From NCBI GenBank assembly GCA_905178155.1, contig CAJINV010000001.1, positions 9,941,865-10,005,864 of the forward strand: a stretch of DNA of 64,000 nucleotides, given 5' to 3'. The notes beneath the pieces were generated by a model, which had not been told where the DNA came from, did not search any database, and saw nothing but the letters and a program-made list of their open reading frames with translations. Positions within the stretch are counted from its first letter, which is position 1, and the number at the start of each line of letters is the position of its first letter. Below are positions 1 through 64,000 of the stretch, in pieces. The position numbers and the translations under genes were made by a program. This DNA comes from Amoebophrya sp. A120 (taxonomy: Eukaryota > Protista > Dinoflagellata).

Positions 1-129
1 GTTTCAGTCTGTCTTCAGTGCTTAGTCATGTTTTCAACGTAAACCTAATTACAAAGCAATATGCTCTTTACTCGCACGCCATACAACTTGCAGCGCAGGT
101 TCAGAAAACTTCTAGAAACATGAACATCG

Positions 130-1018
130 AACAGAAAGTACCATCTTACCGCTCATTCCCGACCTGTCTGGCAGCAGCAGGTTCAGCAGAAAGGAGTCTT
201 TCGCTAGCGGTAGACTCAACTTCCCTAATCCCAAATACCCCGTGATCCCGGAGGGAAGTAGATTCTGGGGCAGCTCGTACGCGGACAGAACCGGCTGCTT
301 GTTGACAAACACACTGCTGCTTACTGCCACCTTCGTCTCGACCGCGTAGCCGGAAACGACCCCGAGTCGCCCCACCGTGACGCTCTTTACTTTTTTCTTG
401 GCCGTATCCTCACCTGAATCAAATTTCGTGACGGAACTCGGGCAGTCCCCGCAACTGGCATCGGGAACGAAGAGCGCGGGTGACCTCGTGTCAATGTACA
501 CAGGGAACTTCTGCTCCGCACCGCCGTTGAGGGGCGAAACGAGAAGGGTCGTGGAAACCGCGGTGGACTGTTTTGGCCTCGTTCTCTGATGTGTTCTTCG
601 TCCTGCGGCTAGTGCTCCATTATCGCGCATGACACCGCCTGCTCCGAACAAGTCTTGTATTCTTACATCCTCCTTGTTGGTACCGCCAGAGTTGTGAAGA
701 TCTGCGGGAGAATCCTTCAACGACGCGTCTGCAACTTTCGTAGGGGAGGCTGAGGAGTCTGTTTTACCAGGTTCCTCTTCGTTCTGGTGCCGTTGTAAAA
801 TTGGCGAAAAAGCGTTCCTGTCCTCGGCACGCTTTATTCTTTCAAAGTTATGTTTCCGCAACCGTAGTCGGACCTCTTTTTCCCCCGGCGCAGCGGCCGA
901 CTTCGGCTTCCGTCGCGTGTACTGGTAGGTGAGTATCAGGCACACCCATATGGCACAGATGGCGTACCAGCGACACAGAAACCCACGCCGCTGCACGCGG
1001 CGAGGTGGTGCGGGCGGC
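130..1018 (-). CDS. Aspartic protease-like protein (pepsin/plasmepsin family), partial
   Basis: Hydrophobic anchor (WYAICAIWVCLILTY), long pro-region, then VYIDTRSPALFVPDASCGDC (cf. VxFDTGSSxLWVPxxxC) and GITGYLGLG. The 5' end is lost in the N gap and the 3' exons lie beyond the window start. Confidence 0.65.
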
Positions 1019-1216
1019 NNNNNNNNNNNNNNNNNNNNNNNNNNNNNNNNNNNNNNNNNNNNNNNNNNNNNNNNNNNNNNNNNNNNNNNNNNNNNNNNNN
1101 NNNNNNNNNNNNNNNNNNNNNNNNNNNNNNNNNNNNNNNNNNNNNNNNNNNNNNNNNNNNNNNNNNNNNNNNNNNNNNNNNNNNNNNNNNNNNNNNNNNN
1201 NNNNNNNNNNNNNNNN
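1019..1216. other. Assembly gap (198 N)
   Basis: Run of n characters. Confidence 0.99.

Positions 1217-1268
<52 letters not shown>
1217..1268. repeat. (AG)n microsatellite
   Basis: Perfect AG dinucleotide run abutting the gap. Confidence 0.98.
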
Positions 1269-1274
<6 letters not shown>

Positions 1275-1874
1275 TACACGTCACCCAGTAAACAACATAG
1301 CAAAGACGTTCAGGCTCGGGGTCTTGAATCACCCGGGTAGTTGGCTTAGACGCCAATACTATTCGCAAATCCGACAGCCTTTTTGTACCTCTCTAACAGC
1401 AGGCGCCCTATTTCTTCCAAGAGACTCAGACCGCCCACCGGCGCACAAGCCGAGAACACCTTTAGTGTACTCGACGAAAATAAATGAGCAGCGTGCTGAA
1501 GATTTTTCGCGTCTTTATTGATATCTCTTGGAAACGTTGAAACTGACTTGCTCCTTTTCTTCACTATCTACACATGTCTAAGGTTTCACTTCCTATCTTG
1601 TCACCATACTGGTCAAAGCCAGCACCTACTTCTGTGTGCTTTTCTTTTCACTGAAACTTTCTTGGTTCACTATCACTTGGTCTGTTGAGCTATTATTGAG
1701 AGCGTCGTAACGCAGTTACGAACAAGTATTCGTAGGTATGAAAAACGAAGCCCGACCACGCGCTCGGGTTTTGCACCCGCGCACCTGCTAAAAGAATACT
1801 GAAAAACAACCATGATGCACTGTTGTGTTGCTATACTCTTCTAAAGGATCTCCAATGGAGAGGAAGAAAACTTT

Positions 1875-4750
1875 TCAGAACAACTTCACTTCCGCCAGAG
1901 ACAACGCGCAGGCCTGTGAGATGAAGACCAAGTAAAGCCCCAGCATCAAGTACCCCGTGTTGCGAAACAAAACCCACTCGGCCTTGACTACTAATCCAAC
2001 CGTGGTTAACAACATCAGTAGCAGCACCAAAGTGGAGAAAATCATGTTGTCTGTGTAGATGCCCATTGGTCGCCCGTTGTTCCAAGCCGTGTAAACCATC
2101 CATGGCACCGGGAGCCCAACTAAGACGTCGAAGATGTTACTTCCAATCGAGCTGCTTACCTGTTAGTTTCGTTGCGTGCAGCACCTTCTGTGCACGACTG
2201 GGTAGGAAGCACGCTGACCAGGAGAGCAGCAACAATCATGCTTTTCACATTGTTATTCTCAACGAAAGTGGTCCTCACATCGTATTTGACAGGAAAAACG
2301 TACTGCCATGTCTCCCTTGCCAACTTTTGCGACGATGACCGACGCGAGCAGATCTGGCACGCTGGTTCCCGCGGCAAGCAGTGTCAGCCCTAGAATTCGC
2401 ACTTCTATGCCGACCCACGCGGCGAGAATTGAGGCCCACTTGACCATGTAGGCGGCAGCGACGGAGATGTACAGCAACGAGGCGCCAAAACTCAGCGCAT
2501 ACCACTTTTTCCGCTCGGGTCGACGTACATCGGGCACGGTGTACAGAAGGGTCACTAGAATGGGAAACGTCACAATGAAAATCGCGCGGCGCTTCATGCT
2601 CGTCGGGAACACCAGCTCCAGTGGCCGTGCTTCGTCCTCGTCGTCGTCCTCGTCTATCGTGGGCCCGTCCGGCGGAGTGATTGCGGGGATCCCGCTGGTG
2701 TTCTGATTCATCTCGGCGTCAGCTGCGAGGGGCGCGTTCTTGATTGCCGAGTGTCTTCCATTCGGGCTTGTGGGGTCTATTTCGTCCGCTTCGTCGTCAC
2801 TGGTGTCATGTTTTGTTCTTAGTTTACGTGTTTTTCCACGACGAAAAACAACGCAGAACGAATCTCGCTCGTGGTCTGAAAGCATCATACGAAAGGAAGC
2901 TAGTTATATCAATCCCAGCGTCACTCGCAAACAGAAAAAAATCCTTACGGACTATCCACCGGCACGAGCGAGTCCCAGGCTCTTTTACTAGGCTCCGCAT
3001 GATCTCCACCGCCCTCTCCTTGCTCCAGCATCGCCCGATTCGCGATTGTCGCGATTTGGGCCGCCATGGGCTCGTTGAGAAGATTGGTGATGGTGTTCGC
3101 GCGCTTCCTGCGAAACTTGAAGGTTGTCTTCTCCTCCTTCCCCAAGTGCACGGAGCTGGACACCGAGTCGTGCCTTTTCAACGAACTTCGCATCGGCTTG
3201 AAGATGACGCGGCCGTGCTGCGACGTTCGCCCGCCTGCATGTTCGCCGGACGTTGGCATTCCTCGATGCGAATCTCGCCCTCTCACCGTCCCGCCGTCAT
3301 CAAAAGACTGGGTCTTCTTTAGAGCGCGGCTGTGCCGACCGTTTCGTGTTGGCGTCACGGGTTGGTTGGTCGGGGAAGGAGGGTTACTTCCACCAGAAAT
3401 CTGACGCTCCTGTGCGCAAGTTCCGGGTGCTTCTTCCGGCAAAGGTGGTTCACTGAAATGAAAATGTGTGTTGTGTAAAAACTTCTGACACTCCTTATTT
3501 TTTCTTTCCTCAAAGACAGAAAGCCTTGCTACAACGCGGAAAATGTTTCTGATGAAAATTCAATGTACTGCTCATTCATCCCGGCTTCTTCCAAAAGCGT
3601 TGGCGATCCTGCAGGATCTCGGCCCCCAGCTTCCGTGGGTGACAAAGCCTCAACGTGTGTAGCTCCCCGTCCCAGCGCGAGCGAACACAGGCCGAGAATT
3701 CGCTGCGTTTTTTTTTAAAATTCAGATCAATGGCATCCGGTGGCTCAGTTGGTTTTCTTTACTTCTGCGGCATTTTGAAAAAGCGAAACACGTGAAGATG
3801 TTCCATCAAACCTGCGCTAGCGGTTGCCCGGCCGATTCCTCCCACTGGTCACAGATTGCCTGTTCTATCGTTTCCGAGCGCGCCATGAAGCAGCAGTAGG
3901 CCACGTAAACCAAGAAGAGCAGCGCTGCTTCGGCGGGAAACACCTTCCCGTCGAGGAACGTGAACAGCACGCAGAGCAGGGCGAACGCGTACCACAAACT
4001 GTCCCGGAAGAGCGGCCACCACGACAGCTTCAGCGGCTCGGGGGACACGATGCCGCAGGCACCAATGACGAACAGGACGTTGAAGACCGCGGATCCAAGG
4101 ATGGTGCCGACGCCCACATCCGACTCGGTCAACCACATACACCCGATCAGGCTCGTGAAGAACTCCGGCGCGCTCCCGCCGGCCGCCATAAACGTCGCGC
4201 CCGCTACATCCTCCGAAAGTTCCGCGCGCTCCGCGAGAACCTCGAGGCTGAGTGGATTAAAGGGTTTTTTTTTGTTTTGGTGTGAAGGGCGGTGGACGAC
4301 ATTCATAGGCTCTAAATCAGCAGGCGTGCTGAACCCGCGGCGCAGCAATTCGGTGGACACAAAGCGATATGTGAGCTCGCCTCGAAGGTGGAACAAAACA
4401 GCAAGAAGTCGTAGATAGATACTTACACTCTTTTACCTTGGAACAAAGAATTCCTCGCAGACGATGGCTAAGAATGCGAAGCAATACATCACCCCGAGGA
4501 AGAGCGCAAAGGCTTCGCCACCGTTGCTGATTTCGTACTGATCCGCGACTATCACCGGAGACAAGGGGTGATCATCCGAAGCCTGGGAAAGCCTTCTGCG
4601 CTCCACTTTTCGATGATCCGGTATGGTGGCCGACTGGGCGCCCGAAGGACCGGCGGCTCCCGCGACGGCGGTTTCAAACCGAGCTCCGACGGGGTCCAGC
4701 AGTAGTGCGATCGCCGCTAGAAAGAGCGGCTGCCCCCCGCGCCGGATCAT
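1875..4750 (-). CDS. K+-dependent Na+/Ca2+ exchanger (NCKX/SLC24 family), multi-exon
   Basis: Signal peptide at 4750, CEEFFVPS|LEVL (GT-AG intron ~4248-4436), alpha-1 repeat GATFMAAGGSAPEFF, alpha-2 repeat GLTLLAAGTSVPDLL, GKGDMA|VSSSIGSNIFDVLVGLPVPW, stop at 1875. Confidence 0.93.
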
Positions 4751-6227
4751 TGCTGGAAAGGCGCGTCGCGGAGGCTAGCGGGCGCAGCCAGGCGGGACTG
4801 CTGCAGGGCCATGGTCGTCTGCACCGCGCAGAGCGGTCTTATCTTACCGCGCAGGCCAGCAGGCGCGATTCCGATCGGCCGTACGCGAGCGGCCGCGGTT
4901 GGGGTATTGCGAAGAAACTAAGTGGAGCAAGTCGCTACGCTTTTTATGCCTTTGTATTTAGTACACGCAGGCACGCCTTGAAATCACTGTCGCTCCGCTC
5001 CACATGAGCCGGTGCCTCGCTCTATGATATTTTACGCTAGGAGCACCTAGCCACTCGCTAGAAAAAAACAAGGCATCGGCCGAATGAGGTCCTTTCGCGG
5101 CGGATGACAAAAGAACCGCGAACCGATAGGCAATTGGAAGCGTTCGCGCTGCGCCACGAGGCCCAGCAGCGAGGCTCCGACCGACTCCGCTTTGCAAGAA
5201 GTTTCTTGCAGCAGTCCACGGGGGCCCTTGGGACTTTGCGGCACGGCCCCGCGCGACCGCGCTCTGGGTGGTGCAGCTTTTCCTGCAGGCGCGCCGGCAA
5301 GCGCCTTTTCGGCCGGCGATAAAAACGAATGGCCCGCGCGGCAAAACCGCGAGCCGCCCGGCAGCGCGCGCGCCTCGGGTTTCTTGGCATTCCGGCCGGG
5401 GCGCGTGGCCTCCATCGGCGCAGGCGGGCAGGTAGTTTACTAGCGGATTCAGCCGGCGAAGACCTGGCGCGAAACCCCGCGCGCTGGCCACGTTCCTCCA
5501 ATGTCCAAGGCCCGGCCCGGCCGGCGGCCGCACGGCCAAAGCCCCTTCCCCCATCCACATGCCGAGGCCGCTTCTATACCCGCCCATCGAGGCTTTTCCC
5601 AACCCCCTCTTTTCCCGGTTTTCTAAGCCTGCCCAAGCGGGCCGTCGGAGCGCCCTTGTCGCGTTCGGCCAATCGCGGTCGATACACCCGGCCAGAGTCG
5701 GTCGCCGGAGCCCTATGTACCCCCCTCCCGCCCTATGATCCATGCTGGTGCCGGCGTCAGAGCTCCGATCAGGCATAATTGGAGCCCGGCGACTTCCCGA
5801 TTTTCGAAAATTCCAGTGGAAGCTGGTGTGCTATCTTTTTTTCGTTTTACATTAGAGAAACAGACTAACGTTCCGGGAGAATGTGCGTTCTTCAACGTTC
5901 GCTGCATATTTTGTTAGCATTATGCTCGGTAGGGTTGAGGATCTTTGTCATTTACATAGAGGTCCACTTTTGACGAAAATTGAAAAAGTCCACTGATTTC
6001 ATCTTTTATAGTATTGAACTGCATATAAATCAATTGTGTGCATTATATAAGGTCTTCGGATACATCTACTCACTTCTTTTCATCCTATTAGTCAGCTTTT
6101 CTCAAAGGTCCAAAGTCCTCACTTTTTCCAAAAATTTTAAAACTGTAAAAATTCTAAGACTTTCATCGATTTCGGACAGTGTCTCAATTATTTCCATGCA
6201 TTACGATGCAAATGCCCTTGCTCTTGT

Positions 6228-6611
6228 TGTTAAATCCGGTGGGGGGAGACGATGGAACACAGGCCCCCACCGGCTAAGCAACCCACATCCGCGTGGGGCA
6301 GATCGATCATAATAGTAATAGAATAGACCCAAACTAGTGCACAAACAGCATGGCCGCATCATCATCATCAAGCACCAAACATCCTCCATCGACATCAACA
6401 GCATAGCAGTAGCCTCCTCTGTGTGTAGGCCTCTCTATTGGGCCCTCTACTCTTGTCCTCGTACCCTCCTGGCGGACCATCTACCGACGCTCTCGATAGA
6501 CTGCGACGGTACAAACACGATAACGCTAGGCGCAGGCGCTATAATTTCACTATAGGGCCACAATGTGGCGCCACGGCCGCCACCACAAGGTGACCGTGGC
6601 CCACTTTGTTA
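6228..6611 (-). repeat. 3' LTR (384 bp)
   Basis: Direct repeat of 9193-9641, adjacent to the polypurine tract. Confidence 0.88.
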
Positions 6612-6613
6612 TA

Positions 6614-6624
6614 TCCCCCTTCTC
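6614..6624 (-). other. Polypurine tract
   Basis: Minus-strand GAGAAGGGGGA, 2 nt upstream of the 3' LTR. Confidence 0.75.
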
Positions 6625-8364
6625 GAAAAATAGGTCTTAGCCCACTAAAAAGGCACAGAAAATGCCAGTGCGTAGTAAGTGAAGCTCAACCAAAAGCAGC
6701 CGTGACTGGATAAAGTACCCGCGAAGGGAGAAAGAAATGAAGCAACCGCGTAACTATCCGGAAGTCGTGTTTTGTGAAATGCAGGAAAATGAATACTGCC
6801 AAAGCTCTTACACAGTATCTCGCCAGGAAGGGAGTCCAACCGCTAGCCCCCCTCGAGACTGTACGCGGGGCTGTCCTCAGAGGTCCTCAATAGCCACTGG
6901 GCACTCGAAGCGCTCGAGCTTATTGCCCCCACTGGAACTAAGCCATGTATAACTGTAGACGCAAAAGAACTCTGCTGGTAGAAGAAGCTGCACGCACAGG
7001 GCACGAGCTCAACACAGCTCGACAACTTTACCCCCGGAACGTGCACACCGCAAAAGACCAACAAAAACGCGATAAAGATACAGAGGCTAACATCACCAGG
7101 ATTGGCAAAGTACTGCTATCCAGGCCTGGTTTTTGCGCGCAGCCAGCTGAAAACGATGAGAATAGTTGTTGCCGGTAGAGCTAATTTATGTGAAAACGCA
7201 TTACAGATTCCTTGTCTTTATCCACAATCCTCTGTCAGCGCGTGCATTTACATGTTAGGTTACAATAACAGCACGCCTTTCTTCGAAGGGGTACATATTT
7301 TCTGAAAATGGAAACGAAAATATCAACAAAGGTGAAACCGTGAGAACGCAGCACGAAGGAGCGAAAGCGCTGGCCAGTCACTGTCCCCTCCTCGCTCTGC
7401 CATGTGGTAAAAACGATCAGAAACAGATAAGAACGCAAGCGAAACTTTGCACAACAGGCAAAGATCGCGCTTTTGCGCGAAAGTGAAAAGCTGAGAGCCT
7501 AGTAGACATCCGGAAACGTTTGTAAAAATGTAAAGAACATAACTAACCTAGCTGCCCGTCCGTACGCGCCACCGTCTCAACTCGGACGAGACAATGGTAG
7601 CGCCAGCACACTATATAGAGTTCTTGTCCACGAGATTGATGACCTGCGTCCCCGAAACCCCCAAACGCAGCCAACACGCTTGGCAATGCGAATGGTGTGT
7701 CCTCGAGATTATTCATATCCACGAAAGCCCGCACGCAGCCAACACGCTTGGCTGGTGCGCGTTGTGTCCCCGAGATTGTGCCCGCGAAAATTCAAATAGA
7801 GATACCTAACGCACTCGAAAAACGTATATAGCAATTAGATAGAAATGCAATAAGAGGCGCAGCTCATGGTTGGAAAGGGCTACTCAGCTGCGAGGAAACT
7901 CTAGTGATGCTGCGAAACAAATTTTGAAAACTTAGAAACAGGAGATGGCAGCAACGTCTGATAACTAGCGGCTTTTGGGTAGGGCGGCGTGATAAGTTTT
8001 GTAAGTAACTGAAGATAGCCAGACGGTAAAACGAGAAGCGCTGGCGTGTAAAATCGCATGACAAAGTTGTAAAAATGTAAAAACTAAAACTGTAAACCTA
8101 GATGGCTTGCCTGGAAGTAAAGTTATTCGCGCCCTGATTGGATAGATAGTGGCAACCTAAGAATACTAGCGATAGCAGGAGCACCTTGCCACGACCGCTT
8201 GGCATCCTGCGGCTGAGCGTTTCCATCCTGTTTCATACGTCACATCCTGCAACGCAGTTGCATCCTGTCACGCACTTACATCCTGGAACGCTCTTCCCGC
8301 ATCCTGCAAGGAGACGCAGCGCGATGTCCCGCCCGTTCTTATCCGCTATCGTCACTCCTTGGCG

Positions 8365-8995
8365 TCACACTGCCGCAGGGGCGCGCGCTCGTGAATCAAA
8401 CCGCATGGGGTCGCTGTTGTCTCCGCACCGCCAGCAACCCGGCCTGCACACCGGATTGTAGATGAGTTTTGTACCGCGCACCAAAATTGCATCAGAATGC
8501 TGCCCGGCCCACGAAGCTCGGCCAATGGTACTCGCCGCTGCTGTGGTAGTCCGCTCCTGCTGCATGAGAGAGTGAATAGCATGGCCGAAATGAAGCGCAT
8601 TTTGCATCCCAGCTAGCTCGACTTGCTTGTCGTCCACCGATAGCATCGCGCCCTCGAGAAACAAGGGCGCCACTGTATGAGCTGCCGCGATATCAAACTT
8701 CCACCGTGCGTGGAGGAGAAACTCCCGCACGGCCTCGAATTTACTTCCGGGGCGCCCGGAACGCGCGTGATTGATCGTGGCCGCAGTGACAGAAGGCGGG
8801 AAGTCGCACTGCAGGAGAGGTTTGAACCATTTGCGTTGGCCCTTCACCGTGCTGAAGAAGAGTTTCGCGCAGCGTGCCGTGGCGCGAGGAGGAGATACTC
8901 CCGCGCCAATACTTGCAAAATGTTGAAGCCGAGCTGCTATCTTCCCTCTGTAGCCGCGCCTGTTGTCGCGGTGCGGGGACGAGAAACTCCCGCAC
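8365..8995 (-). pseudogene. Degenerate gag-like remnant
   Basis: Fragmented minus-strand ORFs just downstream of the PBS. CWRCGDNSD resembles a decayed CX2CX4HX4C zinc knuckle. Confidence 0.4.
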
Positions 8996-9175
8996 CGTAA
9001 GCCGAGCCTGGATCCAGTACCTTCACGGTACGTCGCGCCGCTTTATTGCTGATGAAAAATCCACGCTATCGCGTGCTGCGCCGCCGTTCCCGCCAAGATT
9101 CCCGCCTGCCGCACTCGAAACCCGGGCGAAGAAAAAGCGCAGCACCGTCGTGAATAGGGTCCCCGCACGTTGCAG

Positions 9176-9192
9176 CGCGGGTTGCGGCACCA
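9176..9192 (-). other. Primer binding site (tRNA-Phe-like)
   Basis: TGGTGCCGCAACCCGCG directly after the LTR-terminal CA. It resembles the complement of a tRNA-Phe 3' end (TGGTGCCGAAACCCGGG). Confidence 0.75.
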
Positions 9193-9641
9193 TGTTAAAT
9201 CCGGTGGGGGGAGACGATGGAACACAGGCCCCCACCGGCTAAGCAACCCACATCCGCGTGGGGCAGATCGATCACAATAGTAATAGAATAGACCCAAACT
9301 AGTGCACAAACAGCATGGCCACATCATCACCATCAAGCACCAAACATCCTCCATCGGCATCAACAGCATAGCAGTAGCCTCCTCTGTGTGTAGGCCTCTC
9401 TATTGGGCCCTTTACTCTTGTCCTCGTACCCTCCTGGCGGACCATCTACCGACGCTCTCGATAGACTACGACGGTACAAACACGATAACGCTAGGCGCAG
9501 GCGTTATAATTTCACTATAGGGCCACAATGTGGCGCCACGGCCGCCGCCACAAGGTGACCGTGGCTCACTTTGTTTTCACTATAGGGCCACAATGTGGCG
9601 CCACGGCCGCCACCACAAGGTGACCCTGGCCCACTTTGTTA
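9193..9641 (-). repeat. 5' LTR (449 bp, including an internal ~65-bp tandem duplication)
   Basis: Copy of 6228-6611 with the block ttcactatagggccacaatg...cactttgtt present twice. Confidence 0.88.
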
Positions 9642-11591
9642 CTTGTGCGCTTTCTACTGGATTGATATAGATAAAAAGCCTTCCACAAAGGGCCCCAATT
9701 TTTTTATTTTTTTGAAAATTTACAATAGGCAAAAAATACATGCTAAATATGTTCAAACACGATCAATATCAGCGATGCATCGGTGTAAAGGTTACGAAAG
9801 AGCGGTCTTTATCCTTTATTGCAAAAATTTTCTCTTTATTCAACAATATGAATTTTTTCAATTTTTTTCGACATATAGAAAAGCTAAAAATTTTTGCATT
9901 TATGGCAACCATCTGACAAGTAATGTAATCAATATCGGATAAATGCAATAGATATTACAGGCAACAATATGCTTAACTGATGGAATCAAAGCACTGCTCA
10001 AGAGATCAAGTCTCTTAATTTTTTTTAGTTTTTCTATTGTCGAGGATTTTGATTTTTTGTGTTATAGAGATGTAATAAAACTTCTTCACTTGATAAATGA
10101 CATAACTTAACACAAATGGGCTTTCTGTTTACCTTAACACACACATTTTGCACCTCTATAATTACCATACTTCTTCAACAGAGTCACAAGATCACTGGTA
10201 TTATGTCCCTTGGTGGGCCTATCAGCCTTCTTGGATGGGCCCCAATGGGCACATCCTATTCCATCTCCTCCAGGATCCTCCGAAACCGACCGCCGACGCC
10301 CCTGTAATGTGGTTGTCCGCCTTCTTGAAGCCCGGCCGCATGCGCAACCCCCTTCCAAAATGGAAACCCGGACCCCCCTTCCGGCCCGGGCAGTGGAGCT
10401 CCGATTCCTAATCGCCCAGGTATCTGCGCCCCGCGGGCTAGGACCGCGCGGGCTCCGCTACATTTGGTGCGCTGCCGCTCCGTCCCGTGGTGGCTTGCCC
10501 GAGTGCCTGCTTCGCCGATCTCCGTCACCCCGCTGCCGGTGCCAAAGGGCCAGCTTCGGACCATTCCACCCGCGCGGGGTGGCGGTAACGACGTTACACG
10601 AACTCACGCAAGGGGCTTGATCGGGGAGAGTCCGCACAGAAATCGGGCCCGCTGGGAATCCGGCTTCCCGATCAGCCTCGACGTCCGGATCCTCTCGAAA
10701 TACGGCCGGACCCGCGGAAAAGCTCGACTTGTAATAGCCGCCCCGCGCCCCGGTCCATGCATGCAATCGCAATCTCAAGAAGCGAAGTATGAAACAACTA
10801 AGCTGTCGGTGCAGCGGCCAAGCTGTGCCGCAGCAAGTATGCGCCAATTTGTGGCGCGGAAAGGACATCACAGAACACCGCCCGCGCCGCAACCTCCGAC
10901 AGAATATAGCAGCCGGTGTGCGCCCCGCGAGCTTAGGTCTGGTCGGGCAGCGGGCTAGCTTTTGCACCCTCGGAGACCGCGCGCCGGGCCTCTTCCCCGC
11001 CATGGCGCGTTCCGCAGTGCTGCCGCGGCGGGACCCCGCGGAGGGTGATTCAGCGCAGCGCACGCGGTAGCGACAACCGCGCGCAAGGACTTGCGTGCAC
11101 TTTTTTTACTGGTGTCATGTAGGACACCCGCGATCTCGGCCTCCGATTCCGTACGCCCGGGTGCGGACGGAAGATCTACGTTGTGGCAATGATCGTAAAA
11201 ACACGCAATCCACGTCCGGCCGGGACGAAACAATATTGATCGAAAATCTAGACGAGAAGCTCAGTCGTTGTTTCGCGGATCAGCTAGGGTAAGGATGACA
11301 CTACTGCACAAGTGCCGACTGTGCTATACTCGTTCTCGTCAGCCCTTTCGTTGATTTCCCGAAAGCAGATTTCCAATGCATGCAAAGCAGCAGTCACCAC
11401 GCAACAAAAAAACTACAGGGACACTCTCTTGTCGCAGGAGCTGTTTCTCCGATACATTTACGGTTCGCGCTGACGGTTTGCGTTGTCGCAATTCGCCTAA
11501 TAAACTGTGATCAAATTTGGTTCTGTCGCTGCTTTTTCATTTTTATTCGTTAGCAATCCGAAGAACATTGGAAATAGCACGGCCTTACAGG

Positions 11592-13168
11592 ATGAAAATT
11601 CTTTTAGCAACCGCATTAGCGCACTTCACTTACGAAGTGACAGGTAAAACGGCCGGCTCCTCCTCCGCCGCGATCCTTGCAGGCGCCGCGAGTAGTACCG
11701 ACGACGCTGCAACAGCGGCGCCGGGCCTTGCCGCGCCCGACGGACATGACGTGGTGCGGGAACAACAAGAGGACTTCCTGCCGTTGATTGACCTTAGCGC
11801 CGTGCTCGCGACTGCGGCGCAGAAGGAAGACGCGACCGACGACGCCCTCGCCAAGCACAACGAGGCCGTGCGGCAGATGAAGCGCGCGATGGAGACGGTC
11901 GGCTTTTGCCGCGTTACCGGCTACCAGTACACCCCCGCCCTCTGGGACCGCATGTGGGCCTTGGGCAAGCAGATGTTCCGATGGGAAGACAAAAACGAGT
12001 TCCTGACGGCGAAGGATTCTAACGCGGGCTTCCCCTACGGACTCGGGACGATGAAAAAGGACGAATCGAACCAGACCTTTGACTACTTCTCGGACGGGCA
12101 GATCGACAAACCGCGTTTGCTCCCGACGGGACAGGATTTAAACGTCGACGAGGGAGAGAGTCGGCGGATGTGGAAGGACGCCAAGGAAACGGATTTCCCC
12201 CACCGACACGTGGACGGGGAAAGATACGACGCGAAGCGGTCGGGGCGAGCGCTGTTGAGCTGCTGCGGGAGGCGGAAGACGCGAGAAAGCGTAGATCGTT
12301 GTGGCAGTCTTGTAGGAATTCAATTTTTCGATTACGTTGCGCTCGCAGGCCTTGTTTGGCTGCGCATAGAAGTTCGTTGGCCGTGCAGCAATGTTCTCGT
12401 CTCTCATTTCCACAAGCCACAAAACCACATCAACAGGCCGGCGCAGACGAGGACGACCATAGCTTGTACAAGACTGTCGACCTGAACCAGTACTACAACG
12501 AGTTTGCGAAGATCGCTTTCACCGTCGTCGCGCTGCTCCGGGACAGCCTAGAGGTCCCGTCCGAGTTAGACTTGGAAGAAATGGAAAGGACCCACTGGTC
12601 CGTGATGCGGTTTCTCGACTACCCCTCGCTGCCCGTGGAAAAACTGCCGACCAGCCCGGAGCTGGACCACAAACTGCGGCCGCGGATTCCGCCGCACGAA
12701 GACTTCGGGCTGATCACCATCCTACGGCAGGACGAGAACGGTGGCCTGCAAGTTTTGAACAAGGACGAGACCGTGAAAAAGAACCTCCCGGAGAAGGACT
12801 GGAAACGACACGGCGTGTACGAAACGATCGCCGGGAAGGCGAAGGCAAAATTGCCGGACCGCAGTGGAACAGCAGGTGCGAGCAATGTACAAGGTGCTAC
12901 GGCTGAAGAGCCCCTGCAGGAGCCGTTGATTGTGAACATCGGCCGCGTCTGGGATTCCTACACCAACGACAAAGTGCGAGCGACTACGCACAAAGTCGAG
13001 CCGGTGATTGTGGACGGGCGGACGACGGCACGCAATTCGCACGCGTTCTTTTTGAACCCGAACTGGGTCTCGTGCTTCTTCGGGCCTTTGCCGCAGTACG
13101 GAGGAGACAAGAAAGATTGGATCAATTTCGGCATGCACATAAACAACTGCATCAAGCCTCGGTATTAA
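11592..13168 (+). CDS. 2-oxoglutarate/Fe(II)-dependent oxygenase (IPNS/DIOX-like), copy 1
   Basis: LPLIDLS and GFCRVTG (DIOX_N-like), PPHEDFGLITIL (HxD), GGLQV, LIVNIG, TTHKV (His), ARNS (RxS), FFLNP. One intron with acceptor ~12436, donor uncertain. Confidence 0.88.
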
Positions 13169-13377
13169 AGAGGGAGATAGAAAGATGATAGAAAATAGAA
13201 AAGTAGAAAGGATCGCGCCGCCTTTTGTCGTTTTGGAAATTTAGTACCTGCTCAGTTATACCAAAGTAATTTGTCGCCTTTCTTTATACAGCACTTTGAC
13301 GCTTATTTTTCCGACAAATTCAAGCGCGCAGGGGCGTTACGTTTTACCACGAATATAAAGAATCCTGTTGATTTGAC

Positions 13378-13449
13378 ACCTAACGAAATAGAGTTGGAAC
13401 CTAACGAAGAGAGATGAAACCTAACGAACAGTAGAGATGGAACCAAACC
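13378..13449. repeat. Degenerate ~20-bp tandem repeat (acctaacgaa...gagatgga), 3-4 units; duplicated at ~17422-17493
   Basis: acctaacgaa recurs three times at ~20-bp spacing. Confidence 0.75.
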
Positions 13450-13829
13450 TTCCTAACCAACTCCGCGCTAGAACCGAATCTTGAGTTTGTGGTGCAAGAG
13501 CGCTGACACTGAAGGGAGATCTTCTATTGCAAGACTCTATCGCAAACGATAACGATTCTTGAGAAATAACAACCATGGGAAAAGTTTTTTCGCGCTTGTT
13601 GTAGCCCCTTTTACTGCCGACTCACATCGCGATCCTCGCCGTCAGCCAGTTGAAAACGATCATCGCTAAAAGGCAACCCAGTTCAGAGGATCACGAGCTC
13701 CCTCGGTCTTCATCCGCTGGGCATTGCATTTTTTTGACGGCAAGATTAATCGCAGGGCGTGTTACAGCATCTGGGTACGCTAGGATCATTTTGACATTTG
13801 CTAGATCGATTCACACCGTTCCTCGGAAA

Positions 13830-14726
13830 ATGCCCTCCACAAGTCTGCTCCTCCTCAGCGCAGCTGCACTACTGCACAGGGCAGCAGCAATAAGAGTTCG
13901 TGCGCCCTCGGGAATAGCCGTGCCTGCAAGCGGCACTTGCGCCAATACATTCGGTCCGATCTCTGTTGCGGAAGAAGACATTGACTACCCCTACTACAAA
14001 GAGAGCACCACCTACACCTGGAGCGCTTTACCTCCGCCTGACGCAATACAGCTGGATGGAAATGGCAACCCGCTGCCGGTCAAGCTGCACCTTTTCACAC
14101 AGTTCGAAAACACGAGGCGACTGTGGCCTGATCTCTACTTCACGCCCGCCGGTACGGAGTCGCCGGTAGCCACGGTTCCGGCACGGTTGAGCATCGGTTC
14201 CGCGGAGCTCCTCGAAGCTGACAGCTCGACTGGCACGAGCGGGATTTTCGGTGACACGGACCACGCCGATTCCGAATGGGCCGAGCAAGGATGGCAACAA
14301 AGAGAAACGTGGCCGAAGGAAAAAGTAGACTTCAAGCTCCAGTACAAACCGCGGAAGTCGCTAAGTTTCGTACCGAAATCGGCGATAATAGAGGGTAGGC
14401 TCGAAACGGAGAACCTGAAACCTACCTTCACCTTTGAATTCGTCGAGCGAGAGTCGTCGCCCGTAACTGGCGATGGGTGGCTCGTCTACAAGCAAGTGAT
14501 TCGCTATTTTAGGAGTCGCTTTTTGTTTCAACACGACCAGAACTACCCAATGTGGTTAGTGTCTGCCAAGCCGAACTATCTGGGCGAGTTGACCTTTGTG
14601 TACGTCGAGAAACCTCCAAAATGCAGCGTCACACACATGATCAAGATGACCCTGGGCAAAGCAGAGATGGAACCGACACCGCTCCCGGCCCTGCTTTTAT
14701 CCGCGCGGAATAGGAGCGCGATTTGA
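13830..14726 (+). CDS. Hypothetical secreted protein, copy 1
   Basis: 299-codon ORF starting MPSTSLLLLSAAALLHRAAA (signal-peptide-like). No recognised domain. Confidence 0.7.
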   Translation: MPSTSLLLLSAAALLHRAAAIRVRAPSGIAVPASGTCANTFGPISVAEEDIDYPYYKESTTYTWSALPPPDAIQLDGNGNPLPVKLHLFTQFENTRRLWPDLYFTPAGTESPVATVPARLSIGSAELLEADSSTGTSGIFGDTDHADSEWAEQGWQQRETWPKEKVDFKLQYKPRKSLSFVPKSAIIEGRLETENLKPTFTFEFVERESSPVTGDGWLVYKQVIRYFRSRFLFQHDQNYPMWLVSAKPNYLGELTFVYVEKPPKCSVTHMIKMTLGKAEMEPTPLPALLLSARNRSAI

Positions 14727-15693
14727 TTACGTTGCCTCATCACGTGTTGTTTTCACGCCGGAGCAGGACCGAAAAGTTTCATTTTATTCGAATGAATCAA
14801 TATTTTTCATCCGCAACTTCGGTTGTATGATAATGCACAGTCACCGATGGATTTTTCGGTGCATCTGGTTTTAATATTACCTCTGCGAAAGTGAAACCCC
14901 AGATCTGCTTCGGGCAGATGTCTGCCAAGCAAAAAGTGTTTTACATAGGTATGAGATTGTGTGATAGTACACTTGTCAGGAACTCTAGAGGCGCTTCCAA
15001 AAAATTTCCGTAGCGGTCTCAGCAGGGTTTTGCGATTTAATACGAAGACGGAAATTATCCATGAGTACGACTACTATAACGGCATGAGGCCATGCGCGGC
15101 TCTTACGCAAGATATACGTTGTTCGGTCGATCGCACTTGTTGAAGCTCGTATCGCTCGTTCGAAGTTCTCGCTTTCGAACCGACATAAAAATGCGTTGAA
15201 ACGAACACGACGAATCGGAGAGAAAATATCAAAAGTTTGCTTTGCTTCGTCGTGGACACGAGCGGTTTACTGTCGGTTGTTGTATGTAGTTGCACGATAG
15301 TACCGCTCTCCGATCTACTTCTCTTCACTGTTTCCTGCTGGATCCAAGAAGATTCATCTCGACGTGAGCAGGTTTTTGTTCACAGCATTGATTTTTTTGG
15401 GATCCTTGATGTCATCTCTTAGCAAGTCGATAGAACAAGGTGGTACTCGGGTTTGATGCAAAAATGATACCAGCAGAAGTGCCTTCCCGCAACACACGAC
15501 GACTAATCCTCGAGCGCTGCTAACCATGCCCGTAGGCCTCGGGAACGGTCCGCCGCATCGGTTGATTCTGGCCACCGCGAATGGCCGGGCGGAGGACCAG
15601 AATTACGGAAGACGGAACTCAGGACCGACTACCACATCGGCGCAAAGCAACAACTACGTACCCGCGTGTGGAACTTCGACGATGGGCGGATCC

Positions 15694-17212
15694 CGGCCGG
15701 CTCCTCCTCCGCCGCGATCCTTGCAGGCGCCGCGAGTAGTACCGACGACGCTGCAACAGCGGCGCCGGGCCTTGCCGCGCCCGACGGACATGACGTGGTG
15801 CGGGAACAACAAGAGGACTTCCTGCCGTTGATTGACCTTAGCGCCGTGCTCGCGACTGCGGCGCAGAAGGAAGACGCGACCGACGACGCCCTCGCCAAGC
15901 ACAACGAGGCCGTGCGGCAGATGAAGCGCGCGATGGAGACGGTCGGCTTTTGCCGCGTTACCGGCTACCAGTACACCCCCGCCCTCTGGGACCGCATGTG
16001 GGCCTTGGGCAAGCAGATGTTCCGATGGGAAGACAAAAACGAGTTCCTGACGGCGAAGGATTCTAACGCGGGCTTCCCCTACGGACTCGGGACGATGAAA
16101 AAGGACGAATCGAACCAGACCTTTGACTACTTCTCGGACGGGCAGATCGACAAACCGCGTTTGCTCCCGACGGGACAGGATTTAAACGTCGACGAGGGAG
16201 AGAGTCGGCGGATGTGGAAGGACGCCAAGGAAACGGATTTCCCCCACCGACACGTGGACGGGGAAAGATACGACGCGAAGCGGTCGGGGCGAGCGCTGTT
16301 GAGCTGCTGCGGGAGGCGGAAGACGCGAGAAAGCGTAGATCGTTGTGGCAGTCTTGTAGGAATTCAATTTTTCGATTACGTTGCGCTCGCAGGCCTTGTT
16401 TGGCTGCGCATAGAAGTTCGTTGGCCGTGCAGCAATGTTCTCGTCTCTCATTTCCACAAGCCACAAAACCACATCAACAGGCCGGCGCAGACGAGGACGA
16501 CCATAGCTTGTACAAGACTGTCGACCTGAACCAGTACTACAACGAGTTTGCGAAGATCGCTTTCACCGTCGTCGCGCTGCTCCGGGACAGCCTAGAGGTC
16601 CCGTCCGAGTTAGACTTGGAAGAAATGGAAAGGACCCACTGGTCCGTGATGCGGTTTCTCGACTACCCCTCGCTGCCCGTGGAAAAACTGCCGACCAGCC
16701 CGGAGCTGGACCACAAACTGCGGCCGCGGATTCCGCCGCACGAAGACTTCGGGCTGATCACCATCCTACGGCAGGACGAGAACGGTGGCCTGCAAGTTTT
16801 GAACAAGGACGAGACCGTGAAAAAGAACCTCCCGGAGAAGGACTGGAAACGACACGGCGTGTACGAAACGATCGCCGGGAAGGCGAAGGCAAAATTGCCG
16901 GACCGCAGTGGAACAGCAGGTGCGAGCAATGTACAAGGTGCTACGGCTGAAGAGCCCCTGCAGGAGCCGTTGATTGTGAACATCGGCCGCGTCTGGGATT
17001 CCTACACCAACGACAAAGTGCGAGCGACTACGCACAAAGTCGAGCCGGTGATTGTGGACGGGCGGACGACGGCACGCAATTCGCACGCGTTCTTTTTGAA
17101 CCCGAACTGGGTCTCGTGCTTCTTCGGGCCTTTGCCGCAGTACGGAGGAGACAAGAAAGATTGGATCAATTTCGGCATGCACATAAACAACTGCATCAAG
17201 CCTCGGTATTAA
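15694..17212 (+). pseudogene. 5'-truncated copy 2 of the 2OG-Fe(II) oxygenase
   Basis: Identical to 11650-13168 but lacks the start codon and signal peptide. It is fused out of frame to the first 56 codons of the MICAL-like gene. Confidence 0.7.
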
Positions 17213-17873
17213 AGAGGGAGATAGAAAGATGATAGAAAATAGAAAAGTAGAAAGGATCGCGCCGCCTTTTGTCGTTTTGGAAATTTAGTACCTGCTCAGT
17301 TATACCAAAGTAATTTGTCGCCTTTCTTTATACAGCACTTTGACGCTTATTTTTCCGACAAATTCAAGCGCGCAGGGGCGTTACGTTTTACCACGAATAT
17401 AAAGAATCCTGTTGATTTGACACCTAACGAAATAGAGTTGGAACCTAACGAAGAGAGATGAAACCTAACGAACAGTAGAGATGGAACCAAACCTTCCTAA
17501 CCAACTCCGCGCTAGAACCGAATCTTGAGTTTGTGGTGCAAGAGCGCTGACACTGAAGGGAGATCTTCTATTGCAAGACTCTATCGCAAACGATAACGAT
17601 TCTTGAGAAATAACAACCATGGGAAAAGTTTTTTCGCGCTTGTTGTAGCCCCTTTTACTGCCGACTCACATCGCGATCCTCGCCGTCAGCCAGTTGAAAA
17701 CGATCATCGCTAAAAGGCAACCCAGTTCAGAGGATCACGAGCTCCCTCGGTCTTCATCCGCTGGGCATTGCATTTTTTTGACGGCAAGATTAATCGCAGG
17801 GCGTGTTACAGCATCTGGGTACGCTAGGATCATTTTGACATTTGCTAGATCGATTCACACCGTTCCTCGGAAA

Positions 17874-18770
17874 ATGCCCTCCACAAGTCTGCTCCTCCTC
17901 AGCGCAGCTGCACTACTGCACAGGGCAGCAGCAATAAGAGTTCGTGCGCCCTCGGGAATAGCCGTGCCTGCAAGCGGCACTTGCGCCAATACATTCGGTC
18001 CGATCTCTGTTGCGGAAGAAGACATTGACTACCCCTACTACAAAGAGAGCACCACCTACACCTGGAGCGCTTTACCTCCGCCTGACGCAATACAGCTGGA
18101 TGGAAATGGCAACCCGCTGCCGGTCAAGCTGCACCTTTTCACACAGTTCGAAAACACGAGGCGACTGTGGCCTGATCTCTACTTCACGCCCGCCGGTACG
18201 GAGTCGCCGGTAGCCACGGTTCCGGCACGGTTGAGCATCGGTTCCGCGGAGCTCCTCGAAGCTGACAGCTCGACTGGCACGAGCGGGATTTTCGGTGACA
18301 CGGACCACGCCGATTCCGAATGGGCCGAGCAAGGATGGCAACAAAGAGAAACGTGGCCGAAGGAAAAAGTAGACTTCAAGCTCCAGTACAAACCGCGGAA
18401 GTCGCTAAGTTTCGTACCGAAATCGGCGATAATAGAGGGTAGGCTCGAAACGGAGAACCTGAAACCTACCTTCACCTTTGAATTCGTCGAGCGAGAGTCG
18501 TCGCCCGTAACTGGCGATGGGTGGCTCGTCTACAAGCAAGTGATTCGCTATTTTAGGAGTCGCTTTTTGTTTCAACACGACCAGAACTACCCAATGTGGT
18601 TAGTGTCTGCCAAGCCGAACTATCTGGGCGAGTTGACCTTTGTGTACGTCGAGAAACCTCCAAAATGCAGCGTCACACACATGATCAAGATGACCCTGGG
18701 CAAAGCAGAGATGGAACCGACACCGCTCCCGGCCCTGCTTTTATCCGCGCGGAATAGGAGCGCGATTTGA
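17874..18770 (+). CDS. Hypothetical secreted protein, copy 2
   Basis: Identical to 13830-14726. Confidence 0.68.
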   Translation: MPSTSLLLLSAAALLHRAAAIRVRAPSGIAVPASGTCANTFGPISVAEEDIDYPYYKESTTYTWSALPPPDAIQLDGNGNPLPVKLHLFTQFENTRRLWPDLYFTPAGTESPVATVPARLSIGSAELLEADSSTGTSGIFGDTDHADSEWAEQGWQQRETWPKEKVDFKLQYKPRKSLSFVPKSAIIEGRLETENLKPTFTFEFVERESSPVTGDGWLVYKQVIRYFRSRFLFQHDQNYPMWLVSAKPNYLGELTFVYVEKPPKCSVTHMIKMTLGKAEMEPTPLPALLLSARNRSAI

Positions 18771-19569
18771 TTACGTTGCCTCATCACGTGTTGTTTTCAC
18801 GCCGGAGCAGGACCGAAAAGTTTCATTTTATTCGAATGAATCAATATTTTTCATCCGCAACTTCGGTTGTATGATAATGCACAGTCACCGATGGATTTTT
18901 CGGTGCATCTGGTTTTAATATTACCTCTGCGAAAGTGAAACCCCAGATCTGCTTCGGGCAGATGTCTGCCAAGCAAAAAGTGTTTTACATAGGTATGAGA
19001 TTGTGTGATAGTACACTTGTCAGGAACTCTAGAGGCGCTTCCAAAAAATTTCCGTAGCGGTCTCAGCAGGGTTTTGCGATTTAATACGAAGACGGAAATT
19101 ATCCATGAGTACGACTACTATAACGGCATGAGGCCATGCGCGGCTCTTACGCAAGATATACGTTGTTCGGTCGATCGCACTTGTTGAAGCTCGTATCGCT
19201 CGTTCGAAGTTCTCGCTTTCGAACCGACATAAAAATGCGTTGAAACGAACACGACGAATCGGAGAGAAAATATCAAAAGTTTGCTTTGCTTCGTCGTGGA
19301 CACGAGCGGTTTACTGTCGGTTGTTGTATGTAGTTGCACGATAGTACCGCTCTCCGATCTACTTCTCTTCACTGTTTCCTGCTGGATCCAAGAAGATTCA
19401 TCTCGACGTGAGCAGGTTTTTGTTCACAGCATTGATTTTTTTGGGATCCTTGATGTCATCTCTTAGCAAGTCGATAGAACAAGGTGGTACTCGGGTTTGA
19501 TGCAAAAATGATACCAGCAGAAGTGCCTTCCCGCAACACACGACGACTAATCCTCGAGCGCTGCTAACC

Positions 19570-22500
19570 ATGCCCGTAGGCCTCGGGAACGGTCCGCCGC
19601 ATCGGTTGATTCTGGCCACCGCGAATGGCCGGGCGGAGGACCAGAATTACGGAAGACGGAACTCAGGACCGACTACCACATCGGCGCAAAGCAACAACTA
19701 CGTACCCGCGTGTGGAACTTCGACGATGGGCGGATCCTCCAGTAGCACCGCCTTCGCCCCACCGGAGCGTGCGGTTGGCGCCGCCGCAGCTCAGGATCGG
19801 CCGTACAACAACCAACATGCGCGTAACGTTCCGAGTCCGATGGAGGGCGCGCTATTTTCCAAAATCAATTCCTCGTCCCGGGTTCAGTTGCAGAAAACGG
19901 CTTCAACATCAGGCTACGTGAAGCAGGCTGCACACAAACTTCAGGGAGCCCGACCACCCGAACCGCAATTGCAGCATCTTGTGCACCAGCGCGGCAGCCC
20001 CACGGGAGGAGAACAGCAGAACAATTGGAGCACGAGCGCGCGCGCGTTCGTCGGCTTGCGGTCACCGATAGGGAGTCCCTTGAGTGACAACGGGGCAGCA
20101 GCAGGCGGACCCTCTTTACAGGAGCTCGATGTGACGCAACTTCATGTGGGGGACTACAACGGCGGGCCAGTAGTAGACACCACCGGACCACCAATGCGCG
20201 CCGGCAACTTCGCGGCGCCGGCAAGAAGAAATCGACAGGACGAGGTTCACAAACAGCACGAACCTGCGCCCCAACCCAGCCCGCGCACGGAGCTGCGCAT
20301 GCTGCACGTCAGCGAGCCGAAGAGGGAAGTAGAGCAGCAAAATTTTTATGAAATCGCGAAGACGCCGGAGATGACCTCCCAGGCTACATCGGCGAAGATC
20401 CACGAGCAAACCCGAGTGCAGGTGTCCCCCACGTCGGGCGGCTCGCTGTTCGAGCTGCGCGGATCGGCGCCCGAGGTCCCTCCGCGATCGTATCGACACC
20501 GAAGTTCGCTGCAGGCGCTGGCCGAGGGAAAGTTGGTGTCGCAGTCGAAGAGCCGTTGGGCGACGCGGGCGACGACGCCGCGGCAGACCTCCACCGTTGC
20601 GAGCTCGACCGAGTTTGACGAGCAGGAGCCGATCGTGCCAACGGCGGAGGACCCAATAGTGTCCGGCGGTACTCCGGCCGCCCACGGCCGCGGGGAGGAC
20701 CGAATCCGGGCGGGGAAAAAGGGCACAGCTAGTTCATCTTCGTCAACCACCTTCAGGCGCCTACCGGTAGACCACGGCGCTCCAGCCTCGCAGCTGCGAG
20801 CGGAGAAGAATGTTGCTGAAAGGGGCGAGCAGGTTAAACCGGTGCGGCGCCGCGGAGACGACGCGCGGGAGCGCGAAAGTAGTACCCGGGCTGCTAGAGG
20901 TGATCTCTTTCCACCGCGCGCGGAGTTTGGCAGCGCTCAACATGTTTCTCGCCGCGCAGAGCACGACGGAGGGAGTTGCGGTTCCGGGAAGAAGGACCAT
21001 CATCAAAGCCGCATGGCATCACGTGAAGCTAGCGCGTCATCGAGGCCCGTGTCGAAGCAAAGCGCCCCCTCTCGCGCAGTGCAGCAGGAGACTGAGAGTC
21101 ACAAACTCAAGCAGGCGCAACTGGAGCGGCGTTCGCGAAACTTATCGACGAAAAACTTACTCAACAATCACCGTGAGGACAGTCGAAGCAAATTCGATGG
21201 AGCACACCGCACCGCGGTGGAAATAGGACCTACGGCGAGTGGCAAGTATCAGGCACAGCAGCAGGCCACGCCGTTGACGCCGGGGCCTGCTAGTCGCGAT
21301 GTGAACGCTTCTGGACTGAAGGATCCCCACAGCAGTCGGAAAAAGCTGGATCCGGAGTCGGTGCGGAAACTCCTTCTGCGCGGTGAGGATACATGGCGGG
21401 GCAAGCCACCCAGCGGGGGAAAACTGCCACTAGCAGCAGACCAGATGAATACTTCGACGGGCGGCAAAATGAACAGGAGCGCAAGAGACATTACACCGGC
21501 GCGGATTGTACACCAGACTCCATTGTCCTCCTCGCGCTTTCTCGACCATCACAAGCTTAAATTCGACCACGCCACGCCCGTAGTGACTGCGCGGGCAGTA
21601 GAAGCAGTTGCGCACAACACGGATAAAAATTGTGCAAAAGTAGACCACAATTCAACATCTTCCCGTTCGCGTGCGCAGACTGAAGCCAGCAGTGTGCGCC
21701 TGCACCAAAGCCGCGTTTCCCTAGAGAAAGAGTCCGGGCCAGCGTCGCAGAGCATCTCCCGGAAAAACGCGTTGGCAGCGGAGGAGAGGCGCAAAGAGCG
21801 GCGCAAGCCAAACTGGTGGCTCAACCGCCGACACCAATCTTCTTCTTCGCCGGAAAAAAAAGAAGGCGGGGGGCGTGCGGCGAAAAAATCCAATCTGCAA
21901 GATTCTCCACCGTTGCTTACTGACAAAGAGAAGGAAAAGCTAAAACGGCTCGCGGTAGCGCCGCCGAGCAAAAGCGAAATGCCGCCGAAGTCGCATAATT
22001 CTGCAGAAGCAACTCTAAATGTGGCGGGGCGCGACGTTACGACAAGAGCAGATCGTGGCGCTGGAAGTAGTTGTAGCAGGCAGCACTACAACTCGAGCAA
22101 AGTAGAGCCTCCTGGTCGGGGTCAGCCTCAGCCCGACCCGAGCGCGACGCGAAGTACGAAACATCCACCCCCTGCTCGCGCTCCTGAGGAAAAGAAGTCA
22201 GCTTCAGCTACTGTGCATCACGACCATGCGACGTCGAGCACAGACACTGTGTCTCGCAAACCCACCGGACTAACAGGACATCAGCGAAAATTTTCCTCGC
22301 CACACGGAACCAAACGCGAAGGATCAGCCACACGCCCAGCGAGTTCGATTCAGCATCAATCCACCGCATCTTCGACCGCGTCTGCTACGACCAACGCTGT
22401 ACCGCGCACGTCGCCCGGGCCAAGCACGGCCGTCATGCAACAAAAATCCAGCAAATTTGCCGTGGACTCGAAGAAGCGGCGGTCAATGCGGCGCAGTATG

Positions 22501-25436
22501 GCGGTGATGGAGCGGTCTCAGAAGGTTGCGAGCTTGTTGGAGGATTTCACGGCAGAAATGGATGTGGCGACCCTGCTCCGACTCTACGCGAAGATGCAGG
22601 CCGAGGCGCTTGATGCGATCGGCACGGAAGAGAAGCAGATGGAACTAATGCGCGCAGTCACTTCTTCCAGTACAACGACGTCCACTCGTGGTGCGGGCAG
22701 CACCGCGACGGGGAGAAAGTCCTTGGTGCCAGGTATGAAGAATCCGCAAAACAAGTTGAACTTCCCCTACCACATCATTCGACGGGCCATGAAGGGCAAC
22801 GTGAACTGGAAGGTGAAAAGCATCTACGAGAATCTGGACAAGCTGCCACGTAGGAGGGTCGACGAACGCAAAAGAGTCGTGATCGTTGGCGCGGGACCCT
22901 GCGGGCTGCGGCTGGCGATTGAATTAGTGTTGGGCGGACATCAAGTCGTTGTTTTGGAAAAACGCAGCCTGTGTGACAGCCGGATTAACAGGTATGTACT
23001 TATGAAGCTACCTTGAGTTCATGTGCTTGCAGAATCATGTTGTCTTCATGATTTTCCAACGTATCGGAAAAGCATTTTCTTTCGCATTTTAAGGTTATCC
23101 TGATCAACTTTCTTTCACAGGTTACATCTGTGGAATTGGGTGCGCGCCGAAGTGGAAAAATTTTCGGGCCGCGTGTTTCTTCCGACTGCAGTGCGCCAGG
23201 CGGTATTCGCGGACGCCGACTTTTGTCACTTAGGTATCGATGAGCTGCAGGCCCTGCTGGTGAAAAACGCTTTGCTGCTGGGCGTGGAAATCCGCATCGG
23301 TGTAGCGTACGAAGGCGCGGACCCGGTGCCGAGAATACAAGCACGCCCATCAGTCACAGAGCACAATGAAACCTCCGCGAGAACGGACAGTGGCCTGCTC
23401 CGCCTCGGCGCGAAGTCGAATAATGTAGCGAAGAAGGCGGCCCTGTTTCTACGGCCCCCGACCAATCCAGAGCCGCGTCCGCCGCCTTTGCCAAGAGGGG
23501 GAGTTTGCGCGGAAAAGTCGAGCGACTCGACGCAAAACGAGTTTTGGACGACCCGAGCTGCGTACGGGTTCGGGCGAACGAAGAAGGGCAAGACGACGTG
23601 GCACATTCGAGTGCAGTGCCCAGCGGGGCCGGAGAAGGAGGAGAAAACGAATTCGAAAATCTCCACTGCGTCCTCGGAGCAAGCAGAACCCAGTAGTGTG
23701 CAGGTCTTGACCCGGGACGCGGTGAAGGGGCAGGTGACCAGGAAGAAGCAAGAGAACAGTCCTTCCGACCAGGACACCCTCCACTTCACGCTGGAGGCGG
23801 ACGTCTTAGTCGGTGCGGATGGCCCGCGAAGCATCGTTGCCACGAGCCAGTCCGACCGAATCGGGCCGCGCATCGTGTCAGACTTTTCGGAAGCAATCGG
23901 CGTGGTTTGCAATCTACGACGGCAGAAAGTCGGCGAATCCGGCCGCAGTTCGGCGCCGGTTGTGCCGGTTACCTCCATTGCTACGATGAACCCACGAGAA
24001 TCCGTCGGGCCGGCTAGTAGTGCCAGTGCGAGCTTAACCCTCCCGGAAGGTTGTAGCTCGTTACTAGCAGCAAACACCACGCGCACAAGCTGCCCGAGTC
24101 AGATGCTGCTCCCGGCGAGAATCTCGACACCAAGAGAACTGATCGGACACAATTTGAACAACCGCTTTTTGTCCACGGCTCCGACCCGAAACACGCCGGA
24201 CAGTAACGAGAAGCAGCGCAGCAGCACCGGGAGCTTTGTAACGGCACTAAGCTCCTGTAATCGGGACAGTACAAAAACTTTCCTTCCGTCATCTCGGACC
24301 ACCGCGACATCGTCTCTGAAGATCGAGCGCCCCTTTCTGAAAAGCGCTACGTTCGACGAAACGTTTGGTCGCTCGTCTGATTCAGTGATCGCGACCGTCG
24401 GAAGTAATGGAGCGGGAGGATCTTCGAGCACCTCTTCGCGGTGGAAGCGGGCAGACACGGCGCCGATCCAGGTGGACTCAAATACTCCGACAACAACTAC
24501 AAATGCGACCTCTAGTAGTTCTTCCTTTCCCCACCGCCCGCTCTCCCCCGCACGGAATCGGAACCTCGGCAACGAAGAGAAGCGGCAATTTTCTTGGGCG
24601 CGGCAGTTCAATGCCGGATTCTTCCAGGATGTCGAGAAAATTTGCAAGCTCGCGCTCGAAAATCTGGTGTACTACCGGGGGCCAGACTCCCATTACATCA
24701 TCATGACGCCGACAAGAGCATCGCTGCTAAGTTGCAAGGTATATTAAAAAAGTTCGGTGGTACTTGCGTCCGCGCTCGCGATCTTTGTGGCAATATTTTT
24801 GGGGCCGTTTATTTCTTCTTTTTGCTTGATTGAACGCCAGAAGCATCTCCACATCTAAAATCTCAGGTCGACCTGACCAACAACGTTTCCATCTGGAAAC
24901 CGGTACTTCGGCAACAGCTCCGCCTCTTGCTCAATTGGCTGGGGATATTCGGCGAGTTTGTTCCGGATCCCAACGACGTAATGGCGTTCGATTTTAGCAG
25001 CACTTTTCGTGCCAGCCACCCATTCGCAGTCAAGAATCAGCAGCAGCCTATCAGCCCCAGCGCTACTAGTTCAGGAATAAACACTTTTGGTTCTTCATCA
25101 GCCGCTACAACTGGCGAAACAATCGACTGTCATCCCCCGGTAGCCCTCGCCGGTGATGCGCTGCTGGAACCCTTCTGGCCCGAGGGTTTGGGGATCATCC
25201 GTGGGTTCCTGGGCGCGCTGGACTGCTGTTGGGCTGTGGATTTCGCTTATTCGATGCCGGACAAAGACTTGCTCGACTACAGCAATCAGGCGTTCACAAA
25301 ATTAAAATCGGTACACTCCCACTCTCGAACCAAGTACTTGATCAAGGATGAATCGCGGTGGGATGTCAATCCGAACACTCGGTACACCGAGATCGGCGTA
25401 CTACCCGCACCGTCCCCGACCGGTTTTTTGTATTAA
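19570..25436 (+). CDS. MICAL-type flavoprotein monooxygenase with long low-complexity N-terminus
   Basis: VIVGAGPCGLRLAIEL, SRINR|LHLW, HLGIDELQALLVKNALLLGVEI, LENLVYYRG..HYIIMT, AFDFS, GDALLEPFWPEGLGIIRGFLGALD, WDVNPNTRY. GT-AG introns 22992-23120 and 24739-24866 restore the frame. Confidence 0.9.
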
Positions 25437-26292
25437 GGTATATGTTGAAGTATTGTCATTATGCTAAATTCAGGCGCGAGCAAAACAAAATGGAAGCAAG
25501 TGTTTGCTAGCGTCAGGTTGGTTGTCCCTTGCGAAATTAAATATGAAGAACAGAAAACACCTTAAACTTGTTTATTGCAGAATTCTTGAACCCTAATCCG
25601 TCGAAAAAAAGTAAACTCGAATTATACATACTTATGCAACGCGCATTGGCGCCTGCTCAGATCATGAGCCTTTGCCTTATGATTTTCTAGACGTGTCAAG
25701 TGAAATAAGTTCGCGACCGGGAGCTTCTTCGGCGTCAGCATTGAGTTTGGAATCGGATAACAGAAAACGGCTGTGATTAGCATGGTGGCGGTATTGCACA
25801 ATTATAATTTTTTGTACAGATGAAAGTTACAACAAAGAAGGCACGGAGTGCTGTTATCGCTTGGTGCGGGGATGCTTCACCCTGGAGGTTTGAGCAATTG
25901 CGCAGTTGGCAAGACTGCTATCTTTGTTGGGTTGATTTGGGTGTCGTTGCTGCAACGAATTGATTCACTGTGCAAATTTCTGCTTTCTTTTTGAGATCTC
26001 AAAGTGCATTTGCTCGTTGCTGCTGACTGTATGGAGCGATTTTCGATGATGGCGAAATCTTGCTGAGGAAAAAGTTTCTGCAAACGTGCCGAGAAAAAAG
26101 TTTTATTTTCTTCGAATTGTGAACCTCAGTTTTTTGAAGTTTTGGCACAAAGAAGAAAAAGCGCAAGTTAGCAAGTAGGTGCGGTTTTATGCTTAGAGCT
26201 AGATCAAGAAATGTACCGAAGCCGATTGCTGTTTTTTATCGTAATAAGAAATCAGCCACATTCAGATTTACTCCACCTGTTGCGATATCAAA

Positions 26293-29200
26293 ATGAATCA
26301 TTTTCTGAATCACAACCCTAACGGGGGGAATGCCCCATTCACGGCGCAACGGGACTCCAACTCGCTAAACGTCACGACCAACAGTACGTCCTCCTCCTCA
26401 TCATTCTTCAATCCGCATCAGGGAGCGCATCTGCAGCAGTCGCCGAACGGCAGCGCTTTTCAGCCTCTTGGAATGAACCCGGGCAGCAACATCATGATGA
26501 ACAACATGCAAGCGAATTTCCCCCCGTCATCTTCGCACATGCAAATGCAGAGCAATCAGCAGATGCAACAGCAGGTCCAGTATCAGCAGCATGACGGACA
26601 GCAGTACAAGATTACTCCCTTGCCGCAGTACGTCTCCCCACCGCAGCAGCAACAGGGCTATGGCAACCCGGGGGCTCAAGCTCCACAGCAGCAAGTGCCA
26701 CTTATCAGTCCGCCGAACGCTCCCTGTTTTCCGCCGCAGCAGCAAAACGGACTTTTTCACCCAAATCTGGGACAGCAGCAGCAAGTCGTCCCAAGCGCCG
26801 TCGCACCCGGCGGCGGGGGTTGTGGGCCACCGCGGGCGAATCACGTTGGGAGCAATTTTCATGAGATGATAACGATTGCGCAAATGAACAATTCGCTGCC
26901 CCCGCGAAACCCACATTTGCCCAACGTCCACATACCCGGCCCGCCGCAGTTTAAGCCGTTGACAAGAATCTCGTCCGGTCAGCAGCAAGGCGGCGGCAGC
27001 CGGCCCTCGAATGACAAGCGGACACTAAACGACTCGGGTATGTTGAACAACAGCACTTCTGCGATGAACGACACAAGTCTCAACTCTTCCGGAATCGCTC
27101 TGCAAGCTTCGCAAGACAGGCCGGTGCTGACGAGTCGCCCGGCAATTGTACCCGGTTCGCAGAAGCCGCGCGCTACGGCGGAATTGTTGCGCGAAGAGCG
27201 GGCAAACGGCTCGGACGGCGAGGATTGTGAAGATCTTGCGCCCAATTCGCAAGGAAATAACGCCAACAACGCGACCGGCCAGGAGCTGCGGCAGCAGATT
27301 GCGATGACGCAGGCCTTCGCTTACACCGGGGTAGCGGCCGCGTCGCAGCTGGACATCGGTGCACGGTTTGAGGACGAACAGCAACTCGCGGGTCACATCC
27401 ACGAAGTGTTGACCGAAATGAAGCAGCAGGGCAAGCCCGTGCTAGAGCGCTTAATTGCGGTTTTCGGAGAATTGAACGTCAACGACGCGGAGAAGCGGGC
27501 GGACCAGCGCGAGGAGCGCGGGCTGCCCCCCGTAGACCGATCTGCGCCACTGAAACCCGGTCCACTGGAGGAGAAAATTAGCGAAAACGACCCCGAATCC
27601 ATGCCGAGCGTGATGGACGATAGCCAGCAGGGGAACAAGATGTTGTCCGAGAAGAAAAAGCCTCCTGAACTACAACCGCCGGCCGTGTCGCACGATCCGT
27701 TGAAGATCACAAACCCGAGCGGGACCGTGGTGGAAGCGAAAGTTACCTGGCTGGCGCACGAGCCGCACGAAGTGGACCAGACGCTGAATAAGCTGAGCCG
27801 GCCCTGGCCGTACGAGGGCTTGCAGATCCACTTTTCCTACGACGCGATTCTGCAGCCCCAGAAACTTGTCATGGCAGCAGTGGCGAAAGCAATCAAGTAC
27901 GGACGGCACGCGGTTCTCGAGTCGCCAACGGGGACGGGCAAGACCGCCGCCCTACTGTGTGCCGCGCTCGCCGCGCAGCGCTTCCTGTCGACGAAGTACG
28001 GCGCGCACCCGCAGATCATTTACGGAACAAGGACGCAGGGACAGGTGAAACAGGTGGTGAAAGAACTGAAGAAATCCCCCTACCGGCCCGCCGTCACCTG
28101 CCTGGGCTCGCGCGAAAAGATCTGCTCCAATCTGCAAGTGAAGCAAGCGCCCGGCGACATGCGCTCCAAGTGCGCGAAGGCGCGGAAGGTGGCGGACCGG
28201 CCCGTGAACGCGCGGCGCGCCGGGGAGATCAGTTGCAGCAAGTTTAAGAACATGGGCGACGACCCCGAGAAGTTCGCGTACGACGTGCACGCAAACACCC
28301 GGCCCGCGATCGGCGATCCGAAGCGCAGCAACTTGCCCGACATCGAGGACTTAGTCAAATTGTCGGAGGAGCACGAGATCTGCCCCTACTTCCTTGCGCA
28401 AACTTTGTCTGTCGACGCCGACATCGTGGTCTGTCCCTACAACTACATTCTCGACCCGAGAGTTCGGGAAAACAGCAAAGTGTCCATCAAGGACCGCGTG
28501 ATCATCCTCGACGAGGCGCACAACATCGAATCCGTGTGCAAAGACGCGGGTAGCAAGGAGATCCCGGAGCGCAGCATCAACGGCGAACTGCCCGAGCCGG
28601 GCAACCGGAACGAGCCGGCGCTGACCGTGTTCGAGGACAAGGTCACGATCAACATCCCCGTGCACATGAAGTTCCCGAAAGGTTCGCGCATCCCCGAGCA
28701 GGAGCAGGCCGGCCCCGGGGCGGAGATTCTCTCGCGGTTCGGCTGCAACCACGTCTCTCGGTTCTTCCGCAGTGTAGCGAACTGGATGGAGCAGAGGAAA
28801 AACCAATTTCTGGCCGCCGGGAACAAGAGAGCGCAGCTGTTGCAGGAGAAGCAAAGGTTTAACCTGCAGTCGAACCACAAGTGGGAGGCGATGTCGTTCG
28901 CGCCGTATAAGGGCATCCGGGTCGGCACGCTCTTGGATGAGCTGAAGATGGGGATCGGCATCGACAGTCGGACGGGGGCGCCCTTCGACAACGACCCGGT
29001 TTGTGTTTACAAGACGCTGCAGAAAATCCAGCAAGCCATTGCGAAGATCAAGCACGATGACACTGCGCAGCAGCAGAGCGCGCTCGACGAACTGGACGCC
29101 TATTTGAGTGCGCTCGTGCGGCTGTGCGAAAATCCGGAAAGCTACGCTGCGTCATTAATGGTCCAGCTGTATGAGCCGCGGCGGGGGCCCTCCGTCGGCG

Positions 29201-30437
29201 CAGAGGCGGAACCACCGCAGGAGCCGCGTTTTGTCGCGGTTCTGTGTCTCTATCTCCTATACCCCGCGGTCACCTTTGAGCGCGTGTCGGAGCAAGCACA
29301 CTCGGTGATCTTAGCAAGTGGAACTTTGTGCCCTGTGGAAAGCTTCTTTTCGGAGCTCGGGCAGGACTTCGCGGACAGACAGGTACAACGAACAGGTTTC
29401 TTTGGTTGATTTCAGTGGTTGGCAATAGGAAAAATCGCATAAAAGGAAGCAAATCGTTTGCATGCGTGTTCACGTTTTCGAATTACAACAAATTCCAAAA
29501 ACAGGTCACTGGCAAGTTTCTTTCTCGCTGTCTGTCGCCGTTGGAAGCGGAGCACGTCATCGGGCCCGAACAGCTCCTCGTCCAGAAGATGTCGGTCGTG
29601 GGCAGTGGCAACCGGCTGCAGCGCTTCAGTTCCGATTACAACACGATCCGGAAAGCCGGGAACTGGAACGAACCGCTGCTGCGAGACCTCGGCCTGTCGC
29701 TCGTAAAGATGTGCAGCGACATCCCCGGCGGGGTGCTGATCTTCTTCCCTTCCTACACTTTTCTGAACAAGATTGCCGGATTTTGGCGATCCAATTTCGG
29801 CCGGTGTCCGGAGCTGCAGAACCAAACCATCTGGGACGCGTTGGAGCAGACCAAGAAAAACATCGTCAAAGAGGAGAGTGCGCTGGACATCGAGGAACTC
29901 AAGGCCCAGTACTCCAACTATATCGAGCAGGACGGAGAAGCGCTCTTGCTGGGCGTGATGCGCGCGAAGTGCAGCGAGGGCATCAGCTTCAACGACCACT
30001 ACTGCCGTGCGGTGATTGTCGTGGGCTTGGCTTATCCCGCAAGGGAGGCGCCGGAGATCAAACACAAAATGCAGTACAACACGTGGTGGCGGAAAGCGGT
30101 GCAGCAGCAGCAGGCACTGAACGATAGAAACGCGGCAATGAAGGGCCAAGCTGCGCCGGCGAAACAAAACGTCCCCATCACGGGTGACGCGTGGTACGGA
30201 CAGGAAGCCTTTCGCGCGATCAACCAAGCGCTGGGACGATGTGTGCGGCACAAGGACGACTACGGCTGTTTGATCCTGCTGGACGCGCGGTGGAGCGAAG
30301 GCTCTGGCAACGTGGCAAAGCTTGCGCAGTGGCTGCGCGCGATCGGGATCGAAGATGCAGTACCGCCAGACGACCTCCAGAAAAAGATAAAGGATCACTT
30401 CAACCGAAACACATCCAAGAGACGGAAACTAAACTGA
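26293..30437 (+). CDS. Rad3/XPD-family Fe-S DEAH helicase (RTEL1/FANCJ-like)
   Basis: ESPTGTGKT, LGSREKIC, CPYF, CPYNYILDP, ILDEAHNIE, ASGTLCP, FFPSY, SEGISFND, AFRAINQALGRCVRHKDDYG. Phase-0 intron 29383-29504, Q/N-rich N-terminus. Confidence 0.93.
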
Positions 30438-31052
30438 GGTTGAAGATCAATGATGCGCTTACTCCTAAAAGTAGTCGGGCATGAAAGAGGTCCTCATTTC
30501 CACTTCGCTGCCCTTCAGCAGCTGGTCATGAATTCACCGCAACAGTCGATCCGTTCCAGGGCGGTGGCAAGTTATTTCTGTCGCTTTGGGTTTGGGATTT
30601 TATCTACCCGCTGCTGCTCGGTGCAATCACTTACACACGAATGTGACCAAGCATAGAAGAAAACTTTTGCGAACCAACGGCGCTCCTTTTTGTTCTTTTC
30701 CTGGAGTTTCCATTGTCCGCCCCGAGACGAATTCAGAGTGATATGAGCGCAAAGCGTGGTACAGTTGCAGTTCTTGCAGCTTCTAATAAACGCGAGCGAT
30801 ATGGACACTTGAGAAGTTGTGATTTTATTCAAGAGACAGTATTTTTGCACGGAAAATTAAGTCTTGCGAAGATGGCTTTCTTTTTCAGGCGGCGGGACGA
30901 TTTTTGGTGTCGTGCACGTCCCCTCTCTAGGATTGTGCCCGAAGGAGCAAATATCCATGACGCTGGGCGGGATAGACCTGCACCTCCGCTGCTCTCGTCG
31001 CAGCCGCGGTTGGCGTCGGAAAAAATGCGTCTTCGACACCGGAAAATTCCGC

Positions 31053-34000
31053 ATGCGTCTTCCGCTCGCCGTCGCAGCGGGCCATCTGGTTTTTGCGGTG
31101 GCGACAAACGTCCTTCAAAGCGACCGCGTGGTCGTGGAGCAGAGGCACAAGAAGAATCTACGCGCTCGCTCGCCCCCCGCGGCGAAGCGACACGCTTCCG
31201 CTCCAAGAACGCCGGAGTCCACACTCATGGAAACCCGGTCCGTTCCGAGCATCAGTTCGATTGCCGAGGATCCCAGCAGCCTGAAAGCCGCGGTAGCGGA
31301 GAGTGTCGACGACATTCTTACCGGCTTTTGCCGCGCGCACCTCGGCGCCTCGATGCCGTTCCGCAGGTATCGGGAGGAACTCACCGCGTTGAATAACTAC
31401 CGCAGTCAACAGGTTACATCTAGCCAGGACGATACTGCAGAGGTGACGGAGTACGAGCGCGCGCTGATGGAGGCCGCGGACCGGGCGCTTAGGAAGTTAG
31501 AAAAACTCCTCGTCGAGCAGAAGCGGGACATGCGCTTGGAAGTGGAGCTGGAGTGCGCGGACTGGCAGAAGCTGACGGAGCAGTTGAAGCTCGTGTTGCC
31601 CGACGAAGGCAGCATTCCCATGCTCGCGGACATGGTCGAACGAGGGTGCGCGTCGATGACGGAGGACTTTTTCCAGCCCTTCGACGCGGCGATGGCGCTC
31701 GAGGACAAAGCAGAGGGCGGACCGCTCCTGCTGGAGCGCTTAACCTTCGTCTGCCACTTGTCCGCCTACGACCGCTTTTGCGAGTACCAAGTACTAAAGA
31801 GCTCATATTCTATTATCGGTTGATTTTTTTTGACTTTTTTTTTTCAAAAGTAATTTTCTCTTTTCTAGGCCTAATGGCGCGGTCTGAGCATGCTGAGGCG
31901 TGCCTGTGCGAAGCCTGCATCTCATCGAAACTGGCATTGACCACTCTGAACGAACGTACGATTTATTTCCAGGGACAGCCGCGAGGGCGTGGAAAAGGAA
32001 GCCGCGAAGGACCGTTGGCAGGTCCAAGCCAAGCAAGACTGGCGTAATTACTGCGCGCTGGCGGAGGAAACGGCGAACCCGGACGGGTGCTGCGGCGAAA
32101 ACGCTTTCGAATTGAAAGGATCTTTGTTCCCGCCGGAAATCCCTTATTCCCTCGGGTACTGCGAAAGTGCCGGGCACGTGCTGGTGAACAACTTTCGCAA
32201 GACGGTGATGGACGCCAATCCCGCGGTCCTGGAGCAGTACTGCTCGACGCTGGTCGGCCACGACGAGCTGCTGGTTGCGCTGAAGCAACTCTTGCACCCA
32301 AAGAAGCAAGACCAACTCGCGGAGCGGGTGCTGCCCGTGACGGAAGAATTTTGCGAGGCGAACTTGGATCTGTACGACAAATATTGGCGGAACTATCGGA
32401 AGCTTGTGGCAGCCGGGGTATCGCGGGAAGACGGGACGGGAGAGATTGATCCGACGAACGTCACCGCTTTGTCCGTAGAGTCGGAGTACAACGCGATGCT
32501 GAGCGCTGCCCGCGACTTGTATTCTGCGGTGCACCGCCAGCCGTCGGGAGATGACGAGTTTGGCGGGTTTCTCTCCACCATCAACGCAGTCTTGACGGGC
32601 AGTGTCTACACAGAAGCGCAGCGGAACGCCACTTTGGAAGAGGCGCAGGTCCACTTGCAGGCCACGATCGACGCCTACGAAGCTATTCCCGAGTCTTCGT
32701 TACACGCAAAATCGCAAGCGGAAACCCTGGCGTGGGAAATGATACACACCTGCCCCACGCCCTGGCTAGAGGATGAAAGTACAAAAACAAATGCAACAGT
32801 GACTGAGACACAGGCCGACATGGCTGGAACAGCGACCTCAGTACGTGACCTCGAGGAGCCAGAGCAGCAGTGGACGATTGATGATCGGGTCAGGTGCGAA
32901 CTATTGCCGGAAAAGTTTTCCGCCCTGCTACCCACAATCGTAACCGCTATGCAGAGTGCGGGTGCGACGACGAAGGGCTGGAGTTTGTGGACGCAAGCGA
33001 AAGCGGACCTGGGGCTCGCGGTGCCGCATTTCCAAGAAGACGTCAGACGAGTAATCGCGTTCAAGCTCACAGATGCGGAGCGCGACGCGATTCACCGCTG
33101 GCCCGCGACCCCGCAAAAAATAGGTGCCGCTTTGCTTGCACAGCTCTTCGTGGGCTCGTGGTCCAACGGTCGAGTTTTGTCACCTGAGCAGCTAGAAGCC
33201 ATAATAGCCGCGTCTGGCGCACCGCGGTCGTCGGGGTTGCCGCCGGAGCTGGTTAGCCAGATCCGCAACATGATGCTAACCAGCGACGAGGAGCTACCTG
33301 AAGAACTGCAGCAGCTGAGAGACGCGGACGAAGAGGGGCAAACCGCCGGCGTCACTGCGTTTCTGCAAAAAGCAATGCTAAACGCAAAAACGTCCACCGC
33401 AACGTCGACACACAACAGGCAGGTGTCAGAACTTTTATCAAAGACTTTACCGCAACTCAGCGACCTTGGCAGCAACGAAGAGCACCCGGAGTCCGCGGCG
33501 GTACTGCAAGGGTTACTCACCGCACTCGGGCACGGCGACGCTATCACAACGACCGCCAAACCGCCCGGGGACGAAGATCTTTTCGTGTCCAACATCTCCC
33601 CGGAGGAGCTCGCTACCGGCAAAGGGGCCGGGCTTTCCTCGATGGTCGGCCAGTTCGTTGGCGTGCTGGCGAAGAACCCGGCGCTACTGACCGCGGACGG
33701 GACCACTTCCACGGAGGCCGGCGGTCTACTGCGCGACCCAGTGAGGCTGATGCGGTTTGCGCAGGAGTGGCAGGAATTGCAAGAGTCCGGGGACGGCGCG
33801 AAGATGATGGAACTGCTCGGGACGCTGTGCATGGAAGTCCCCCTGTTGGTCGACGAAGTGATGGAGGCGAACGTGTGCCATCCCGGCGCCTCAGCCTCGG
33901 GAGACGCGGACAACATGTACCTGAAAGCGACCGATATGGCTTTGTTCGGCGACCTGTGCCACATCAATTCGCGCCGGAGTCTGTGCTCCGGGCGGGAAAA

Positions 34001-36270
34001 CCTCCAGGAGAACTTCAGAGAGCACGCGGCGGCCACGCTGCTGCTCCAATCTTGGCTCCGGGAGCGGAAAACGGAAAGCAACAACGTCTGCGGCAGCATT
34101 GTCGGCGCGGCGGCGGTGAGCTGCCGAAAGATGCAAGGATACATAAACAACAAGCTCACCGAGAACTTGGCTTCTCTTCTCGTCGGCCAGAATGAGGACA
34201 AAGTGGAAGACTTCCAGGGAGCCCACGGTGCGAGCCCAGACACCATGATCGTCACCGCCGAACAGGAGGTCTTCAATCAGCGTCTGCTACGGGCCGAGCA
34301 GGTGTGGGCCGCCGTGTTTCCGGAGTTTAAAGAGGCATTTGGTCTGCCCGCCCCCGCGGATGAAGAAAGTCCCCTTGCTGCTCCAGCCCCTTTAGCCGTC
34401 TGGAGACAGGTGATCGCAAAGGCGTGCAGGGATTGGCAACTGACCAACGAAGAGTGGGTCGAACTCCGGCTGCGCGGGCCCGAAGAGTCCTTCCGCCAGC
34501 TTTTCTTGCGGTTAAACGAGGAGGACCAGAGGGTACTAAACGAGGACGTGGCTGCCTACAACCGGCTGACCTGGTGGGACACGCCTTTTTTTCCGCACGG
34601 GAAGGAAGATGTAGACAGGTGGTGTTCCGCCTACCACGCAGCAGACGGCGCACCAGCCTCCCACGCCCGGAAGTTGGGCCACGGCGCCGAAGCGCTGTTG
34701 AACAAGGCTGGAGCCATGGACGTGGTCGCGAGCTTCTGCAAAAGTTTGGCCGTGGAAGATGCTGGACAGGAGAGTATAGCAAGTTCAACATCGGTACAGT
34801 TTGTTGACGCTAGTACTTCCAACAATATGCGGAATGTTCATGTTGCTCGCGCCCTCGCTGCTGGAAAACGCGCGATCACGGTCTGCGAAGCGACGCAGAG
34901 CAAGGGAGTGATGTTTGACTACTGCGAGGGCGTGCGGCTCGCGGCGACCGCCGTGTACACTGCCTTGGAGAAGGCAATTCAAACAGCCGAGGAAGAAGGC
35001 CGAACGTTTGAAGCGGACCAGTGGTGCCCGGACGTGAACAGCTTGGCCGGGTTTTGCCACGATTTGAATAACAAGTACGTGCCCGAGGCAGTGTCGCGGA
35101 GCTTCCGCAGCACGTGCTTCTCGCTCCACATCGATGATTGCTTGGCCAAGCGGAAGCACAAGCCGATGGCGGCCACGACCCTGGAAGGGCTGCAGGCTTC
35201 GCAGGAGGAGCTAGACGCCAGCATGGAAATCGCTCTGGAGTGCAAGCAGAGCTACCAGTTGCAGCAGTATTTGGAGCTGCTGACGCGAGACTTGGCCTGT
35301 CCAAACGTGGAAGCCATCGACTACGTTCTGGAAAGGGGGCTACGGCGGTACGCTAATGCGGCGCCAAGGCTCCCGGACAGCAAACAAGTGGCGAGGTATT
35401 AATGATTAATGTGAAGAAGGAAGCTGCTTTTACGATAATGAAAGTTTGAGGTAGGCATAGGCAACGCAGAAGCTTCAGAAAATCAACTCAACAGGCTCTG
35501 TTTCTCCTCCAAGTACGATCTGGAGCACAAAGACCTAGAGGCAAGCGAGGAACACCTTCTACAAGTCCGCAAGTTTGTGTACAATGCCAGCAGCCGAATT
35601 CTCTGGGCCGCCATGGGTGGAAACGGTGGCGTGGATACGATTTTCTCGTGCGAATCGAAGTGGTGCTGGGTCGAGGCTTGGGGTCCGCGCGCCTTTCCGC
35701 CGAAGGGCTACAGCGGTAGGAGCCTGTGGAAGAAGACAGCGACGGTATTCCAACTTTTTTGACCGCTTTCGGTTTGTTGCTTTCGCAGCAGCGTACTTTG
35801 TTTCGACGGCATGATCATTTAGGTCACCGACTTTTTCTCATCGTAGTTCTCAAACTACTCAACAGTACCTTCCCGCCGCGGAGCTGCACAAAAAGGCTGT
35901 GGAGGAATGGGGCGCGCTCGGTACTGATTATAACGAAGATAGAAATATGACGCACCGGCAGCATGAGACCGCACCGGTGGGCTGCTACGTCTGTGAGACC
36001 GGCGAGTTTCCGCTTGAGCCCTGGCACAAGGGGTGCTACCCGGGGATACCGTTTGGCATCTGGCAAGAGGGGGTGGAGAAAGCGGACTGCGTCGACCCCT
36101 TGATGCCGGGGATATACGAGAAGCGGCATTTGGAAGGTGAAGCTAGAAATGTGAGCATGGGCTTCATAAACTCGAAAATCTACAACACCGGCGCTCTTTA
36201 CTCAGGGCTTGTGCTCACGACTCTGGTCTTTATCATGACCGGGCTGTTTTTCGGCTGGATCTGCTGCTGA
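31053..36270 (+). CDS. Large hypothetical type-I membrane protein (~1600 aa, multi-exon)
   Basis: Signal-like MRLPLAVAAGHLVFAVA. ORFs 30864-31823, 31989-35402, 35577-35762 and 35899-36270 join in frame via introns ~31783-31972, 35396-35494 and 35745-35865. C-terminal TM LVLTTLVFIMTGLFFGWICC. Confidence 0.7.
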
Positions 36271-36633
36271 TCATCTTCTGCAGTGGCGGATTTAGCACAC
36301 ATGCATAGAGAAGTGTCAGTGGTGTGCGAAACCAAGCAGAGACAAAGGCATAAAGCGCTGACACTCACTTCGCACGGCAATCTTACTGTTCCAGCGCGGC
36401 GATCCAGTATTTTTTTGTAGAAAACTACATGTGCGAAAGCGCCTCGCGATCAACGCTAACTTCGTTCGCGCGACCATGCCACAGTTTCATCAATCTGAAC
36501 ACCTTTACAGGTCTGCGAAGTGCAAAAATTTTACTTTTTTCGACGTGCTTTTTTGGGACCGTATTTTTGATCTTTTCCTGGTATTGACGCTCGACTTTTC
36601 TCGCGTCTCAACAATGCTCATCGTGTATCAGAA

Positions 36634-37767
36634 ATGATAATCAACCATGATTTGAGGATAGTTTTCCTCCTCCCCGCACGCATCCTGATGGCGTTAGTGC
36701 TTTTGCCTGATCACATCTACCAGCTGCCGGTCGCCGTTCCGGCAAGGCTCCCGCCACTGCCGCCAAGCACGAGGGCAACCGTTGTACCAATTGACCGCGA
36801 AACAGATTGCGGCGCGTTTAGAGGTTCCAAAAGTTGTCCTCTCGTGCTGGCATCTACACACAGCACCAGAAGTTGTTCCTCGAGCAGTAGCTCGATTGCC
36901 CACTATCCGAGCACCGCGACGAGCCTGCCGCCAAGTTTGTCCCCAACATCTCCATCACCCGCAAACGTCGAGCCGACGTATGCTGAGCTTGAAGAAGAAG
37001 AATCTCCACAGGAACTGCAGCGCGCAGCGAGCGTGCTATCCGAGATCAATGGTATCGGGAAGAGAACAGCTGCCCGAAGGTTTTCATCTCGTGCTCCCGA
37101 AGTGCTATCTTCAGTCCGTGGCCAGAGATCCGCCGTCGGTTATGGAACAATGCAGCGGTCGAGCTCTACCCTGAACGGACGAATCTTTTGCGAACCCCCG
37201 CAACCGCCACCGCAGCTTGGGATGCGCCGTACCCGATCGCAAATGCTCGCCGACCGGGTGAGCGACAGTTACCTCGTCGACGCGGCTTACCGGGGCCTGT
37301 TGTGGCTCGTAATGCCAAACCGTCCGCGGGCACCGACGCCCACTACCGTTGTAGCGGTGTCGGGTCCAAGGCGTAGCGCGAGCTCTGCGCAGACCGTGCC
37401 GCCCGTATTCGGAAGCGTGGAGGAAGAAGAAGAAAAAGAAAGAGGCGTAGAAGAATACACGACGGAAGCTGAGATTCATGATGAAGAGGAGATGATAGCT
37501 TCTGCGACACAGAGATTGCTTGCTAGCACTTCGAGTGGGAGTGACCATGCCCGGTGCTGCAGGTCTCAAAATTTCTCGGGTGCAGCGACGAGCAGTTCTT
37601 CTACAAGAAGCAATGACAAACACAGCTCTTGTGCTACTTTTTCAAGAACTACCAGCGGTACCAGACGTGAGCCTGCGAAACCGCGCAGGCACAATTCAGC
37701 CAGTAGTAGCACAGACGTGTGGCGGGAGACGAGTTGTTGTGTAGATTACGAAGAAGAAGAAGTGTGA
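36634..37767 (+). CDS. Hypothetical low-complexity Ser/Pro/Glu-rich protein
   Basis: 377-aa ORF on the same strand as its neighbours. No recognisable domain. Confidence 0.5.
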   Translation: MIINHDLRIVFLLPARILMALVLLPDHIYQLPVAVPARLPPLPPSTRATVVPIDRETDCGAFRGSKSCPLVLASTHSTRSCSSSSSSIAHYPSTATSLPPSLSPTSPSPANVEPTYAELEEEESPQELQRAASVLSEINGIGKRTAARRFSSRAPEVLSSVRGQRSAVGYGTMQRSSSTLNGRIFCEPPQPPPQLGMRRTRSQMLADRVSDSYLVDAAYRGLLWLVMPNRPRAPTPTTVVAVSGPRRSASSAQTVPPVFGSVEEEEEKERGVEEYTTEAEIHDEEEMIASATQRLLASTSSGSDHARCCRSQNFSGAATSSSSTRSNDKHSSCATFSRTTSGTRREPAKPRRHNSASSSTDVWRETSCCVDYEEEEV

Positions 37768-38467
37768 AACCGATAGAAGTAGGCTCGGGATGATTCTTGT
37801 TTTCGTCGTGTGTAGACGGTACTATCCTCCAGCGTGGTCCACGTCCGCCCGGCGTTTCGATGGCAGGAGTGTACGGGTGTCTCTAGAACTAGCCCGCAGA
37901 AGCAATTGTGTCCATACCTTTTTCATAAATTTTCCGAATACTACAACTATCATCCAGGTCGTATCCTGCATGTGATGCATATCTTCGTGTCACTGTATTC
38001 ATCCCAGTTTTAAAGATCTTCCCAGTGAGCGTGCGTGTCGATGCACGATCTCATGCGAATCGATTTTTTTATTTCAGAGTCTGTCTGATGCACTTTTTCT
38101 TCCGTTATGCCAGCTACTCCAACGGGATACGGATACGCCAAGCAAAGTCGCACTTACCTCGTCAGAAAATATGTAGGTGTTCGCTAATATCATGCGTGTC
38201 CAGAGAAACTCAAAAAGGTCGGTTATTGTCGGATAGAACAAAACCCGAACGCATGGTCAGTTGCTCCCATGTCGGTCGAATATGGATTGCAGTAGGTCGT
38301 GAGTCGTGCTGTGGTTCCAATCATTTAAATCGTATCCAATCGCCAGGTAAATAGTGCAACAGTTCGGCCTCACCAGCACAACAAAAATAGACCTCAATCC
38401 CTTACTTAGAAAGGAAAGAGACATTTGCAACTCCCGTTCTCCTTTTAATTCCTTGAACGTGTAACAA

Positions 38468-39199
38468 ATGTCGACTAGTCCAGGTCAGCTAAGTGTCGAA
38501 ATACCTCAGCCATCGGGTTTTCACAACGCTAATGATAATTTATGTAGAGCTGCAGCTGCAAACTCACGTACCTCAAAGCCTCACCATCCCTCACAAAATG
38601 CGCTGCTCCTCGCGTTGGCGGTTCTCAGCATTACCGTAGAATCCGCCGTGGCTCAGTACCTGACCGGGGCCAACGTTGCATACTGCCAAGTGGATGCCCA
38701 GACCGGGCTGACGCAGAACAACCGGATATGCCTGCAGTCCTGCAACTTGATCGAGGGCACGCCACAGCCGACGTATGCGCAGTGGAACGCGTTTTGCCGC
38801 ACGACTGCGAGCTCGGGCGATTGGCCGGAGCAGTGCAGGGATTACTATGAGTGCGTCCTGGGTTGCGATATTTCCGAAAGGCTGATCGGCCAGGGCACCA
38901 CCGGTGGAAGCATCGGGCGGCAACTCATGCTCTTGCGGCCGGAGAACTTGAGCTCAGAAGACAAGTGCGAAATGAAAAAGTGCGAGAGTTATTGCATGTT
39001 CCAGACGCAGCTGACCTGCCGCGAGGAGTCTTTTCGCATCGACTGCGAGGGGTGGGCGTCGAGGCAGTTCAATCCGTGCGATGTGAATTGCAGTTTTGCG
39101 GCGAGCAGGTTTGGCGGTAGTTCAATGCTATTCTGCTTCGCGATTGTGTTGCTCAGTATTTTCGCACACAGAAGCAGCTTCTATCTACCGGCAACTTGA
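38468..39199 (+). CDS. 14-Cys putative GPI-anchored surface protein, paralog 1 (intronless)
   Basis: Hydrophobic signal LLLALAVLSITV, 14 Cys (YC..CLQSC..FC..W..C..CVLGC..CxxxxCxSYC..TC..C..CDVNCS), hydrophobic C-terminal tail. Confidence 0.8.
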   Translation: MSTSPGQLSVEIPQPSGFHNANDNLCRAAAANSRTSKPHHPSQNALLLALAVLSITVESAVAQYLTGANVAYCQVDAQTGLTQNNRICLQSCNLIEGTPQPTYAQWNAFCRTTASSGDWPEQCRDYYECVLGCDISERLIGQGTTGGSIGRQLMLLRPENLSSEDKCEMKKCESYCMFQTQLTCREESFRIDCEGWASRQFNPCDVNCSFAASRFGGSSMLFCFAIVLLSIFAHRSSFYLPAT

Positions 39200-39967
39200 A
39201 GATACTCAGCACTTGTTAAAAAAAGCGGTCGTGTACTTACACCGAGGACAAACATGCAACCCCATTCCTCCCCGATGAAGACAAACCCAGTATATAGAAT
39301 TCGTGAGTCCGTTTTCATTTGTTTCATCTTGAATGCATGCTCTAAACCACAAAATTATTTTGCGAAAGTAGGTTCTAGTTCCTCTACTTCTTCAACGATT
39401 CCCTTGTACAATGAACCCACCTATGACCGATTGTTGAGTGTCCAGCCAGCCACAGAGTTAACTTTCAGCAAATTCTTTTCGAAAACCGATACTAAGCCAC
39501 TCAAAGCCTGGTCGTGCGTTCGAAAACAGCCCTGTTCCATACCTTGCGGATCGATAGTTCTAAAGAGAGATGATGCTAGGAGTGCCTGCGGGAAACTGAG
39601 TGCAAGGTCGTTTCGTTTGCCACACAAATGGTGCTTCGTCGTCGCTTAGCTTCTTCTGCTCAAGTGCTTCATTGATTCGTTCGTCATGTCCATATTCAAA
39701 TCCGGAATTAGCGAGAGAGCAACAGCTCGTTTTTGTGTATACTAGAAAACACCTAAGTGCATGAGAGGAATCAAGCGTTGCAAAAATTGCAAGCGCTCCC
39801 CCTCCACATTGTGCCCCTGCTACACGGATTTCGAGTGCGAGCAGTAGAAACGAATGGCCTTTCGGCAAACGCCCCCGCCAGATCTGAATCACACGACAGC
39901 CGACCGGCGAACACTAGCCTGAGTTGTATCGGGAGATATTTTACAGAACGGATTCCTGCGGCGATAT

Positions 39968-42651
39968 ATGCGGGCATTCTGCTACACGGTAGCCTTCGCT
40001 GCGACTTCCGCTGACGGCCGGCCTAGTCACGCGGTCGTTCCGCCGTTGCCAAATGACGAGTTGACAAGCGGATTTAACAGCGCAGGAGCGCTGGTGAAAG
40101 ATCCGATAAGGAGTTCCTCCTCCTCCAGCAGTAGCTCTTCAAAACACGAAAGCGACAACTTCGTCGAGCGGGTGCGTAAGCGGGCAGAGGCGATAAACCT
40201 CCTGCGATATGGACAAAAATCGCTAGCGTCACCAGATCCGTTTATCGACAGGTAAGACGGAAATTATCAACAATTGTTACCACAGATGGACGGAAATGTG
40301 AAAAGCACGGCATAGCAGTGAAGAATGTTAAAGGAACCCACGTGCTGCGCCTGTGTCTGTGCAGGCTTCTGCCTTAGAATGAAAGGGCACCACTTGCAAA
40401 GAAAATGAAACCAACAACAATCAAACTACAGCCGGTCGCTGCAGGGAGTGCAATCGCAGTATTGTTTGATAACGGCGAATGTATGACGGCGATAAAATAT
40501 TCATTTCAAAAATATTCACGGAGCCAAAAAAAAAATTTTTCGGCCAGTGGCCGCCCAGCCGGACCGGAGCGCGCCACGCCATGCGTGAGGCATTGCAGAG
40601 CGCTAACGCGCCTGCTATGCCCCGACGCAGGTACTGCCTGGAAGTCACTTGCTGGGCCCAATCGGTCGATGGCGCTCGAGAGTCAGATCCTTCAAACAAA
40701 TAGGGGACGGCCTGCGTGCCGGCGACAGGCGCAGCCATCTTCCACAAGTGGCAGCTTGCCTAGCATTCAGGCGGCAGACCACGGTCTCAAAGCCTTGAAG
40801 AAGCTGCCATGGTGCGCTGCCTTGCCCCTGCAGGCGTTGCTCGAAACCGACTGGGCTCGAGCACATCCTGGTAGGTGGCGGCCATTAGAGCAGTTGCTCT
40901 AGACGGCCGCACTTTGCCGAGGCGCAAACCCCTGCAGGAGACGGGGTCGCCTGGCCTTTACCAGGATACTTCTGCTGGCCAAGCCTATAGAAAAGCTCGG
41001 CGACTTTGTGTGCTGCCAAAAGCCGCAAAGGTTGGAAGCAGAAAAGAAGCACTTTTTTGACGTCCTCAGAGGAGGTATGAATATTTTTACTTTTTGGGCT
41101 GGTCTGAATGGAGCATAGCAGTGGGATGCGCAAAAATATTCACCTCCCCAAAAAACGCCTCTTTTTCCCAGAAAGTGCGCACTTTTTTGACATTTTTCGC
41201 TGTCGGAAATTGCGCAGATGAATATTGGATAAATCAAGTGTGAGTAGCTTCCGCTAATAAAAACGGAAACGCAGTCTCGTCGTGATTCGAAAATGAATAT
41301 CCAGAAACAAAGCGGGCGAGAGGTGTCCGACTTGGTGCAAAACAGCCATTGCCGGCGCTGTGGCGCATTTCAGTTCAACCTTGGCCTTTACAGGAGTAGC
41401 GCTTGCGTCTGGGCGAAGTGGACCTTTCCAGATTCTGCAAAAAAAGTCGCGGGGTCTCCGCAAAGCGAGGGCGCCCAACCACCTAGCAAGCAATCCGCAA
41501 GAGCGCGCGCCACATCATTTTCTTTAGAGGTGAACGAAGGAGCACACTTGAGGCGTAGGCCTTGATATATCTCGGCCCTGTAAGTCGCCAAACGCGTTTC
41601 GTGCGTTTTCTGGGCCAGGATTTCCACATGAAGCGCCTCAGCGAAGCTCTCGCGCGCGCATGTCGCGGAGTCTTTTTCCTAGGCGTTCAATAATTGCGCA
41701 AAAAAAAATTTTTTTCGGCTCTGTGAATATTTTTGAAGTGAATACTTTCTCACTCTCATAGAATGGGCTGACGGATCATCTGCGGAACTGCCTGCAAACG
41801 TGCCACGTACTGGACAACACCATCGAGCCGCGGTTTACCCAGTTTGAATCGTATAGAAGTACACGTGGTTGTTTGTCAATCACATGAATCCAAGATATGC
41901 AGGTAGCGCGTGATCGTACTAGCAGTAGCTGGCGCGAGATCGCGGAATCAAAAAGGTCGTAATCATGTAGTTGTCGCGACGAATTTTATTTCGGATGCCA
42001 CTCAGGTTCTGCGTCGAAGCTGCGGGGGACGTGATGTGGCCAGATGTGTGCTACAATTTCATGGAGTGCGTGTTGGGGTGCAAAATCACGAAGGAGATTA
42101 CCAAGGACAAGTCGATTGAAATGGTAGAGAATGTGCTGGTTTATCATTCGCTCAGAATTGATGTCATGCGCATGCTGGTATGTTTTCGTGATTAGAAAGT
42201 GTGTGTGAAGTAGTGGTGGTGCACTACAATGCCAATCAAAATTGTCAATGCAGATCAAGACCGCCGATCGGCAGGACATGTTCGAAAAAATTGACCCGGG
42301 CAATGTGGAAGCGGAACAGCGGTGCGACATGGAGAAATGCCGGTCCTATTGCGTGCGACAGCGATTGGGCACCTGTCACGAGATCGGGTACAGATACGCT
42401 TTTACGTCTGAAGTAGAACCAACTTGGGTTTTATTGCGTTTCGTACTAATCAGCCGGGCCGGAGACGCATGAGCGTTCTGCCAGTAAGATAGCTGGCGCT
42501 TGAATTTTTGTACAGGTATATCTCCGCCTGTGAAGCCGCCCAGCGCGGGCAGTATCTTCCCTGCGATGTGGATTGCAGCTCGGCGCAGTCGCTGCAAGCG
42601 GGGTTTGCGACGCTTGCTGCCACGGTGCTGCTGTACCTGCTTTTCATCTAA
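39968..42651 (+). CDS. 14-Cys putative GPI-anchored surface protein, paralog 2 (six exons)
   Basis: The spliced model gives QYCLITAN|NGLTDHLRNCLQTCH...FES|FCVEAAGDVMWPDVCYNFMECVLGC...CDMEKCRSYC...CHEIG|YISACE...CDVDCS plus a hydrophobic tail. Introns include 40252-40431 and 40481-41761. Confidence 0.8.
40482..41760. mobile_element. Non-autonomous TIR DNA transposon acting as an intron (introner), 1279 bp
   Basis: ~60-bp imperfect TIRs (49/60 match by eye; tatgacggcgataaaatattc... / ...gaatactttctcactctcata), 5-bp TSD GAATG at 40477-40481 and 41761-41765, inserted in coding sequence. Confidence 0.9.
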
Positions 42652-43603
42652 AGCGAATCATACCGAGGAGGCTGATACTCGTTGATTTTTTCAAAAGCAG
42701 TAGCGGAACGCGCAAAATGAAGAAGCTTACTTTGCCTGCAGAGCTTTATCGAAATGCACACACCTGTTGAGGAGTGGATGTCTGTGCTCCAACACGGAGC
42801 TGTATTGCAAATGCGATTAGCAAATGAACTCTGTAATGCCAGTACTAACTTCACCATGTACAAATCCACCTACTTTGATACGAGTCGCTTAATTGAACAA
42901 CCCTGGCTTATACCAAACCAAGTTTCAAAACTCACTTACACTTTACGTGCCAAGCAGCACAATATCTCATTCAAAACTAGTCTTTCAAACCAGTAAACAA
43001 AACTATTCACTTCCTTGATGGCAGTGAAATTCGCACGACCTGCGATCTGCCTCCGGCAGTGCTGTAGGTTGGGAGAAACATTTTGTAGAATTTTGTTTCA
43101 GAGCTTCTTCTTTGTACCAATAACAATACTTCGCGGAACTCTTCTTTCGGCGCCTTGCTCTCTTCTTTCGGCGCCTTTCCCTTGAACCAACCCAATGAAT
43201 GTGCCGGTGATGGTGGAGCAGGAATCAACCAAACAGTGCGGGATTAGTGACGTGCGGCGCAAACAAAAAATCAGAATCAAATCAGCCCTCAAGCTATCAC
43301 TTCGCACATTTAAGATGGGGCCGAAAGGAATTTGCTAGGGTTCGTCAATTTCCGCTGTTCTTTGTCATGAAGTACGAAGTGTGTCAGGGAGCGTGGCTTT
43401 CTTTGCGTACTGATGAAGCGCGATCTTTGGCCAGTCCCGGAATCACGCGAAAATTGCACGAGATGTACAGTAAGTTAGTCTGTAAATTTTCGATGGGCAA
43501 GGCCAAGGAGAAGAAGGGCGCGCAAGACGCGTAGCCGTCGCGACAGCCACCGACTAACAGCGTAAGCAGGGAGAATCTCTGTAAGCGGAAGCTGTGTGTA
43601 GCC

Positions 43604-44976
43604 ATGCCCGAACCACGATGCCGGCGCGGAATCTGCATGCTGGGGAAAGCAGCGACGGTCACGACGCTAGTACTGGCGGATAAGAGCGGGGTAGTTACCG
43701 GCAGAGCGAGGGGAGGAGGATCTTCAGGGATACATGACGCTGCAGAATGGGACGCGAGCGTGGCAGAGCAGAACAGACGAAACGCACCATCTAGCAGTAG
43801 TACATCTAACAAGGCGCACACGGACGCAGATAGAGAAAAGGTGGCGGGGACGCAGGGTGGGGGAAGACAGTTTGCCGGACGTGCGGTACCGGAGGATCAG
43901 AGTCCACGCAAGGCAGCGAGGGAGCCTGCGTCTACTCGCAGCGTCGGGACTCTGGTAGTGGGCGCCGACCAACAGATACAGGACAAGAAACGGCAGCGCC
44001 GTCAGCTGCAGCCGGAGCTGTACTGCGCAGTAGCGGGAGACAAACTGTCGATGAATGACAAATTGTGTCTGCAAAGCTGCCATGTGATCAACGACGAGAT
44101 ACAGCCACGCTTCTACCAATGGGAGGAGTATTGTTTTTGTTGCTATGAACCGACCATTGCGTTGGGATTTGCTGCTGCGATTCGATCAATTTAATGCAAA
44201 AGGAGGTGGTAGTGATTTGCTTTGGCGCAACGAGTTCTGTGGGGTGCAGTTCTTGTCGACCGATGGTATTGATTCCATGTAAAACAGCTATTGCAAGGAC
44301 ACGTCACTGGATTCGGATTGGGACCAGTGGTGCTACGACTACTACGATTGCCTGCTAGGCTGTGAGGTGTTTCAAGAAATCACCGACATGGGAACCGTCG
44401 CTATCGTACAGAAAGTGATTGCTTTTTTCTCTCGCGCAGGTTCGGTGTGACAGAAGTAGAAGAAAGCAATTATGCACGGTGGGGATGAGTTGGTCTTTGT
44501 AGCCGTACTGTCGCAACACTGAGGTTCACACTTCTACAATGATACGAATGCAGCATGTATTTTCTAATGACCGCGAAGACAAACACATAAAACAGTGGGC
44601 AAAGCGGAAGGACTTGCTGAAGCAGATGGATCCGAGTAGTATCTTGGACGGAGACCAGAAGTGCGCTGCCGAGCAGTGCCGTTCCTACTGCACGCGGCAG
44701 ACCCTACCGACGTGTCGGGAGCTGGCCTTCAAAGCGGAGTGTGAAGCGATGCAGCGTAGCCAGCGGCTGATGCGCTGCGACATGGATTGCAGCTCTGCGT
44801 TCTCCGCCCGGGACAGCGTGAATGCGTGGTAAGCATTGTCTTATGCGAAACGCGTGGAGTGTTTCTTCAGAGTGTTTTGCGAGGGTTTCGCTTGTGCTTC
44901 TTGCGTTGTGACGTCAGATTAAACTTCCAATAGGTTCACGGGCTTGTTGCTGGCGGTGGCGCTAATTTTCTACTGA
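43604..44976 (+). CDS. 14-Cys putative GPI-anchored surface protein, paralog 3 (four exons)
   Basis: LYCAVAG..LCLQSCH..QWED|YCKDT..WDQWCYDYYDCLLGC..CAAEQCRSYC..TCRELAFKAECE..CDMDCS and C-terminal FTGLLLAVALIFY. Confidence 0.8.
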
Positions 44977-46079
44977 CGCGAACGAGATTGCGCTTGCTCG
45001 CGACTGCCGGCGATATAAGCGGCAAGAAGGTTCCTTGCGGCCGTCGATAGTGTCGGTACTGATTTCTTGTGGTAGACACGATATGGAATTTACCAAAATA
45101 TGGATCTCAGAAACAAGTGCATCACCAGACACACACGATGCGAGGAGGTGTGTATGTTGAGCGGATTAATCTTCATCAAAGGAAAAACGTAGGAAAGCGA
45201 TTATTTGAATACCAATGGCCAATGGAAACAAACAGAAATCCTGAAGCAACATTTTGCAGAGAACAATCGATAATAATTACGGTAGCTCCGATGCCGATAA
45301 CAGTAACAGTAAAGTAATTTAGCATGAGAGTACGACATAGCGACACAGAGATCAACACAATTTTGCAATCGAGTTTACTCCTTTTGGGCTTTCCGCTACT
45401 AAAACTTACCAAGGTGCGCGGCTTGCATAATTGCGCCAGACAGAGCTTTTTGTACAAGCGTGCTTAGGCAGTACATGTCCTGACACTTGGACTCCGAGGT
45501 ACTTGGTTGCGCAAGAGTGCGTGCATTTTTTTTTTGAGTCGTGTTCTCACCAAAAAATAAATTCGATCCGCCGCGTGTTGTGCATCTGATTTGCCTCTGA
45601 GACGAGAAGCTTCTGGTGCGTTTGTCGTTGTGTAAGTCAGCAAGACAAGACAAGAGGTTGTGGACAAGGAGATGAAGTCGTGATGTTGGACCAAAACCGG
45701 TGTTGGCTACGGTTGCAGTACGTACTTGGAAGGATTTCTCTCTTCAAAAAGATCCATTTTAAATGGCAAAGATGTGATGCTATTCGTGCGTACGTAGGCA
45801 AGCGTGTGGCCATACCCAAGGAGATGCACAGTCGTACACAAGCACTTCGTTCACATTTGCGTTTTCCGACATACGTTTTGTGAACTGCGCCCGTCCAACT
45901 TTTACTCACACCTCCACCTAATTGAAAGCGCTAATTTCTTCATGACCTCATCTAAAAATGGACGATCAGATACTAAACTGGACGAGAGAATCCCTATTGT
46001 AGCCGTCTAGGCCATCTGCACGCATCAATCATTCTTCCTCATTCAAACTCGGCTTAGCGCCCTCTTTTTTTTCTAGTAA

Positions 46080-47819
<1,740 letters not shown>

Positions 47820-48562
47820 ATTCACCAACAACCTGGTGTTGAACCTCTTCGTCGTCATCGTCGTCACCAAGGTGTGATTGAACAAATAGACTAGATGAAG
47901 ATGTGATCCAAAGACTTTTGCATCGTGATCAGATTTTGCACGTGAATAGTCAGATTTCCATTATGTGATTTCCGAATACTAACACCATCATTTTCAACTG
48001 TCAAGGGACTGGTGAAAATTTTGTAGTGCTGAATCAATCTGATGCTACAAAGAAAAGCGGCATCGACAAAGAAGTCGAGTTGCAAAATCAAAAAAGTTTC
48101 AAACGCCACTGTAGGCAACGTGGTCGCTCGAGGGGCGTGTGCGATTCTTGCAGGTTCGACCTGTTCATCTTAATATTCTTCGGTCTTGACAGAGTGTGAA
48201 GTCCTTTTCGAGCAGAATGTCGGTATGCAAGTCGGTCTTTGTCATTATTAGTTCATCCTTCGCGCTGTGCGACTTTCTCTGCGATCAATCAGGACCAAGA
48301 CCGAGATCACCTGATACGAAATTTGGTCAGTGTTGAACTTCGCGCAGTTCGATTCAATTGGAATGAACATGTTGAGCGACGATGTGCCTGTACTGGTCCT
48401 TAAGAAGATCGTATCCGCGTGGTTTGTTGTGTCGTTCTTTGTGATTGTTCACATGTGCCAGTCTCAATGGTGAAGTAGACACGCCACACTCGAGCGTAAT
48501 GTGGCGACTCGTCGGTATACGTGTATGCTGACGCGAACGGGCAAGATGTCCACCCAACCACA

Positions 48563-50861
48563 ATGAAAGCGTTTCTGATCGGTCCAAGGGTCGTTACCGT
48601 CGCACTGCTTCTGAATCGCGCTGCGGCTGTAAACTTCAACGCAAATGCCGGTTCCGTTGCGTCATCGTCCTTGGTCCAGGCTCTTGTCGCCAAGGTGGAG
48701 GAGCTGGAAGACCGACTGGAATTTTTGTCGGAAAACACCTTCCGCATTCCTGAGACGCAGGAGTATATTGATGAAACGGTCAGGAGCGAAGGAGCTCTCC
48801 TGGAGAAACACCTGCAGCGGAAATATATAAAAGAGTGGCACCCCACTACGAAGCGAAATCATCGCACCCGCCTGCTGCACGTGGTAATTAGCACGTGGCG
48901 AACGTGGGCGAATCTCGTTTGACAGTGGCATGTGTGATTGGTCAGGGGCACGGCACAACAACGACATGCATGTGGCTGACACAGATTGATATGCGTTGTT
49001 TGAAGAGTACAAAGGTAGTAGCTCTGGTGAAACGTACTTGCGGAGGTTGCGATGCTTTTCGATGATGCCGTAGATGAGCTTCGTCCAGTACAAGCGACAG
49101 GACTGCACAAACAAACTTCATGCGATCGAGCTGCCTTTTCCCTGTATGAGAAAAGACGCCTTGGATTCGCTGGTCAAGGAGTCAGGTACTTTTCCATTAC
49201 TTCGTGCTCCGGCCTTCAATACGCATTCCGCACAGCTGTTTGGGATGTATATGCGCAAAAGGTTTTCCATGTGAGTTTCTTCGCAGTCGCTCTCCCTGCT
49301 GCGCATTCATGCTATACGAACTTCAGGTCTTTCCAGTGACGAGATCATTTCGTCGCACTTCAACAGTGCCGACAAATCGACCGACTGTGAATTCGGGAAA
49401 CCCAGCAAGCAAGCAGTTTTGTCGAAAGCCGAAGTGGGCACGGTCTCGCTGCAGCTGAATGTCGCGGCCGAGATGTGTTCCAAGAATCATGTATATGCAT
49501 TGTACGACAGCGTGAGCGTGTTGGACGTGGATTGGGATGATTTTCATTGAGACGATAAGGGAATATCCAGGTGCGACCGATAAATTTACAAAGTTTACAT
49601 ATTCCAAAGAAACTCACAGGACTGTGGAGGTTTCGTGCAGTTCAACACGGATACAGACGAGACGTTTCCGAAGGCCTACAGCGTTTGGAACGAGGAGTTC
49701 CAGGAATATGCGAATATCAAGGGCGGTGGAGCTTTTGCGGGCGATATCGTGTTTGTGGAGTCCGGTCCGCGCTGCACCCACGTGATGTTCAAGAACGACG
49801 AACCCGACATCCAAGTGGCGCCGGCAGATTGCGAGGGATACGAAGCTGGCTGTCACTCTGCCTGTGTGCGTGCGAGTATTTGCGTCGAAGACGACAGTGA
49901 GAATACCTACATCAAGAAACGAATCATCATGTCGGAGTTTGGATCGGAGACGGAGAAAGCGATGCAGGGGGACGAGATGTTTGAAGGCGCAAACAAAACT
50001 GCGAAAGCGAATAAGACTCTGGGCGAGCTGGTAAACAAAACTCTGGAGCTGAAGCCAACCGCAAAAAAAAGTGCGATGAGCATGAACGCCACCGAAGGAG
50101 AAACAGAGGTTAAGACGAACGCTACAAAGGAGGCTACCGCAACTGCAGATGCGGCCGTAGCGAACGCAAGTGAAGCAGCAGGAGCCCAGAACGCGACGGA
50201 CGAACCGTTAGCGGAAAACACGACTGACGGTGCAGCTGAAACGAACACGACGGAGGCTGCAGAAGGAGCGAACGCTACGGAGCCGAACGCGACGGAAGGC
50301 GCAGAAGAACTGAACGCGACGACAGCTGCAGAAGGTGCAGAAGGAACGAACGCGACAGAAGCTGCCGAAGGAGCGAACGCAACGGAAGCTACAGAAGGAG
50401 CGAACGCTACGGAAGCTGCAGCAGAAGGAGCGAACGAAACGGCAACTGCAGAAGGAGCAAACGCAACAGAAGCTGCAGCAGAGGGAGCGAACGTGACGGA
50501 AACTGCAGCAGGAGCGGCGAACGCGACGGAAGCCGCAGTAGGTGCTAATGCATCAGAAACCATATTAGGAGCAGCAAACAGTACAGCAAACGCGACAGAG
50601 GGAGCACTAGGGGCGACATCAAATGAAAGAGAAGGTACAGGGGTTATCTCGACGGAAAATACGGCAGCAACTACCACGGGAGCAAAAGCTGAAGCAAGCG
50701 CAACAGGTAGTGCGGAACTAAAGGATAACAAGAACAATAATATCACGAAAACCTCTGCGAATCAGCCACCAGTGGGCAAGTCGAGCGCTGATGGCAAGTT
50801 CCGGGAGCCATTTGACGTTCGACCAGAAAGCAAGAGCGCTGGATTGCTGTTCTATTGGTAG
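48563..50861 (+). CDS. Secreted Cys-containing protein with N-x-T/S-rich mucin-like repeat tail (multi-exon)
   Basis: Signal-like MKAFLIGPRVVTVALLL. Exons ~48563-48883, ~49074-49185, ~49327-49490 and 49620-50861 join in frame (CSKNH|DCGGFVQF). EGANATEAA-like repeats. Confidence 0.72.
50200..50610 (+). repeat. Coding minisatellite (gaaggagcgaacgc(a/g/t)acggaagct)
   Basis: Imperfect 27-30-bp units encoding (A)AEGANATE. Confidence 0.85.
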
Positions 50862-51779
50862 AGCAGCAGGTTTGCGGGCGAATGGAACGATCGCGAAATG
50901 GCCGAGATTACGAAATATAAATACCGAAGGTACAGCCGAATTGCGTACGATACTTTGTCGAGAAATTTGAATCTAACCATTATCCTTTTTTCGTGTGTGA
51001 GTAACCAACTAGTAACCATCAGATTTTTTGTAAGAACGAATTGCATGCAGTTTCGCCTTTCAAAAGGGCGGCAGAAACTGTGGCGTTGCTTTTTCTTGAA
51101 TGAATTTCTCCAAGAGAAGTAGACTGCATGAAGGAAATCAATCAATGTACTGCGACATCGCCAACTCTTGTATGTAAAGCCAGTGGTAGCTTATTTCTAC
51201 CGCATGATAATGCACCTGTATACCATGCTGCATAGAAACAGAAAAAGACAAGCACGATATTTTGATAAAACACATACCTGCACAGGAGCATTCGCTCATG
51301 CCAGAAGGACTTTGAAAGTTTCACTTTTGCGACCTCGGTTCGCGGACTTGCTGCACCCAATTTCGGCTTCGTCCACTCAATTGACTTATTTTCGCTTCAG
51401 CCAGAGGCACACTTTTCGGCTTGCACCCAGAAATGTTTTTTTCGGTTTCTGTCACCAATGCATCGTTCAGGTAAGTACCACCGTAACAATCTCGGTCATT
51501 CGTCCCGGTTACGTCACGCGTTCGTTGAAAAAATCCGTCGTGCTTTTCAGTCAGTTGTCCTGTTCGCAGACACGCATCGTCCTCTTTAGTCGTTGTGAAT
51601 CCAGTGCAAATATCTTCGTTCTATCGTTTTTCTACCAGGTAGATCTGTATTCCCTTCCCCCGAAGTAGGACTAGCACAAGAGTACCCCTCTACGCTGGTC
51701 AGCTTCAATTTTAGCACACAATAACTTCAATGTTGTGTTTTTAGGAATTTAAAGTCAGAGAACTCTAACTAAGACTACC

Positions 51780-53747
51780 ATGTCGACGCACCGTTATCAG
51801 AAGACTTTTGCGAGCCGCCTCGAGACCTCTACTACCTCGGGCGGCGGCGATAGCTGTAGCTCATCCAACTCGGATGGCGAGAACGACGAGAATTGTGCTT
51901 TCGTGGATCAACATGCCGCTTCCAGCCCGCGCTTCCTAGAGGACGACCAGCTCGATGTCATTTCGCAGGGGGCGAACGGCTACAGCACCGATCAGTCGGT
52001 GCTCAGTACGCAGTCCTCCCCCATTGTCCGCCTGGGACAGGGGGTCCGGGTGTGGCGCCACCAGTCCGGCGCAGATAGTGGCACCCCAGGGCCGTGGTCC
52101 GCGCGGAGGCTGAAAACGGGCGTCAGCGATGGAGAAGCGATCATACGGCGAAGGTAAAAATATTGGTGCTCACGAAATTTTAGTACCCTTTTCGGCATAC
52201 TGATGCTCCAGAATGTGACAGAGTGAAGCTAAGTCTCCTCCTCCTGCCACGAGTATTAGCAGGTAGATGTGCGCATAGAAAAAGTCGCCCTATTCCTGTT
52301 AAGAGTGGAAAAGTGGCCCTATTCCTGTGATAAAAGATTGGCATAGAAACGTTCCAATCCCCTCCACAGGCATAGCAACTCCCGAAGCCGCAGTCGGTCC
52401 CCGAGCCTGAGAAAAAACGGTTTTTCCGCCTTCACGGACCGCGTGAAGGGCTACGCCGAGTTTCACCGACTTCTCGCGACTCGCGGAAAGCTGCCGTTCA
52501 TTCGGCCAAACGATTTCACCGTCGGAGACGCGCTGCTCGGGACCAACAAGGCGAGCGCGCTGGAGACGAGCAGGTCCATTTCGAAATTGTACGACGAGAG
52601 CGATAATTCCCAAGCGGGCCACAGCAGCGACGACAGCGACCGCTCGACGACGTTGAACACCATCAAGTCCTCGAAGTGGTCGACGGACCAACTGGAAGAT
52701 CTGCGCCACGCGTTCCGGACCTACCTCCCCGCCTACATGGTCTACGGCCCGTGGACCGCGGCGTCCATCGTCTGTCTAACGTTGTTCACCTTCACGGTGG
52801 CCTTCTCCGGGTTTTGGATTCTCCGGCACCCGGAGTGGCTCGGCGGGTTTATGGGCGAAGGGGTGTTACTAAGGCCGGAGGAACTGTCCAAGCAGGACTT
52901 GCTCAAGTTCTACAGCGACACAGGAGCGAGTGACATGATGAAACAGCACGGCCTGGCCTCGTGGCAAATCCACAACCCGATCTCCGTGTTGTTAATTCGG
53001 CTCCTTTTCACCGCGGCGTCCTGGTTTGTGCTCATCTGGGCTTTGAAGGACACGCTGTGGGCGATCACGATGTACACGATGTGGAGCTGGACGTTCATGA
53101 CGATCCGGTGGACGTTGGGTCTGTTTCTCTCCCTTCTCGTTCTCTTCGGCGACTGCACGCGGTCCACGTCGAAAGTGTACTACGGGTTGGAGTCCGTTTA
53201 CGAAGTGCTCCGGTTCGTGTCCATCATGCAAAACGGGACGACCTGGGTGGTTGCGACCTTCGTCTTGATCCCGTTTTTCTACATTGTTTTGAGGATGTCT
53301 GACAAACCGCAGCTCGCGTCCGAGTGGTTAAAGGTGAATTTCTCCGCGTACAATCTGGTACTGCACTTCCTGAACTTCCTTCCCTTCGCTACGTTCGAGC
53401 ACGTGTTTATCAACCCGCGGCGGTTCAACGCGGTGGACATGTGGCTGGGCATGCTGTTCGGCTTTGTGTACCACGTGTTTTACCTCTTCGTCCTGGACCG
53501 CAACGGGCTGCACTTCTACCCGTTTCTGAACCCGCGCACCAACGTGGCCTACACGGTGGGGGTGGTCGGGATCATCCTGCTGGGCTACGTGTGGCTGGTT
53601 CTGGGGAACGCGATCGCGGGCGCGGCGCTGGGGGTCGAGGACGCGCAGAAGGGGAACCCGAACGTACACAAACTGGTCGAGGGCATCAAGGATTTCTCGA
53701 CCAAAACGGTGGCCACGGTCGGGTCGAAAATTCTCAAAGTCAGTTAA
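51780..53747 (+). CDS. Multipass membrane protein, possibly FAR-17a/AIG1/rolling-stone-like
   Basis: Intron 52154-52369 joins the two ORFs in frame. About 7-8 hydrophobic segments with YTMWSW, LHFLN and FYPFLNP motifs. The family call is tentative. Confidence 0.7.
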
Positions 53748-54629
53748 GTTATGTTTTACTAAGTAGGTCAAGCTTGACACTTTTGTAGTTTCAGGTTGTA
53801 AAAGCTAGCTCATCACGCAAGTTGTTATCTCATCTGGTTCACAAAATTCGAGAAAAGGAACCGGATAATCCAGTTCATTTACTCAGTGTGAGTGTCGTAG
53901 CCTCTGAAGTTTCAGTTTTCATCATATAAGCTTTCATATCAGTTGTAGAGCATTAGAAGCAAACGAAACGAGTAGCCCGCTGCGTCTAGCGGTTTTTCGC
54001 GACGGCGGCTTCCTGCATTCAAGTAGCGCACAGGAACAGACGCAGATACTCCTTCGTCGTATATTTGGTAACGAGAGGCAGCGTGAAATTCATATTCAAC
54101 AAGAACAATTCTGGTATTGAAGGAGGGGAGGTGACCGCGGCTCGGTTTGGCGAAATGCAATCCTTGTCACGATCGTTGTTCTGTTTCATCCAGAAGAGCG
54201 TGGGTCTTGTTTGTGTGCGAGTGTGGAGTTTTGGTCGTGGTACCTTTTTGTGGCTGTGTGAGTGACAATTGGGAAAAGTCAAACTCTGTACGCAGGACTC
54301 GGCCTTCCAAAACCGGATCTTGGGTCCTTGTCCACGAGTGCTTGCGTTTGTGAGACTCCAAACAGGTTGCAATCACCTGCAATGGAGCCTTCCGCCTCTT
54401 CCGTTTCTGCCGATAGGAGGCACAGCTGCTGTCCCCTTGGCTGTCTTTGCGACGTCAGTCTCAGTGACGAAGCCGTGCGTGATTTGCTGGGCTTGGTTTG
54501 CGTCTCAAAAACAAGTATTCAATTGTCTTTAGAAAGAGTTTTGCAAGACAAGATCTCAAAGTGGATTGCGTCCTCAGAAATTTATTTTTTGAACTGCCAT
54601 CTCTTAACGTTATCTAGAAAAGCAAAACC

Positions 54630-55507
54630 ATGTCCTCGGACGAAGACACAAATACGGCGTGCTCTTCCCAATATAGCGATCTTTCGTCCAGCAACGAAGG
54701 AACGCAAGGGCGCTCGAGCTCCTCGCGGTCAAGTTCCGACTTGAATCATTTGGAAACATTAACGCGCCAAATTGTGCAGACGGCCGAATATAATTCGACA
54801 CGAGTCTGCGTCAGCGTATTCTTATTCTTAAGGGGCTTCGTGCCTTTTGATGTAAATGGTTTCCGTTCATGAAGTGTATTCATTCCACTGGGTGCAGCTT
54901 TGAGATACTTGCAGGCATAACGATCAGCAGCGTCAGCTTGTCGCGCGTATTGGTCTGTCTGCAAAATTCCTCACCAGGTAGAGACGAGCTTCTGGGGCCT
55001 GCCAAGAAGGGACGAGCGTAATGCGATGTACTTACGAATCGACGGCGTTAGAAGTTATTGGGACGACAAGCGAAGTCAGTTTTGTTTCTGGTTTTATTCA
55101 TGCGGTAGTAACAGTTTTGAGGACGTCGTCGGCTATACCGTCGACGTGCTGGACTCTGCGTTTGTGCAGGCAGGCGTGAGTGCGAGCATCAGAAGGATTG
55201 GAGCTTACAGGTGGGATTGGTGGAGTACGCGCCACCCCGTGTACTACGACAACGAGGACTTCTGTCAGACGCCCGGAGACGTGGAAGAGGAACTGGAGCG
55301 GGAGAAGGGTGCCGAGATTTCCTCTGTGCTGCTTTGTCACGTTGTTGCTTGCGATTTTGCGTCAAAGATTTTGCATCTTTAGATGGGCGAAAAAGCGACA
55401 AAAAGAACCAACTCAACACAGCGTTCCGGGACTCGTGGGATGAGGTGATCGAAGCTGCTCACGATGGGGACGTGATAACGTTGGAGGTGGAGCTGGTTCC
55501 GTCCTGA
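54630..55507 (+). CDS. Small hypothetical protein (three exons)
   Basis: ORFs 54630-, 55026- and 55211- can be joined in frame via GT-AG introns (~54804-54978, ~55309-55382). Confidence 0.5.
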
Positions 55508-57155
55508 GGGCCGCGACGCTGCCACGGTATGGACTTGTTGCGTGTGCATATTTTGAATCTTCATGCAGGCACTTTGTTTTGAGAAGTTTTTGCGAGCCGC
55601 TTTTAGTGCGCTGCAGTATCTATGAGATCATGGGAATTGGGAAGATGAACTCTCCTTGCATTTTCACAGGCACTTAGAAGTTGACTCTGTCTCTGTGCAA
55701 TACGCCGCGCAGGATAGATCATCATGACAATTATGATGATACGGACTGAGCCCGTCACCGGAAAAATGTTGACGATGGTCAGATCGATGCCCCACGGGCA
55801 GATCGTGGCGACCCATTGACGAGCAGACATGGAGCATCATGTCGCGACGGCCCATTGACGAGCAGACTGGTGCCCCCACGAGCTGCGAGCACAGAGGCCA
55901 GGCCGTCCGCGGCAGTTGCCCCGAAGTCTTCAGGATGAAAGTGCGCAGGCGGTGGAGGAGAGGGCGGGAGCGGTGCAGTTCGGTAAGGATTTCGTGGCAT
56001 GTTGTTCAGCGTTGATTCGCGTCCGCATGTCCAACGTCGGGGCGCGTTCCTTCAATGCTAGTCGTATCGTTCGCAATTTCGGCTCTTCAGGTACTGGCCG
56101 GCTCTCCGTGTTCCACGCGTTCCCGTGCCGCATCCTGCAAGCGTCAAAGTGCCCGATTCCGCATGGAGCAAGCAAGGAAATGCACGCACTCCATCAAGGC
56201 ACTAAGCTGTCGCATGGAAGAGATAATGACAGGAAGCAAATGCACTTTTATTCACTCCGAGGCACAAAGTTGCCACATGAAGGAGCTAGATAATTCATCG
56301 CAGCACGTCTTGTCGTTGCTTTTCTGGCGTGCCAGTACTGACACATGCTGCCGTGTGGCGTTTGCCTTCGCTATGAAATAGGAATAGTATGTTCGGAGCT
56401 GTAGCTGTTTTCTCGGAACCGCATGACCTTCGGAGTGCGGAAGCATCCGACTCTCTCTCGAAGGAGTCGCCAAGATTGAGTTGTATCATCAAATGAGAGC
56501 CCTGTCGAATATGTACTGTCCTGAGAGTGAGTATAGCGAAACCTGCTGAGTCGAGGAGCGAGCGAGTGCTTTTTGTGGTGAGCGAAACACGATCGTGCGA
56601 AGAGAGCACCGGCTACATGAGATGAATCGCAAATCTTAAAAAGAGCAATCTGAGTTGTGCTAGACGCTTCAAATCGGGACCTTTTTTTCGCAGGACCTCT
56701 ACACCATACTTATTTTCGAAAGCTTATCGCAACAAGAATGCATGAGCCCCTTTGGTTTTGATACAGCGGTTATCTATCATGGCTGCATTTCGATCGTCCC
56801 CTTTGCCAAAGCCACGAGCATGCGCGGGGCAGTCCTAGGTGGAGCAAAGACGTCCTCACTTCAGCTGCATCCTACGCCGAGGTGACGGCCGCCTGGAGTT
56901 TCGATGAATGCGACGAATACATTACCACGCGGATGAGTCATGTGGAACCTTCTGTTTCGAATAGTGGATTTTGCAGGTTTGCAGCACGACCCGCCCTGAG
57001 GACGGTGGCAGGGATCATTGATCTTCTAGTCTGAGAGCAAGTCATCGTGAGCGAGAGGCAAAACCAACGTTGGAGAGCCTACGTGGGGCCGTGTGAAGAC
57101 AAGGCCAAACCTACCTCGCTCCACGGCCCGAAGCATCCATTTCTTCTAGCCCGGC

Positions 57156-57632
57156 ATGTTCAACGACTTCAGCCCCGGGGAGACCCAGCACGGGCGGCAT
57201 GACGGCGCCGCCTTGGAGGATGCGCCGCGGAGGGGCAGCAAGCAGAAGATGGGGGCGTCCGAGAACGTCACCGGGCGGCAGGACGCCCCGGCAGACCCCG
57301 CTGTCGCCGGCGGGAAGAAAAAGGGCAAGGACCCGTCCAAGATGTCCTCCAAGGAGCGGGTCCGCCAGGCGCTGAACACCAAAGCCGACTCCACGACGAT
57401 CATCATCGGCCGGAACTACATCACGGAGGCGGACGCGGTGTTGCCCTACGGCACGAAGAAAGTCCAGTCGCGCGTCACGCCCAAGTACCCGCAGTTGGGC
57501 GCGAAAGAAAAAACGATCCTCGACCCGGCCAAGGGTGTGCAGCCGGGACTGAAAGCCGCGGACCAGCCCGGTGCACCGACAAGCGTGGAAAACCTGATCG
57601 CACAGGGACGGCACATGGACAAACCGGTATAG
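57156..57632 (+). CDS. Hypothetical hydrophilic protein (158 aa)
   Basis: ATG-initiated ORF with strong G/C third-position bias like neighbouring genes. Confidence 0.65.
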   Translation: MFNDFSPGETQHGRHDGAALEDAPRRGSKQKMGASENVTGRQDAPADPAVAGGKKKGKDPSKMSSKERVRQALNTKADSTTIIIGRNYITEADAVLPYGTKKVQSRVTPKYPQLGAKEKTILDPAKGVQPGLKAADQPGAPTSVENLIAQGRHMDKPV

Positions 57633-57807
57633 CTGCAGCAGCTCTGCTTTGGAATGCAAATTTGCTCTGGAAATTTTCGAGAATTGTCCTTTTGCAAAGG
57701 ATGCAAAATTTTCAAATTGAACTATATCACAGGTACAACCTTTCTACGAGCTGGCACCAGCGGAACAGTCGAAGATTCGGCTAAACACGACCATTTATCG
57801 TATTTTC

Positions 57808-60800
57808 ATGTGCATCGGCGTCAGTTTCGCTGCAGGCTGCTGCGGCGGGGTGTGGTACTACCTGAAGTTCAAGGTACTGTTTAGGCTGATTCTTCTTTGG
57901 TTTTCTTTGGCACCAGGAGCGTCTGAAGATAAAATAGTACCTATTCCCGGTTTTTTTTTCGGAGCTTTGAGTCGCAGAGTGAGCAGAGAGATTTCAGCTG
58001 CATCGCGGATTCGTTTATTTGATCAGGAAGAAGAGGAGGAAGAGAGTGTAATCGAGGCCATTGTCGAGGCTTCAGAGCCTCCTGGTACCACTGCGCCAAT
58101 AGAAGAGGAAGTTGTGACGATGGCAACCACTTCCCCACCCGGCAGTCCTTCTACGACTACTCTTCCGCCGGGTGCACGGCTCCTGAGAGAGATTCAATCG
58201 TCGCAAGAGGGAACAAGAAGTTCAAGATTTCGAGGAGAGAAACCTGCTTCGTACGAAAGAAGTGGCACAGAAGAACCCAGCAGACTTCAAGAAGCCACCG
58301 TGGCGGCTTCAAATGCCGAGTCAAGTCATTCTCCCGTTGCATCTACTTCGGCTGCAAGTGTTCTTGTCTCTCCGGACGGGGCACCGGGCTATACTGAAGG
58401 AGAAGGTGATGTTGGAAAAAGAAAAACAAATCTGAATAAAGGGCGCCGGGGACGAAGAAGAGGATCCTTTCGAGCCGTACGAAGACCTGATTGAAGAGCA
58501 GGAGGATGAAGTGGTCGCGACCACCACGACGACAACCACCACCCTGTTCGCGCCCACCATTTGCGTCGGGAAATACTGCTTCAGTACTTCTCTTTTATGT
58601 CACTTCGAGCCGTGCCTGTAGCCTGGGATTGCAAGATTTGGATGTACCCATGGACATTTAAAGATAGGATTCCCCGCAATGCTGAATTGTCTGCCTGTGT
58701 TTTTGCTTTCAGACTTTTTCGATCGTGACAAAAAATGGATAATCACCCTAGGTTCTCTGTCCTGCGAGCAGTTCGACACGAACATTTTGCAGCAGGTGTC
58801 CGACCACTTAACGCAGTCCTACTATCCGCTGGTAACAACGATAAACTCGATGACGGACTGCGTCAATGCCACTATTTACGGCGTGCCGGACCAAGGTACG
58901 AAAGACATTAATCTCATCGAAATTCATGCTCAACGACTGTTGCGTAAGATATCGATCGCGAGGATCAATGACATGCTTGATGTACTACCTACCACTTGAA
59001 TTTTCATCATCTTGCCAACATTTATTTCACAGCCGAGGCCGCAGTGTGTGGGAACCCAGCGTTTGGTTGCAACGCGATCCAGCTCATCCCAGCAAAGTTG
59101 TTTCCCTTCCTGATGGGCCAGGCAGCCAAAGCCCGCGACATTCCCTGTGGGTGCGAGCTGTGCAAGTGGCCCCTGAGTTACATCACGTCGGAACAGGGCG
59201 TGCAGTTCTGCGGGGAATCCAACGCACGAGCGTATGTGGAGGGCGATCCTTGCGGCTCCGTTTGCGGGCTCACATGGCGTATTTGAGGATTTTTGCCTGC
59301 TGTGTCGGTGTACACAAGACCACATATTGCAATGCCTATTCCTTGGAAGATTTTTGAGACGCATACAATATTTTTCACCCTTTGCCTAGGCAAGACATTG
59401 GTTATTTGATCTGAAATGTTATTTAATGTTCCAACTCTAAATGACAGCGGAAATGACGACGGGCAACATCACGGATACCAGTACCACCACTACTACCACG
59501 ACCAGCACGACGTCCACCACCACGACAATCGATACGACGATTTGCATCGGCCCCGACTACCGCCCTAACGACAACCACTGCCCGGAGTGCACGACGTATC
59601 ACAGCCGCATTGTGGGCGCCATGGCCAACTCCCTGCAGGCGACCAGCAGTGATTTGGTAAACTGCGTCAAGCGCACGTACGAGGGACTGCCGCAGCTGGC
59701 GACGCTCGGCTTCGGGCGCAGCTGCAGTTCCCAGCGCCTGTGCTTCGCCTTCGAGGTGATGGTTTTCGAATTCGCGAAGTCCGCCGATCCCTTGCGCGGA
59801 ATGGTCAGCAACGAAAAATGCGCCTGCGAATTGTGCAAGTGGCCACGAGACTGGTAGTGTTTGCTCTTCCAGTTTGATGTGTCGAGGGTTCGGCAAGTGA
59901 AGGTGACGTAGATTGATACTAAGTTTTTTTGTTAAGAAGTACAACTTACGTTTGGAGTAAAGATAATCCGACATCAAAAAACAGGCTTTCCTATGGTCCG
60001 GGGCGCAATTGCTTGAACGCCCAAAATATCGTCGAGGGCAAGTGGTGCGGGCCGTATTGCAACGGAACCTACCCGATAACCTACACCGGTGATACTTCCA
60101 CTTGGACGGGTCTCACCCCGGTGGAAGTCAGTAGCTACAACCCCGCCACTGATGGTGCGAACGGCACGAATGGAACAAACGGAACTAACAGCACGCTGCG
60201 TGTGCTGTCCGAGGGGGACGGTTTGCAGATCGGAAATGACCATCACGACGCGCACGAGGACGAGGGTAGTACGATTGAGGGGCAGGCTTCGTCTAGTTCT
60301 AGCAGGAGGCCGCGTGATGGTCTCACGTACAATGTTGAGCAGAAGAAAATCACAGGAGACAGTCCTTCTTCGTCTTCTACGTCAAATGGCGTTGAGGGTG
60401 ATGCAGCGTCACGGGATGTCACGAATCAGAATTCATGGCTCTCGAACGCCTGGAAGCGGTTCGCACGCTGGATGTCGCCGGGCGTGTTTCTCGCTACGCC
60501 GACGTCGCAGCACCCTCGAGGAGTGATAGAGCCATTAACTGCCGGAACAACTGGAGTCGTCATCAAGCTGCTTCCTGTTGGCAGCACGAAAGACCACGTG
60601 GAGCAGAAGAGCAGGATACCAATAGGAGAGCTGGAAGTTGTTCGTCTTTCCCCTTCAGATCCTAACTTCGACGGCCCACCGGACCAAGCCTCGGAGCATT
60701 CTCCAGACACAACATCCAACGCTCTAGTCGTGCCGCCACAAGGTTTCCTGCTAGACAGCACGTCGGGTCTTTTCGCTGCAGACGTGGACGAACATCGGCA

Positions 60801-62097
60801 CAGCGACGCGTCTGCGATGTGTCACCTGGTCGCACACGAAGTCGGGGGCTACGGTAGTAGTTCTCCGTGGAGCAATCCGCTACGACCGACTGCGCAGGAT
60901 GCGGAGTCTCCGAGTTCCCCGTCGCCAAAAAGTTCTTCAGAAGCGCTGGACACGACCTGGTCCGAGATTGGGGAACGACAGGCGAAGCTGCACGGCTTGC
61001 GGTCAGTGTTTACCAGGCGGGTCCGGGTGGAGTACGAAAAGAAAACGGGAACAGAGCAGCTACTCGTGGATTACGCGGGCCAATGGAGCGAAAGTCCGAC
61101 GAGTGCGGGTCGTGACAAAGCAGGCGCGGGTGCTAGTAGTGCAACACCTGCGGGGGGACGAGGAGTAGTTTCCTCATCGTCAACGCCAACTGCAGAAAAA
61201 ACGATCGCGGCACGCTCGTCGAAGCTCTCTTCGCTTCCTGCGGTGTTCAGTAGCCAAGGAGAAAGTAGAGATAAAAACCTCGACCGTCTTTCGATAGGCG
61301 CAGACAGCAGAAGCCTCGGGCTCGGGTCAGACGCGCAGAAATCTGCGGTGGATCACAAAACTTCTACGTCACGACCGTCAGTCGACGAGAAACTCGACCA
61401 GCAGAAAAATCCGCCGCAGAAAACAGGTTCCTTCCACTACACGTTTTCGCAAGATGGCGAGTTCGGCGTCGAAGCTACTGCGCAGAACGGCAACGACGAA
61501 ACTGACGATGTCAACATTTACTGGTGGGAGGGGCCTGGGGAGATGAAAGAGATACCTGTTTCCAGCCAGGAAGTCCTCGAATCGATGAAGGGGTTATGGA
61601 AGCAGAACAACCCTCGGGCGGTCTTTTCCCTCGCAACTCTAGTACAGCGCCTGCGCGCGATACAAGAGAGAAAACGGGATGAGGCGCTGGAACAGAAACG
61701 GATAAAAGAGCTGCTAGCCACGGTTTCTACTTCGAAGTCGGACAGAGCAGAGCAACACCAACAGCCCCAGGATAGTAGCGTAGCAACAGTGCTGTCGGCA
61801 ACGAGTACAGTAGCTCCCGGTGCTCCTCCTCCCGATAGCAAGGAGTCCGCGAAAAATCTTGCAGCACCGAGGGTGCCAGCGCAGAGTCGACGTCCGCAGA
61901 ATCCTAGAGAACGCGTTCCAAGTGACAACAAGGTTGATAGGACTCGAAGAATACGAAAAGAAGCGACGCCTCCTCCGCCGGGGCGTACGAACAGAGTACC
62001 GGAGCCAAGTCCGAGCTCCCTTTCGACCGGCAGTAGCGGCATGCAGCCCGGTTTCGCCACGAATTCTTTCGAGAATTGGAAAAACCGGGGGAGATAG
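57808..62097 (+). CDS. Multi-exon extracellular protein with two homologous Cys-rich domains and Thr-rich linkers
   Basis: Two modules TTTT..TICxG...DxVNC/TDCVN...CxCELCKWP...C...VEGxxCGxxC, linked by plausible GT-AG introns. Long Ser-rich C-terminal exon 59985-62097. The 5' exon junction near 58410-58440 is uncertain. Confidence 0.65.
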
Positions 62098-63057
62098 CAG
62101 TGTTTGCGTGGTGTCATCAACCAGCCCTACTCATGGGTTTGAAACAAATGAACCGACTTGTATCTCTTTAGCTACCTTCTTTTGTTTGCGAAAAGACTTT
62201 TGGAAGTTTTACTACCCCGTTGTAACAAAGCAATCTTGAACTTGGCTTAGCATCTTGAAAACTAATTACTTTGCAATCTAGATATCGCAGAACTTTGGAT
62301 AAACTCCATCAGGTCAACGTCAACGTTAAGAATTCGGAATAAACTTTTCATTAGCAGCTGCAAGCATGTTGCATTCGCTGAGTGATTGATTAACCCATTG
62401 CTGAAGAACTCTTTTTGCAGACTCCAACGCACCCAGCTTTTTTTCAAAATAGGCACGACAATTCACTCCGTTCGAGTCTCGACCGCAAGGCAAGGATAGG
62501 AAACGCTGAACCCTATAAAAATAGCTCTCTGTTCGCTCTCCTGTGCATCATCTCATGAACTTTTTCAGAATAGTAGCTTACTTCGTGTTGGCGGATCGTC
62601 GCATCGTCGTTGAAGTCGAATAGCGGTTCGTTACAAAGTCCGTATGCAAAAATATCGTTGCACTGTCGTGGACTGGGTCGTCATTTCGTATCACGTCATC
62701 GTCATCAATCTTGATACAACTCAATCGGTCTGATCTTGTCTTAGAAAATCTTGTTCATGCATATCGTTCGTTGTAGCCTATTTTTCCTGTTCTAGTAGAA
62801 GATGAAGAAAAGCAAAAGATAAATCATCTACTGTGCCATTTGTCATCCCGTGTCTTGTAGTGCTTGTTTTTTTTTAGCAACAGTGAGTAAGTTAACATTC
62901 CAATGAGTGGGCATCTCTAGTAGCCAAAAAAATTCAAGACTTTTGCAAGGTGCTTGAGGCTACCGTGCCTTGAGCACAGCCTTTCTATGGCAACAACGTG
63001 ACAAGGTAGTTCACACTATTACTGGTACTATCCGTACTACTAACTATCAGAAAGAAA

Positions 63058-63801
63058 ATGGTAAACACGATTTCGGTTGCGGCCGCCGAATCGGCTGCGG
63101 ACGCTGGTGCTCCCGTTCTTACTAGTTCCCAGCGAGGTCCGGCGCGCCGGTCGCCGTCGACGCTGCACTTTCTGCGCAATATGTTTGACGAGGAAGAGGA
63201 GGTGATCCAGAAGCCGATCGTGATCAACCCAGTGTGCCGGGTGCTGCCCCCGCCGGACTACTCGCGTTTCGAGTTCTTGGCGCTGCCGAACCAGAAGGCT
63301 CGTTTGCCCATTTTCCCCCCGAAGCACCGCGAGCTGCCGTTGTCCTTTTTTCGCAACGTTTTCGCGGTTTTGTCGCTTCGTTTCGGGGACCGCAAGACCG
63401 GCGAGATTGCCGCGTCCCTCTTCGAGCGCGCGATGCGTCGCATTTGCCGCATCATCGGCGATCCGAAGCGCAAGATCGACACGGCGCGGTACGTATCAAA
63501 TGCAAAAATGTCTGGGTCTGGAAGAATGCTGCAAGTTTGTCATGCTTGTCTCACATGACTCTCGAATTTGTCATGCACATTACCCAAGATCCCCATTTTT
63601 CTGTCATGCAGAAACGCAGTTTGTAATGCAGAGTAGGCAACACCTAGAAGCTCAGAAACTTGTCGTGCTGAGCCAGCACTTGTGGCCTCCTCATGATACG
63701 CCAGCCAGCATCACAAGTTTCCAGACCCAGACACTTTTGCATTTGATAGTACGACGTCGATGGTTCCGGCGCGGTGGGCTGGTGGGAGTTTGTGTCCTGC
63801 T
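63058..63801 (+). CDS. EF-hand-containing protein, 5' part (continues beyond window)
   Basis: Exon 63058-63492 spliced to 63750-63801 gives IDTARY|YDVDGSGAVGWWEFVSC, with a canonical 12-residue EF loop DVDGSGAVGWWE. Confidence 0.75.
63494..63748. mobile_element. MITE-like introner (255 bp)
   Basis: 30-bp TIRs matching 29/30 (tatcaaatgcaaaa[a/g]tgtctgggtctggaa), 5-bp TSD GTACG at 63489-63493 and 63749-63753. Confidence 0.92.
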
Positions 63802-63802
63802 G

Positions 63803-64000
63803 TATCAATTGTAAAAATGTCTGGGTCTGGAAGATTGCAACTTGTCATGCTAAATCTGCAGCATGCAAAAATCTGTGTTGCATGATTACCAAAAGTCGTC
63901 CAGTTTTGACCAAGTCGGGAGGTAGTTTGTCATGCAGGATAGGCATTAGAAAGGTCTCGCAGAATCTGTCATGCTAGGTCCTGCATTCCAGACCTCATGG
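63803..64000. mobile_element. Second copy of the same MITE-like introner family, truncated by window end
   Basis: Starts tatcaattgtaaaaatgtctgggtctggaa (28/30 to the previous copy), has the same internal gtcatgc motifs, and the probable start of the right TIR (ttccagacc) appears at ~63987. Confidence 0.8.

What the first reader, a model, noticed from the sequence alone, without database searches (positions are those of the whole stretch)
63489..63753. 255-bp MITE-like introner splitting the entry helix of an EF-hand
Seen: 29/30-bp TIRs and TSD GTACG. Intron 63493-63749 (GTATCA...GATAG) yields TARY-YDVDGSGAVGWWEF, a canonical EF-hand loop that the ORF track misses. The alternative GT at 63489 would frameshift. 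Near-perfect TIRs suggest a recent insertion (inference).
Basis: partly seen in the sequence, partly recalled or inferred. Interest (0 to 1): 0.78.

Follow-up and report, generated by a model that had tools for sequence, protein, structure and literature searches.

The report
Known Amoebophrya introner skips GT-AG
A 255-base mobile element sits inside a predicted potassium-channel gene of the marine parasite Amoebophrya A120 and is missing from transcript assemblies together with one 5-base flanking repeat, at ends that are not the usual GT-AG; it is an already published kind of intron, likely cut out at positions set by its own hairpin.

Summary
The DNA observation holds: element 63494-63748, arms 29/30 complementary, exact 5-bp repeat GTACG on both sides. 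The proposed splice does not. In 4 of 4 RNA-like runs laid (2 samples, 1 study) the contigs skip 260 nt (63488->63749, slidable by 5), i.e. element plus one repeat copy, not the 257-nt GT-AG intron, which would add a Tyr. None of the six possible cut registers is GT-AG. The public Amoebophrya sp. A120 protein (948 aa, Kv-like channel with C2 domain) has the same single-Tyr junction, and 0 of 55 aligned proteins has two Tyr before the loop. The ends match the published A120 introner motif (PMC7789003). A second copy starts at 63803 and is also skipped. The EF-hand is supported by fold and motif, not by Pfam; the 'entry helix' is one turn. Recent insertion is not shown. The scan has reported this system in many other windows of this genome. 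Verdict: already known. The one useful detail is that an in-frame GT-AG pair 3 nt short of the real junction is not the form assembled.

The parts
63058..63488 (+). First coding exon of a Kv-like channel gene (residues 1-144); may extend to 63493 depending on the cut register
   Evidence: Translation is 100% identical to the start of the 948-aa A120 protein P0122; covered without differences by RNA-like contigs
63489..63493 (+). Left copy of the 5-bp target-site duplication GTACG
63494..63748 (.). 255-bp introner element, 45% GC against 62-65% in the flanking exons; no host-frame read-through (stop 22 codons in)
   Evidence: high-copy family in run X1
63494..63523 (+). Left terminal inverted repeat, TAT + 7 nt + AAA start
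63719..63748 (-). Right terminal inverted repeat, 29/30 complementary to the left
63749..63753 (+). Right copy of the target-site duplication GTACG
63489..63748 (+). Interval missing from transcripts, 260 nt, leftmost placement; slides up to 63494-63753 (ends GT..TA, TA..AG, AC..GT, CG..TA, GT..AC, TA..CG)
   Evidence: joint 63488->63749 in 4 of 4 runs; registers enumerated
63493..63749 (+).
63749..63802 (+). Second exon (54 nt at widest match); codons 63753-63788 encode the 12-residue EF-hand-type loop D146-E157
   Evidence: pieces
63803..64000 (.). Second copy of the same element family, cut by the window's end; also absent from transcripts
   Evidence: 92% match over 37 nt to the first copy's left end; contigs of 4 of 4 runs leave the window after 63802 and continue in the frame of P0122

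Best explanation
This is a copy of the published Amoebrophrya-type introner of strain A120 in a predicted voltage-gated potassium-channel gene: it likely inserted as a non-autonomous DNA transposon, it is missing from the transcript together with exactly one 5-bp repeat copy, and it is likely cut out at fixed distances from its paired terminal repeats rather than at GT-AG signals. Steps. (1) Shown: TIR + 5-bp duplication anatomy, 260-nt removal, restored 948-aa frame. (2) Inferred: insertion by a transposase that makes a 5-nt staggered cut with no target preference. (3) Inferred: in the pre-mRNA the two arms pair into a ~30-bp stem that brings the exons together, in either orientation of the element. 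(4) Inferred: the splicing machine cuts inside the two repeat copies at the same offset, so the message equals the pre-insertion sequence whichever of six registers is used. Earlier scan notes put the cut 1 base before and 4 after the element (63493-63752, GT..AC here); that fits this joint but I could not establish it. (5) Untested: the catalyst; a spliceosome with relaxed end recognition is my first choice (nearly all spliceosomal proteins present, U1 snRNA not detected, PMC7789003 section 10). About 0.9 for steps 1-2, 0.7 for a hairpin-set cut, 0.55 for the spliceosome.
For: Joint skips 260 nt in X3, X4, X5, X7 (X7 has only 24 letters on its short side, the other three 54). Public A120 model and a 51%-identical homologue align without a gap at the junction. 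In 55 aligned proteins the fifth residue before the loop Asp is D/N/E in 48, and 0 have Tyr-Tyr. Family in a related organism: 106 of 123 copies have an exact 5-bp repeat, 11 more have one mismatch; no G..G or C..C excess (10 vs 9.9 and 8 vs 8.2 expected), and precise removal can be GT-AG in only 12 of 106; 17 of 18 confidently coding flank pairs stay in frame after removing element+5, 1 had discordant strands (this cannot separate +5 from +2); at L092 element+5 gives a gap-free match to an A120 protein; orientation against the predicted coding strand 15 same, 17 opposite, 10 unclear of 42. Hairpin z -7.28. End motif, repeat length and size match PMC7789003 sections 10-11.
Against: The joint comes from assembled contigs of 2 samples in 1 study whose RNA nature is a guess by the tool; contigs drop rare forms, so minor use of the AG at 63749 is not excluded. 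The one raw-read RNA run laid (X21) has no depth on the exons. The cut register cannot be read at this locus. My one informative imperfect repeat (L092, a related organism, no RNA) leans against -1/+4: the A120 orthologue has Lys, which registers 0-3 give, while -1/+4 gives Arg. Family statistics are from a relative (83% protein identity at the one exon tested), with strands predicted by a codon model. The decoy AG lies inside the predicted stem, so its neglect may be local occlusion.
Confidence: 0.8

Rival explanations
1. One reading: an ordinary GT-AG intron 63493-63749 built from one base of each repeat copy, leaving one extra Tyr.
For: GT and AG are present and the frame is kept; introners that add residues are described in Aureococcus (PMC9860276, passage).
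Against: 0 of 4 runs show a 257-nt joint, 4 of 4 show 260 nt; public model has one Tyr; 0 of 55 aligned proteins have Tyr-Tyr there; only 4 of 42 strand-assigned family copies have the G..G repeat this needs.
Confidence: 0.03
2. Same element and same product, but removal is non-spliceosomal: a structure-guided endonuclease and ligase cut at the foot of the stem, as proposed for euglenid nonconventional introns.
For: No GT-AG in any register; both orientations occur; U1 snRNA not detected in A120; euglenid introns with paired ends are removed by unknown machinery.
Against: 83 of 89 spliceosomal proteins and four snRNAs are reported and 35% of A120 introns are GT-AG; no candidate enzyme was looked for here.
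Confidence: 0.25
3. The 260-nt joint is a reverse-transcriptase template switch across a strong hairpin between short direct repeats, and the RNA is not really spliced (artefact class recalled, not from a call).
For: The anatomy is the one that favours such jumps: -109 kcal/mol hairpin between 5-nt repeats; all evidence here is cDNA-based.
Against: The unspliced RNA stops 22 codons into the element, which would truncate a conserved 948-aa channel; parts of the interior have zero depth in all 4 runs; both elements of the gene are skipped.
Confidence: 0.05
4. The joined form is DNA: an empty-site allele or strain, or excision from the genome of expressing cells, rather than splicing.
For: Element+5 removal is identical to the empty site; the runs are only guessed to be RNA; the tool did not give the joined form in other runs.
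Against: X3 and X5 have no depth over the intergenic stretch 62469-62870 that X1 covers; X1's 15,928-nt contig runs from the flank 24 bases into the element without differences; the joined contigs (3039 and 3439 nt) are about the length of a spliced message for 948 aa and show no other difference from the window.
Confidence: 0.04

Closest known systems
Introner elements among the non-canonical introns of Amoebophrya sp. A120 (Farhat et al. 2021, PMC7789003; read: abstract, sections 10, 11, 12, 16, 32, passages, supplement part 3 of 5 and passages; figures not held)
   Same: Same organism by protein identity; ends TAT + 7 nt + AAA; direct repeat within the stated 3-5 nt; 260 nt against a stated mean of 240; non-GT-AG ends, GT-AC being the first listed A120 motif in Table S4; predicted hairpin.
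   Different: The arms here pair over 30 nt against the 8-20 nt motifs described; the text read does not state a fixed element+5 rule, a cut register or orientation independence (figures S19-S25 unseen may).
TIR/TSD introners of Micromonas, Aureococcus, Symbiodinium and others (PMC9860276 and PMC11282704, passages only)
   Same: Non-autonomous TIR elements with target-site duplication that become introns on insertion.
   Different: Those carry or co-opt GT/GC and AG sites; here no register is GT-AG and the repeat shows no co-option bias.
Euglenid nonconventional introns (PMC12501133 abstract, introduction and headings; PMC11282704 passage)
   Same: Non-GT-AG ends, paired terminal sequences, short repeats at the junctions, spacing between pairing motif and exon boundary matters.
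   Different: Different motif (CAG/CTG type) and lineage; no sequence relationship was tested.
Kv-type channels; EF-hand pairs of S100/calbindin/calmodulin type (host protein)
   Same: Ion_trans match E 2e-37, Foldseek to Kv4/Kv1/Kv3 E 5e-12; N-terminal domain's best structural matches are EF-hand proteins, Z 7.5, rmsd 2.4 over 65 residues.
   Different: EF-hand pair and C2 domain are in the same chain as the pore; first hand degenerate, second with a one-turn entering helix; calcium binding untested.

Membership tests
Amoebophrya A120 introner elements | Lies in an A120 gene | tested here: met
   145 of 145 residues identical to P0122, named Amoebophrya sp. A120 by its source
Amoebophrya A120 introner elements | Removed from RNA with non-GT-AG ends | tested here: met
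   260-nt joint in 4 of 4 runs, contigs only; no register GT-AG
Amoebophrya A120 introner elements | Terminal inverted repeats starting TAT + 7 nt + AAA | tested here: met
   Both ends match; motif from PMC7789003 section 11
Amoebophrya A120 introner elements | 3-5 nt direct repeat at the boundaries | tested here: met
   GTACG on both sides
Amoebophrya A120 introner elements | Repeated family | tested here: met
   Second copy at 63803; 13,415 contigs of X1 laid on 62000-64000, summed depth ~1.5 million at the arms against 42 on the flank, not a copy number
MITE (non-autonomous TIR transposon) | Short, TIRs, uniform target-site duplication, no transposase | tested here: met
   255 bp, longest stop-free frame 85 codons; 106 of 123 relatives with exact 5-bp repeat
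MITE (non-autonomous TIR transposon) | A cognate autonomous element, or shown mobility (presence/absence) | not tested
   No whole genome held; an earlier unreviewed note names a candidate (e1-10589626), not checked
Canonical U2-type GT-AG intron | GT donor and AG acceptor used | tested here: not met
EF-hand | 12-residue loop pattern | tested here: met
   D146-F158 and 43 of 55 aligned rows match the loop pattern (pattern recalled)
EF-hand | Helix-loop-helix pair fold | tested here: met
   Model pLDDT 91; best matches are EF-hand proteins but Z 7.5 is moderate, none at 8 or more; Foldseek best E 0.086
EF-hand | Pfam EF-hand match | tested here: inconclusive
   None for P0122 or P0123; EF-hand_1 in 8 of 55 members at E <= 0.01, positions not shown
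EF-hand | Calcium binding | not testable with these tools
   needs assay

The most novel reading that the evidence does not exclude
This locus is a natural decoy experiment: a harmless in-frame GT-AG pair is on offer and the cell passes over it, and the family works in either orientation. Amoebophrya A120 would then run a second splicing code that measures from an RNA stem and ignores splice-site letters, letting any 5-bp-duplicating transposon land in exons without changing the message.
Probability: 0.55. Interest if true: 0.55.

Novelty: already known. Interest (0 to 1): 0.2.

Why it matters
As a single element it is ordinary for this genome: tens of thousands of such introns are reported (PMC7789003) and the public gene model already removes this one. 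It matters in two small ways. It warns that GT-AG-guided annotation gives a wrong protein here. And it is a good reporter for the open question of how these introns are cut, since canonical splicing (257 nt) and precise removal (260 nt) are both in frame and differ by one codon.

Tried and rejected
No whole genome was held, so no genome-wide count or empty-site search. First lay was swamped by family copies; its loose end after 63802 in X5 was a mixed consensus and was superseded. Longest-open-frame test on 60 family copies did not separate removal lengths (26-30 of 60 open for each); replaced by a codon model, which left 18 of 99 usable. Beta-tubulin search pointed to dinoflagellates (94% identity) but gave no species. 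Nearest family copies are about 90% identical, but they come from a related organism, so this is no age estimate. Register test: GT-AG options fall 6 at -1/+4, 2 each at three other registers against 3.7, 3.7, 0.8, 0.8 expected - uninformative; 1 of 12 imperfect repeats was followed up. Sequence look-up in earlier findings returned nothing. PDB sequence search gave EF-hand proteins only at E 0.076 or worse. Paper searches listed no paper that, in the parts read, states the cut register or the catalyst for A120; Roy et al. 2023 was seen only as a reference and a preprint listing, and the figures of PMC7789003 are not held.

Full report
Observation. It is 45% GC between exons of 62-65% and folds as a long hairpin (-109.2 kcal/mol, z -7.28, 0 of 200 shuffles). 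A scan of the whole window for TAT..ATA-bounded elements with at least 12 of 15 paired ends gave 8 candidates, of which only this one has a 5-bp flanking repeat. A second copy begins at 63803 and runs off the window.

What the transcripts show. Of 23 runs listed I laid 6. X1 behaves as DNA: one 15,928-nt contig covers 62000-63517 without differences, running into the element, and 13,415 contigs match the stretch, nearly all depth lying on the two elements. X3 and X5 have no depth over the intergenic 62469-62870, as RNA would. On 63000-63806 at 99% likeness, X3, X4, X5 and X7 (2 samples, 1 study) each have one contig that joins 63488 to 63749, skipping 260 nt with 5 letters fitting either side; no 257-nt joint is listed. 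The only other joint listed is a 182-nt skip within the element in one X5 contig, likely another copy. So element plus one repeat copy is removed. The six equivalent placements end GT..TA, TA..AG, AC..GT, CG..TA, GT..AC and TA..CG; none is GT-AG. All four contigs leave the window after 63802 and continue in the channel frame, so the second copy is removed too. Limits: these are contigs, which drop rare forms; the raw-read run X21 did not cover the exons.

Host gene. The first exon's 145 residues are identical to the start of P0122, a 948-aa protein of Amoebophrya sp. A120, with Ion_trans, Ion_trans_2 and C2 matches and a Kv-like fold. It has one Tyr at the junction, a homologue at 51% identity aligns there without a gap, and in 55 aligned proteins (P0122 and 54 picked, mostly full-length, from 85 hits) none has two Tyr before the loop while 48 have D, N or E five residues before it. 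The model shows helix 95-109, helix 119-133, a one-turn helix 142-144, the loop, and helix 155-165: an EF-hand pair. The isolated domain (pLDDT 91) best matches EF-hand proteins at Z up to 7.5, a moderate score; Foldseek gave nothing under E 0.001; Pfam finds no EF-hand in P0122 but EF-hand_1 in 8 of 55 members. Calcium binding is inferred.

Family. A pattern scan (23 of 64 parts of the collection) gave 135 loci holding 123 distinct complete copies, median 262 bp. The 80 rows printed share one assembly prefix; the one exon tested is 83% identical to its best A120 protein, so these are from a related organism. 106 of 123 have an exact 5-bp repeat (0.1% in shuffled pairs), 11 more have one mismatch. 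All 123 have the TAT-N7-AAA motif at one end at least, 110 at both. 17 of 18 confidently coding flank pairs stay in frame after removing element+5; orientation against the predicted coding strand is 15 same, 17 opposite, 10 unclear. At L092, element+5 gives a gap-free match to an A120 protein.

Mechanism. Insertion by a transposase leaving 5-bp duplications is inferred from the uniform repeat length. Removal that needs no particular flanking letters and works in both orientations points to the paired arms as the signal; the duplication makes any same-offset pair of cuts restore the original message. I could not confirm it: this locus is uninformative, the count by register is flat, and L092 leans the other way, weakly. 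In the predicted fold the decoy AG is inside the stem, which extends into the palindromic part of the repeat, a local reason for it to be passed over. The catalyst is untested; a relaxed spliceosome is my first choice, an endonuclease-ligase route the second. Template switching and DNA-level loss fit the joint but not the conserved gene and the coverage pattern.

Comparison. PMC7789003 reports that about 65% of A120 introns are non-canonical, mean 240 nt, with 3-5 nt direct repeats and inverted repeats starting TAT, seven less conserved bases, then AAA; 29,850 repeated introns in 1954 families; U1 snRNA not detected. This element meets each feature that I could test. PMC12130899 attributes A120 introners to several transposon classes (passages); PMC11453091 restates the figures (passages). 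The scan's own look-ups returned 22 findings by words and 225 in this genome, so the system has been found before on other DNA.

Verdict. Novelty: already known. Interest 0.2. The boldest reading left open is a hairpin-measured, letter-blind splicing code for which this locus is a ready-made decoy test (probability 0.55, interest 0.55).

Noticed in passing
window 40482-41760: 1279-bp stretch starting TAT and ending ATA, 59-nt arms 83% complementary, flanked by an exact 5-bp repeat GAATG: same architecture, different arms, apparently between genes; longest stop-free frame overlapping it 174 codons, not searched against families.
   Followed up: partly
window 63058-64000 (P0122 and homologues P0123-P0207): A family of Kv-like channels with an N-terminal EF-hand pair and C2 domain in one chain (C2 in 41 of 55 members); possibly calcium-modulated; mostly unnamed proteins.
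   Followed up: partly
L001-L135: The same arm sequence bounds 123 copies in a related organism (83% protein identity at one exon), although PMC7789003 calls the families strain-specific for A25 versus A120.
   Followed up: partly
L026:571-1051, L027:1315-1945, L135:301-699, L053:707-1030: Longer family copies (324-631 bp) with the same arms and exact 5-bp repeats; extra internal sequence not examined.
   Followed up: no
window 63534-63974: A 12-nt internal motif recurs six times across the two copies; candidate transposase-binding repeat (inference).
   Followed up: no
window 13605-18770: Two 373-codon frames 4044 bp apart and identical inverted-repeat pairs at the same offset suggest a tandem duplication.
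   Followed up: no
window 19487-20419: 933-bp stretch with 11 of 12 paired ends and a 5-bp repeat AGGTG, overlapping the start of a long open frame; may be chance.
   Followed up: no
window 1-63400: No other copy of this family was found in the first 63 kb, which holds long uninterrupted frames such as beta-tubulin at 46349-47710; the copies cluster in the last gene.
   Followed up: no
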